Assembly: GCF_016026235.1 (NCBI RefSeq)
Contig: NZ_CP065613.1
From: Escherichia coli
Lineage (GTDB): Bacteria; Pseudomonadota; Gammaproteobacteria; Enterobacterales; Enterobacteriaceae
DNA length: 64,000 bases
Direction: 5' to 3' (one strand)
Part shown: in pieces, positions 1-64,000 of the stretch
How the letters are laid out: the number at the start of each line of letters is the position of its first letter
Position numbering within the stretch: the stretch's first letter is position 1
Position numbers and translations under genes: made by a program
Notes under the pieces: generated by a model
Database searches by the model: none
What the model was told of the DNA's origin: nothing
Seen by the model: the letters and a program-made list of their open reading frames with translations, nothing else

Positions 1-1651
1 TCGCTGACTGATGTAGCATGACTGCGGCGTGAGCGATGATTTTCTCTTTTAATAATAGTGCCGCACTGCGCAGCGCAGGCGCGGCAACATAGCTCTGGCG
101 TGAGGCAAATGCGCCGGGATCGAACGGCGTAACGTCGGTATCTTGAGTTGAAATAACGCGAACGTCGCTGACGGGAACCCCCACGGTTTCTGCCACCATT
201 TGCGAGAAGACGGTGTCGGCACCCTGACCGATTTCCGTCGCGCCGCTTTGCACGTTGATGGTTCCATCCTGATTCATCAGAAGGCGCGCGCCTGCTATTT
301 CTACGCCGACAGGCCAGGTGTTAGAGGTGTAGCTAAAACAGGCGACGCCAACGCCGCGGCGCAAATTGCCTTGCTGGTTCTGGCATTCTGCACGGCGTTT
401 TTCCCATTCAAAGATTTTCCGGCCTTTTTCAAGACACTCCGGCAACCCTGCGCTGTAAATACGTTTGCCCGTGAGCGGATTAGCATCTCCTTCGCGGGCG
501 GCGTTGCGTAAACGAATTTCAGCAGGATCAATACCTAACGCTGTCGCGGCGTCATCAAGCATAGACTCAACGGCAAATACGACTTGTGGCGCGCCATAAC
601 CACGCATCGCACCAGCCGAGGGGTGGTTGGTATAGCAGGTCTTTGAACTGTAAGCGTAGGCACAACGAGGATAAAGGTAAGCGACTTTATTCCCCCCCGC
701 AGAAGCGATGGAGTGCCCGTGAGATGCATAAGCGCCGGTGTTAGACAGAACATCCAGACTATAACCTTTCAATGTTCCGTCGCGGTTCACGCCCATTTGC
801 CCGTCAATGGTAAAAGCGTGGCGGGTACGGGTTGCGAGGAAACACTCTTCACGGCTAAGGGAAACTTTCACCGGAATGCCGCCAAGCTTGCTGGTCAGGA
901 ATGCCGCCATTGGCTCTTCCAGTACATCCTGTTTATTACCAAAACCGCCACCGACAAATGGTTTGATGACTCGTACGCATGACCAGGGAATATCCAGCGC
1001 CTGACCAACCACGCGGCGAACAATGTGCGGGATCTGGGTGCTGGAAACGATGGTAATTCGCGAGTCATCCTCCATCCACGCCAGCGATGTTACGCTTTCC
1101 ATGTGACAATGTTGAATAACGGGGGTCTGATAGTGCCCCTGTACCTGGTAGTCGGCGGCATCGATTGTTTGTTGGACATTACCCGTCGACATCGTGCTTT
1201 GTTTCAGTAAATTGCCACCGTTATGGATTGGTGCAGCGTCTTCTGCCAGCGCCGCTTCTGGCGTGGTGATAACGGGTAATTCTTGCCACTCAATGCTGAC
1301 CAATTGCGCCGCTTTTTCTGCCGTGAGTTCATCGCGGGCCACGACGATGGCAACGGCGTCACCATGATGACGAACATGGCGAGTTAGCAGTGCGCGATCG
1401 GCGGTATCGCGCTTGTTTTCGTCAAGTGTCCAGGCATGCCCAGCTGTAGCGAATGGAATATCAGGCACATCTTCCCAGGTAAAAATCGCCAGTACGCCCG
1501 GCAAACTTCTGGCTTGTTCATCATTAATACTTACGGCATAACCATGTGCGATAGGGCTACGTACATATTTCGCATAACACATGCCCGCCATAACATAATC
1601 GTCAGTATATCGTGCCCGCCCGGTGACCTTAGCAATGGCATCGACGCGCAT
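1..1651 (-). CDS. xdhA: Xanthine dehydrogenase molybdenum-binding subunit XdhA, N-terminal part (gene runs off the window start)
   Basis: Reverse-complement of 1621-1690 translates MEAREATATGESCMRVDAIAKVTG; MRVDAIAKVTG matches the XdhA N-terminus as I recall it. Open frame continues to position 1. Divergent from ygeR as in K-12. An in-frame ATG at 1690 is an alternative start. Confidence 0.8.
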   Translation of the reverse strand, partial: MRVDAIAKVTGRARYTDDYVMAGMCYAKYVRSPIAHGYAVSINDEQARSLPGVLAIFTWEDVPDIPFATAGHAWTLDENKRDTADRALLTRHVRHHGDAVAIVVARDELTAEKAAQLVSIEWQELPVITTPEAALAEDAAPIHNGGNLLKQSTMSTGNVQQTIDAADYQVQGHYQTPVIQHCHMESVTSLAWMEDDSRITIVSSTQIPHIVRRVVGQALDIPWSCVRVIKPFVGGGFGNKQDVLEEPMAAFLTSKLGGIPVKVSLSREECFLATRTRHAFTIDGQMGVNRDGTLKGYSLDVLSNTGAYASHGHSIASAGGNKVAYLYPRCAYAYSSKTCYTNHPSAGAMRGYGAPQVVFAVESMLDDAATALGIDPAEIRLRNAAREGDANPLTGKRIYSAGLPECLEKGRKIFEWEKRRAECQNQQGNLRRGVGVACFSYTSNTWPVGVEIAGARLLMNQDGTINVQSGATEIGQGADTVFSQMVAETVGVPVSDVRVISTQDTDVTPFDPGAFASRQSYVAAPALRSAALLLKEKIIAHAAVMLHQSA

Positions 1652-2104
1652 GCATGATTCACCCGTAGCGGTTGCTTCCCGCGCTTCCATAGAAATCCCC
1701 TCGATTTGAACATTTGGTTCTTATGGCAAAGATTTAGTCTAAGCAGGCAAGATTTACGCCAGAAACGACGATAAGCGTTAGGGGAGGTAGGAAGTGTGAT
1801 GACGTTAAAAAAACACAGATATGATACGAAACAGGACTCTGAATAGGGGCAGTGATACGTATCAATATGAGTGGCGATAAAATCAATGTGATAAATTGGG
1901 ATTATTACGCATCAGGATGGGAAATAGGGTAAAAAGTCAGGAAGTTCGATACCTCTACAGCGAATATTTTGCTGATGATACTTCCCTTTGCCAAATGAAA
2001 TTAACCTCTTTCTCTATTACCACGTTTTTCCAGAAGCAAGAGATTGGGTATCAAGAGGCTGGCTGCTATGATAAGGCGTCTTGTTTTTTAAGCGAGGAAA
2101 GATT

Positions 2105-2860
2105 TTGAGTGCGGGACGCCTGAATAAAAAATCTCTGGGTATCGTGATGTTGTTATCGGTTGGACTGCTTTTGGCGGGCTGTTCGGGTAGCAAATCATCC
2201 GATACAGGAACGTATTCCGGCTCCGTTTACACCGTGAAACGGGGGGATACGCTATATCGTATTTCGCGCACCACGGGAACCAGCGTAAAAGAACTGGCGC
2301 GACTGAACGGCATTTCCCCCCCTTACACCATTGAAGTTGGTCAGAAACTAAAACTGGGTGGGGCGAAAAGTAGCAGTAGTACACGTAAATCAACCGCCAA
2401 ATCAACGACCAAAACCGCATCGGTTACACCGTCATCAGCGGTACCGAAATCTTCCTGGCCGCCAGTAGGGCAACGTTGTTGGTTATGGCCAACGACAGGG
2501 AAAGTTATCATGCCGTATTCGACAGCAGATGGCGGCAATAAAGGGATTGATATCTCAGCTCCACGGGGTACACCTATTTACGCCGCGGGTGCAGGAAAGG
2601 TGGTGTATGTGGGCAACCAGCTGCGTGGCTACGGTAATCTCATCATGATTAAACACAGTGAAGATTACATTACGGCTTACGCCCATAATGACACGATGCT
2701 GGTAAATAATGGGCAAAGCGTGAAGGCTGGGCAAAAAATCGCCACTATGGGGAGCACGGATGCGGCATCTGTTCGCCTGCATTTCCAGATTCGTTACCGT
2801 GCAACGGCAATTGATCCGCTACGTTACTTGCCGCCGCAGGGCAGCAAGCCAAAATGCTGA
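2105..2860 (+). CDS. ygeR: LysM/M23-peptidase lipoprotein YgeR
   Basis: ORF 2081-2860; signal peptide with lipobox LLAGCSG, LysM-like motif (YTVKRGDTLYRIS), C-terminal M23 peptidase-like region. A TTG at 2105 gives the 251-aa form; the ATG at 2081 is an alternative. Confidence 0.85.
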   Translation: MSAGRLNKKSLGIVMLLSVGLLLAGCSGSKSSDTGTYSGSVYTVKRGDTLYRISRTTGTSVKELARLNGISPPYTIEVGQKLKLGGAKSSSSTRKSTAKSTTKTASVTPSSAVPKSSWPPVGQRCWLWPTTGKVIMPYSTADGGNKGIDISAPRGTPIYAAGAGKVVYVGNQLRGYGNLIMIKHSEDYITAYAHNDTMLVNNGQSVKAGQKIATMGSTDAASVRLHFQIRYRATAIDPLRYLPPQGSKPKC

Positions 2861-2938
2861 TGGCGAATTAATCAGCAGTCAGCAGCGCGGCACTTGCTAA
2901 GGAGAGCGTAAGGTTTATAATGCCTTACGCATCTCGAA

Positions 2939-3012
2939 GCGGGCGTAGTTCAATGGTAGAACGAGAGCTTCCCAAGCTCTATACGAGGGTTCGATTCCCT
3001 TCGCCCGCTCCA
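2939..3012 (+). tRNA. glyU: tRNA-Gly (anticodon CCC)
   Basis: 74-nt sequence GCGGGCGTAGTTCAATGGTAGAACGAGAGCTTCCCAAGCTCTATACGAGGGTTCGATTCCCTTCGCCCGCTCCA; cloverleaf with anticodon loop CTTCCCAAG, T-loop GGTTCGATTCC, 3' CCA. Confidence 0.95.
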
Positions 3013-3245
3013 ATTTATCTTCACCTCATCAATCTGCCATTTTTGCTGTATCTGATTTTCTATATTATCTTAATTCAATCGCTTCAGACTTTTCGCAATC
3101 GCCGTAATATTTCCCCATTTTGTTGTAAATAAAAAGCGTTTACGCAATGCAATCCTTTTGTAACAACCCAGGTAAAACACCTTATTTTCAAGTTGTTAAA
3201 TAAGTGGTTATCTACGCTTTTAACAAACGATTGATGGAATATTTT

Positions 3246-3301
3246 ATGAAAGGGAAATCTGCATTAACTCTTCTGCTCGCTGGTATATTTTCGTGCGGCA
3301 C
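3246..3301 (+). pseudogene. 5' stub of a lipoprotein-like gene (MKGKSALTLLLAGIFSCGT) cut off by IS1
   Basis: ATG at 3246 followed by a signal-peptide/lipobox-like sequence; reading frame runs directly into the IS1 left inverted repeat at 3302. Confidence 0.35.
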
Positions 3302-3356
3302 GGTGATGCTGCCAACTTACTGATTTAGTGTATGATGGTGTTTTTGAGGTGCTCCA

Positions 3357-3632
3357 GTGGCTTCTGTTTCTATCAGCTGTCCCTCCTGTTCAGCTACTGA
3401 CGGGGTGGTGCGTAACGGCAAAAGCACCGCCGGACATCAGCGCTATCTCTGCTCTCACTGCCGTAAAACATGGCAACTGCAGTTCACTTACACCGCTTCT
3501 CAACCCGGTACGCACCAGAAAATCATTGATATGGCCATGAATGGCGTTGGATGCCGGGCAACTGCCCGCATTATGGGCGTTGGCCTCAACACGATTTTAC
3601 GTCACTTAAAAAACTCAGGCCGCAGTCGGTAA
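3357..3632 (+). CDS. insA: IS1 InsA (transposition repressor)
   Basis: 91-aa [40 protein letters not shown]... with zinc-finger-like CxxC...CxxC; standard IS1 organisation. Confidence 0.9.
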
Positions 3633-4054
3633 CCTCGCGCATACAGCCGGGCAGTGACGTCATCGTCTGCGCGGAAATGGACGAACAGTGGGGCTATGTC
3701 GGGGCTAAATCGCGCCAGCGCTGGCTGTTTTACGCGTATGACAGTCTCCGGAAGACGGTTGTTGCGCACGTATTCGGTGAACGCACTATGGCGACGCTGG
3801 GGCGTCTTATGAGCCTGCTGTCACCCTTTGACGTGGTGATATGGATGACGGATGGCTGGCCGCTGTATGAATCCCGCCTGAAGGGAAAGCTGCACGTAAT
3901 CAGCAAGCGATATACGCAGCGAATTGAGCGGCATAACCTGAATCTGAGGCAGCACCTGGCACGGCTGGGACGGAAGTCGCTGTCGTTCTCAAAATCGGTG
4001 GAGCTGCATGACAAAGTCATCGGGCATTATCTGAACATAAAACACTATCAATAA
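3551..4054 (+). CDS. insB: IS1 InsB (transposase made as InsAB' by -1 frameshift)
   Basis: 167-aa ORF overlapping the insA 3' end; slippery A-run TTAAAAAAC at about 3604-3612 inside the overlap. Confidence 0.9.
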
Positions 4055-4069
4055 GTTGGAGTCATTACC

Positions 4070-4249
4070 CGTCGGGTCAATGTCAATGGTGGCGCGATCG
4101 CACTCGGTCACCCGATAGGCGCTTCCGGTTGCCGAATCCTGGTTTCTCTGGTTCATGAAATGGTGAAACGTAATGCCCGCAAAGGGCTGGCAACGCTTTG
4201 TATCGGCGGGGGCCAGGGCGTGGCATTGACCATTGAACGTGACGAGTAG
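4070..4249 (+). pseudogene. yqeF: 3' remnant (59 codons) of acetyl-CoA acetyltransferase (thiolase) yqeF, truncated by IS1
   Basis: Frame starting immediately after the IS1 right end translates [59 protein letters not shown], a typical thiolase C-terminus; no start codon or N-terminal domain. Confidence 0.8.
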
Positions 4250-4406
4250 CTCTGCATTTCCTCCTTACCGATAAATATCTGCCGTCATTAATCTGTTGAA
4301 TAATGATGGCTGGCAAGTCGACATTCATTTTCTGGGCTCCCTCATTTTTCCATTCTCATGACATATTCGTGATCGACACTGCACTTTTTTTAATCCTTAA
4401 CTTAAA

Positions 4407-4492
4407 AATGAAACATTGTTTTATTTTTAATTGAAAACCCTAGCCCATGGGCATATCATCCCTTTATAGAGAAAACGAAACAGTGTTTCACT
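4407..4492 (+). promoter_or_regulatory. Two KdgR-type operator palindromes in the kduI promoter region
   Basis: AATGAAACATTGTTTTATT (4407-4425) and AACGAAACAGTGTTTCACT (4474-4492) both fit the KdgR box pattern AATRAAAYRNYGTTTYAWT; located 45-130 bp upstream of kduI. Confidence 0.45.
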
Positions 4493-4535
4493 ATCGTTTT
4501 CTATTTTCACGCTTCACTGATTATCGGAGGTTGAT

Positions 4536-5372
4536 GTGGACGTAAGACAGAGCATCCACAGTGCGCACGCAAAAACGCTGGATACCCAAGGGCTGCGCAA
4601 TGAATTTTTGGTTGAAAAGGTATTTGTCGCCGATGAGTACACCATGGTTTACAGCCACATTGACCGAATTATTGTTGGCGGCATTATGCCGATAACTAAA
4701 ACGGTTTCCGTTGGCGGGGAAGTTGGTAAACAACTCGGCGTAAGCTATTTCCTTGAACGTCGCGAGTTAGGTGTTATCAATATTGGCGGTGCCGGTACGA
4801 TTACTGTCGATGGCCAATGCTATGAAATCGGTCACCGCGACGCCCTGTATGTTGGTAAAGGTGCAAAAGAAGTTGTCTTTGCCAGTATTGATACCGCCAC
4901 TCCGGCAAAGTTTTATTACAATTGCGCACCCGCGCATACGACGTATCCCACCAAAAAAGTCACACCGGACGAAGTATCTCCAGTCACGTTAGGCGATAAC
5001 CTCACCAGTAACCGTCGCACAATTAACAAATATTTTGTCCCGGATGTGCTGGAAACCTGCCAATTGAGTATGGGGCTGACGGAGCTGGCTCCAGGTAACT
5101 TGTGGAACACCATGCCGTGTCACACTCACGAGCGCCGGATGGAAGTTTATTTCTATTTCAATATGGATGATGACGCCTGCGTTTTCCACATGATGGGGCA
5201 GCCGCAAGAAACGCGTCACATTGTGATGCATAACGAGCAGGCGGTGATCTCCCCGAGCTGGTCGATTCATTCCGGCGTCGGAACCAAAGCTTATACCTTT
5301 ATCTGGGGCATGGTCGGTGAAAACCAGGTCTTTGATGATATGGACCATGTGGCCGTTAAAGATTTGCGCTAG
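4536..5372 (+). CDS. kduI: 5-dehydro-4-deoxy-D-glucuronate isomerase
   Basis: 278-aa ORF ([24 protein letters not shown]...), GTG start preceded by GGAGG; synteny with kduD. Confidence 0.95.
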
Positions 5373-5401
5373 TTGTGGGCATAAACGAATAAGGTATTGT
5401 T

Positions 5402-6163
5402 ATGATTTTAAGTGCATTTTCTCTCGAAGGTAAAGTTGCGGTCGTCACTGGCTGTGATACTGGGCTGGGCCAGGGGATGGCGTTGGGGCTGGCGCAAGCG
5501 GGCTGTGACATTGTTGGCATTAACATCGTTGAACCTACTGAAACCATCAAGCAGGTCACGGCGCTGGGGCGTCGTTTTTTAAGCCTGACCGCCGATCTGC
5601 GAAAGATTGATGGTATTCCAGCACTGCTGGATCGCGCGGTAGCGGAGTTTGGTCATATTGATATCCTGGTGAATAACGCCGGATTGATTCGCCGCGAAGA
5701 TGCTCTCGAGTTCAGCGAAAAGGACTGGGACGATGTCATGAACCTGAATATCAAGAGCGTATTCTTCATGTCTCAGGCAGCGGCGAAACACTTTATCGCG
5801 CAAGGCAATGGCGGCAAGATTATCAATATCGCGTCAATGCTCTCCTTCCAGGGCGGGATCCGTGTGCCTTCTTATACCGCATCAAAAAGCGGCGTGATGG
5901 GTGTGACGCGATTGATGGCGAACGAATGGGCTAAACACAACATTAATGTTAATGCGATAGCTCCGGGTTACATGGCGACCAACAATACTCAACAACTACG
6001 GGCAGATGAACAACGTAGCGCGGAAATTCTCGACCGCATTCCAGCTGGTCGTTGGGGACTGCCGAGTGACCTGATGGGGCCGATAGTGTTCCTTGCCTCC
6101 AACGCTTCAGATTATGTGAATGGTTATACCATTGCCGTGGATGGCGGTTGGCTGGCGCGTTAA
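5402..6163 (+). CDS. kduD: 2-dehydro-3-deoxy-D-gluconate 5-dehydrogenase (SDR family)
   Basis: 253-aa ORF with SDR glycine motif VTGCDTGLG and catalytic YxxxK (YTASK). Confidence 0.95.
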   Translation: MILSAFSLEGKVAVVTGCDTGLGQGMALGLAQAGCDIVGINIVEPTETIKQVTALGRRFLSLTADLRKIDGIPALLDRAVAEFGHIDILVNNAGLIRREDALEFSEKDWDDVMNLNIKSVFFMSQAAAKHFIAQGNGGKIINIASMLSFQGGIRVPSYTASKSGVMGVTRLMANEWAKHNINVNAIAPGYMATNNTQQLRADEQRSAEILDRIPAGRWGLPSDLMGPIVFLASNASDYVNGYTIAVDGGWLAR

Positions 6164-6185
6164 TTCATTCTTCTTACTTTTATGA

Positions 6186-6210
6186 CCCTGCCGCATGGCA
6201 GGGTTTTTTA
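6186..6210 (+). terminator. Intrinsic terminator after kduD
   Basis: Hairpin CCCTGCCGCATGGCAGGG followed by a T-run. Confidence 0.6.
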
Positions 6211-6477
6211 TACCTGTAGATCATCATAATCCATATCATGGTTATGAAATAATCCATATTAATTATCAATCAATGAACTTTATGAATTTTATCTGCTGTA
6301 AAATTAGGTGGTTAATAATAATCTCAATAATTCAACTTATTTTGAAAATTGGAATATCCATCACATAACGACATGTCGCAGCAATTTAATCCATATTTAT
6401 GCTGTTTCCGACCTGACACCTGCGTGAGTTGTTCACGTATTTTTTCACTATGTCTTACTCTCTGCTGGCAGGAAAAA

Positions 6478-7896
6478 ATGGTTACTATCAATACGGAATC
6501 TGCTTTAACGCCACGTTCTTTGCGGGATACGCGGCGTATGAATATGTTTGTTTCGGTAGCTGCTGCGGTCGCAGGATTGTTATTTGGTCTTGATATCGGC
6601 GTAATCGCCGGAGCGTTGCCGTTCATTACCGATCACTTTGTGCTGACCAGTCGTTTGCAGGAATGGGTGGTTAGTAGCATGATGCTCGGCGCAGCAATTG
6701 GTGCGCTGTTTAATGGTTGGCTGTCGTTCCGCCTGGGGCGTAAATACAGCCTGATGGCGGGGGCCATCCTGTTTGTACTCGGTTCTATAGGGTCCGCTTT
6801 TGCGACCAGCGTAGAGATGTTAATCGCCGCTCGTGTGGTGCTGGGCATTGCTGTCGGGATCGCGTCTTACACCGCTCCTCTGTATCTTTCTGAAATGGCA
6901 AGTGAAAACGTTCGCGGTAAGATGATCAGTATGTACCAGTTGATGGTCACACTCGGCATCGTGCTGGCGTTTTTATCTGATACAGCGTTCAGTTATAGCG
7001 GTAACTGGCGCGCAATGTTGGGGGTTCTTGCTTTACCAGCAGTTCTGCTGATTATTCTGGTGGTCTTCCTGCCAAATAGCCCGCGCTGGCTGGCGGAAAA
7101 GGGGCGTCATATTGAGGCGGAAGAAGTATTGCGTATGCTGCGTGATACGTCGGAAAAAGCGCGAGAAGAACTCAACGAAATTCGTGAAAGCCTGAAGTTA
7201 AAACAGGGCGGTTGGGCACTGTTTAAGATCAACCGTAACGTCCGTCGTGCTGTGTTTCTCGGTATGTTGTTGCAGGCGATGCAGCAGTTTACCGGTATGA
7301 ACATCATCATGTACTACGCGCCGCGTATCTTCAAAATGGCGGGCTTTACGACCACAGAACAACAGATGATTGCGACTCTGGTCGTAGGGCTGACCTTTAT
7401 GTTCGCCACCTTTATTGCGGTGTTTACGGTAGATAAAGCAGGGCGTAAACCGGCTCTGAAAATTGGTTTCAGCGTGATGGCGTTAGGCACTCTGGTGCTG
7501 GGCTATTGCCTGATGCAGTTTGATAACGGTACGGCTTCCAGTGGCTTGTCCTGGCTCTCTGTTGGCATGACGATGATGTGTATTGCCGGTTATGCGATGA
7601 GCGCCGCGCCAGTGGTGTGGATCCTGTGCTCTGAAATTCAGCCGCTGAAATGCCGCGATTTCGGTATTACCTGTTCGACCACCACGAACTGGGTGTCGAA
7701 TATGATCATCGGCGCGACCTTCCTGACGCTGCTCGACAGCATTGGCGCTGCCGGTACGTTCTGGCTCTACACTGCGCTGAACATTGCGTTTGTGGGCATC
7801 ACTTTCTGGCTCATTCCGGAAACCAAAAATGTCACGCTGGAACATATCGAACGCAAACTGATGGCAGGCGAGAAGTTGAGAAATATCGGCATCTGA
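6478..7896 (+). CDS. araE: Arabinose:H+ symporter (MFS sugar porter)
   Basis: ORF 6349-7896; the ATG at 6478 gives the 472-aa protein [30 protein letters not shown]..., 12-TM sugar-porter signature. Confidence 0.95.
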
Positions 7897-7902
7897 TTTC
7901 AC

Positions 7903-7935
7903 GGGCCGGATGTGCTGTACATCCGGCCCTTTTTT
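7903..7935 (+). terminator. Intrinsic terminator after araE
   Basis: GC-rich hairpin GGGCCGGATGTGCTGTACATCCGGCCC followed by TTTTTT. Confidence 0.7.
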
Positions 7936-8024
7936 CGTTAATAGAGATTGGGCACTTGGCCGTTGAGGCGTTTGTCTCGTTCCTTATTCAGCCTTGTTGC
8001 GGTAACACACATCAGGAGAGAGGA

Positions 8025-8717
8025 ATGAAAACAATTGGTTTGCTGGGAGGAATGAGCTGGGAATCCACCATTCCTTACTATCGTTTGATAAATGAAGGCA
8101 TTAAACAGCGGCTTGGTGGGCTTCACTCTGCGCAAGTGCTGCTACATAGCGTCGATTTTCATGAAATAGAAGAGTGCCAGCGTCGCGGGGAATGGGATAA
8201 AACTGGGGACATTCTGGCTGAGGCGGCGCTTGGCTTACAGCGGGCGGGCGCAGAAGGTATTGTGTTATGTACCAATACGATGCATAAAGTGGCGGATGCC
8301 ATTGAGTCACGTTGCACTCTGCCTTTCTTACACATTGCGGATGCCACCGGACGTGCAATTACCGGGGCCGGAATGACTCGTGTGGCGCTGCTGGGTACGC
8401 GTTACACCATGGAACAGGATTTTTATCGCGGGCGGCTGACGGAACAATTTTCCATCAATTGTCTTATTCCTGAAGCGGATGAACGGGCGAAAATTAATCA
8501 GATTATTTTTGAAGAACTGTGTCTGGGGCAATTTACCGAAGCGTCACGCGCTTATTATGCGCAAGTGATTGCTCGCCTTGCAGAACAGGGCGCACAGGGC
8601 GTCATTTTTGGCTGCACAGAAATTGGTTTACTGGTGCCAGAAGAGCGCAGTGTTTTGCCTGTGTTTGATACTGCGGCGATCCATGCCGAGGATGCTGTCG
8701 CTTTTATGCTGTCGTAG
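8025..8717 (+). CDS. ygeA: Asp/Glu-racemase-family amino acid racemase YgeA
   Basis: ATG at 8025 with upstream AGGAGAGAGG gives the 230-aa protein [19 protein letters not shown]...; the longer ORF from 7650 overlaps araE and is rejected. Confidence 0.9.
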
Positions 8718-9639
8718 CTGACGACAAAATAGCGTCAAGAGAAGTGACCAGTTTCGGTAACCCCGCTTGTAAATGCCCACTAAACGCCTGAACCAGCGCT
8801 GATGACGGGCGGTGCAGGGGGCGGATCAGGCTGACGGTGAACGGAACCGCAATACTGAACCGCCGCACCACTAAACCGCTTGCCGCATAATCTAGTGCGG
8901 TGAGCGGGTTAACCACCGAAACACCTACCCCCGCCCGTACCATTGCGCAGACTGACGCGGCGCTGTGGGTTTCTACGATCATGCGTCGTTTAACCTGATG
9001 TTCAGTAAATAGCTGATCCAGCAACTGGCGATAGCTGTCAGTACGGGAAAGGCTGATGTAGTTCTCACCCTGAAAATCATCCGGCGTTAATACCTTTTTT
9101 ACCGCCAGCGGATGACCCGGAGGTAACACACACACTTCATCTAAAGAGAGTAATTCGGTACGTTCTGTTCCCGCAGGCGTATGGAGCGTTTCAGTGAGTC
9201 CTAAATCATGACGCTGGGCCGAGAGCCACTCTTCAAGTAGCGGTGATTCCTGGGGCACGATATTTAAGCTGACATCGGGATAACGTGCCAGAAAGGGTTG
9301 CAGGAGCTGCGGTAAAAAAGATTGCGAAAAGACCGGCAGGCAGGCAATAGACAGTTCTCCCTGGCGAAACTCGCGCAGACTTTCTGCGGCGCTGACAATG
9401 CGATCCAGTCCGTACCAGGATCGTTGCACTTCTTCAAACAGACGCAGTCCTTGCACGGTAGGATGTAATCGTCCACGTACGCGCTCAAACAATTTCAGCC
9501 CGATCACCTTCTCAAAGCGCGCAAGTTCGCGGCTGACGGTTGGCTGTGAGGTGTGTAGCAGGTGTGCCGCCTCAGTCAGGCTTCCGGCGGTCATTACCGC
9601 ATGAAAAATTTCAATATGACGTAAGTTAACGGCGGCCAT
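8704..9639 (-). CDS. lysR: LysR-type transcriptional activator of lysA
   Basis: 311-aa ORF with N-terminal HTH ([43 protein letters not shown]); divergent from lysA. Confidence 0.95.
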
Positions 9640-9760
9640 TAGCGCTCTCTCGCAATCCGGTAATCCATATCATTTTTGCATAGACTCGACATAAATCGAT
9701 ATTTTTTATTCTTTTTATGATGTGGCGTAATCATAAAAAAGCACTTATCTGGAGTTTGTT

Positions 9761-11023
9761 ATGCCACATTCACTGTTCAGCACCGATACCGATCTCACCG
9801 CCGAAAATCTGCTGCGTTTGCCCGCTGAATTTGGCTGCCCGGTGTGGGTCTACGATGCGCAAATTATTCGTCGGCAGATTGCAGCGCTGAAACAGTTTGA
9901 TGTGGTGCGCTTTGCACAGAAAGCCTGTTCCAATATTCATATTTTGCGATTAATGCGTGAGCAGGGCGTGAAAGTGGATTCCGTCTCGTTAGGCGAAATA
10001 GAGCGTGCGTTGGCGGCGGGTTACAATCCGCAAACGCACCCCGATGATATTGTTTTTACGGCAGATGTTATCGATCAGGCGACGCTTGAACGCGTCAGTG
10101 AATTGCAAATTCCGGTGAATGCGGGTTCTGTTGATATGCTCGACCAACTGGGCCAGGTTTCGCCAGGGCATCGGGTATGGCTGCGCGTTAACCCGGGGTT
10201 TGGTCACGGACATAGCCAAAAAACCAATACCGGTGGCGAAAACAGCAAGCACGGTATCTGGTACACCGATCTGCCCGCCGCACTGGACGTGATACAACGT
10301 CATCATCTGCAGCTGGTCGGCATTCACATGCACATTGGTTCTGGCGTTGATTATGCCCATCTGGAACAGGTGTGTGGTGCTATGGTGCGTCAGGTCATCG
10401 AATTCGGTCAGGATTTACAGGCTATTTCTGCGGGCGGTGGGCTTTCTGTTCCTTATCAACAGGGTGAAGAGGCGGTTGATACCGAACATTATTATGGTCT
10501 GTGGAATGCCGCGCGTGAGCAAATCGCCCGCCATTTGGGCCACCCTGTGAAACTGGAAATTGAACCGGGTCGCTTCCTGGTAGCGCAGTCTGGCGTATTA
10601 ATTACTCAGGTGCGGAGCGTCAAACAAATGGGGAGCCGCCACTTTGTGCTGGTTGATGCCGGGTTCAACGATCTGATGCGCCCGGCAATGTACGGTAGTT
10701 ACCACCATATCAGTGCCCTGGCAGCTGATGGTCGTTCTCTGGAACACGCGCCAACGGTGGAAACCGTCGTCGCCGGACCGTTATGTGAATCGGGCGATGT
10801 CTTTACCCAGCAGGAAGGGGGAAATGTTGAAACCCGCGCCTTGCCGGAAGTGAAGGCAGGTGATTATCTGGTACTGCATGATACAGGGGCATATGGCGCA
10901 TCAATGTCATCCAACTACAACAGCCGTCCGCTGTTACCAGAAGTTCTGTTTGATAATGGTCAGGCGCGGTTGATTCGCCGTCGCCAGACCATCGAAGAAT
11001 TACTGGCGCTGGAATTGCTTTAA
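9761..11023 (+). CDS. lysA: Diaminopimelate decarboxylase
   Basis: 420-aa ORF, PLP-dependent decarboxylase fold; divergent from lysR. Confidence 0.95.
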   Translation: MPHSLFSTDTDLTAENLLRLPAEFGCPVWVYDAQIIRRQIAALKQFDVVRFAQKACSNIHILRLMREQGVKVDSVSLGEIERALAAGYNPQTHPDDIVFTADVIDQATLERVSELQIPVNAGSVDMLDQLGQVSPGHRVWLRVNPGFGHGHSQKTNTGGENSKHGIWYTDLPAALDVIQRHHLQLVGIHMHIGSGVDYAHLEQVCGAMVRQVIEFGQDLQAISAGGGLSVPYQQGEEAVDTEHYYGLWNAAREQIARHLGHPVKLEIEPGRFLVAQSGVLITQVRSVKQMGSRHFVLVDAGFNDLMRPAMYGSYHHISALAADGRSLEHAPTVETVVAGPLCESGDVFTQQEGGNVETRALPEVKAGDYLVLHDTGAYGASMSSNYNSRPLLPEVLFDNGQARLIRRRQTIEELLALELL

Positions 11024-11029
11024 CTGCGG

Positions 11030-12061
11030 TTAGTCGCTGGTTGCATGATGACTTGCCTCCAGCGACGGAGTTGACACTGAATGACGACGTACCAGCGTCG
11101 GACTAAAGACATTAGTGATTTCCGGGAGAGGGCGATTATCCGCCAGCGCCAAAGCCAGTTCGGCAGCCTGGGTCGCCATCGTCACGATTGGGTAACGCAC
11201 GGTGGTCAGGCGCGGACGCACATAGCGTGACACCAGCACATCATCAAAGCCAATTAACGAAATCTCACCCGGTACATCAATACCATTATCATTGAGAACG
11301 CCCATCGCACCCGCCGCCATTGAATCGTTATAACAGGCTACCGCAGTGAAATTTCTTCCTCGTCCCAAAAGCTCGGTCATTGCCTGTTCGCCGCCGCTTT
11401 CGTCTGGTTCGCCAAATGTCACCAGCCGGTCATTGGCCGCAATACCACTTTCAGCAAGGGCATCGTAATACCCTTGCAGACGATCTTCGGCGTCAGAAAT
11501 AGAGTGGTTAGAGCACAGATAACCAATGCGGGTATGACCTTGCTGAATTAAATGACGCGTTGCCAGCCAGGCACCGTAACGATCGTCAAGAGCAATACAA
11601 CGGTTTTCAAAGCCAGGCAGGATACGGTTGATCAGCACCATACCGGGCATTTGTTTCATTAATGAGGCTAAATCGGCATCCGGGATCATTTTGGCATGGA
11701 CGACCAACGCAGCACAGCGATGGCGGATCAGTTGCTCAATAGCCTGACGCTCTTTTTGTTCGTTGTGGTAACCGTTGCCAATCAATAAGAAATTACCGGT
11801 GTGATAAGCCACCTGTTCGACCGCTTTCACCATTGCACCGAAAAACGGATCGGAAACATCACCAACGATCAGACCGACCGTTTCAGTGGTCTGCTGCGCC
11901 AGCGCACGGGCGTTGGCGTTCGGGTGATAGCTAAGAGACTCCATTGCACTATGCACAGCCAGCCGGGAAGCTTCGCTGGCTTTGGGTGAATTATTAATGA
12001 CGCGGGAAACGGTGGCGACTGAAACGCCTGCCAGTCGGGCTACATCCTTTATGGTCGCCAT
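11030..12061 (-). CDS. galR: Galactose operon repressor (LacI/GalR family)
   Basis: 343-aa ORF with N-terminal HTH MATIKDVARLAGVSVATVSRVINN. Confidence 0.95.
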   Translation of the reverse strand: MATIKDVARLAGVSVATVSRVINNSPKASEASRLAVHSAMESLSYHPNANARALAQQTTETVGLIVGDVSDPFFGAMVKAVEQVAYHTGNFLLIGNGYHNEQKERQAIEQLIRHRCAALVVHAKMIPDADLASLMKQMPGMVLINRILPGFENRCIALDDRYGAWLATRHLIQQGHTRIGYLCSNHSISDAEDRLQGYYDALAESGIAANDRLVTFGEPDESGGEQAMTELLGRGRNFTAVACYNDSMAAGAMGVLNDNGIDVPGEISLIGFDDVLVSRYVRPRLTTVRYPIVTMATQAAELALALADNRPLPEITNVFSPTLVRRHSVSTPSLEASHHATSD

Positions 12062-12274
12062 GAAAATACCTTAGTGGGTAAACGCTTACATTCTTTCAGT
12101 GTTACGGAAAACGCCCGTTGGTTCAAGGGGTGGCGTGTTTTCATCGTGGGAATGTGAGCCAAACGCAAATAAGTAAGACAAAAAAAGAGATTGCAAACCT
12201 TTGGTTACACTTTGCGAAACGCTGTTGCGATTGACCGCTGGTGGCGTTTGGCTTCAGGTTGCTAAAGTGGTGAT

Positions 12275-12357
12275 CCCAGAGGTATTGATAGGTGAAGTCA
12301 ACTTCGGGTTGAGCACATGAATTACACCAGCCTGCGCAGATGCGCAGGTTTTTTTTT
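12275..12357 (+). ncRNA. omrB: OmrB small RNA (RygB)
   Basis: Begins CCCAGAGGTATTGATAGGTGA and ends in the hairpin CCTGCGCAGATGCGCAGG plus a 9-T run; lies between galR and aas; matches the OmrB sequence as I recall it. Confidence 0.85.
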
Positions 12358-12471
12358 GCCGGTCATCAATCTGTAACAGTAACCGACAATTTACACACCT
12401 CGTTGCATTTCCCTTCATTCCTTTGCGTTTTCTCGCTGGCGAAGAGTCGTCGTGCAGACCACAATCAAGAT

Positions 12472-12559
12472 CCCAGAGGTATTGATTGGTGAGATTATTC
12501 GGTACGCTCTTCGTACCCTGTCTCTTGCACCAACCTGCGCGGATGCGCAGGTTTTTTTT
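12472..12559 (+). ncRNA. omrA: OmrA small RNA (RygA)
   Basis: Begins CCCAGAGGTATTGATTGGTGAGATT and ends in CCTGCGCGGATGCGCAGG plus an 8-T run; shares 5' and 3' ends with OmrB, about 200 bp downstream. Confidence 0.85.
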
Positions 12560-12625
12560 CGCACCTAATTTACTGTCGCTCGCGTTCTTTATCTCGTGTA
12601 ATCTCCCTCCATTCGCTTTTACTGA

Positions 12626-15992
<3,367 letters not shown>

Positions 15993-15997
15993 TATTT

Positions 15998-16019
15998 AAC
16001 GCCGGTTTGAACCGGCGTT
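15998..16019. terminator. Hairpin between convergent lplT and tas, possibly bidirectional
   Basis: Perfect inverted repeat AACGCCGGTTTGAACCGGCGTT between the two stop codons. Confidence 0.5.
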
Positions 16020-16023
16020 AATC

Positions 16024-17064
16024 TTATGGTGCAGGATAAGTATAAACCTGATGCACCGCTTCAATTTCAGCTAAAACTTCTTCGCTCAACTCCAGATGCA
16101 AACTTTCGACGTTAGTTTTCAGCTGCTCCATCGTGGTTGCGCCCAGCAGAGTGCTGGCAACAAACGGTTGACGGCGTACAAAAGCGAGCGCCAGCTGAGC
16201 AGGATCCAGCCCATGACGTCTGGCAATATCAACATACGCCGCGACGGCTTTTTGCGTTTGCTCACCGCTATAGCGGGTGAACCGACTAAAGAGCGTATTA
16301 CGTGCGCCAGCGGGTTTTGCACCGTTGAGATATTTCCCGGTCAGCGTGCCGAAACCCAGGCACGAATAGGCCAGCAGTTCGACCCCTTCATACTGGCTGA
16401 CTTCTGCCAGACCTACTTCAAAACTGCGGTTTAACAGACTGTAAGGGTTCTGAATGGTGACAATACGCGGCAGATCGTGTTTGTCCGCCAGATGCAGGTA
16501 GCGCATTACGCCAAATGCAGTTTCGTTCGACACGCCGATATAACGAATTTTTCCCGCTCGTTGGTACTCTGCCAGTGCGTCCAGCGTATCCAGCAGCGAA
16601 ACCGCAGGCGCAGAATCTGTCCAGCTATAACCGAGTTTGCCGAAGCAGTTGGTTGGGCGCTGCGGCCAGTGCACCTGATAAAGATCGAGGTAATCAGTCT
16701 GCAGACGCTTGAGGCTGTCATGCAACGCTTCGCGGATATTCTTCCGATCCAGCGCCTGATCCGGGCGGATGCCCTTGTCATTATTGCGCGACGGTCCGCT
16801 CACTTTGGAGGCGATAATTAACTTTTCGCGGCTGCCATGTTTCGCCAGCCAGTTGCCGACGTAGGTTTCGGTTAACCCTTGCGTTTCGGGGCGCGGAGGT
16901 ACTGGGTACATTTCGGCAACGTCGATAAGGTTAATGCCCTGAGCGACGGCATAGTCGAGTTGTGCGTGGGCGTCGGCTTCGCTGTTCTGTTCACCAAACG
17001 TCATCGTGCCAAGCCCCAGCGTGCTGACTTCCAGCGAACTGTGGGGTATACGGTGATATTGCAT
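16024..17064 (-). CDS. tas: NADP(H)-dependent aldo-keto reductase Tas
   Basis: The ATG at 17062-17064 gives the 346-aa protein MQYHRIPHSSLEVSTLGLGTMTFGEQ...; the 103-codon upstream extension in the ORF track is low-complexity and rejected. Confidence 0.9.
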   Translation of the reverse strand: MQYHRIPHSSLEVSTLGLGTMTFGEQNSEADAHAQLDYAVAQGINLIDVAEMYPVPPRPETQGLTETYVGNWLAKHGSREKLIIASKVSGPSRNNDKGIRPDQALDRKNIREALHDSLKRLQTDYLDLYQVHWPQRPTNCFGKLGYSWTDSAPAVSLLDTLDALAEYQRAGKIRYIGVSNETAFGVMRYLHLADKHDLPRIVTIQNPYSLLNRSFEVGLAEVSQYEGVELLAYSCLGFGTLTGKYLNGAKPAGARNTLFSRFTRYSGEQTQKAVAAYVDIARRHGLDPAQLALAFVRRQPFVASTLLGATTMEQLKTNVESLHLELSEEVLAEIEAVHQVYTYPAP

Positions 17065-17148
17065 AGCCGTTTCCTTTTTATAATCACGACATAAGGAATA
17101 TAAAAATGGCAGAGGGAAGGGAAAAGGGAAAGAGAAAAATCTTAAGGC

Positions 17149-17161
17149 CAGCCGGATGCTG
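17149..17161. repeat. IS4 target-site duplication, left copy (CAGCCGGATGCTG)
   Basis: 13-bp sequence identical to 18588-18600, immediately flanking the IS4 end. Confidence 0.85.
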
Positions 17162-18587
17162 TAATGCCAGTCAGTTAAGCAACTGACTGGCTCTTTTTCG
17201 GGGCTGTGGGGTATTTCCAGGGCCTCTCCTTTACCACTCTCGGGAAGGCCCTTCCCCTTCTCGTCGGTAATTTCACAAGTTGTCCCATACTTGCAAGATC
17301 GCGCATCAGCTCCGGTATACGTCCCGGTGAAGCGCCCTGCAATGTCATCAGCATTCTCATCACCATTCCGCATGATTCTGAGAAACTCAGTTGATTCGGC
17401 CAGTAACCTTTCAGATGTTCCGCCATTTTAATCATCTGATATCTCACCAGATTATAAGCCAGTAAGACACCCCACAGCTCTTGCTCCACAAGCTCCGGCT
17501 TTTTACTTCTCAGCGTCAGCCTGCTCAGTTGCATCGTCTGTTTTATCTCCCTGTATCCCAGTTCGATTTCCCAGCGATGACTGTACAGATCCGCCATTTC
17601 TCCTCCGGGGAAGCGCATGGCGTCCGTCATCGACGTCAGCAGATGGCAGACTTTTCCTTTGCGCGTCACGGTCAGCAGGCGGGCTGTCACTTCATTTCCC
17701 AGTCCCGGCCACTTTTTTCGTGCCTGCGGGCTGGTTTTCAGCTTCACCAGATGATCGCCTTTACCCAGTTTTCTGAGCTCTTCATATTGCGCTCCCTTTC
17801 TGAGAGGTATCATCCAGTGGCGGTGTTCTCCCGCCAGGCTCCAGGCATTTAACAGTCCCAGTGAGTAATAACCTTTATCCATTAACGTCAGAGTGTTATC
17901 GCCGGTTTGTTCTATAAGTTGCTCAGCAAGCTCATTTTCGCTGTTCTTCATCGTGCCGAAGGCTGCAGCCGTCAGCAGATGGCTGGTCAGTTCCATCTGG
18001 CAGACCATTTTGACCTGCGGGTAGAGCGCCGGGTTCCCGGCATGTGTCTGGCGGGGGAAGGCTGCATCGTTCTCTGGTGTATCCGGTGTGCGCCAGAACA
18101 CACCATCGATGGCCAGCAGGGTCAGGCCGCACCAGTGCGGATGCGGCGTGGCGTTATGCCAGAGCTGCGCTGTTTTCGTGAACACGCGGCGGACAGCCTC
18201 ACTTCCCAGGCGCTGGCGGGCCTGAATAACGGCACTGGGGGCAACGAAGGGGCGATTGCCCGGCAGCATGATGTCCAGGCGATTCACAATCTGGTGAAGA
18301 GGTTCTTTACGCTCAAGCGCCATGCCAACAATACACCAGACCATCATTTCGAGGGGAAGACGGCGCTTGCGTAGCGTTACAGTACCTGATTCGGCAAGGC
18401 AACGAGAGATGAGTTCGGGGTCGAGGTAATCCCCCAGAGAAGTCAGTGGGTTACGCAGAGAATCGTAACGGGATACCAGATCAAGAGCCTGTCCAATGTG
18501 CATAAAAAAATCCGGAAACAAGTGAGCGTTTCCGGATTCTTACACAGCCACTGGATCGGTCAACTGATCCTTAACTGATCGGCATTA
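17162..18587 (-). mobile_element. IS4 insertion sequence (1426 bp)
   Basis: Terminal inverted repeats TAATGCCAGTCAGTTAAG... (17162-) and ...CTTAACTGATCGGCATTA (-18587); 1426-bp length; one long transposase ORF; flanked by a 13-bp direct repeat. Confidence 0.9.
17175..18503 (-). CDS. insG: IS4 transposase (DDE family)
   Basis: ORF 17175-18521; likely start [18 protein letters not shown]... at 18503 (442 aa). Confidence 0.9.
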
Positions 18588-18600
18588 CAGCCGGATGCTG
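18588..18600. repeat. IS4 target-site duplication, right copy (CAGCCGGATGCTG)
   Basis: Identical to 17149-17161. Confidence 0.85.
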
Positions 18601-18610
18601 ACCTTATTTG

Positions 18611-18829
18611 TTAACGTTCAATAATTTGCGAAACATCATCACGGTTAATTTGCATCGCGTTACCTTGCTGATCGTGATAACTCACCAGCCCGGTATCATC
18701 ATCAATTTCAGGTTTTCCATCGGTCAAAATCATACGGCCATCTTTGGTCGCCATGACGTAATCACTGGAACACCCGGAAACAGCAAACGCCAGTCCGACT
18801 GCAGAAATTATTACTGCCCATTTTTTCAT
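18611..18829 (-). CDS. ygdR: Small DUF903-type lipoprotein YgdR
   Basis: 72-aa ORF with signal peptide and lipobox (AVSGCSS); paralogous to ygdI at 46954-47184. Confidence 0.9.
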
Positions 18830-18966
18830 CCGGTTATCCTCATTTGGCCCACCTATGATAATAGTCTGTTTATAAACTGACGTTATATATCTTGAAAGCA
18901 GGAAAATCTTAAACTGTGAGGGTAACAGGAGTGAGTACGCCCTCCCGCAGGAGAGCGTACGGAGTA

Positions 18967-19680
18967 TCAGAGCGGGTTCTTTTTGTTGCGAATCAGGTTG
19001 AGGCTTTCAACCGCAATAGAGAAGAACATCGCGAAGTAGATGTAACCTTTCGGTACGTGGATGTCGAAACTTTCCAGAATCAGGGTAAAGCCCACCAGAA
19101 TCAGGAAAGAGAGCGCCAGCATTTTTACCGAAGGATGGCGTTCGACAAAATCACCAATCGAGCGCGCGGCGAACATCATCACGCCTACGGCAATCACCAC
19201 GGCTGCCATCATAATAAACAGGTGATCTGACAGACCCACAGCGGTAATCACCGAGTCGAGGCTGAAGATAATATCCAGTAGCATAATCTGCACGATAGCG
19301 CCGAGGAATGATGAAACGCGTGTTTTCAGCCCTTCTTCTTCACCTTCAATGGATTCGTGGATTTCCTTGCTGGCTTTCCAGATAAGGAACAAGCCACCCA
19401 GAAGCAGAATCAAATCACGGGCAGAAATTTCCTGACTGAATATTGTAAAAAGCGGATTTGTCAGGCGCGTAACCCAGGCGATTGATGCCAGCAGCGCCAG
19501 ACGCATAACCATGGCTCCCGCCAACCCCAGACGGCGCGCATGAGCACGTTGTGCTGTGGGAAGCTTTGCCACCACCAGAGAAAGGAAAATAATATTGTCG
19601 ATCCCAAGAACGATCTCCAGCAGCGTCAGCGTACCGAGCGCAAGCCAGGCGTTAGGATCGGTTATCCATGCAAATAACAT
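18967..19680 (-). CDS. ygdQ: TerC/UPF0053-family inner membrane protein YgdQ
   Basis: 237-aa polytopic membrane ORF. Confidence 0.9.
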
Positions 19681-19748
19681 CTAAAAAGCCCTGCCAAAAA
19701 AATGAAGCGGTAATTATATGCCCGGAAAGCGGCAGGTCAAAGCGATGG

Positions 19749-20438
19749 CTACTGGATCAGAAAATGACGGGCCAGCAGCGCACTGGTGAAATTTTTCTTC
19801 AAATAAAAGCCGCGCGGCAGCGTCAGAATCCGTTCGCCCCGGGCACCAATGGCTTCGGTAAGCGCTTTCGCATTCGCTGCTTTCGGTCGTATCTGTAAAT
19901 ACTCCCCGTGACGAGCGGTAATCCGCTCAACCTGACCGAGAACAATCATATCCATTAATTCTTCCCAGTCTTCGCGTAGCTGCCGGTCTTCCTCTTCATT
20001 CGGGCTCCACAGCAACGGTGATCCTACGCGACGCTGCGCCAGCGGGATGCTGCGCTCGCCTTCAACCGGTATCCACAGTACGCGTTTGAGTTTGTGGCGC
20101 ACGTGGCTGGTTTCCCAGGTCACCCCGCTATTGCCCGTTAACGGGGCAACACAAACGAATGTTGTTTCCAGCGGACGACCAAGACTATCCACAGGGATAG
20201 TTTTAAGTTCCACGCCCAGAGCAGCAAAATCTTGCTCAGGTTTACTCCCTGCGCTGGCACCTAGCCAGATCTCCAGTAACACGCCAATCCAGCCCTTATC
20301 GCGTTTTAAATTCTCTGGCGTAACCAGCCCGGCAAGTGCCGCCAGTTCTCCCAATGTATAACCAGAAAGTTGCTGTGCTTGCGCTAACAACTGTTCTTCA
20401 GTTTCGGGAGGAGAGAGCAGTGGGCGAGGTTGGGACAT
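19749..20438 (-). CDS. mutH: Methyl-directed mismatch repair endonuclease MutH
   Basis: 229-aa [36 protein letters not shown]... Confidence 0.95.
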
Positions 20439-20616
20439 GTCATGATACCTTGGTTAAAAAACAAACAGCAATTATGTGCCGAATATTCGCAGTGTAACTT
20501 TTTCCACATGCGTTGTTCAATTCTCTGATTTATATTGCTTTTTAGGTTACCGGTAATCGAGTTGCGCAACACTGCAACGGGTTTTCCAAATCTGGTCACT
20601 GAAAATAAACAGGATC

Positions 20617-20763
20617 TTACACCATGTTATCCACAGAAAGCTGGGATAACTGTGAAAAACCTCCACTACTGTTTCCATTTACAGCCTTGACGTGCGACGA
20701 AACTCCAGTTTTTAGTGGTTCAGTGCTTAACTTAGTGGCACATTCTGTGGATAAATACGGCAT
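20617..20763 (-). CDS. Possible small ORF (48 aa) inside the mutH-rppH intergenic region, possibly ygdT
   Basis: Internal Met of ORF 20617-20811 gives MPYLSTECATKLSTEPLKTG...; no convincing Shine-Dalgarno and it overlaps the DnaA-box cluster, so coding status is doubtful. Confidence 0.25.
   Translation of the reverse strand: MPYLSTECATKLSTEPLKTGVSSHVKAVNGNSSGGFSQLSQLSVDNMV
20627..20754. promoter_or_regulatory. DnaA-box cluster consistent with the DARS2 core
   Basis: TTATCCACA (20627-20635), inverted CTGGGATAA = TTATCCCAG (20641-20649, 5-bp spacer) and inverted TGTGGATAA (20746-20754); a further CTATCCACA at 20943-20951. Sits in the 684-bp mutH-rppH divergent intergenic region, where DARS2 has been described. 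Confidence 0.55.
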
Positions 20764-21122
20764 TGGTTGATCTTTCGCCAACCCGTAAATGAGAGGTGTG
20801 ACCTGGGTCACGAATTACTCTTTTTCATTACTCAAATTACATGTAATGCATTGACTAATAATGAATATTTTAAAATGTCTATATCGGGATTATTCAGAAT
20901 GCTCCGGGTTTTCCCGTAGTAATTCCGTAGTTCTTCACAACTCTATCCACAGAAAAGGTGAATAAAAACGGCTATCCACCCCTTCCTCTGTTTATAACTC
21001 TGCACATAACTGTGAGTTATTCAATTGTTATTAGTGTGTAATGCCCTGCAGAGAGTGGTTTACCGTCTTCCTGGAGTATGAAACAATCATTCGTATATAA
21101 AGCTTTATATTGAGGTAGTCCG

Positions 21123-21653
21123 GTGATTGATGACGATGGCTACCGCCCAAACGTAGGTATCGTGATTTGTAATCGCCAGGGGCAGGTAATGTGGGCCCGG
21201 CGATTTGGTCAGCACTCCTGGCAATTTCCGCAAGGCGGAATTAACCCCGGAGAATCCGCAGAGCAGGCGATGTACCGTGAATTGTTTGAAGAAGTAGGAT
21301 TAAGCCGCAAAGACGTTCGAATCCTTGCTTCAACGCGTAACTGGTTGCGCTACAAATTACCGAAACGTTTGGTGCGTTGGGACACGAAGCCGGTTTGTAT
21401 CGGCCAAAAACAAAAATGGTTTCTCTTGCAGCTGGTGAGCGGCGATGCAGAAATCAATATGCAAACCAGCAGTACACCAGAGTTTGACGGCTGGCGATGG
21501 GTAAGTTACTGGTATCCGGTCAGACAGGTGGTGTCATTTAAACGTGATGTCTACCGTAGGGTAATGAAAGAGTTCGCGAGTGTGGTGATGTCACTGCAGG
21601 AAAATACGCCAAAACCACAAAACGCATCTGCTTATCGACGTAAAAGAGGTTAA
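21123..21653 (+). CDS. rppH: RNA pyrophosphohydrolase (Nudix)
   Basis: 176-aa ORF, GTG start, Nudix box [23 protein letters not shown]. Confidence 0.95.
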
Positions 21654-21665
21654 GTCACGCCAATT

Positions 21666-23912
21666 ATGCTCACTCGCCTGCGCGAAATAGTCGAAAAGGT
21701 AGCCAGCGCACCACGCCTGAATGAGGCGTTAAATATTCTGGTTACCGACATCTGTCTTGCGATGGATACCGAGGTCTGTTCGGTCTACCTGGCCGATCAT
21801 GATCGACGTTGTTACTACCTGATGGCGACCCGGGGGCTGAAAAAACCACGCGGTCGCACTGTAACGCTTGCGTTTGATGAAGGGATCGTCGGCCTGGTTG
21901 GCAGGCTGGCGGAACCGATAAACCTTGCAGATGCGCAAAAGCACCCCAGCTTCAAATACATCCCCTCCGTAAAAGAAGAGCGTTTCCGCGCGTTTTTAGG
22001 CGTACCAATTATTCAACGTCGCCAGTTGCTTGGTGTACTGGTGGTACAGCAACGAGAGTTGCGCCAGTATGACGAAAGTGAAGAATCCTTCCTGGTGACG
22101 CTTGCCACCCAGATGGCAGCGATTCTTTCTCAGTCGCAGTTGACTGCCTTGTTTGGGCAATATCGCCAGACGCGAATCCGCGCATTACCGGCAGCACCTG
22201 GTGTGGCGATTGCCGAAGGCTGGCAGGATGCCACGTTACCTTTAATGGAACAGGTGTATCAGGCATCAACGCTGGATCCGGCTCTGGAACGCGAACGACT
22301 GACCGGGGCGCTGGAAGAAGCGGCAAACGAGTTTCGCCGCTACAGCAAACGCTTTGCCGCCGGTGCACAAAAAGAAACGGCGGCTATTTTCGATCTTTAC
22401 TCGCACCTGCTTTCGGACACCCGGCTGCGTCGCGAATTGTTTGCCGAGGTTGATAAAGGCTCGGTGGCAGAGTGGGCGGTAAAAACGGTCATTGAAAAAT
22501 TTGCCGAACAGTTTGCCGCGCTAAGCGATAACTATCTCAAAGAGCGCGCTGGCGATTTACGTGCGCTGGGTCAGCGATTGCTGTTTCATCTTGATGACGC
22601 TAATCAAGGGCCGAACGCCTGGCCGGAACGTTTCATTCTGGTGGCAGATGAACTGTCAGCGACAACTCTTGCTGAGCTGCCCCAGGATCGCTTAGTGGGT
22701 GTTGTCGTGCGAGATGGCGCAGCCAACTCCCATGCTGCGATCATGGTACGTGCGCTGGGGATCCCTACCGTGATGGGCGCGGATATTCAGCCTTCGGTGC
22801 TGCATCGTAGGACGCTGATCGTTGATGGCTATCGCGGTGAATTGCTGGTCGATCCGGAGCCGGTACTGCTGCAAGAATATCAGCGGCTAATTAGTGAAGA
22901 GATTGAGCTTAGCCGTCTGGCGGAAGATGACGTCAATTTACCCGCGCAGTTAAAAAGCGGTGAGCGTATAAAAGTCATGCTCAATGCTGGTTTAAGCCCG
23001 GAACATGAAGAAAAACTGGGCAGCCGTATTGATGGCATCGGTCTTTATCGCACTGAAATCCCATTCATGCTGCAAAGTGGTTTCCCGTCGGAAGAAGAAC
23101 AGGTGGCGCAGTATCAGGGGATGCTGCAAATGTTCAATGATAACCCCGTCACCTTGCGTACGCTGGATGTCGGAGCAGATAAGCAGCTGCCTTACATGCC
23201 GATCAGCGAAGAGAATCCATGCCTGGGTTGGCGTGGGATTCGCATTACGCTCGATCAGCCGGAGATCTTCTTGATCCAGGTGCGGGCGATGCTGCGTGCT
23301 AATGCCGCTACGGGCAACCTGAATATTCTGTTGCCGATGGTCACCAGCCTCGATGAAGTTGATGAAGCACGCCGCCTGATTGAACGTGCCGGACGTGAAG
23401 TCGAGGAGATGATCGGTTACGAAATTCCCAAACCACGTATCGGCATCATGCTGGAAGTGCCGTCAATGGTATTTATGCTGCCGCATCTGGCAAAGCGGGT
23501 CGATTTCATCTCTGTTGGCACCAACGATCTGACTCAATACATTCTGGCCGTTGATCGCAACAATACCCGGGTGGCGAACATTTATGACAGTCTTCATCCT
23601 GCAATGTTACGAGCTCTGGCGATGATCGCCCGGGAAGCGGAAATACATGGTATCGATCTCCGTTTGTGCGGTGAAATGGCGGGCGATCCCATGTGCGTGG
23701 CAATCCTCATTGGGCTTGGGTATCGCCATCTGTCTATGAACGGACGTTCTGTAGCGCGGGTAAAATACCTGCTGCGGCGCATTGATTTTGCCGAAGCAGA
23801 AAATCTTGCGCAGCGTAGTCTGGAAGCGCAACTGGCGACCGAAGTTCGTCATCAGGTTGCAGCCTTTATGGAGCGTCGTGGCATGGGCGGGCTGATTCGC
23901 GGAGGGTTATAG
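21666..23912 (+). CDS. ptsP: Nitrogen-PTS enzyme I (GAF domain + PEP-utilising domains)
   Basis: 748-aa ORF: N-terminal GAF domain and C-terminal enzyme I PEP-utilising domain; follows rppH by 12 bp. Confidence 0.95.
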   Translation: MLTRLREIVEKVASAPRLNEALNILVTDICLAMDTEVCSVYLADHDRRCYYLMATRGLKKPRGRTVTLAFDEGIVGLVGRLAEPINLADAQKHPSFKYIPSVKEERFRAFLGVPIIQRRQLLGVLVVQQRELRQYDESEESFLVTLATQMAAILSQSQLTALFGQYRQTRIRALPAAPGVAIAEGWQDATLPLMEQVYQASTLDPALERERLTGALEEAANEFRRYSKRFAAGAQKETAAIFDLYSHLLSDTRLRRELFAEVDKGSVAEWAVKTVIEKFAEQFAALSDNYLKERAGDLRALGQRLLFHLDDANQGPNAWPERFILVADELSATTLAELPQDRLVGVVVRDGAANSHAAIMVRALGIPTVMGADIQPSVLHRRTLIVDGYRGELLVDPEPVLLQEYQRLISEEIELSRLAEDDVNLPAQLKSGERIKVMLNAGLSPEHEEKLGSRIDGIGLYRTEIPFMLQSGFPSEEEQVAQYQGMLQMFNDNPVTLRTLDVGADKQLPYMPISEENPCLGWRGIRITLDQPEIFLIQVRAMLRANAATGNLNILLPMVTSLDEVDEARRLIERAGREVEEMIGYEIPKPRIGIMLEVPSMVFMLPHLAKRVDFISVGTNDLTQYILAVDRNNTRVANIYDSLHPAMLRALAMIAREAEIHGIDLRLCGEMAGDPMCVAILIGLGYRHLSMNGRSVARVKYLLRRIDFAEAENLAQRSLEAQLATEVRHQVAAFMERRGMGGLIRGGL

Positions 23913-24062
23913 CGCGGATCATATACATATCTTTTAACGGTATCCGGCAACCAGCCAGGTCCCCTTGTGCTATTATTCGCACCTTTGGAGCGCCTGAAAC
24001 CTGCGGCGCGCATTTCAATCGCTGTTCTCTTTCAGCGAAATAACAAGAACTTGTGGTGACAG

Positions 24063-24938
24063 ATGACCAGTAGCTATCTGCATTTTCCGGAGTTTGATCC
24101 GGTCATTTTCTCAATAGGACCCGTGGCGCTTCACTGGTACGGCCTGATGTATCTGGTGGGTTTCATTTTTGCAATGTGGCTGGCAACACGTCGGGCGAAT
24201 CGTCCGGGCAGCGGCTGGACCAAAAATGAAGTTGAAAACTTACTCTATGCGGGCTTCCTCGGCGTCTTCCTCGGGGGACGTATTGGTTATGTTCTGTTCT
24301 ACAATTTCCCGCAGTTTATGGCCGATCCGCTGTATCTGTTCCGTGTCTGGGACGGCGGCATGTCCTTCCACGGCGGCCTGATTGGCGTTATCGTGGTGAT
24401 GATTATCTTTGCCCGCCGTACTAAACGTTCCTTCTTCCAGGTTTCTGATTTTATCGCACCACTCATTCCGTTTGGTCTTGGTGCCGGGCGTCTGGGCAAC
24501 TTTATTAACGGTGAATTGTGGGGCCGCGTTGACCCGAACTTCCCGTTTGCCATGCTGTTCCCAGGCTCCCGTACAGAAGATATTTTGCTGCTGCAAACCA
24601 ACCCGCAGTGGCAATCCATTTTCGACACTTACGGTGTGCTGCCGCGCCACCCATCACAGCTTTACGAGCTGCTGCTGGAAGGTGTGGTGCTGTTTATTAT
24701 CCTCAACCTGTATATTCGTAAACCGCGGCCAATGGGAGCTGTCTCAGGCTTGTTCCTGATTGGCTACGGCGCGTTTCGCATCATTGTTGAGTTTTTCCGC
24801 CAGCCCGACGCGCAGTTTACTGGTGCCTGGGTGCAGTACATCAGCATGGGGCAAATTCTTTCCATCCCGATGATTGTCGCGGGTGTGATCATGATGGTCT
24901 GGGCATATCGTCGCAGCCCACAGCAACACGTTTCCTGA
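24063..24938 (+). CDS. lgt: Prolipoprotein diacylglyceryl transferase
   Basis: 291-aa membrane [37 protein letters not shown]... Confidence 0.95.
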
Positions 24939-24944
24939 GGAACC

Positions 24945-25739
24945 ATGAAACAGTATTTAGAACTGATGCAAAAAGTGCTCGACGAAGGCACACAGAAAAA
25001 CGACCGTACCGGAACCGGAACGCTTTCCATTTTTGGTCATCAGATGCGTTTTAACCTGCAGGATGGATTCCCGCTGGTGACAACTAAACGTTGCCACCTG
25101 CGTTCCATCATCCATGAACTGCTGTGGTTTCTGCAGGGCGACACTAACATTGCTTATCTACACGAAAACAATGTCACCATCTGGGACGAATGGGCCGATG
25201 AAAACGGCGACCTCGGGCCAGTGTATGGTAAACAGTGGCGCGCCTGGCCAACGCCAGATGGTCGTCATATTGACCAGATCACTACGGTACTGAACCAGCT
25301 GAAAAACGACCCGGATTCGCGCCGCATTATTGTTTCAGCGTGGAACGTAGGCGAACTGGATAAAATGGCGCTGGCACCGTGCCATGCATTCTTCCAGTTC
25401 TATGTGGCAGACGGCAAACTCTCTTGTCAGCTTTATCAGCGCTCCTGTGACGTCTTCCTCGGCCTGCCGTTTAACATTGCCAGCTACGCGTTACTGGTGC
25501 ATATGATGGCGCAGCAGTGCGATCTGGAAGTGGGTGATTTTGTCTGGACCGGTGGCGACACGCACCTGTACAGCAACCATATGGATCAAACTCATCTGCA
25601 ATTAAGCCGCGAACCGCGTCCGCTGCCGAAGTTGATTATCAAACGTAAACCCGAATCCATCTTCGACTACCGTTTCGAAGACTTTGAGATTGAAGGATAC
25701 GATCCACATCCGGGCATTAAAGCGCCGGTGGCTATCTAA
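24945..25739 (+). CDS. thyA: Thymidylate synthase
   Basis: 264-aa [29 protein letters not shown]..., starting 6 bp after the lgt stop. Confidence 0.95.
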
Positions 25740-25760
25740 TTACGAAACATCCTGCCAGAG

Positions 25761-25788
25761 CCGACGCCAGTGTGCGTCGGTTTTTTTT
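25761..25788 (+). terminator. Intrinsic terminator after thyA
   Basis: Hairpin CCGACGCCAGTGTGCGTCGG followed by eight T. Confidence 0.65.
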
Positions 25789-25923
25789 ACCCTCCGTTAA
25801 ATTCTTCGAGACGCCTTCCCGAAATTTTGCAACCTCCTGCAACGGCGTAAATAGTCCGGAAGATGCGCCGAAGAAATAGAAACTGGCCCTCGTCTTTTTT
25901 TCTCCTCGCTCCATACTGCCGGC

Positions 25924-26394
25924 ATGAAAACACAACGTGGTTATACGCTGATTGAAACGCTGGTCGCGATGCTGATTTTGGTCATGCTAAGCGCAAGTGG
26001 ACTCTATGGCTGGCAATACTGGCAGCAGTCGCAACGGCTTTGGCAAACCGCCAGCCAGGCGCGGGACTATTTGCTCTATTTACGTGAAGATGCCAACTGG
26101 CATAACCGCGACCACAGTATCAGTGTTATCAGGGAGGGGACGTTATGGTGCCTTGTGAGTTCCGTTGCTGGGGCGAATACCTGTCATGGCAGTTCACCAT
26201 TGGTCTTTGTGCCACGCTGGCCCGAAGTCGAAATGAGCGACCTGACACCTTCGCTTGCTTTCTTTGGCCTACGCAATACCGCATGGGCCGGGCATATTCG
26301 CTTCAAAAACTCAACGGGCGAGTGGTGGCTGGTGGTTTCGCCGTGGGGAAGACTCCGGCTTTGTCAGCAAGGAGAAACAGAAGGATGCCTGTGA
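25924..26394 (+). CDS. ppdA: Prepilin-peptidase-dependent pseudopilin PpdA
   Basis: 156-aa ORF with a type-IV-pilin-like N-terminus ([17 protein letters not shown]). Confidence 0.9.
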
Positions 26395-26948
26395 AAGAGC
26401 AAGGTTTTTCTCTGCTGGAAGTGTTGATTGCTATGGCGATCAGTAGCGTATTGTTGCTGGGGGCTGCACGCTTTCTGCCTGCGTTACAGCGTGAAAGTTT
26501 AACGAGCACCCGTAAGCTGGCGCTGGAAGATGAAATCTGGCTGCGGGTATTTACCGTCGCGAAGCATCTCCAGAGGGCGGGTTATTGTCATGGCAGCTGT
26601 ACCGGCGAAGGGCTGGAAATTGTCGGACAGGGTGACTGTATCATTGTGCAGTGGGATGCGAACAGTAACGGTATCTGGGATCGCGAACCGGTAAAAGAGT
26701 CCGACCAGATTGGATTTCGTCTGAAGGAGCATGTGCTGGAAACGCTACGCGGTGCGACATCCTGTGAAGGTAAGGGCTGGGATAAAGTCACTAATCCGGA
26801 TGCCATCATTATCGACACTTTTCAGGTCGTACGTCAGGATGTCAGCGGCTTCTCGCCGGTGTTGACGGTTAATATGCGTGCTGCCAGTAAGTCTGAACCG
26901 CAAACCGTGGTGAATGCCAGCTATAGCGTGACAGGATTCAACCTGTGA
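26385..26948 (+). CDS. ppdB: Prepilin-peptidase-dependent pseudopilin PpdB
   Basis: 187-aa protein from the ATG at 26385 ([24 protein letters not shown]), prepilin-like N-terminus; overlaps the ppdA end. Confidence 0.85.
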
Positions 26949-27352
26949 ACCGCGAAAAGGGTGTTTCGTCACTGGCTCTGGTCCTGATGCTGCTGGTTTT
27001 GGGTAGCTTGCTATTACAAGGAATGAGCCAACAGGATCGCAGTTTTGCCTCTCGCGTGAGCATGGAAAGTCAGTCATTGCGCCGCCAGGCCATCGTTCAG
27101 TCGGCGCTGGCGTGGGGAAAAATGCACTCCTGGCAGACGCAGCCAGCAGTTCAGTGCTCGCAGTACGCTGGAACCGATGCCCGTGTTTGTTTGCGTTTAT
27201 TGGCAGATAATGAAGCCTTATTGATTGCCGGTTATGAAGGCGTTTCGTTGTGGCGAACAGGTGAAGTCATCGATGGAAACATTGGTTTTTCGCCACGCGG
27301 CTGGAGCGATTTTTGTCCGCTGAAAGAGGGGGCGTTATGTCAGCTTCCCTGA
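26945..27352 (+). CDS. ygdB: DUF2509-type protein YgdB (pseudopilin-cluster member)
   Basis: 135-aa ORF, GTG start overlapping the ppdB stop, hydrophobic N-terminus. Confidence 0.85.
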
Positions 27353-27660
27353 AGAATCAACAAGGCTTTAGCCTGCCGGAGGTAATGTTGGCGATGGTGC
27401 TGATGGTGATGATTGTCACTGCGTTATCGGGTTTCCAGCGAACATTAATGAACAGTCTTGCCAGCAGAAACCAGTACCAACAGCTCTGGCGGCATGGTTG
27501 GCAGCAAACGCAACTGCGCGCGATTTCGCCACCTGCCAACTGGCAGGTCAACCGAATGCAGACATCGCAGGCGGGATGTGTCAGCATCAGCGTTACGCTA
27601 GTTTCACCCGGGGGCAGAGAAGGCGAGATGACCCGCCTGCATTGCCCGAATCGTCAGTAG
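27337..27660 (+). CDS. ppdC: Prepilin-peptidase-dependent pseudopilin PpdC
   Basis: 107-aa protein from the ATG at 27337 ([27 protein letters not shown]), prepilin-like N-terminus. Confidence 0.8.
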
Positions 27661-27672
27661 TCAGGAGCCGCT

Positions 27673-30600
27673 ATGTTAAGGGTCTACCATTCCAATCGTC
27701 TGGACGTGCTGGAAGCGTTGATGGAGTTTATTGTCGAACGCGAACGGCTGGACGATCCTTTCGAACCAGAGATGATTCTGGTGCAAAGTACCGGTATGGC
27801 ACAGTGGCTGCAAATGACCCTGTCGCAAAAGTTTGGTATTGCGGCAAACATTGATTTTCCGCTGCCTGCGAGCTTTATCTGGGATATGTTCGTCCGGGTG
27901 TTACCGGAGATCCCCAAAGAGAGCGCCTTTAACAAACAGAGCATGAGCTGGAAACTGATGACTCTGCTGCCGCAATTGCTGGAGCGCGAAGACTTTACCC
28001 TGTTGCGGCATTATCTGACTGACGATAGCGACAAGCGAAAGCTGTTCCAGCTTTCCTCAAAAGCGGCGGACCTGTTTGACCAGTATCTGGTCTATCGTCC
28101 GGACTGGCTGGCACAGTGGGAAACAGGACATTTGGTTGAAGGGCTGGGAGAGGCACAGGCCTGGCAAGCGCCGTTGTGGAAGGCGCTGGTGGAATATACA
28201 CATGAACTCGGACAACCGCGTTGGCACCGCGCCAATCTCTATCAGCGCTTTATCGAAACGCTGGAGTCCGCGACGACCTGCCCGCCGGGGTTACCTTCGC
28301 GCGTCTTTATATGCGGTATTTCCGCGTTACCGCCTGTTTATCTCCAGGCGCTCCAGGCGCTGGGTAAACATATTGAAATCCATCTCCTGTTTACCAACCC
28401 CTGCCGTTATTACTGGGGCGATATTAAAGATCCTGCTTATCTGGCGAAACTGCTGACCCGTCAGCGTCGACACAGTTTTGAAGATCGCGAATTGCCGCTA
28501 TTTCGCGATAGCGAAAATGCCGGACAGCTCTTTAACAGCGATGGTGAACAGGATGTCGGCAACCCGCTGCTGGCTTCATGGGGTAAGCTTGGGCGCGACT
28601 ACATTTATCTCCTTTCTGATCTGGAGAGCAGCCAGGAGCTGGACGCTTTTGTCGATGTCACGCCAGATAACCTGCTGCATAACATTCAGTCTGACATTCT
28701 GGAACTGGAAAACCGCGCCGTTGCTGGTGTGAACATCGAAGAGTTTTCCCGTAGCGATAACAAACGCCCGCTTGATCCACTGGATAGCAGTATCACCTTC
28801 CACGTTTGCCATAGCCCGCAGCGTGAAGTTGAAGTTTTGCACGATCGCCTGCTGGCGATGCTGGAGGAAGACCCGACACTTGCTCCGCGCGACATCATCG
28901 TGATGGTGGCCGACATCGACAGCTACAGTCCGTTTATTCAGGCAGTGTTTGGTAGCGCACCTGCGGATCGTTACCTGCCTTACGCCATTTCCGACCGTCG
29001 TGCGCGGCAGTCACATCCGGTACTGGAAGCGTTTATCAGCCTGTTATCACTGCCTGACAGTCGCTTTGTGTCAGAGGATGTGCTGGCGCTGCTGGATGTG
29101 CCGGTGCTGGCGGCGCGGTTTGACATCACCGAAGAAGGGCTGCGTTATTTACGCCAGTGGGTCAACGAGTCCGGCATTCGTTGGGGCATAGATGACGACA
29201 ACGTTCGCGAGCTGGAACTCCCCGCCACCGGACAACACACCTGGCGATTTGGCCTGACGCGTATGTTGTTGGGCTACGCGATGGAGAGCGCGCAGGGCGA
29301 GTGGCAATCGGTTCTACCTTATGATGAATCGAGCGGCTTAATTGCAGAACTGGTGGGGCATCTGGCTTCACTGCTAATGCAGCTAAACATCTGGCGTCGC
29401 GGGCTGGCACAGGAGCGTCCGCTGGAAGAGTGGTTGCCGGTTTGTCGCGATATGCTCAACGCCTTCTTCCTGCCGGATGCGGAAACCGAAGCGGCGATGA
29501 CGCTGATCGAACAACAATGGCAGGCGATTATCGCCGAAGGTTTAGGTGCGCAGTATGGCGATGCGGTGCCGCTGTCACTATTGCGTGATGAACTGGCACA
29601 GCGCCTGGATCACGAACGTATCAGCCAGCGTTTTCTCGCCGGGCCTGTTAACATTTGTACTCTGATGCCAATGCGTTCAATTCCGTTCAAAGTGGTTTGC
29701 CTGCTGGGAATGAACGACGGCGTTTATCCACGTCAGCTTGCGCCATTGGGCTTTGACCTGATGAGCCAGAAACCGAAGCGTGGCGACCGTAGCCGTCGCG
29801 ATGACGACCGCTACCTGTTCCTGGAAGCGTTAATTTCCGCGCAGCAAAAACTCTATATCAGCTATATCGGGCGTTCCATTCAGGATAACAGTGAACGTTT
29901 CCCGTCGGTACTGGTGCAGGAACTGATCGACTACATCGGGCAAAGTCATTATCTACCGGGCGATGAAGCGCTCAACTGTGATGAAAGCGAGGCAAGGGTA
30001 AAAGCGCATCTTACTTGCCTCCATACCCGGATGCCGTTTGATCCACAAAACTACCAGCCAGGCGAACGACAAAGCTATGCTCGTGAATGGCTACCTGCGG
30101 CCAGCCAGGCTGGTAAAGCACATTCTGAATTTGTTCAGCCGCTGCCGTTTACCTTACCGGAAACCGTGCCGCTGGAAACGCTACAACGATTCTGGGCACA
30201 TCCGGTGCGGGCGTTCTTCCAGATGCGTTTGCAGGTGAACTTCCGTACTGAAGACAGCGAAATCCCCGACACCGAGCCATTTATTCTGGAAGGACTTAGC
30301 CGTTATCAAATCAATCAGCAGTTATTGAATGCACTGGTTGAGCAGGATGATGCCGAACGCTTGTTCCGTCGCTTCCGGGCGGCAGGGGATTTACCGTATG
30401 GCGCTTTTGGTGAAATTTTCTGGGAAACACAGTGCCAGGAGATGCAGCAGCTTGCCGACAGAGTCATTGCCTGTCGCCAGCCGGGGCAGAGTATGGAAAT
30501 TGATCTCGCCTGCAACGGTGTGCAGATAACTGGCTGGTTGCCGCAGGTGCAGCCGGATGGCTTGTTGCGCTGGCGTCCCTCTTTATTAAGTGTGGCGCAG

Positions 30601-31041
30601 GGAATGCAACTTTGGCTGGAACACCTTGTCTACTGTGCCAGCGGTGGTAATGGTGAAAGTCGCCTTTTTCTACGCAAAGACGGCGAGTGGCGTTTTCCGC
30701 CGCTTGCAGCCGAACAGGCTTTGCATTACCTCTCACAACTGATTGAGGGGTATCGTGAAGGGATGTCCGCGCCATTGCTGGTGTTACCTGAAAGTGGCGG
30801 CGCGTGGCTAAAAACCTGTTATGACGCGCAAAACGATGCCATGCTGGATGACGATTCCACGTTGCAAAAAGCCCGTACGAAATTCCTTCAGGCTTACGAA
30901 GGCAACATGATGGTGCGTGGCGAAGGTGATGATATCTGGTATCAAAGGCTCTGGCGGCAATTAACACCAGAGACAATGGAGGCAATCGTTGAACAGTCGC
31001 AACGTTTCCTGTTACCGCTGTTTCGCTTTAATCAGTCATGA
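27673..31041 (+). CDS. recC: Exodeoxyribonuclease V gamma subunit RecC
   Basis: 1122-aa ORF starting 13 bp after ppdC; synteny recC-ptrA-recB-recD. Confidence 0.95.
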   Translation: MLRVYHSNRLDVLEALMEFIVERERLDDPFEPEMILVQSTGMAQWLQMTLSQKFGIAANIDFPLPASFIWDMFVRVLPEIPKESAFNKQSMSWKLMTLLPQLLEREDFTLLRHYLTDDSDKRKLFQLSSKAADLFDQYLVYRPDWLAQWETGHLVEGLGEAQAWQAPLWKALVEYTHELGQPRWHRANLYQRFIETLESATTCPPGLPSRVFICGISALPPVYLQALQALGKHIEIHLLFTNPCRYYWGDIKDPAYLAKLLTRQRRHSFEDRELPLFRDSENAGQLFNSDGEQDVGNPLLASWGKLGRDYIYLLSDLESSQELDAFVDVTPDNLLHNIQSDILELENRAVAGVNIEEFSRSDNKRPLDPLDSSITFHVCHSPQREVEVLHDRLLAMLEEDPTLAPRDIIVMVADIDSYSPFIQAVFGSAPADRYLPYAISDRRARQSHPVLEAFISLLSLPDSRFVSEDVLALLDVPVLAARFDITEEGLRYLRQWVNESGIRWGIDDDNVRELELPATGQHTWRFGLTRMLLGYAMESAQGEWQSVLPYDESSGLIAELVGHLASLLMQLNIWRRGLAQERPLEEWLPVCRDMLNAFFLPDAETEAAMTLIEQQWQAIIAEGLGAQYGDAVPLSLLRDELAQRLDHERISQRFLAGPVNICTLMPMRSIPFKVVCLLGMNDGVYPRQLAPLGFDLMSQKPKRGDRSRRDDDRYLFLEALISAQQKLYISYIGRSIQDNSERFPSVLVQELIDYIGQSHYLPGDEALNCDESEARVKAHLTCLHTRMPFDPQNYQPGERQSYAREWLPAASQAGKAHSEFVQPLPFTLPETVPLETLQRFWAHPVRAFFQMRLQVNFRTEDSEIPDTEPFILEGLSRYQINQQLLNALVEQDDAERLFRRFRAAGDLPYGAFGEIFWETQCQEMQQLADRVIACRQPGQSMEIDLACNGVQITGWLPQVQPDGLLRWRPSLLSVAQGMQLWLEHLVYCASGGNGESRLFLRKDGEWRFPPLAAEQALHYLSQLIEGYREGMSAPLLVLPESGGAWLKTCYDAQNDAMLDDDSTLQKARTKFLQAYEGNMMVRGEGDDIWYQRLWRQLTPETMEAIVEQSQRFLLPLFRFNQS

Positions 31042-31216
31042 GCGCTGTATAAAAATTGCGCAATCTATCCGCTTACTTTATGATGCGCACCAGTCACGGA
31101 CTGATGGTTATATAAACATAGGCTGACTCGTGCAGCACAAGATTAAATTCTGGCAGATGATTTGCGTTAACCTGTTGAATCTGGCCAGAAAATAAAGTTG
31201 ATTATGAGGTCCGTGA

Positions 31217-34105
31217 ATGCCCCGCAGCACCTGGTTCAAAGCATTATTGTTGTTAGTTGCCCTTTGGGCACCCTTAAGTCAGGCAGAAACGGGATGGCAG
31301 CCGATTCAGGAAACCATCCGTAAAAGTGATAAAGATAACCGCCAGTATCAGGCTATACGTCTGGATAACGGTATGGTGGTCTTGCTGGTTTCTGATCCGC
31401 AGGCAGTTAAATCGCTATCGGCGCTGGTGGTGCCCGTTGGGTCGCTGGAAGATCCCGAGGCGTACCAGGGGCTGGCACATTACCTTGAACATATGAGTCT
31501 GATGGGGTCGAAAAAGTACCCGCAGGCTGACAGTCTGGCCGAATATCTCAAAATGCACGGCGGTAGTCACAATGCCAGCACTGCGCCGTATCGCACGGCT
31601 TTCTATCTGGAAGTTGAGAACGACGCCTTGCCCGGTGCGGTAGACCGCCTGGCCGATGCTATTGCAGAACCCTTGCTCGACAAGAAATACGCCGAACGTG
31701 AGCGTAATGCAGTGAACGCTGAATTAACCATGGCGCGTACGCGTGACGGGATGCGCATGGCACAGGTCAGCGCAGAAACCATTAACCCGGCACACCCCGG
31801 TTCAAAGTTTTCTGGTGGTAACCTCGAAACTTTAAGCGACAAACCTGGTAATCCGGTGCAGCAGGCGCTGAAAGATTTCCACGAGAAGTACTATTCCGCC
31901 AATTTGATGAAGGCGGTTATTTACAGTAATAAACCGCTGCCGGAGTTGGCAAAAATGGCGGCGGACACCTTTGGTCGCGTGCCGAACAAAGAGAGCAAAA
32001 AACCGGAAATCACCGTGCCGGTAGTCACCGACGCGCAAAAGGGCATTATCATTCATTACGTCCCAGCGCTGCCGCGTAAAGTTCTGCGCGTTGAGTTTCG
32101 CATCGATAACAACTCAGCGAAGTTCCGCAGTAAAACGGATGAATTGATTACCTATCTGATTGGTAATCGCAGCCCAGGTACACTTTCTGACTGGCTGCAA
32201 AAGCAGGGATTAGTTGAGGGCATTAGCGCCAACTCCGATCCTATCGTCAACGGCAACAGCGGTGTATTAGCGATCTCTGCGTCTTTAACCGATAAAGGTC
32301 TGGCGAATCGCGATCAGGTTGTGGCGGCCATTTTTAGCTACCTCAATCTGTTACGTGAAAAAGGGATCGATAAACAATACTTCGATGAACTGGCGAATGT
32401 GCTGGATATCGACTTCCGTTATCCGTCAATCACCCGTGATATGGATTACGTCGAATGGCTGGCAGATACCATGATTCGCGTTCCTGTTGAGCATACGCTG
32501 GATGCAGTCAATATTGCCGATCGGTACGATGCTAAAGCAGTAAAAGAACGTCTTGCGATGATGACGCCGCAGAATGCGCGTATTTGGTATATCAGCCCGA
32601 AAGAGCCGCACAACAAAACGGCTTACTTTGTCGATGCGCCGTATCAGGTCGATAAAATCAGCGAACAAACTTTCGCTGACTGGCAGCAAAAAGCTGCCAA
32701 TATTGCGCTCTCCTTACCGGAGCTTAACCCCTATATTCCTGACGATTTCTCGCTGATTAAGTCAGAGAAGAAATATGACCATCCAGAGCTGATTGTTGAT
32801 GAGTCGAATCTGCGCGTGGTGTATGCGCCAAGCCGTTATTTTTCCAGCGAACCCAAAGCTGATGTCAGCCTGATTTTGCGTAATCCGAAAGCCATGGACA
32901 GCGCCCGCAATCAGGTGATGTTTGCGCTCAATGATTATCTCGCAGGGCTGGCGCTTGATCAGTTAAGCAACCAGGCGTCGGTTGGTGGCATAAGTTTTTC
33001 CACCAACGCTAACAACGGCCTTATGGTTAATGCCAATGGTTACACCCAGCGCCTGCCGCAGCTGTTCCAGGCATTGCTCGAGGGGTACTTTAGCTATACC
33101 GCTACGGAAGATCAGCTTGAGCAGGCGAAGTCCTGGTATAACCAGATGATGGATTCCGCAGAAAAGGGCAAAGCGTTCGAGCAGGCGATTATGCCCGCGC
33201 AGATGCTCTCCCTGGTACCTTACTTCTCGCGAGATGAACGGCGCAAAATTTTGCCCTCCATTACGTTGAAAGAGGTGCTGGCCTATCGCGACGCCTTAAA
33301 ATCAGGGGCTCGACCAGAGTTTATGGTTATCGGCAACATGACCGAGGACCAGGCAACAACGCTGGCACGCGATGTGCAAAAACAGTTGGGCGCTGATGGT
33401 TCAGAGTGGTGTCGAAACAAAGATGTAGTGGTCGATAAAAAACAATCCGTCATCTTTGAAAAAGCCGGTAACAGCACCGACTCCGCACTGGCAGCGGTAT
33501 TTGTACCGACTGGCTACGATGAATACACCAGCTCAGCCTATAGCTCTCTGTTGGGGCAGATCGTACAGCCGTGGTTCTACAATCAGTTGCGTACCGAAGA
33601 ACAATTGGGCTATGCCGTATTTGCGTTTCCAATGAGCGTGGGGCGTCAGTGGGGCATGGGCTTCCTTTTGCAAAGCAATGATAAACAGCCTTCATTCTTG
33701 TGGGAGCGTTACAAGGCGTTTTTCCCAACCGCAGAGGCAAAATTGCGAGCGATGAAGCCAGATGAGTTTGCGCAAATCCAGCAGGCGGTAATTACCCAGA
33801 TGCTGCAGGCACCGCAAACGCTCGGCGAAGAAGCATCGAAGTTAAGTAAAGATTTCGATCGCGGCAATATGCGCTTCGATTCGCGTGATAAAATCGTGGC
33901 CCAGATAAAACTGCTGACGCCGCAAAAACTTGCTGATTTCTTCCATCAGGCGGTGGTCGAGCCGCAAGGCATGGCTATTCTGTCGCAGATTTCCGGCAGC
34001 CAGAACGGGAAAGCCGAATATGTGCATCCTGAAGGCTGGAAAGTGTGGGAGAACGTCAGCGCGTTGCAGCAAACAATGCCCCTGATGAGTGAAAAGAATG
34101 AGTGA
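31217..34105 (+). CDS. ptrA: Periplasmic protease III (pitrilysin, M16 family)
   Basis: 962-aa ORF with signal peptide and inverted zinc-binding motif HYLEH. Confidence 0.95.
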   Translation: MPRSTWFKALLLLVALWAPLSQAETGWQPIQETIRKSDKDNRQYQAIRLDNGMVVLLVSDPQAVKSLSALVVPVGSLEDPEAYQGLAHYLEHMSLMGSKKYPQADSLAEYLKMHGGSHNASTAPYRTAFYLEVENDALPGAVDRLADAIAEPLLDKKYAERERNAVNAELTMARTRDGMRMAQVSAETINPAHPGSKFSGGNLETLSDKPGNPVQQALKDFHEKYYSANLMKAVIYSNKPLPELAKMAADTFGRVPNKESKKPEITVPVVTDAQKGIIIHYVPALPRKVLRVEFRIDNNSAKFRSKTDELITYLIGNRSPGTLSDWLQKQGLVEGISANSDPIVNGNSGVLAISASLTDKGLANRDQVVAAIFSYLNLLREKGIDKQYFDELANVLDIDFRYPSITRDMDYVEWLADTMIRVPVEHTLDAVNIADRYDAKAVKERLAMMTPQNARIWYISPKEPHNKTAYFVDAPYQVDKISEQTFADWQQKAANIALSLPELNPYIPDDFSLIKSEKKYDHPELIVDESNLRVVYAPSRYFSSEPKADVSLILRNPKAMDSARNQVMFALNDYLAGLALDQLSNQASVGGISFSTNANNGLMVNANGYTQRLPQLFQALLEGYFSYTATEDQLEQAKSWYNQMMDSAEKGKAFEQAIMPAQMLSLVPYFSRDERRKILPSITLKEVLAYRDALKSGARPEFMVIGNMTEDQATTLARDVQKQLGADGSEWCRNKDVVVDKKQSVIFEKAGNSTDSALAAVFVPTGYDEYTSSAYSSLLGQIVQPWFYNQLRTEEQLGYAVFAFPMSVGRQWGMGFLLQSNDKQPSFLWERYKAFFPTAEAKLRAMKPDEFAQIQQAVITQMLQAPQTLGEEASKLSKDFDRGNMRFDSRDKIVAQIKLLTPQKLADFFHQAVVEPQGMAILSQISGSQNGKAEYVHPEGWKVWENVSALQQTMPLMSEKNE

Positions 34106-37100
34106 TGTCGCCGAGACACTAGATCCTTTGCGCTTGCCCTTACAGGGCGAGCGCCTGATTGAAGCCTCTGCCGGCACAGGCAAAACCTTTACGATTGCGG
34201 CGCTCTATTTGCGCCTGTTACTTGGACTAGGCGGTTCCGCCGCCTTTCCCCGCCCGCTGACCGTTGAAGAACTGCTGGTGGTCACCTTTACCGAGGCTGC
34301 CACGGCAGAATTGCGCGGTCGTATCCGTAGCAATATCCACGAGTTGCGCATCGCCTGTCTGCGTGAAACCACCGACAATCCACTGTACGAACGCCTGCTG
34401 GAAGAGATCGACGATAAAGCGCAAGCCGCGCAGTGGTTGTTGTTAGCCGAACGGCAGATGGATGAAGCGGCAGTCTTTACTATTCACGGCTTTTGCCAGC
34501 GCATGCTCAACCTGAATGCCTTTGAATCCGGCATGCTGTTTGAGCAGCAGCTGATTGAAGATGAGTCTCTGCTACGTTACCAGGCCTGCGCCGATTTCTG
34601 GCGTCGCCACTGCTACCCGCTGCCGCGTGAAATAGCCCAGGTCGTCTTTGAAACCTGGAAAGGGCCGCAGGCGTTGCTGCGCGATATTAATCGTTATCTG
34701 CAAGGCGAAGCGCCGGTTATCAAAGCACCGCCGCCCGATGATGAAACGCTGGCTTCCCGCCACGCGCAAATTGTGGCGCGTATTGCTACGGTAAAACAGC
34801 AGTGGCGCGACGCAGTGGGTGAACTGGATGCGCTGATCGAATCTTCTGGTATTGACCGACGCAAGTTTAACCGTAGCAATCAGGCTAAATGGATCGACAA
34901 GATCAGCGCCTGGGCAGAAGAAGAGACCAACAGTTATCAGTTGCCGGAGTCGCTGGAAAAATTCTCCCAGCGTTTCTTAGAAGATCGCACGAAGGCCGGG
35001 GGGGAAACCCCGCGACATCCACTGTTTGAGGCGATCGATCAACTGCTTGCAGAACCATTGTCGATCCGCGATCTGGTGATCACCCGCGCATTGGCTGAGA
35101 TCCGCGAAACAGTAGCGCGTGAAAAACGCCGCCGTGGCGAATTGGGTTTTGATGACATGTTAAGTCGGCTCGATTCCGCGCTGTGTAGCGAAAGCGGTGA
35201 GGTGTTGGCAGCGGCGATCCGTACGCGATTCCCGGTGGCAATGATCGATGAATTTCAGGATACCGACCCCCAGCAGTACCGAATTTTTCGCCGTATCTGG
35301 CACCATCAGCCGGAAACCGCATTGTTGCTAATTGGCGACCCGAAGCAGGCCATATATGCATTCCGGGGTGCGGATATCTTCACTTATATGAAGGCGCGTA
35401 GCGAAGTTCACGCCCACTACACTTTAGACACCAACTGGCGTTCCGCACCAGGAATGGTGAACAGCGTGAACAAGCTTTTCAGCCAGACTGATGACGCGTT
35501 CATGTTTCGCGAAATACCGTTTATTCCAGTGAAATCAGCCGGGAAAAATCAGGCGTTACGTTTTGTATTTAAAGGTGAAACGCAGCCTGCGATGAAAATG
35601 TGGCTGATGGAAGGCGAAAGCTGCGGCGTTGGCGATTATCAAAGTACCATGGCGCAGGTATGTGCTGCGCAAATCCGCGACTGGCTACAAGCCGGACAGC
35701 GAGGCGAAGCGTTGCTGATGAACGGCGACGACGCGCGTCCGGTGCGTGCTTCGGACATCAGCGTGCTGGTGCGCAGCCGCCAGGAGGCCGCCCAGGTGCG
35801 CGATGCCTTAACGTTGCTGGAAATCCCTTCCGTTTACCTTTCGAACCGCGACAGTGTTTTTGAAACTCTGGAAGCGCAGGAAATGCTTTGGTTGTTGCAG
35901 GCGGTGATGACGCCCGAACGTGAGAACACCCTGCGTAGTGTGCTGGCAACGTCAATGATGGGGCTGAACGCGCTGGATATCGAAACGCTGAATAATGACG
36001 AACATGCGTGGGACGCGGTGGTCGAAGAGTTCGATGGTTATCGGCAAATTTGGCGCAAACGTGGCGTTATGCCGATGCTGCGGGCGCTGATGTCGGCGCG
36101 TAACATTGCAGAAAACTTGCTGGCAACGGCAGGCGGTGAGCGGCGTCTTACCGATATCTTGCATATCAGCGAACTGCTACAAGAAGCCGGAACGCAGCTG
36201 GAAAGTGAACATGCCCTGGTACGCTGGTTATCGCAACATATCCTCGAGCCAGACAGTAATGCCTCCAGCCAACAAATGCGCCTCGAAAGTGATAAACATC
36301 TGGTGCAGATTGTCACGATCCATAAATCGAAAGGGCTGGAATATCCGCTTGTCTGGTTGCCATTTATTACCAATTTCCGCGTCCAGGATCAGGCGTTTTA
36401 TCACGATCGCCACTCGTTTGAGGCTGTTCTGGATCTTAACGCTGCGCCAGAAAGTGTCGATCTCGCGGAGGCCGAACGTCTGGCGGAAGATCTGCGTTTG
36501 CTTTACGTGGCGCTGACGCGTTCGGTTTGGCATTGCAGTCTCGGCGTTGCACCGCTGGTGCGCCGTCGTGGCGATAAAAAAGGTGACACCGACGTCCACC
36601 AAAGTGCGCTCGGGCGTTTGCTGCAAAAAGGGGAACCGCAAGATGCGGCAGGGCTTCGCACCTGTATTGAAGCGTTATGCGATGATGATATTGCCTGGCA
36701 AACGGCACAAACTGGTGATAACCAGCCCTGGCAGGTTAATGATGTTTTAACTGCAGAACTGAATGCGAGGACGCTACAACGATTGCCCGGCGATAACTGG
36801 CGTGTCACCAGCTACTCCGGTTTGCAGCAGCGTGGTCACGGTATCGCTCAGGATCTGATGCCACGGCTGGATGTTGATGCCGCAGGCGTGGTCAGCGTCG
36901 TTGAAGAACCGACGTTAACACCGCATCAATTCCCGCGCGGTGCGTCACCGGGGACATTCTTGCACAGTTTGTTTGAAGACCTCGATTTTACCCAGCCGGT
37001 TGACCCGAACTGGGTGCGGGAAAAACTGGAACTCGGCGGCTTTGAATCGCAGTGGGAACCGGTATTGACCGAGTGGATCACGTCTGTCCTCCAGGCACCT

Positions 37101-37640
37101 CTCAATGAAACCGGCGTAAGCCTGAGTCAACTTTCCGCCCGCAATAAACAGGTGGAGATGGAGTTTTATCTGCCGATTAGTGAACCGCTTATCGCCAGTC
37201 AGCTTGATACGTTAATCCGCCAGTTTGACCCGCTATCCGCTGGCTGCCCGCCGCTGGAGTTCATGCAGGTACGCGGCATGTTAAAAGGCTTTATCGACCT
37301 TGTGTTCCGCCACGAAGGGCGTTATTACCTGCTCGACTATAAATCCAACTGGTTGGGTGAAGACAGTTCGGCTTACACCCAACAGGCTATGGCAGCGGCG
37401 ATGCAGGCACACCGCTATGATCTGCAATATCAGCTTTATACCCTGGCGCTGCACCGTTATCTGCGCCATCGCATTGCTGATTACGACTATGAGCGCCACT
37501 TTGGCGGCGTTATTTATCTATTCCTGCGTGGTGTTGATAAAGAACATCCGCAACAAGGGATTTACACAACCCGCCCCAACGCCGAGTTGATTGACCTGAT
37601 GGATGAGATGTTTGCCGGTATGATCCTGGAGGAGGCGTAA
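34098..37640 (+). CDS. recB: Exodeoxyribonuclease V beta subunit RecB (helicase-nuclease)
   Basis: 1180-aa protein from the ATG at 34098 ([13 protein letters not shown]...), Walker A GTGKT; overlaps the ptrA stop by 8 bp. Confidence 0.95.
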
Positions 37641-39466
37641 TGAAATTGCAAAAGCAATTACTGGAAGCTGTGGAGCACAAACAGCTACGCCCGCTGGATG
37701 TGCAATTTGCCCTGACCGTGGCGGGAGATGAACATCCTGCCGTCACCATCGCGGCGGCACTGTTAAGTCATGATGCCGGAGAGGGACACGTTTGTTTGCC
37801 GCTTTCACGACTGGAAAATAACGAGGCGTCGCATCCGCTGTTGGCGACCTGTGTCAGTGAAATCGGTGAGCTACAAAATTGGGAAGAATGCTTGTTGGCT
37901 TCTCAAGCGGTCAGCAGGGGAGATGAACCCACGCCGATGATCCTCTGTGGCGATCGTCTTTATTTGAATCGCATGTGGTGTAACGAGCGGACGGTAGCGC
38001 GCTTCTTCAATGAGGTGAATCATGCCATCGAGGTTGATGAAGCTCTATTGGCGCAAACCCTGGACAAACTTTTTCCAGTAAGCGATGAAATTAACTGGCA
38101 AAAAGTTGCAGCGGCAGTGGCGCTGACGCGGCGGATCTCGGTGATTTCCGGCGGCCCTGGCACCGGTAAAACGACCACCGTAGCGAAGTTGCTGGCAGCG
38201 TTAATTCAAATGGCCGACGGCGAACGCTGCCGTATCCGTCTGGCTGCACCAACGGGTAAAGCTGCCGCGCGCTTAACCGAATCTCTCGGCAAGGCTTTGC
38301 GACAGTTACCGCTGACCGATGAACAAAAGAAACGCATTCCGGAAGATGCCAGCACTTTGCACCGATTGCTGGGCGCGCAGCCGGGTAGCCAGCGTTTACG
38401 TCATCATGCCGGTAACCCGCTGCATCTTGATGTGCTGGTGGTAGATGAAGCGTCAATGATCGATCTGCCTATGATGTCGAGACTGATCGACGCCTTGCCA
38501 GATCATGCGCGAGTGATCTTTCTCGGCGATCGTGATCAACTGGCCTCGGTTGAGGCTGGGGCTGTGCTGGGCGATATCTGCGCTTATGCCAACGCGGGCT
38601 TTACCGCCGAGCGTGCCAGGCAGCTAAGCCGCCTGACGGGGACTCACGTTCCGGCAGGAACTGGCACAGAAGCGGCATCTTTGCGCGACAGTCTCTGCCT
38701 GCTGCAAAAAAGCTATCGTTTCGGCAGCGATTCTGGCATTGGTCAGTTAGCTGCGGCGATCAACCGTGGTGATAAAACGGCAGTGAAAACCGTTTTTCAG
38801 CAGGATTTTACTGATATCGAAAAACGACTTTTACAGAGCGGCGAAGATTATATTGCGATGCTTGAGGAAGCTCTTGCGGGTTACGGACGTTATCTGGATC
38901 TGCTGCAAGCGCGTGCCGAGCCGGATTTAATCATTCAGGCGTTCAATGAGTACCAGCTTTTGTGCGCCCTGCGGGAAGGGCCGTTTGGCGTGGCTGGACT
39001 GAATGAGCGAATTGAGCAGTTTATGCAACAGAAGCGCAAAATTCATCGTCATCCGCACTCTCGTTGGTACGAAGGTCGACCAGTGATGATTGCCCGTAAT
39101 GACAGCGCGCTTGGGTTGTTTAATGGCGATATCGGTATTGCGCTGGATCGCGGGCAGGGGACGCGCGTCTGGTTTGCGATGCCGGACGGCAATATTAAGT
39201 CTGTGCAACCGAGTCGCTTGCCAGAGCACGAAACTACGTGGGCGATGACGGTACATAAATCGCAGGGATCGGAGTTCGACCATGCGGCGTTGATTTTACC
39301 GAGCCAACGCACGCCGGTAGTAACGCGAGAGCTGGTATACACCGCGGTGACCCGCGCGCGTCGCCGTCTGTCGCTGTATGCCGATGAGCGTATATTAAGT
39401 GCGGCAATCGCCACTCGTACTGAGCGGCGCAGTGGTCTGGCGGCGTTGTTTAGTTCGCGGGAATAA
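37640..39466 (+). CDS. recD: Exodeoxyribonuclease V alpha subunit RecD
   Basis: 608-aa ORF with Walker [10 protein letters not shown]; start overlaps the recB stop. Confidence 0.95.
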
Positions 39467-39474
39467 ACGTAATT

Positions 39475-39515
39475 GCCGGATGCGACGCACGAGTGTTACG
39501 CCTGCCGCATCCGGC
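39475..39515. repeat. REP-like palindromic element between convergent recD and argA
   Basis: GCCGGATGCGACGCAC...GCCGCATCCGGC inverted repeat. Confidence 0.55.
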
Positions 39516-39527
39516 GATTTTCATCGC

Positions 39528-40859
39528 TTACCCTAAATCCGCCATCAACACTTTGGATTTACGCTGGTAGTTGTACAACTGCTTTTTGCTCTCGGGCAGT
39601 AAATCAATATCCACCGGGGTAAATCCACGTTCCTGGAACCAGTGAATACTGCGCGTGGTCAGCACAAACAATTTGCTTAAGCCGCTCTGCTTCGCCTGAG
39701 CGGCAATGCGTTCCAGCAGAACCTCGCCCCGTGATGAACTGCGGTAATCCGGGTGAACAGCCACACAGGCCATTTCCCCAATCTTCTCTTCCGGGAACGG
39801 ATAGAGCGCGGCGCAGGCAATAGTCGTGTTATCGCGCTGAATAATAGTGAATTTATCGATTTCCATCTCCAGCTGCTCGCGAGAACGGCGTACCAGAATA
39901 CCTTGCTGCTCCAGTGGGCGAATCAACTCCAGAATACCGCCAATATCGTTGATTGTTGCGCGACGAATCTGCTCGGCGCTTTCCATCACAATCTGCGTAC
40001 CGATACCGTCGCGTGAGAACAACTCTTGCAACAGCGCGCCATCTTCCTGATAACTGATTAAATGACAGCGACGCACGCCGCTGCGGCAGGCTTTCACTGC
40101 GCCACGCAAAAAGCGCACCGTACCGGAGTTGTAATCGCCTTTCTCTTCCTGGGCTTCTACCCGCGATTGCGCTTCGTTAGGGAAAAGTTCGGAGACAATA
40201 TCACCGTCGTCATTAGTGACGCCCTGGGAAGAGCAAAAACCAATCATCTTTTCAGCTTTCAGTTTGATGGCCAGTTGAGTAGCAATCTCTTCCGAGGTCA
40301 GATTAAAGCTCTCGCCAGTGACTGAAACAGCGACCGGCCCCATTAGCACTATTGCACTGCTGTCCAGTTGACGATGGATCGCGTCTTCATCAATCCGCCG
40401 GATACGCCCGCTATGGCAGTAATCCACGCCGTCATCGACGCCCAGCGGCTGGGCAATAATAAAATTGCCACTGACGACGTTGATATGCGCGCCCTGTAGC
40501 GGCGTGTTATTGAGACTCATCGACAGGCGAGCAGTAATATCCAGTTGCAATGTTCCCGCAGCCTGCTTCACCAGTTCCAGTGTTTTGGCGTCGGTCACAC
40601 GTATATTCTTGTGATACAGCGGTTCGTGGTGATGCGCAGCCAGATTTGCGTCGATCTGCGGACGTGCGCCATAGACCACCACCAGACGGATGCCGAGGCT
40701 GTGCAACAACCCGATATCATTAACGATACTGGAGAAATTCTCATGCTCAATGGCTTCACCGCCGAGCATGATGACAAACGTTTTTCCCCGGTGGGTATTG
40801 ATATAGGGAACCGAATGGCGGAATCCCTCGACCAGCTCGGTTTTACGTTCCTTTACCAC
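39528..40859 (-). CDS. argA: Amino-acid N-acetyltransferase (N-acetylglutamate synthase)
   Basis: 443-aa protein from the GTG at 40859 ([34 protein letters not shown]...); the longer ATG-initiated ORF to 40925 is rejected. Confidence 0.9.
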
Positions 40860-41090
40860 GGCACACCTCTTTGCATGATTATTCGAAATTATTGTATTTT
40901 TATTCTGTTTTTTCGCAGGGTGCAAGTGTAAATTTTATGCGAGAGCGACTTTTTTATCAGTAATGCCGTGAATATAAAAAGAATGTTTACCGTTTATTAG
41001 ATGACAGATTATGCGTCTTTCGCTAAAGTTTCCGATCAAATTAGTCGTTTACTTGTTACACAGCTTAGATTTCTTTTGCTCGGGAGAGGC

Positions 41091-42344
41091 ATGTCAGGAT
41101 CCAACACTGCAATCAGCCGTCGTCGTTTACTGCAAGGCGCGGGTGCCATGTGGCTATTGAGCGTAAGTCAGGTCAGTCTGGCTGCGGTCAGCCAGGTCGT
41201 GGCGGTGCGCGTCTGGCCTGCGTCCAGCTACACCCGCGTGACGGTAGAATCAAATCGTCAGCTGAAATATAAGCAGTTCGCGTTGAGTAACCCGGAACGC
41301 GTGGTGGTGGATATCGAAGATGTAAACCTGAACTCGGTACTCAAGGGGATGGCGGCACAAATTCGTGCAGACGACCCGTTCATCAAGTCGGCGCGCGTCG
41401 GGCAATTTGACCCGCAAACCGTACGGATGGTTTTTGAATTAAAGCAAAACGTAAAACCGCAGCTGTTTGCCCTTGCGCCGGTCGCCGGGTTTAAAGAGCG
41501 TCTGGTGATGGACCTCTATCCGGCCAATGCACAGGATATGCAGGACCCGCTGCTGGCGCTGCTGGAGGATTACAACAAAGGCGACCTCGAAAAGCAGGTG
41601 CCACCAGCGCAAAGTGGTCCACAACCAGGTAAAGCAGGGCGCGATCGTCCGATTGTCATTATGCTTGACCCTGGCCACGGTGGCGAAGACTCCGGTGCGG
41701 TGGGGAAATACAAAACGCGCGAAAAAGACGTGGTATTGCAAATAGCTCGCCGTCTGCGCTCTCTGATCGAGAAAGAGGGCAATATGAAGGTGTACATGAC
41801 GCGCAATGAAGACATCTTCATTCCGTTGCAAGTGCGCGTTGCAAAAGCCCAGAAACAGCGTGCTGACCTGTTTGTCTCTATCCATGCCGACGCCTTTACC
41901 AGTCGTCAGCCGAGCGGTTCCTCTGTGTTTGCGCTCTCAACCAAAGGTGCAACCAGTACTGCGGCAAAATATCTGGCACAAACCCAGAACGCCTCGGACT
42001 TGATTGGTGGCGTGAGCAAAAGCGGTGACCGCTATGTCGACCACACCATGTTCGATATGGTGCAGTCGCTGACCATTGCCGACAGCCTGAAGTTTGGTAA
42101 AGCGGTACTGAATAAGCTCGGTAAAATCAACAAGCTGCATAAAAATCAAGTTGAACAGGCCGGGTTTGCCGTACTAAAGGCACCAGATATTCCCTCCATT
42201 CTGGTCGAAACGGCGTTTATCAGTAACGTTGAGGAAGAGCGTAAACTGAAAACGGCGACCTTCCAGCAGGAAGTTGCAGAGTCTATTCTTGCAGGGATTA
42301 AAGCGTATTTTGCCGATGGAGCGACGCTGGCGAGAAGGGGATGA
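41091..42344 (+). CDS. amiC: N-acetylmuramoyl-L-alanine amidase AmiC (Tat signal peptide)
   Basis: 417-aa protein from the ATG at 41091; twin-arginine motif [10 protein letters not shown]; amidase_3 domain. Confidence 0.9.
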
Positions 42345-42417
42345 TAAAAAGGCGCTGAATGGCGCTTTTTTATAGGAGACCAGAAACAAAAAAACACCTG
42401 CTAGGGTGTTCAATAAT

Positions 42418-42494
<77 letters not shown>

Positions 42495-42528
42495 TCACCG
42501 TACTGCTTTTACTTCATCAAATTTTGAT

Positions 42529-42605
<77 letters not shown>

Positions 42606-42648
42606 TCACCGTACTGCTTTACTTCATCAAATTTTAATTGGTTGCGGG

Positions 42649-42725
<77 letters not shown>

Positions 42726-42923
42726 CGCACTATACTCCGCTCGCGTTTTCATGCAACCTTTTTTTTACCCCGATCACGGATCTGGCATGATTTTGAACAA
42801 AAACAAATCACTAAAGCCTATTTTTTGTGCAAAATTTGCGTCAGGGAGAGGCTGCTCATTTCATTAAACGCGGTGGTTTGTTATCTTCGTTGCGCCTTAT
42901 TTTTTAACCTGAAGAAGAGAACA

Positions 42924-44021
42924 ATGAAAGGACGTTGGGTAAAGTACCTTCTTATGGGCACGGTTGTGGCAATGCTTGCCGCCTGCTCTTCCAAACCAAC
43001 CGATCGCGGACAGCAATATAAAGACGGGAAATTTACCCAGCCTTTCTCTCTGGTGAACCAGCCAGATGCCGTTGGCGCGCCGATTAACGCCGGTGATTTT
43101 GCCGAGCAAATTAACCATATCCGTAATTCATCACCGCGTCTGTATGGCAACCAGAGTAATGTTTATAACGCGGTGCAAGAGTGGCTGCGCGCAGGCGGTG
43201 ATACCCGCAATATGCGCCAGTTCGGCATTGATGCCTGGCAGATGGAAGGTGCCGACAATTATGGTAACGTGCAGTTTACAGGCTATTACACGCCGGTAAT
43301 TCAGGCGCGCCATACCCGCCAGGGCGAGTTCCAGTATCCGATTTACCGTATGCCGCCAAAACGTGGTCGTCTGCCGTCTCGTGCGGAGATCTACGCGGGG
43401 GCATTGAGCGATAAATACATCCTCGCTTACAGCAACTCTCTGATGGATAATTTCATTATGGATGTGCAGGGTAGTGGGTATATCGACTTTGGTGATGGCA
43501 GTCCGCTTAACTTTTTCAGCTATGCAGGGAAAAACGGTCATGCCTATCGCAGCATTGGTAAGGTGCTGATCGACCGTGGCGAAGTGAAAAAAGAAGATAT
43601 GTCGATGCAGGCGATTCGTCACTGGGGCGAAACACACAGTGAAGCCGAGGTTCGCGAGCTGCTGGAACAGAACCCGTCTTTCGTTTTCTTTAAACCGCAA
43701 TCTTTTGCACCGGTGAAAGGGGCAAGTGCGGTGCCGCTGGTTGGCCGTGCTTCTGTTGCCTCTGATCGTTCAATTATTCCGCCAGGTACAACCTTGCTGG
43801 CAGAAGTGCCGCTGCTGGATAATAACGGCAAATTTAACGGTCAGTATGAACTGCGTCTGATGGTGGCACTGGATGTCGGTGGCGCAATCAAAGGCCAACA
43901 CTTCGATATCTATCAAGGGATCGGGCCGGAAGCCGGACACCGCGCAGGTTGGTACAACCACTATGGACGTGTCTGGGTGCTGAAAACGGCTCCGGGCGCA
44001 GGTAACGTCTTTAGCGGCTGA
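42924..44021 (+). CDS. mltA: Membrane-bound lytic murein transglycosylase A (lipoprotein)
   Basis: 365-aa protein from the ATG at 42924 (MKGRWVKYLLMGTVVAMLAACSSK, lipobox); the ORF-track extension back to 42642 reads through the tRNA genes and is rejected. Confidence 0.95.
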   Translation: MKGRWVKYLLMGTVVAMLAACSSKPTDRGQQYKDGKFTQPFSLVNQPDAVGAPINAGDFAEQINHIRNSSPRLYGNQSNVYNAVQEWLRAGGDTRNMRQFGIDAWQMEGADNYGNVQFTGYYTPVIQARHTRQGEFQYPIYRMPPKRGRLPSRAEIYAGALSDKYILAYSNSLMDNFIMDVQGSGYIDFGDGSPLNFFSYAGKNGHAYRSIGKVLIDRGEVKKEDMSMQAIRHWGETHSEAEVRELLEQNPSFVFFKPQSFAPVKGASAVPLVGRASVASDRSIIPPGTTLLAEVPLLDNNGKFNGQYELRLMVALDVGGAIKGQHFDIYQGIGPEAGHRAGWYNHYGRVWVLKTAPGAGNVFSG

Positions 44022-44108
44022 TGTGATATTCTGTATGCCGTTTTTACGGATATGACAGGGTGAGGGATAACCTCACATCCTGATTATTGACTAAGTGCGC
44101 GTTGTTCA

Positions 44109-44207
44109 TGCCGGATGCGGCGTGAACGCCTTATCCAGCCTACAAATCATGCAAATCCAAAATATTGCAGGAGTTATGTAGGCCTGATAAGCGTAGCGCA
44201 TCAGGCA
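44109..44207. repeat. BIME-like pair of inverted REP elements
   Basis: GCCGGATGCGGCGTGAACGCCTTATCCAGCCTACA and TGTAGGCCTGATAAGCGTAGCGCATCAGGCA in opposite orientation; the segment is flanked by an 18-bp direct repeat (44057-44074 and 44219-44236). Confidence 0.6.
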
Positions 44208-44259
44208 TTTATGCGTTTAGGGTGAGGGATAACCTCGCCCTTTTTAATTCTGAGGTGCT

Positions 44260-45066
44260 ATGTCTGTGGTAATTAGTGATGCATGGCGTCAGCGTTTTGG
44301 TGGCACAGCGCGTCTGTATGGTGAAAAAGCGTTGCAACTGTTTGCTGACGCGCATATTTGTGTGGTCGGTATTGGCGGTGTCGGTTCCTGGGCGGCGGAA
44401 GCGCTGGCGCGCACGGGGATTGGCGCAATCACGCTTATCGATATGGATGATGTGTGCGTCACCAATACCAATCGGCAAATTCATGCCCTGCGCGATAACG
44501 TTGGGCTGGCAAAAGCGGAAGTTATGGCGGAGCGTATTCGCCAGATTAACCCGGAGTGCCGTGTAACGGTGGTGGATGATTTCGTGACGCCGGATAACGT
44601 AGCGCAGTATATGAGCGTGGGTTATTCGTACGTGATTGATGCCATTGATAGTGTACGGCCCAAAGCGGCGCTGATTGCTTATTGTCGGCGCAATAAAATC
44701 CCACTGGTCACAACCGGTGGCGCGGGTGGGCAAATTGACCCGACGCAGATTCAGGTTACCGATCTGGCGAAAACGATTCAGGACCCGCTGGCGGCGAAGT
44801 TGCGTGAGCGCCTGAAAAGCGATTTTGGCGTAGTGAAAAACAGTAAAGGTAAGCTCGGCGTGGATTGCGTGTTCTCTACCGAAGCATTGGTGTATCCGCA
44901 GTCAGATGGTACGGTTTGTGCGATGAAAGCCACGGCGGAAGGGCCAAAGCGGATGGATTGTGCATCTGGATTTGGCGCGGCAACGATGGTGACCGCCACC
45001 TTTGGTTTTGTTGCGGTTTCTCATGCGCTGAAGAAGATGATGGCGAAAGCGGCGCGTCAGGGGTAA
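44260..45066 (+). CDS. tcdA: tRNA threonylcarbamoyladenosine dehydratase (E1-like, ThiF/MoeB fold)
   Basis: 268-aa ORF with nucleotide-binding motif VVGIGGVGSWAAEALAR. Confidence 0.9.
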   Translation: MSVVISDAWRQRFGGTARLYGEKALQLFADAHICVVGIGGVGSWAAEALARTGIGAITLIDMDDVCVTNTNRQIHALRDNVGLAKAEVMAERIRQINPECRVTVVDDFVTPDNVAQYMSVGYSYVIDAIDSVRPKAALIAYCRRNKIPLVTTGGAGGQIDPTQIQVTDLAKTIQDPLAAKLRERLKSDFGVVKNSKGKLGVDCVFSTEALVYPQSDGTVCAMKATAEGPKRMDCASGFGAATMVTATFGFVAVSHALKKMMAKAARQG

Positions 45067-45075
45067 ACAATCAGG

Positions 45076-45104
45076 TCGGATGCGACGCAAACGTCTTATC
45101 CGAC
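45076..45104. repeat. REP-like element after tcdA
   Basis: GTCGGATGCGACGCAAACGTCTTATCCGAC palindromic unit. Confidence 0.5.
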
Positions 45105-45116
45105 CCGGTTCTGTGC

Positions 45117-45560
45117 TTAAACCTGCTTCGTCGCAGCGATAATCGCCTCGCTTAACGCATTTAACCCCTGGCTGCGTGAGGCGCTAAGTTGCGCACGCAA
45201 TCCCAGCTCATCAAACAATGCCAGCGGCGACTGTGCCTGCAATTCGGCGGCGGTTTTCCCCTCAACGGCAGTCAACAGCACCGCCAGCAGGCCGCGCACT
45301 ATACGTCCTTCGCTGTCGCCAAAGAAGTGCATTTTACCGTTTTCAGCCACGGTATATCCCAGCCAGACGCGGTTTTCGCATCCGGCAATCTCTTTAGCCT
45401 GCGCTTTTAACTCGTCTGGCAAAGCCGGAAGCTGTTTCCCCAGCATGATCAACTGGCGATATTTATCTTCCCATTGCGTCAACGGTGCGAAGGTATTGCG
45501 TAACGTTTCTGCGGTTACGGTTGTGCCGAACGGATGTCCGGCGAATTGCGGGTTTGTCAT
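45117..45560 (-). CDS. csdE: Sulfur acceptor protein CsdE (SufE-like)
   Basis: 147-aa ORF immediately downstream of csdA on the same strand. Confidence 0.9.
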
Positions 45561-46765
45561 TAATCCACCAATAATTCCAGCGCGCGGTCAACGGCATTCA
45601 CCAGCGCATCCACATCACTCTTTGTATTATATGGCGCAAAAGAGGCGCGCAGTGTGCCGGTTACGCCTAATTCTGCCAGTAGCGGCTGAGCGCAATGTTG
45701 CCCGGCCCGCAAGGCAATACCGTACTCCGCCAGCAGCGTCACCATATCGCTGTGATGAACGCCAGCAAAATCAAAGGCCAGCTGGCTGGAATCCTGACAG
45801 CGGAATGAACGGAAGCCTGGACGTTTCGCCAGCGCATCTTCCGCCAGTGTTGCTAAACTACGGCTCCAGCTTTCGGCCTGGTTGATATCGTAATCTGCCA
45901 GCCATTCCAGCGCCGCGCTTAATCCTATGACACCAGCCACATTTGGCGTTCCTGCTTCCAGTTTCCACGGCGCAGATTGAGTCGTGAATCCGTCAAAACT
46001 CACTTCGTGAATCATTTTGCCGCCACCCAGCCAGGGCGACATCGCTTCCAGCAGTTCTGATTTGCCATACAGCACGCCGATACCCGTCGGGCCATACAGT
46101 TTGTGACCAGAGAAAGCATAGAAATCGATATCCAGTTGCTGAACATCCGCGGGGAAATGCACCGCCCCCTGAGCACCATCAACCATCACCACCATCCCGG
46201 CTGAATGAGCAAAGGTAATCGCTCGCGCCAGATCCGGGCAACCGCCAGTAACGTTCGACATCTGACCCAACGCCAGAATCCGACTACGGGGAGTAATCAG
46301 TTCTGGCAACAAATCGACATCCGGCAGTCGCTGCGCATTAAGCGGCAATTTCACCACTTTGGCTCCAGTTTGTTGGGCAACCATCAGCCAGGGGACGAGG
46401 TTAGCGTGGTGTTCTGCCACGCTGACAATAATCTCATCGCCCGGTTGCAGACGCGGACGCGCATAGCATTGTGCCACCATGTTGATGGATTCAGTGGTGC
46501 CGCGCGTCCAGACGATAGTTTTATCATCCGGTGCATTCAGTAATTGCGCCACTTTCTCTCGTGCAGCTTCATAACGCGCGGTCAGGCGTTGGGCTTCGGC
46601 AAACTGGCTGCGATGGACGTTTCCGGCGCTCAGGCTGTAAAACTGTCGAGTGGCTTCAACCACGGCTTCAGGTTTAAGCGCGGTCGCGGCGCTATCGAGA
46701 TAGACGCCCGCATCCTGTAGTGCGGGAAACTGGGCGCGAAACTGCGCGGGATTAAAAACGTTCAT
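45560..46765 (-). CDS. csdA: Cysteine desulfurase CsdA (class-V aminotransferase)
   Basis: 401-aa protein from the ATG at 46765 ([32 protein letters not shown]...); PLP-lysine context [10 protein letters not shown]. Confidence 0.9.
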
Positions 46766-46953
46766 GGTACTCCTCGGCTTGATGCACCGATCGTGACGCA
46801 AAATTCACTTTGATACAAGGAGAGTGCTAACCATCAGAATTATCTGGATATCCTGGCGAAGCCGCGTAAGTAACATATGCTGAATAGTGTTAGGCGTTAA
46901 TTTTAGCCTGTTAATCAATACTATTAAGATTTATTAATCGCTTTAAGGAGAAG

Positions 46954-47184
46954 ATGATGAAAAAGACTGCCGCAATTATTTCTGCCTGTATGCTGACTTT
47001 TGCCCTGAGCGCCTGTTCCGGTTCGAACTATGTGATGCACACCAATGACGGACGTACCATCGTCTCTGACGGCAAACCACAGACTGATAACGATACCGGT
47101 ATGATTTCGTATAAAGACGCTAATGGCAACAAACAGCAGATCAACCGTACTGACGTGAAAGAGATGGTCGAACTGGATCAGTAA
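46954..47184 (+). CDS. ygdI: Small DUF903-type lipoprotein YgdI
   Basis: 75/76-aa [26 protein letters not shown]; paralogue of ygdR. Confidence 0.85.
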
Positions 47185-47200
47185 TTCGCGATCGCAAGGT

Positions 47201-47406
47201 AAAAAAAAGCACCGCAATTAGGCGGTGCTACATTAATCACTATGGACAGACAGGGTAAATGTACAGGAAGTGAAAAAAGGTAGCTTTGCTACCATGGTCT
47301 GAATCGCAGACCAATTGCAAACACAACAACACAACATCACAACCGTAAGCCAAAAGTTCACCAGAACACGCATTCCGATAAAACTTTTCGTTCCGGCTCA
47401 GGAAGT
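47201..47406 (-). ncRNA. gcvB: GcvB small RNA
   Basis: Minus-strand sequence begins ACTTCCTGAGCCGGAACGAAAAG..., contains the G/U-rich stretch GTTGTGATGTTGTGTTGTTGTGTTTG and ends in the hairpin AGCACCGCCTAATTGCGGTGCT plus a T-run; divergent from gcvA. Confidence 0.85.
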
Positions 47407-47534
47407 GCCGCCACTATAGGTATTTGCTGGTAGAAGCTCAACGGACAATTTATAATGGCTCAGATTAAAAAAACTAATAGGTTACACAGTGTAATCTAAT
47501 TGTTAAATTCATTTAACATCAAAGTTTAAAAGCC

Positions 47535-48452
47535 ATGTCTAAACGATTACCACCGCTAAATGCCTTACGAGTTTTTGATGCCGCAGCACGCCATTTAAGT
47601 TTCACTCGCGCAGCAGAAGAGCTTTTTGTGACCCAGGCCGCAGTAAGTCATCAAATCAAGTCTCTTGAGGATTTTTTTGGGCTAAAACTGTTCCGCCGCC
47701 GTAATCGTTCACTCCTGCTGACCGAGGAAGGGCAAAGCTATTTCCTCGATATCAAAGAGATATTTTCGCAATTAACCGAAGCGACGCGTAAACTCCAGGC
47801 CCGTAGCGCCAAGGGGGCGTTGACGGTCAGTTTACTCCCCAGTTTCGCCATTCATTGGTTGGTTCCGCGACTTTCCAGCTTTAATTCAGCTTATCCGGGA
47901 ATTGACGTTCGAATCCAGGCGGTTGATCGTCAGGAAGATAAGCTGGCGGATGATGTTGATGTGGCGATATTTTATGGTCGGGGCAACTGGCCGGGGCTAC
48001 GGGTGGAAAAACTGTACGCCGAATATTTATTGCCGGTGTGTTCGCCGCTACTGCTGACAGGCGAAAAACCCTTGAAGACCCCGGAAGATCTGGCTAAACA
48101 TACGTTATTACATGATGCGTCACGCCGTGACTGGCAGACATATACCCGACAGTTGGGGTTAAATCATATCAACGTTCAGCAAGGGCCAATTTTTAGTCAT
48201 AGCGCCATGGTGCTGCAAGCGGCTATTCACGGGCAGGGAGTGGCGCTGGCAAATAACGTGATGGCGCAATCTGAAATCGAGGCCGGACGTCTTGTTTGCC
48301 CGTTTAATGATGTTCTGGTCAGTAAAAACGCTTTTTATCTGGTTTGTCATGACAGCCAGGCAGAACTGGGTAAAATAGCCGCCTTTCGCCAATGGATCCT
48401 GGCGAAAGCCGCTGCTGAACAAGAAAAATTCCGCTTTCGTTATGAACAATAA
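47535..48452 (+). CDS. gcvA: Glycine cleavage system transcriptional activator (LysR family)
   Basis: 305-aa ORF with N-terminal HTH (LNALRVFDAAARHLSFTRAAEELFVTQAAVSHQIK). Confidence 0.95.
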   Translation: MSKRLPPLNALRVFDAAARHLSFTRAAEELFVTQAAVSHQIKSLEDFFGLKLFRRRNRSLLLTEEGQSYFLDIKEIFSQLTEATRKLQARSAKGALTVSLLPSFAIHWLVPRLSSFNSAYPGIDVRIQAVDRQEDKLADDVDVAIFYGRGNWPGLRVEKLYAEYLLPVCSPLLLTGEKPLKTPEDLAKHTLLHDASRRDWQTYTRQLGLNHINVQQGPIFSHSAMVLQAAIHGQGVALANNVMAQSEIEAGRLVCPFNDVLVSKNAFYLVCHDSQAELGKIAAFRQWILAKAAAEQEKFRFRYEQ

Positions 48453-48470
48453 TTTACGTAGGGTACGACC

Positions 48471-48866
48471 ATGACCAGCCGTTTTATGCTGATTTTCGCC
48501 GCCATTAGCGGCTTCATTTTTGTGGCTCTGGGCGCTTTTGGCGCGCATGTGTTAAGTAAAACCATGGGGGCCGTTGAGATGGGCTGGATCCAGACCGGCC
48601 TCGAATACCAGGCGTTTCATACGCTGGCGATCTTAGGTCTGGCGGTGGCAATGCAGCGTCGCATCAGTATCTGGTTTTACTGGAGTAGCGTTTTCCTCGC
48701 GTTAGGCACGGTGTTGTTCAGCGGCAGCCTTTATTGCCTGGCGCTGTCCCATCTGCGTTTGTGGGCGTTTGTCACTCCGGTTGGCGGCGTGAGCTTCCTC
48801 GCGGGCTGGGCGTTAATGTTAGTTGGTGCTATCCGTTTAAAGCGCAAGGGCGTAAGTCATGAATAA
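48471..48866 (+). CDS. ygdD: DUF423 inner membrane protein YgdD
   Basis: 131-aa hydrophobic ORF; overlaps the rlmM start by 8 bp. Confidence 0.85.
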
Positions 48867-49959
48867 GGTTGTATTGCTGTGCCGTCCGGGCTTTGAAAAA
48901 GAGTGCGCCGCAGAAATTACCGATAAAGCCGGCCAGCGGGAAATTTTCGGTTTTGCCCGCGTGAAAGAGAATGCGGGTTATGTCATTTATGAATGTTATC
49001 AACCTGATGATGGCGATAAGTTAATCCGTGAGCTGCCGTTCAGTTCATTAATTTTTGCCCGCCAGTGGTTTGTGGTGGGGGAACTCCTGCAGCATTTGCC
49101 GCCAGAAGATCGTATTACCCCCATTGTCGGCATGTTACAGGGCGTAGTAGAGAAGGGCGGTGAACTGCGTGTTGAAGTTGCCGATACCAACGAAAGCAAA
49201 GAGTTACTGAAATTCTGCCGTAAATTTACTGTTCCGCTACGCGCTGCCTTGCGCGATGCCGGGGTGCTGGCGAACTATGAAACGCCGAAGCGTCCGGTTG
49301 TGCATGTATTCTTTATTGCACCAGGCTGCTGCTATACCGGTTACTCATACAGCAACAATAATTCGCCGTTCTATATGGGCATTCCGCGCCTGAAATTTCC
49401 GGCAGATGCGCCGAGTCGTTCCACGCTCAAACTGGAAGAGGCATTTCATGTGTTTATTCCTGCGGATGAGTGGGATGAACGCCTGGCGAACGGGATGTGG
49501 GCGGTGGATTTAGGCGCTTGCCCTGGCGGCTGGACCTACCAACTGGTGAAGCGCAACATGTGGGTTTATTCCGTCGACAACGGCCCGATGGCGCAAAGTC
49601 TGATGGATACCGGACAGGTGACGTGGCTGCGGGAAGACGGTTTCAAATTCCGTCCGACGCGCAGCAATATCTCCTGGATGGTATGCGATATGGTTGAAAA
49701 ACCGGCGAAAGTTGCGGCATTGATGGCGCAGTGGCTGGTTAATGGCTGGTGCCGTGAAACCATTTTCAACCTCAAACTGCCGATGAAAAAACGCTACGAA
49801 GAAGTGTCACACAATCTGGCGTATATTCAGGCACAGCTTGATGAACATGGCATAAATGCTCAGATTCAGGCGCGGCAGTTGTATCACGATCGCGAAGAAG
49901 TGACGGTGCACGTCCGCCGCATCTGGGCTGCGGTGGGTGGTCGTCGCGACGAGCGATAA
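48859..49959 (+). CDS. rlmM: 23S rRNA (cytidine2498-2'-O)-methyltransferase
   Basis: 366-aa ORF with a Rossmann-like SAM-binding segment ([11 protein letters not shown]). Confidence 0.9.
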
Positions 49960-49966
49960 CAGGCAA

Positions 49967-49989
49967 GGCCGGGGCGTCGTCTCCGGCCT
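49967..49989. terminator. Hairpin between convergent rlmM and fucR
   Basis: Inverted repeat GGCCGGGGCGTCGTCTCCGGCC. Confidence 0.45.
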
Positions 49990-50002
49990 GCTACCCTTTC
50001 CG

Positions 50003-50734
50003 TCAGGCTGTTACCAAAGAAGTTGCAACCTGGCGCTCATCAGAAATAATGTGCGTTACCTCATCCAGATGCCCGATGCGGGCTTCCCCTGAACGATTAA
50101 ATTTACTTTTATCAATCAATAACAACGATTGCGCGGCACGTTTTAATAGCATCGATTTGTAATCAGCGTTGATCGCATTGGAGTCCCACAGTGCGCCGCT
50201 GCTATCGATCCCTTCACAAGAAAAAATAAACAGATCGATTTCCAGCGATTTAAGTTGGGAAATCAGCGAGGGATTGACGTAACAGCCATATTTGCGCTCA
50301 AGTGTGCCGCCGGAACTGATCAGTTGAATGCGTTCGCGTTTACCGAGTTCATGGCAAATCGGATGGCTATTGGTGAAGACCTGAATGTTGATGTCAGGCA
50401 ACTGGCGTGCCAGATACCAGCAAGTTGAACTGGCGTCTAAGGCTATCACCATCCCTTCTTCAATCCACGCGAGCGCCTCGCGCGCGATATCTGCTTTATG
50501 CGCATAATGGCTTTTCAGCCTGATGTGAAAGGGAGCGCCACTGTCTTGATTTTGACGGTGGATATATTTAGCGCGTCCATGATTGCGCAGAATTTTACCC
50601 TGCGTCTGTAATTCATTGAGATCGCGACGAATGGTTTCTTTACTGACCTTTAGCTGTTCAGAGAGAGCTTCCGTGGTCAGGCTGGTATGGTTCAGCAGCA
50701 GGTCGACTATCGCTTGCTGGCGTGCCGCTTTCAT
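50003..50734 (-). CDS. fucR: L-fucose operon activator (DeoR family)
   Basis: 243-aa protein from the ATG at 50734 (MKAARQQAIVDLLLNHTSLTTEALSEQLKVSKETIRRDL), HTH plus DeoR C-terminal domain. Confidence 0.9.
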   Translation of the reverse strand: MKAARQQAIVDLLLNHTSLTTEALSEQLKVSKETIRRDLNELQTQGKILRNHGRAKYIHRQNQDSGAPFHIRLKSHYAHKADIAREALAWIEEGMVIALDASSTCWYLARQLPDINIQVFTNSHPICHELGKRERIQLISSGGTLERKYGCYVNPSLISQLKSLEIDLFIFSCEGIDSSGALWDSNAINADYKSMLLKRAAQSLLLIDKSKFNRSGEARIGHLDEVTHIISDERQVATSLVTA

Positions 50735-50791
50735 ATTTTTCACCCCATCATTCGATAACCGCCCGCGTCATGCGGGCGTACCGGTATGAGA

Positions 50792-51214
50792 TTACGGTGT
50801 TACCCCTTTTTTTAAAAGAATATTCCCGTACTTCGCTCGTTCGCCTGTGATAACGATCGCAAAGGCTTTTTGCGCCCGTTCATAAAACGCAAAACGATTG
50901 ATGCGGATGATGTCAGGACACGGGGCTTGTAGTGAAAGCGCATTACGGTAACGTCGTTCTACTTCAGGATCGAGAGTGTCACCTTCTACCGCCGCCATCA
51001 TCACCAGCGGCGGTGCATAACTGTCCAGTTCAAATAACGGGATAATCGCCTGGAGCAAGTCGCTCACCAACAGGCCATCAGCGCGGATCACCTGCGGTCC
51101 CATCGAATGGGCGGGAAAGTGAGCATCGGAAAAAATAATTTCATCTCCATGTCCCATCTCTGCCAGCACTTTCAATAGTTCGGGAGAAATTAACGGCGAA
51201 ATTGTTTTCAGCAT
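50792..51214 (-). CDS. fucU: L-fucose mutarotase
   Basis: 140-aa ORF (RbsD/FucU family), immediately downstream of fucK. Confidence 0.9.
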
Positions 51215-51215
51215 T

Positions 51216-52664
51216 TCACACTTCCTCTATAAATTCAGGTTCAGTTTGCGGGTAGAAATAACGGTACTGATAATGAATCTGTGCGCGGGCTTCTTCCGGG
51301 CTGTTAAATTCCCCTACGCCATACCAACCGAACAGCGCAGCTCCTGCGACGGTCGTTTCGGCGTCGTCGAGAACTTTTACCGGAATATCAAGCATATTGG
51401 CTTTAATCTGATTCCACAATGTGTTGCGACTTCCTCCACCGACTAACAATAATTCAGAGGCCTTAAAGTGCCCGATTTTTTCCAGCATCTGTAGATTGCG
51501 CTGTAATTGCGCAGTTAACCCTTCCAGCGCCGCGCGATAGAAATGCCCCCGCGTGGTATTAAGCGTCACTCCTTGCCAGCCAGCGTTCTGACACGACAAT
51601 AAATCACACTGCATTTTTACGCCATCCGCGCCAGGCGCGATCAGACGAGCTTCTTCAATCAACATTTGCCAGGGTGTTTCAGCCGTCCAGAACAGTTTTC
51701 TCACCCATTCCAGCACGCCGGATGCCAGCCATTGCATACCTGGGTTATACAACCCTGCCTGGCTATCCAGTTCGCAGGTGGAACCGGCGTACTGACTTAA
51801 CAGCGAAGTATCAACCTGGGCGCTACGGACCATTAAAATTTCCCATGTACCGGAAGAGAGCACGGGTTCATTTTGGTCGGCACCAGCGCCAAAAAGGGCG
51901 AACTGGGTATCGTGACCTGCGGAAATCACCGGTATGCCAACGGGTAAGCCGAGCATTGCTGCGGCGCTGTTCTGTAGCGTACCAATCTGTTCACCCGCTT
52001 CCACCAGACGAGGGAAGAGTCGGCGTGGAATACCGGTGGCTTGTAAAATTTGCGGACTGAAATCGCGTTGCTGGATATCCAGCATCTGGCTGGTTCCGGC
52101 CATCGTGATATCAGTAGTGAATTCGCCGGTTAAACGGTGGTTAATCAGCGACGAAATAAAGAGCCAGGCGTGCGCGCGTTCCAGCAGTTGTGGATGATTT
52201 TCTTTCAACCACACCAACTTATATAACGTATTGAAACTAAAGGCTCCGACGCCAGAAATAGCCTGCAACCGCTGTGCGGAGATCAACTGTTCAATATTGT
52301 CCATAACCGCTGCTGTTCGCGGACATTTCCAGCTAATGATCGGATAGAGCAGATTGCCTTGCTTATCTACCAGAGCGCCATCCACACCAAAGGTGGTGAC
52401 GGCGATACCGCGGATGTGGCATTCAGTCAGTTCACTATTGATTTGCCGACAGCAATCAGCAAAGCGTTGCAAAATGGCGTCTAAAGACCACTGGTGCCAG
52501 GTGTTGTTTTCCATCGCGATATCGCTGGCATTAGGCGTTGAGGCGCGGGCAACAATTTTTCCCTGCCGATTAACCGCGATGGCCCTGACATTGGTCGCGC
52601 CACAGTCGAGTACCAGGATAACTTCTTGTTTCATAATCGCTCCTGCAATATAGCCGGATAACAT
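51216..52664 (-). CDS. fucK: L-fuculokinase
   Basis: FGGY-family kinase ORF. The longest form is 482 aa; an internal ATG at 52634 has a strong AGGAG Shine-Dalgarno (472-aa form, [17 protein letters not shown]...) and may be the true start. Confidence 0.9.
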
Positions 52665-52742
52665 TGCTTATCCGGCTAACCACTCTTGCTTGTTCAGGCC
52701 CGGTAGCCGGAGCGACCGGGCATCACATCAGGGAGTAATGTA

Positions 52743-54518
52743 TTAACGCTTGTACAACGGACCGTAGTTCTGGCAAGCGCGGTAATCCTGGCCTTCAATA
52801 TCCATGCCGTGCGCAGCCCAGGCAGAAGGACGATACACTTTGGTCTCTTCAACGTTGTGCATACATACCGGGATACGCAGCATGGAGGCGAGAGTGATAA
52901 AGTCAGCGCCAACGTGGCCGATGGTCAGAACCCCATGGTTAGCGCCCCAGTTCGCCATTACCGAGTACACATCCGTAAACGGCCCTTTACCGGTGAGGCG
53001 CGGTGCAAACCAGGTGGTTGGCCAGGTTGAGTTGGTGCGTTTGTTGAGGATGTCATGCACATCCTTCGGCAATTCCACGCTCCAGCCTTCCGCGATTTGC
53101 AGTACCGGTCCCAGGCCTTTGATGATGTTGACACGAGTCATGGTGAACGGGACGCCGCCTTCGGTAAGGAAGCGGGAAGAGTAACCGCCGCCACGGAAGT
53201 ATTCGTGGATCGCCGGGCACCATTCGGTAGCGGCGAGGCAAGCGTCAGCCTCTTGCTGAGAGATTTCCCAGTGCGGCTTCATCGTCGGGTTACCTTCGCT
53301 GTCGCGTTGTTTACAGGAACCGTCCAGCGCAGCAGAACCTGAGTTGATCAAATGGATGATGCCGTGTTCTGCCAGTCCATCGAGTTTATGCCCCGTTACA
53401 CGCTCAATTGCTTCTGGTGACCAGTAGGTACGCACATCGGCAAATACCTGAGCGGTGCCGGTGAGCTGGTGACCCATTAGCATTGCCACGCCGTTAAGAC
53501 TGTCGTTTTCGGTCGCCACGACAAAGGGTTCGCGCACGCCATTCCAGTCAAATGAACTGTTGAGGATCGCTTCGGCGGTGTCACCATTGGGATATTGATC
53601 GGTCCAGTGACGTTGCCCCTGGAAGCCCGCAGCGATGGCGTTGTAGCCAAGTGATTCTTCCACGCGACCAATATCGGCCAGTTTGCTGTTGCCTTGCATC
53701 ATGTCGCGGATACACATCGCCATCAGTAAACTTTCGCGCAGAACTGCGCGACTTTGCTCGGCATTACGTTGATACTGTTTGTTATTTTCATCTTCGCCAT
53801 AGCGGAAGTTTTTATCAGCCCAGGCCAGTGCCATTTCCAGTTCGGCTTCGTCGTAAATCTTCTGATCGATACGGCGACGCAGTTCGGTCATATCCACCGC
53901 CTGGACTTTCATTCCCAGCCAGGATTCAAAGAAGTTGTGATCAACAATAGAACCGGCGATACCCATCGAAACGCCGCCCAGCGACAGATAGCTTTTACCT
54001 TTCATGCTGGCGACGGCCAAACCGGCGCGGGCAAAGCGCAGCAGTTTTTCTTCAACATCGGCAGGAATCGATGTGTCATCGGCATCCTGAACGTCATGAC
54101 CGTAAATGGAGAATGCTGGGATGCCTTTCTGGCTGTGAGCTGCCAGAGCCGCTGCCAGGTAAACAGCGCCGGGACGTTCAGTGCCGTTAAAGCCCCAAAT
54201 GGCTTTCGGGCGGGTTGGATCCATGTCGATGGTTTCACTGCCATAGCACCAGCAAGGCGTTACCGTAATGGTGAGGCCTACATTCTGACTGCTGAATTTT
54301 TCTTCGCAAGCAGCGGCTTCAGCCATACCCGCGATACAGGTATCGGAAATGACACACTCGACGGCAGCTCCGCAGGCATGGCGCAGTTTCTCGGTCAGCA
54401 GTGCGGCCGTAGCTTTCGCCATATTCATTGTTTGTTCTTCAAGCGACTCACGAACACCCATGCGACGACCGTCAATAACCGGGCGGATACCAATTTTCGG
54501 TAAGCTGATTTTTTTCAT
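52743..54518 (-). CDS. fucI: L-fucose isomerase
   Basis: 591-aa [33 protein letters not shown]... Confidence 0.95.
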
Positions 54519-54550
54519 TACAGATTCCTCACTTTATTCGGAAAATATGT

Positions 54551-55867
54551 TCAGTTAGTTGCCGTTTGAGAACGGAAACGGGCAAAGATAAAGATGACCG
54601 CGAAGCAGAGTGCGGGGATCAGTTCAGCAGTGGGGATGTTGCCCGCCGCGTCACTGACAAAACCCATGACCGGAGTGACAATACCGCCGCCAATGATGGT
54701 CATAACGATGAAGGACGAACCGTATTTGGTGTCCTGGCCGAGATTCTTAATGCCCAGCGAGAAGATTGTTGGGTACTGAATCGACATAAAGGCGCTGCAT
54801 AAAGTCAGGGCTATTAAGCCCACATGACCGCCAGCGAAGGCTGAGATCAGGCACAGTGCCATAGCGATTAATGCGTAGGCGGCCAGGACTTTGTGTGGTG
54901 CGAAGCGACTGATGAGCCAGGTACCGGTGAAACGACCAATAAAGAAGCACACCATGGTTCCGGTTAAATAGTTAGCGGCAAAGCCTGCAGTCATACCTGG
55001 AATTTCTTCTACAGCGTAGCGAATCAAATAGCTCCAGCAGGCCGTTTGTGCGCCAACGTAGCAGAATTGCGCTAATACTGCCCAGCGCCAGTGGCGAATA
55101 CGCGCCAGGCGAGAAAGCGATGCGGAGAACGATCCTTGTTTGGCGTCACTGTGATTATCACTCTGCAATGCCGGGAATTTCGTCAGCATGATCAGCAGGG
55201 CGACCAGTAACACGATAGCCACGATGATCATATAAGGTGTCTGTACCGATAATACCAGGCTGTGTTTATACGCACTCAATTGCTCTGGAGACATTTTATC
55301 GAGAACGTCTTGCGATTGATGTGGCACGTTAGACAAAATAAGACTTTGCCCAAAGACAACCGCGATAATTGCGCCAAACGAGTTAAATGTTTGCGCAAGA
55401 TTTAAGCGGAAGTGACCACTGCTTTCCGGCCCTAATACCGTAACAAAAGGGTTTGCGGCAGTTTCCAGACAACCTAATCCGGCTGCAATAATAAATAGGC
55501 CAACTAAAAATAAGGTGTAGTTCATTATTTCTGCAGCGGGCCAGAATAATGCAGCGCCCAAGGCATATAAAAATAATCCGGTAATAATCCCTGCTTTATA
55601 ACTGAGTTTTTTCATCAATATCCCAGCAGGGATTGGGATAATGAAATAACCAAAGTAAAAGGCCGATTGGATCAGGCCAGCCTGGAAATTTGTCAGCGTA
55701 AAAGCCTGCTGGAATTGAGGTAATAAAATGTCGTTAAGGTTATTGGCTACCGCCCAAAGAAAAAACAGTGAGCACAGCAGCGCGAATGGAATAATGTAAC
55801 TTCTGCTTTGCCCTGCATCTTTATCTACCGCACGGTAACTCTGCGTTTGTATTGATGTGTTTCCCAT
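54551..55867 (-). CDS. fucP: L-fucose:H+ symporter (MFS)
   Basis: 438-aa 12-TM ORF; first gene of the fucPIKUR operon. Confidence 0.95.
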   Translation of the reverse strand: MGNTSIQTQSYRAVDKDAGQSRSYIIPFALLCSLFFLWAVANNLNDILLPQFQQAFTLTNFQAGLIQSAFYFGYFIIPIPAGILMKKLSYKAGIITGLFLYALGAALFWPAAEIMNYTLFLVGLFIIAAGLGCLETAANPFVTVLGPESSGHFRLNLAQTFNSFGAIIAVVFGQSLILSNVPHQSQDVLDKMSPEQLSAYKHSLVLSVQTPYMIIVAIVLLVALLIMLTKFPALQSDNHSDAKQGSFSASLSRLARIRHWRWAVLAQFCYVGAQTACWSYLIRYAVEEIPGMTAGFAANYLTGTMVCFFIGRFTGTWLISRFAPHKVLAAYALIAMALCLISAFAGGHVGLIALTLCSAFMSIQYPTIFSLGIKNLGQDTKYGSSFIVMTIIGGGIVTPVMGFVSDAAGNIPTAELIPALCFAVIFIFARFRSQTATN

Positions 55868-56045
55868 AGCATCCTCTTAGGTTCAGAAGCTTAAGCACGT
55901 AATCGGTTATGTTTTCAAAAGTGCAAAACCAGCGAGTTCGGGCTTCATATCAGTGAATATTTGCCTGTCTGAAATGAACTCATGGATTCATTTTCAAATA
56001 AAAAACGCTCTGTAATATGACGGCGGTCACACTTATTAGCTGGAA

Positions 56046-56061
56046 GGTGACTTTATGTGAC
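56046..56061. promoter_or_regulatory. Candidate CRP site in the fucP/fucA divergent control region
   Basis: TGTGACTACCATCACT matches the TGTGA-N6-TCACA pattern with one mismatch. Confidence 0.4.
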
Positions 56062-56413
56062 TACCATCACTTTAATAATCGAAATTTCATGCCCGTTTCA
56101 GAAAATAAATCATAAAAAACACAAACCAGATGACCGTATTAATTGTTTATGCCGAAAACGGGCATTCCTGGCTTGAGTGAATAGAAAAATGACCGTTTTG
56201 ATAAATATTTTTAAGAGCGGTCATTTTTAATGGGGTTATAAAAAGAGAACTTGCAGTTATTTACTGTGATTAGTTGAACCAGGTCACAAAATATAAGCTT
56301 GTGAATTTCTTTCTGGTTAATCAGGAAGAAGATGGTGGGTAATTAAACGGCTAATTCAATAGTGTGAAAGGAACAACATTATTGCCCTGTTTTGAATCAG
56401 AGAGAGGTAGCTA

Positions 56414-57061
56414 ATGGAACGAAATAAACTTGCTCGTCAGATTATTGACACTTGCCTGGAAATGACCCGCCTGGGACTGAACCAGGGGACAGCGGGGAAC
56501 GTCAGTGTACGTTATCAGGATGGGATGCTGATTACGCCTACAGGCATTCCATATGAAAAACTGACGGAGTCGCATATTGTCTTTATTGATGGCAACGGTA
56601 AACATGAGGAAGGAAAGCTCCCCTCAAGCGAATGGCGTTTCCATATGGCGGCCTATCAAAGCAGACCGGATGCCAACGCGGTTGTTCACAATCATGCCGT
56701 TCATTGCACGGCAGTTTCCATTCTTAACCGATCGATCCCCGCTATTCACTACATGATTGCGGCGGCTGGCGGTAATTCTATTCCTTGCGCGCCTTATGCG
56801 ACCTTTGGAACACGTGAACTTTCTGAACATGTTGCGCAGGCTCTCAAAAATCGTAAGGCAACTTTGTTACAACATCATGGGCTTATCGCTTGTGAGGTGA
56901 ATCTGGAAAAAGCGTTATGGCTGGCGCATGAAGTTGAAGTGCTGGCGCAACTTTACCTGACGACCCTGGCGATTACGGACCCGGTGCCAGTGCTGAGCGA
57001 TGAAGAGATTGCCGTAGTGCTGGAGAAATTCAAAACCTATGGGTTACGAATTGAAGAGTAA
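56414..57061 (+). CDS. fucA: L-fuculose-phosphate aldolase (class II)
   Basis: 215-aa ORF MERNKLARQIIDTCLEMTRLGLNQGTAGNVSVRY... Confidence 0.95.
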   Translation: MERNKLARQIIDTCLEMTRLGLNQGTAGNVSVRYQDGMLITPTGIPYEKLTESHIVFIDGNGKHEEGKLPSSEWRFHMAAYQSRPDANAVVHNHAVHCTAVSILNRSIPAIHYMIAAAGGNSIPCAPYATFGTRELSEHVAQALKNRKATLLQHHGLIACEVNLEKALWLAHEVEVLAQLYLTTLAITDPVPVLSDEEIAVVLEKFKTYGLRIEE

Positions 57062-57085
57062 TTTCGTAAAGCAACAAGGAGAAGG

Positions 57086-58237
57086 ATGATGGCTAACAGA
57101 ATGATTCTGAACGAAACGGCATGGTTTGGTCGGGGTGCTGTTGGGGCTTTAACCGATGAGGTGAAACGCCGTGGTTATCAGAAGGCGCTGATCGTCACCG
57201 ATAAAACGCTGGTGCAATGCGGCGTGGTGGCGAAAGTGACCGATAAGATGGATGCTGCAGGGCTGGCATGGGCGATTTACGACGGCGTAGTGCCCAACCC
57301 AACAATTACTGTCGTCAAAGAAGGGCTCGGTGTATTCCAGAATAGCGGCGCGGATTACCTGATCGCTATTGGTGGTGGTTCTCCACAGGATACTTGTAAA
57401 GCGATTGGCATTATCAGCAACAACCCGGAGTTTGCCGATGTGCGTAGCCTGGAAGGACTTTCCCCGACCAATAAACCCAGTGTACCGATTCTGGCAATCC
57501 CCACCACAGCAGGCACTGCGGCAGAAGTGACCATTAACTACGTGATCACTGACGAAGAAAAACGGCGCAAGTTTGTTTGCGTTGATCCGCATGATATCCC
57601 GCAGGTGGCGTTTATTGACGCTGACATGATGGATGGTATGCCTCCAGCGCTGAAAGCTGCGACGGGTGTCGATGCGCTCACTCATGCTATTGAGGGGTAT
57701 ATTACCCGTGGCGCGTGGGCGCTAACCGATGCACTGCACATTAAAGCGATTGAAATCATTGCTGGGGCGCTGCGAGGATCGGTTGCTGGTGATAAGGATG
57801 CCGGAGAAGAAATGGCGCTCGGGCAGTATGTTGCGGGTATGGGCTTCTCGAATGTTGGGTTAGGGTTGGTGCATGGTATGGCGCATCCACTGGGCGCGTT
57901 TTATAACACTCCACACGGTGTTGCAAACGCCATCCTGCTACCGCATGTCATGCGCTATAACGCTGACTTTACCGGTGAGAAGTACCGCGATATCGCGCGC
58001 GTTATGGGCGTGAAAGTGGAAGGTATGAGCCTGGAAGAGGCGCGTAATGCCGCTGTTGAAGCGGTGTTTGCTCTCAACCGTGATGTCGGTATTCCGCCAC
58101 ATTTGCGTGATGTTGGGGTACGCAAGGAAGACATTCCGGCACTGGCGCAGGCGGCACTGAATGATGTTTGTACCGGTGGCAACCCGCGTGAAGCAACGCT
58201 TGAGGATATTGTAGAGCTTTACCATACCGCCTGGTAA
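57086..58237 (+). CDS. fucO: L-1,2-propanediol oxidoreductase (iron-containing alcohol dehydrogenase)
   Basis: 383-aa ORF (possible start one codon later at 57089), Fe-ADH family. Confidence 0.95.
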   Translation: MMANRMILNETAWFGRGAVGALTDEVKRRGYQKALIVTDKTLVQCGVVAKVTDKMDAAGLAWAIYDGVVPNPTITVVKEGLGVFQNSGADYLIAIGGGSPQDTCKAIGIISNNPEFADVRSLEGLSPTNKPSVPILAIPTTAGTAAEVTINYVITDEEKRRKFVCVDPHDIPQVAFIDADMMDGMPPALKAATGVDALTHAIEGYITRGAWALTDALHIKAIEIIAGALRGSVAGDKDAGEEMALGQYVAGMGFSNVGLGLVHGMAHPLGAFYNTPHGVANAILLPHVMRYNADFTGEKYRDIARVMGVKVEGMSLEEARNAAVEAVFALNRDVGIPPHLRDVGVRKEDIPALAQAALNDVCTGGNPREATLEDIVELYHTAW

Positions 58238-58254
58238 ATGCGCTGATGTGATAA

Positions 58255-58284
58255 TGCCGGATACGACGTTTGCGGCGTATCCGG
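58255..58284. repeat. REP-like element between convergent fucO and xni
   Basis: GCCGGATACGACGTTTGCGGCGTATCCGGC palindromic unit. Confidence 0.5.
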
Positions 58285-58291
58285 CTCGCCG

Positions 58292-59158
<867 letters not shown>

Positions 59159-60526
59159 TTAATCGCAGGCAACGATCTTCATTGCCAGGCCGCCGCGAGA
59201 GGTTTCGCGGTACTTGGCGTTCATATCTTTACCTGTTTCGTACATGGTTTCGATAACTTTATCGAGGCAGACGCGCGGCTCGCTGGTACGGCGTAGCGCC
59301 ATACGTGCGGCGTTCACCGCTTTTACTGCCGCAATGGCGTTACGCTCGATGCATGGCACCTGGACCTGTCCGGCGACCGGGTCACACGTCAGACCGAGGT
59401 TGTGCTCCATGGCGATTTCCGCCGCGATGCACACCTGCGCCGGGCTTGCACCTAACAGTTCTGCCAGACCAGCCGCCGCCATTGAGCACGCCACACCAAC
59501 TTCACCCTGGCAGCCGACTTCAGCACCAGAAATTGACGCGTTCATCTTATAAAGAGAACCAATGGCACTGGCTACCAGCAGGTAACGAGCCAGTGAGTTA
59601 GCGTTCACTTCGCGGATAAACTTGTCGTAGTACGCCAGCACTGCCGGGATAATCCCGCACGCACCGTTAGTCGGCGCAGTCACCACGCGTCCGCCAGCAG
59701 CGTTCTCTTCGTTCACTGCCAGTGCAAACATGTTGATCCAGTCAACAACCGCCATCGGGTCAGTGGTGGTTTTATCCTGGCTGACCAGCATCCGGCGTAG
59801 TGCCGCAGCACGGCGTGGAACGCGCAGTTTGCCAGGCAACACGCCTTCGGTGGAAATACCGCGCTCAATACCGCCACGCATGACTTCCCATACGTTCGCC
59901 AGGTGCTGTTCCAGCTCTTCTTTGCTGTGCAGCGCCAGCTCATTTTTCATCATCAGGCCAGAGAGTGACAGCCCGGTTTCCTGACAATGTTTTTGCAGAT
60001 CGGCTGCTGAACTGTACGGATAAGGAACTTCAACCGGTGCGCTATTCTGCTGGCCAAAATGCTCTTCATCAACGATAAAGCCACCGCCAATAGAGTAGTA
60101 AGTCTGGCTGTAAACGACTTTATCGCCCGCCAGCGCGGTAATGCGCATACCGTTTTCATGCAGAGAAAGGTTGTCTGCATGGAAGTTCATGCACTGATCA
60201 ACCGGGAACTCCACTTCATGCTGACCGTTTGCCAGCATCAGGCGACCATGAGTATTCACATCCTGAATAAAACCAGGGATGGAATCGATATCCACGGTAT
60301 CCGGCAGGTTACCCGCCAGGCCCATAATAATGGCGATATCAGTGTGGTGGCCTTTACCGGTCAGAGAGAGCGAGCCGTACACGTCAACCACCACGCGGGT
60401 CACGTCTTTAAGCAGATTACGGGCAATCAGATCGTCGGTAAATTGTTTACCCGCTTTCATTGGTCCAACGGTATGAGAACTGGAAGGGCCAATGCCGATT
60501 TTGAAAATATCGAATACGCTAATCAT
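59159..60526 (-). CDS. sdaB: L-serine dehydratase 2 (Fe-S)
   Basis: 455-aa [32 protein letters not shown]...; downstream of sdaC. Confidence 0.95.
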
Positions 60527-60583
60527 AGGAAATACATCGCGTTAAAACGGAGGAAGCGCCGCCCGAAAGCGGCGCGAAAGGAC

Positions 60584-61873
60584 TTAGCTGAACAGAGAGT
60601 AGAAGATTGCGGAGATTGCAATCAGACCCATCACGACAACGAATACGTTGCTGATGTGACCGCTGTACTTACGCATTGCCGGTACTTTCTGAATTGCGTA
60701 CATCGGCATCAGGAACAGGATCATCGCGATGATTGGGCCGCCCAGGGTTTCAATCATACCCAGGATGCTCGGGTTCAGGGTGGCAACAATCCAGGTCGTT
60801 ACCAGCATGAACAGCGCAGTGATACGGTTCAGCTTGTTGATTTCGATAGACTTACCTTTACCACGCAGAGATTTAATCACCATACCGTTGAAGCCTTCAC
60901 GTGCGCCCAGGTAGTGGCCGAGGAAGGATTTGGTGATAGCGATAATCGCGATAATCGGAGCCATCCACGCGATAACCGGTGCGTTAAAGTGGTTAGCCAG
61001 GTAAGACAGAATCGAGATGTTCTGCTCTTTAGCCGCAGCCAGGTCTGCCGGAGTCAGGCTCAGTACACAGCTGAAGACGAAGAACATTACGGTCAGCACC
61101 ATCATGATGTGTGCGAATGCCAGGATCTTCGAGCATTTCTGTTCTGCCATATCGCCGTACTCTTCACGCTTCGCAACGGCGAAAGAAGAGATGATCGGAG
61201 AGTGGTTGAACGAGAACACCATTACCGGAATTGCCAGCCACAGGGTCATCCACAGACCGTTTCCGGTTGCAGATGCAGTGTCCAGAGACAGCGTTTCCAG
61301 TGCTGCGCCGTTCCACTGCGGGATCAGGTACAGAGCCAGCAGCATCAATACGCCAACAAACGGGAACACCAGAATACTCATCGCTTTAACGATCATCTGC
61401 TCACCGAAGCGAACGATGGTCATCATACCCACGATCAGGATCAGCGACAGAATCGCACGCGGCGGTGGCGTCATACCCAGCTGGTGAGACATGAAGCTTT
61501 CAACTGTATTGGTGATTGCCACGCTATAAACCAGCAGGATCGGGTAGATAGCGAAGAAGTAGAGCAGGGTAATCAGTTTACCTGCGCCAATACCAAAGTG
61601 TTCTTCTACAACCTCGGTGATGTCTTCGCCCGGGTTTTTACCAGACAGTACGAAGCGAGTCAGGCCGCGGTGAGCAAAAAACGTCATCGGGAACGCAAGG
61701 ATAGCCATGATGATCAGCGGGATCATACCGCCAACACCGGCGTTGATTGGCAGGAACAGCACGCCCGCGCCGATTGCCGTGCCGTAAAGGCCCAGCATCC
61801 ACATGGTGTCTGTCTTGCGCCAGGCACTACGAGAGTCTTTCGACGCAATCGTGCTGGTTTGAGTCGTTTCCAT
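60584..61873 (-). CDS. sdaC: Serine:H+ symporter (HAAAP family)
   Basis: 429-aa polytopic membrane ORF. Confidence 0.95.
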
Positions 61874-62429
61874 CTATTTCTCCTGGAGGAATGCAAATAA
61901 TTCAGCTTTTAGCCAGTTCAGCCCGGGAAGGTGCCTGACCGTAAAAATGAAATCTGTCTATCGGCGATGGCTTAATCATTTACCGCCGTAATAATTTGAG
62001 GGCGGAAAGATACACACAAGTTATGTATCTATCAGTGATCTTGATCCCAAATACAATAATCTACTTGGAAGATAGATTATCCCAACGCTTTACTCTGTAA
62101 ATTAAAAGTAAAAGAGAATTTAAGGGCAATATTTGCCCATTAAACGACATCTGACTTCTTCCGGGGCGCGCAATATATGTAGGTTGAACTGAAAAAATCA
62201 ATACTTTTAGTTAATCATGGCGATAATTTCTTTTTCATAGCGATAAAATACGGTTTATGAAAATAGGGAAACGTTTGCATTGCAACATAAATTGTATGAC
62301 ATATTAACTGTGATGATATTTGTCGCGTGAGGGTGGTAAGAAACATTCATATAACAAATGAAATGAGTTGATGAGTAAGTGACCAAAAACGAGAAAACCC
62401 GGCAACAAACGTCACCGGGGGAGGGGAGA

Positions 62430-63794
62430 TTACGTGCAGATTTCGTAGCAAGGGATGTAGGCTGAGCCTGGCAACTTCATACGATGCTGGGCAACAAAAC
62501 CCTGTAGCAGGTCGTCCATACGACGCATAATCTCTTTATCGCCGTTGATTTTGTAAGGACCAAACTCTTCAATGGCGCGAATACCGACTTCTTTTACGTT
62601 ACCCGCCACAATACCGGAGAACGCACGGCGCAGGTCGGCAGCCAGCACTTCAACAGGTTGATCCGGGTAAAGCTTCAGATTAGCCATATTCTCGTGAGAC
62701 GGCTCAAACGGCATTTGCAAATCTGGCGCAATGCGCATTGACCAGTTAAAGCTGTAGGCATCGCCTGTATCACGGCGATTTTCTTTCACCAGCGGCATCG
62801 ATTTTTTCATCTGACGAGCGACTTCAGCGGCGTCATCAATGATGATGCGGTAATGGCGGCGCGCGTTTTCACCCAGCGTATGCACGACAAACTCGTCCAG
62901 TACGCGGAAGTAGTCGGCGCTCTCTTTCGGGCCGGTGAGGATCAATGGTAAAACCTGATCTTTGTTGGCCGGGTTCATTAAAATTCCCAGCAAATAGAGC
63001 AACTCTTCTGCCGTACCCACACCGCCAGGGAAGATAATGATACCGTGAGCGATACGGACAAACGCTTCCAGACGTTTTTCGATATCTGGCATGATGATCA
63101 ATTCGTTGACCAGCGGGTTAGGCGGTTCAGCGGCGATAATCGACGGCTCTGTCATACCAATAAAACGACTGTCTTTGTAACGCTGCTGCGCGTGTCCGAC
63201 CGCAGCACCTTTCATCGGCGCTTCCATCGCTCCCGGACCACAGCCGGTGCAGATATTCAGCTCACGCAGGCCCAGCTGGTTTCCGACGCGACGGGCATAC
63301 AAATACTCGTTTTCGTTAATTGAGTGACCGCCCCAGCAGACCACCATATTTGGCGCTTCACCCACATGCAGCGCGCGAGCGTTACGCAAGATGGAAAAGA
63401 CCAGGTTAGTGATGTGGACGGAGTTGTCGAGATTCAGGTTGGGAAAACGAACGGTGTTATGGATTTGCCCGTAAACGAAGAGAATGTCACGCAGGACCGC
63501 GAACAAGTTGGCCTGCAAAGCGCGAATAATTCGCCCATCGACAAAAGCCTCTTCCGGGGGATTAATCAGTTCCAGCTTTACGCCGCGTTCACGGCGCAAG
63601 ACGTTAATATCGAAATTTTCAAAACGAGACAGCAATTCTTTGCTGTTATCGGTCAAACTACCGGAGTTCAGTACGGCAAGTGAACAGTTGCGAAACAGTT
63701 GATAGAGGTCGCTGCTGGCGGTGCGTTTAAGCATATCCACTTCCAGCTGCGACAACATATCCATGGAGCCAAGCGGGCTAATATGTGTAATCAA
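62430..63794 (-). CDS. ppnN: Nucleotide 5'-monophosphate nucleosidase PpnN (LOG-family, YgdH)
   Basis: 454-aa ORF with LOG-family motif ([12 protein letters not shown]). Confidence 0.9.
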
Positions 63795-63905
63795 GAAAAA
63801 CTCCTTATGGGACGAATATCGTCATTCCCTTTGATTACAATAGCCCTGCCTGATGACCTTTCACAACCTTCTGCGTGAATCCAGCACGCAAAATTGAGAA
63901 AAAAT

Positions 63906-64000
63906 TTATTGCCGAACCAGTCTTGTGGTCGATGGGACAAAATCGCTATTACTGCGCCACGGGTTAATGTCCAGACCGCCACGACGGGTATAACGTGCGT
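63906..64000 (-). CDS. queF: NADPH-dependent 7-cyano-7-deazaguanine reductase QueF, C-terminal end (gene enters from the window end)
   Basis: Minus-strand frame ends ...[30 protein letters not shown] with the stop at 63906-63908, matching the QueF C-terminus as I recall it; synteny with ppnN. Confidence 0.6.

Follow-up and report, generated by a model that had tools for sequence, protein, structure and literature searches.

The 546-bp spacer between fucP and fucA in the stretch of Escherichia coli DNA analysed here (64,000 nucleotides, referred to as the window) carries five copies of a single motif, designated FucR boxes B1-B5, together with a set of CRP sites. We put at about 85% the probability that these boxes and CRP sites control both of the divergent promoters, that of fucPIKUR and that of fucAO. 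The boxes would be read by the DeoR-family activator FucR carrying fuculose-1-phosphate and would act interleaved with the cAMP-CRP sites. The reading of this region as an array of FucR and CRP operators is correct and is already in the literature: two of the boxes and all four CRP sites have been published, and two more FucR operators have been listed as putative. What is added here is incremental and consists of the five-box map, the recognition of B4 as a perfect consensus site, a fixed pair geometry with a variable linker, an isolated natural fucA module in Serratia sp. DD3, and a conserved element, X. No earlier account describes the paired layout of the boxes or its conservation.

According to the open reading frame map of the window, the spacer occupies positions 55868-56413, in agreement with the length given in a first-pass annotation of this DNA. 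It is bounded by fucP on one side and by fucA on the other; fucO lies downstream of fucA, and fucI, fucK, fucU and fucR come after fucP in the cluster, with fucR as the last gene of fucPIKUR (Table 1). Matches at 95-100% identity that cover 80% or more of the spacer were present in 5,012 of 5,426 complete E. coli genomes. The window strain is E. coli but not K-12. The spacer is 546 bp long in both this strain and K-12 MG1655, with 537 of the 546 positions identical and nine that differ; the core of B3 is CGGGCAT in the window as compared with CGGTCAT in K-12, and the IS5 target CTAG of K-12 is CTGG in the window.

Table 1. Genes, FucR boxes, CRP sites and promoter elements of the fuc region in the window
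Feature	Position	Strand	Description
fucR	50003-50743	minus	DeoR-family activator reading the FucR boxes (Pfam HTH_DeoR 6.8e-23, DeoRC 1.7e-45)
fucP	54551-55867	minus	Bounds the spacer on one side
Candidate fucPIKUR core promoter block	55972-56005	minus	-10 and start; column identity 0.90 in 22 genera or species
OCrp0	56016-56031		CRP site of the fucPIK promoter; TATGAcggcggTCACA; 1 mismatch to TGTGA-N6-TCACA; column identity 0.91
OCrp1	56056-56071		Second fucPIK CRP site; TGTGActaccaTCACT; 1 mismatch; column identity 0.89
FucR box B1	56089-56098	plus	ATGCCCGTTT; 13 bits; column identity 0.93
Element X	56112-56123		TAAAAAACACAA; AAAAcCCACAG in most genera; column identity 0.85
FucR box B2	56130-56139	plus	ATGACCGTAT; 17 bits; 1 mismatch to published consensus
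FucR box B3	56156-56165	minus	OFucR2 (56152-56166); AAACGGGCAT on plus strand; 17 bits; 1 mismatch; column identity 0.96
FucR box B4	56189-56198	plus	ATGACCGTTT, preceded by AAAA at 56185-56188; 21 bits, the best box
FucR box B5	56215-56224	minus	OFucR3 (56211-56225); GAGCGGTCAT on plus strand; 15 bits
OCrp2	56273-56288		CRP site essential for fucAO; GTTGAaccaggTCACA; 2 mismatches to TGTGA-N6-TCACA
fucAO promoter	56341-56351	plus	-10 AATTAA at 56341-56346; transcription start C at 56351
OCrp3	56360-56381		Published minor fucAO site
fucA	56414-57061	plus	Bounds the spacer on the other side
fucO	57086-58237	plus	Downstream of fucA

The first-pass annotation had singled out the span 56040-56235 for its inverted repeats. 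All of these repeats are present within that span, but their true positions are 9-10 bp higher than the internal coordinates assigned to them. For the perfect inverted repeat of 11 bp, which had been placed at 56176-56218 with a spacer of 21 nt, the arms are AAAAATGACCG (56185-56195) and CGGTCATTTTT (56218-56228) and the spacer is 22 nt, and the third copy of ATGACCGT is found at 56130-56137 instead of 56120-56127. The second inverted repeat is also real but is exact over 10 bp, not 11; its arms are ATGCCCGTTT (56089-56098) and AAACGGGCAT (56156-56165) with 57 nt in between, and the letters of the right arm are GAAAACGGGCAT where GAAACGGGCAT had been claimed. The two inverted repeats had been treated as distinct elements. 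They are the same element, because all of the arms share one motif when they are written in a common orientation (B1, TTCATGCCCGTTTCAG; B2, CAGATGACCGTATTAA; B3, GGAATGCCCGTTTTCG; B4, AAAATGACCGTTTTGA; B5, AAAATGACCGCTCTTA). This motif, aaaaTGMCCGTTT, is non-palindromic, is present in five copies and accounts for every repeat arm; the copies differ at its degenerate A/C position. B4 and B5 are the left and right arms of the perfect inverted repeat, B1 and B3 are the left and right arms of the second, and B2 is the copy that had been counted as the third.

A weight matrix trained solely on non-Escherichia spacers (consensus aaaaTGMCCGTTTt; matches accepted at 11 bits or more) gives five matches of 13-21 bits within 142 bp of the spacer, as compared with nine in the remaining 63.8 kb, all of which are isolated. 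Among the latter, the matches at 22480-22495, inside a ptsP-like coding sequence, and at 51465-51480, inside the fucK coding sequence, were taken as chance occurrences. All five arms also fit the FucR consensus that Baumgart et al. (2021) obtained by assaying genomic binding in vitro, in the form quoted by Zhang et al. (2024; PMC11011485), [GA][CT][CG][AC][AG][ATC][AT]CGG[TG]CA[TA][TCG] or RYSMRHWCGGKCAWB; they sit between the fuc genes, and fucR is in the same cluster. On the minus strand B4 reads ATCAAAACGGTCATT and has no mismatches to this 15-nt consensus, which is matched perfectly at only two places in the 64-kb window. B2 and B3 agree with it at 14 of 15 positions, and B1 and B5 have three mismatches each (about 12 of 15, counted by hand), all of them outside an intact CGG-CA core.

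The specificity of the published consensus is limited, as the window has 17 sites that match it with no more than one mismatch when 10.8 are expected, and ATGACCG by itself is not rare (17 matches, 8.5 expected). Both figures would suit the view that the repeats arose by chance in intergenic DNA that is rich in AT. That view carries practically no weight and has already been refuted by the conserved positions and spacings described below and by the published mutagenesis of two of the boxes. It is also at odds with the clustering of the five matrix matches and with an average of 5.26 matrix matches per spacer in 47 spacers (46 besides that of the window) versus 0.16 in shuffled sequences. Longer repeat units are scarce by chance: ATGCCCGTTT occurs twice in the 64-kb window, both times in the spacer, versus 0.10 occurrences expected, and only 1% of spacer shuffles contain a perfect inverted repeat at least 11 bp long.

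The same spacer was studied in K-12 by Zhang et al. (2024; PMC11011485), and the window contains the OFucR2, OFucR3 and OCrp0-OCrp3 sites, the -10 element and the start site of the K-12 locus (PMC11011485, PMC11894529). OFucR2, CCGAAAACGGTCATT, corresponds to 56152-56166 and thus to B3, with G for T at one position; OFucR3, TTAAGAGCGGTCATT, corresponds to 56211-56225 and to B5. According to PMC11011485, the in vitro binding study had proposed OFucR2 only. In K-12, mutation of OFucR2 reduces fucose-induced PfucAO activity by about 30%, and mutation of OFucR3 reduces it more than 50-fold (PMC11011485). The requirement for B3 and B5 in the induction of fucAO by FucR has already been demonstrated by others, as has the essential role of OCrp2. 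Truncations in the same study are informative about the remaining boxes: with the end point at -270 (starting at 56144, without B1 and B2) PfucAO is fully active, so B1 and B2 are dispensable for this promoter; at -206 (starting at 56208, without B3 and B4) about 70% of the induced activity is retained; and at -166 (without B5) the promoter is nearly dead (PMC11011485).

B5 and B4 lie at approximately -130 and -159 from the fucA start. No other box in the region fits the consensus as well as B4, and therefore the best match is not among the two validated sites; B4 is absent from the sites named in PMC11011485, a paper in which inverted repeats, palindromes and oligomers are not mentioned. A second report, Zhang et al. 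(2025; PMC11894529), refers to four FucR operators, OR0-OR3, of which OR0 and OR1 are described as "putative" for fucPIKR in a text that gives no sequences. The K-12 papers thus have two validated and two putative FucR operators and speak of neither inverted repeats nor pairs, whereas five conserved boxes with a fixed pair geometry are found here. A search of the accessible papers found no FucR footprint on any of the boxes and, beyond these two papers from the Saier laboratory, no other work on enterobacterial FucR operators. The proposal in the first-pass annotation that the repeats are candidate FucR and CRP operators is upheld by the published consensus, the K-12 mutagenesis and the conservation of the sites.

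The CRP-like site that had been noted in the span 56040-56235, TGTGACTACCATCACT at 56056-56071, is confirmed as the known OCrp1 and is the only good CRP match inside that span. Another match, TATGACGGCGGTCACA at 56016-56031, is just outside it, as are OCrp2 and the minor OCrp3. OCrp0 and OCrp1 are assigned to fucPIK in the K-12 papers (PMC11011485, PMC11894529), which give two landmarks: an inserted T at -146 relative to the fucP start that lies "immediately downstream of OCrp0", and a target for IS5 at -374 to -371 relative to fucA that lies "between OCrp0 and OCrp1". These positions are equivalent to 56013 and 56040-56043, respectively, and support the mapping of OCrp0 to 56016-56031 and of OCrp1 to 56056-56071. 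They are two of only four CRP matches with one mismatch or fewer in the 64-kb window. Toward fucP, OCrp0 is closely followed by a block (55972-56005) that most likely holds the fucPIKUR core promoter, to judge from its conservation and position. Class II CRP geometry would place the fucP start near 55982; OCrp0 and OCrp1 would then be centred at -41.5 and -81.5, positions that are as provisional as the predicted start itself.

On the fucA side, the transcription start mapped in K-12 by 5'RACE is a C located 63 nt upstream of the ATG (PMC11011485), equivalent to 56351, and the stretch 56341-56351 is identical in K-12 and the window. OCrp2, published as the 22-mer ttagtTGAaccaggTCACAaaa (56270-56291), gives a 14- to 350-fold loss of activity when it is mutated (PMC11011485). 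It is centred at -70.5 relative to the published fucA start, a class I-like position, and all 22 sequences compared have the same TCACA half. OCrp3 contributes about 30% of the activity (PMC11011485) and may in fact be a hairpin in the 5'UTR, with 56357-56365 and 56376-56384 as its stem. A scan of 55800-56480 with promoter and terminator consensus sequences gave no matches, a result that fits activator-dependent promoters but is uninformative.

Conservation was examined with FucA as the query and one genome per bacterial species, which gave 80 loci. In 46 of these a closely related fucP is adjacent and divergent, and in the other 34 it is not; the genera represented among the 46 are Escherichia, Salmonella, Citrobacter, Klebsiella, Raoultella, Kluyvera, Enterobacter, Yokenella, Kosakonia, Mangrovibacter, Hafnia, Buttiauxella, Rahnella, Yersinia and Photorhabdus. 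Phylogenetic footprinting of the fucP-fucA spacer, which the first-pass annotation had suggested as a check, showed all of the boxes and CRP sites to be conserved. In a 22-sequence alignment with a mean column identity of 66%, the boxes have column identities of 0.81-0.96 as compared with 0.49-0.72 for the linkers, and the CRP cores have values of 0.80-0.91. The five boxes and three CRP sites (OCrp0, OCrp1 and OCrp2) are conserved across Enterobacterales, with positions and spacings that are kept from Escherichia to Yersinia and Edwardsiella. In Edwardsiella the five boxes and two CRP sites are the same, although the fucP-like gene is distant and further upstream.

The order and orientation of the boxes, > > < > <, is the same in 38 of the 47 spacers, and the distances between box centres fall into two classes. 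B1 and B2 are 41 bp apart in 28 genomes and 42 bp apart in nine (37 of 38 spacers), B2 and B3 are 29 bp apart in 37 of 38, and B4 and B5 are 29 bp apart in 29 genomes and 30 bp apart in nine (38 of 38). The B3-B4 distance, by comparison, ranges from 23 to 52 bp in the 38 spacers and has no preferred phase. The CRP sites are held at regular distances from their neighbours: the centres of OCrp1 and B1 are 28.5 bp apart in all genera checked, OCrp0 and OCrp1 are separated by 39-40 bp in nearly all genomes, and the centres of B5 and OCrp2 are 58.5-59.5 bp apart across genera. Since B3-B4 alone drifts in length, the spacer behaves as two rigid blocks.

An alternative is that the repeats function as nucleic acid structure, as an RNA hairpin or terminator or as a cruciform or duplex-destabilized site that attracts IS5, rather than as protein operators. 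The B4/B5 repeat does give a single-strand fold of -10 kcal/mol (z = -6.25), and the region, which is AT-rich, is known as a hot spot for IS5 (PMC11894529). That fold is good because of the repeat itself, however, and adds no independent evidence, and neither B1/B3 (z = -1.9) nor B2/B3 (z = -1.4) folds significantly. The repeats are upstream of both transcription starts and are therefore in neither mRNA, there is no terminator-like site in 55800-56480, no Rfam family is matched at threshold, and the IS5 target at 56040-56043 is about 50 bp from the repeats. A hit to Rfam tsr25 at a permissive E-value was rejected as chance (20.7 bits, where the gathering score is 63). In a comparison of 37 genomes, the arms show no covariation beyond that expected from independent conservation of the motif: the same letter is present at the A/C position of B4 and B5 in 16 genomes (12.0 expected if independent), of B2 and B3 in 20 (18.4 expected) and of B1 and B3 in 21 (18.3 expected). 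This absence of covariation points to protein recognition of each box and not to base pairing between arms, and a structural role for the repeats is judged very improbable.

With the boxes taken as FucR sites, the fixed spacings suggest how they may be organized. FucR would work through units of two boxes, B2/B3 and B4/B5, that are inverted tail to tail with 29 bp between their centres, each unit presumably bound by a dimer or tetramer of FucR. As inverted half-sites at a fixed distance, both pairs fit a palindromic operator with two half-sites. The second inverted repeat had been described as a pairing of B1 with B3, which is probably wrong; most likely B3 pairs with B2, as the B2/B3 arrangement repeats the 29-bp geometry of B4/B5. 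The B1/B3 pair was set aside as the less likely one on this ground, and in K-12 the match between B1 and B3 falls to 9 of 10; the 70-bp distance between them is conserved only because the B1-B2 and B2-B3 distances are each conserved. The 29-bp spacing is equivalent to about 2.8 helical turns, which counts against the pair model in that a simple dimer would have no obvious same-face geometry.

The proposed layout, with distances in bp and arrowheads for box orientation, is PfucP <- OCrp0 -40- OCrp1 -28.5- B1> -41- B2> -29- <B3 -[variable 23-52]- B4> -29- <B5 -59- OCrp2 -> PfucA. It would comprise two rigid modules, each with a FucR pair and CRP sites, that are joined by a length-tolerant B3-B4 linker: a fucP module with OCrp0, OCrp1, B1, B2 and B3, and a fucA module with B4, B5 and OCrp2. 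Read toward its own promoter, each module would present an inverted pair at 29 bp followed by a CRP site, with B1 as an extra box between the pair and the CRP site in the fucP module. The promoter-proximal box of the pair would be on the same helical face relative to CRP in both modules, since its distance from the CRP site in the fucP module (69.5 bp) exceeds that in the fucA module (59 bp) by one helical turn. From the proximal box, bound FucR would aid CRP and RNA polymerase at promoters that are weak and of the class I or class II CRP type.

Three groups of genomes lend support to the two-module reading. In Serratia sp. DD3, fucA-fucO follows co-directional genes for periplasmic binding proteins and there is no divergent fucP. 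Its upstream region has a single inverted pair, ATGCCCGTTT-N19-AAACGGGCAT, with centres 29 bp apart, and an OCrp2-like sequence, ATTGAgctttgTCACA, 57.5 bp further downstream; neither boxes B1-B3 nor OCrp0 or OCrp1 are found in this fucAO upstream region. In Photorhabdus and Mangrovibacter B4 is strong and keeps its conserved distance of 87.5 bp from OCrp2, and B5 is decayed to ACGGAATA in Photorhabdus and to ACCAACAT in Mangrovibacter. Finally, at 26 of the 34 loci with a fucA homologue but without a close, adjacent and divergent fucP, no box is present within 900 bp upstream.

A different interpretation is that each box is a FucR site in its own right and that orientation decides which promoter it serves, those with CGGKCAT directed toward fucA (B3 and B5) serving fucAO and those directed toward fucP (B1, B2 and B4) serving fucPIK, and that the inverted repeats are a by-product of two interleaved direct arrays and do nothing as pairs. 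The K-12 data are compatible with such sorting, as the two boxes validated for fucAO share one orientation, the construct without B4 is still about 70% active and the one without B1 and B2 is fully active. It is harder to reconcile with the comparative data: the 29-bp spacing within pairs is near-invariant while B3-B4 drifts over 23-52 bp, fucAO of Serratia sp. DD3 retains a B4-type as well as a B5-type box even though it has no divergent fucP, and Photorhabdus and Mangrovibacter hold B4 in place with respect to OCrp2 while B5 decays. We consider sorting by orientation doubtful and slightly favour the combination of inverted pairs and modules. The stronger formulation, in which FucR would act through 36-bp composite operators made up of two tail-to-tail boxes and not through isolated 15-bp sites, and in which the modules would be separable in evolution, is in our estimation evenly balanced between being right and being wrong.

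The retention of about 70% of activity by the -206 truncation means that B5 nearly suffices alone in E. coli and that the pair is not obligatory there. This result holds for a reporter at high native levels of FucR with the regulon induced. Cooperative help from B4 may matter only when FucR is low. If the composite-operator reading is true, B4 would be the partner of the essential OFucR3, and OFucR2 (B3), as the partner of B2, would be a structural part of the fucP module.

Arrays of this general type are known from other sugar regulons. In the E. coli malEp-malKp region, divergent sugar promoters have several MalT sites interleaved with several CRP sites. The two regions appear analogous in that an array of activator sites and CRP sites is common to two divergent promoters. 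They differ in the type of activator, which is of the LuxR/STAND type for MalT and of the DeoR type for FucR, and in motifs and spacings; furthermore, malEp-malKp forms one obligatory joint complex, whereas the comparative data for fuc suggest two separable modules. Among regulators related to FucR, the O1, O2 and OE operators of DeoR and the tandem operators of GlpR are several short copies of a site recognized by an oligomeric DeoR-type regulator with a sugar-phosphate effector. DeoR and GlpR are repressors that bind near or over promoters, whereas FucR is an activator that is far upstream and works with CRP, and the FucR half-sites are 29 bp apart and not adjacent.

The fuc locus, a textbook example of a catabolic regulon, also serves as a model for "directed" activation mediated by IS5, and for this reason mistakes in its operator map carry over into IS5 studies. 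The five-box map and the module reading leave the general picture of the fuc regulon unchanged. The analysis introduces three cautions, that B4 has been overlooked, that OFucR2 may belong to the fucP module and that OCrp3 may be a 5'UTR hairpin, and the comparative map offers a testable account of how one DeoR-type activator could serve two divergent promoters.

Element X is 29 bp from B1, the position expected for an inverted partner box. As a FucR box it has a negative matrix score except in Photorhabdus, which has a true box at this position; if the composite-operator reading is true, element X may be the decayed partner of B1.

The conserved stem-loop in the fucA leader begins 6 nt past the transcription start, and its arms overlap OCrp3, one of the CRP sites published for this region. 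In E. coli the stem is formed by CAATAGTGT...ACATTATTG; in the other genera it has the form CAACAG...CTGTTG, and the inner part varies. RNAalifold predicts nine base pairs for the leader, three of which carry compensatory changes. When OCrp3 is scored as a CRP site in the cross-genus comparison of spacers, it is present in Escherichia only. Mutation of OCrp3 was reported to have a 30% effect on fucAO (PMC11011485). Because the published mutation changes both arms of the stem, this effect could arise at the RNA level rather than from lost CRP binding.

The −35 assignment of PfucAO also looks unsettled. It was published as "TTGtgA at −96 to −91", counted from the fucA ATG (PMC11011485), but the published coordinates and the promoter sequence do not agree: TAATCA occupies −96 to −91, whereas TTGTGA lies at −115 to −110 (56299-304), 36 bp from the proposed −10.

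Coordinates of the features discussed. Bits are scores on the FucR weight matrix trained on non-Escherichia spacers.
Feature	Position	Strand	Remarks
Stem-loop arms, fucA 5'UTR	56357-56365 and 56376-56384		Overlaps published OCrp3 (56360-81)
Region of published −35 and TTGTGA	56299-56323		
Element X	56112-56123		TAAAAAACACAA; column identity 0.85
SrsR gSELEX box	55924-55934		Reverse complement of GCAAAACCAGC
Isolated strong FucR-box match	22480-22495	(-)	19.3 bits; inside GAF/PEP-utilising (ptsP-like) gene
Isolated strong FucR-box match	51465-51480	(+)	16.1 bits; inside fucK
fucA upstream region, Serratia sp. DD3	L059:2310-2407		One FucR inverted pair and OCrp2-like site

Element X is conserved, reading AAAAcCCACAG in most genera, and is exactly 29 bp from the FucR box B1, the place expected for an inverted partner box. 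By score it is no FucR box; in Photorhabdus a true FucR box, AATTCGGTCAT, occupies the same position. Element X may be a half-site that has decayed, or else another factor may bind there. The SrsR box gCtGgTTTTGC reported in the fuc spacer from gSELEX (PMC9181523) is in the fucP leader, outside the array of FucR and CRP sites.

In Serratia sp. DD3, fucA-fucO lies downstream of periplasmic-binding-protein genes without a divergent fucP, and its upstream region has just one FucR inverted pair together with the OCrp2-like site. This locus is a natural, isolated form of the proposed fucA module (the B4/B5 pair plus OCrp2). The two isolated matches within coding sequence in the window are probably due to chance.

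The window strain differs from K-12 at the IS5 target (56040-56043), which is CTGG instead of the CTAG used in K-12 propanediol-positive mutants (PMC11894529); IS5-mediated activation of fucAO might be weaker in this lineage. The validated FucR operator B3 is also polymorphic, with CGGGCAT in the window and CGGTCAT in K-12; at the variable position, 56162, G and T are both common across genera. The fucP-fucA spacer finds no match in about 400 of the 5,426 complete E. coli genomes and is matched only in part in 12, so a minority of strains either lack the fuc control region or carry it in disrupted form.
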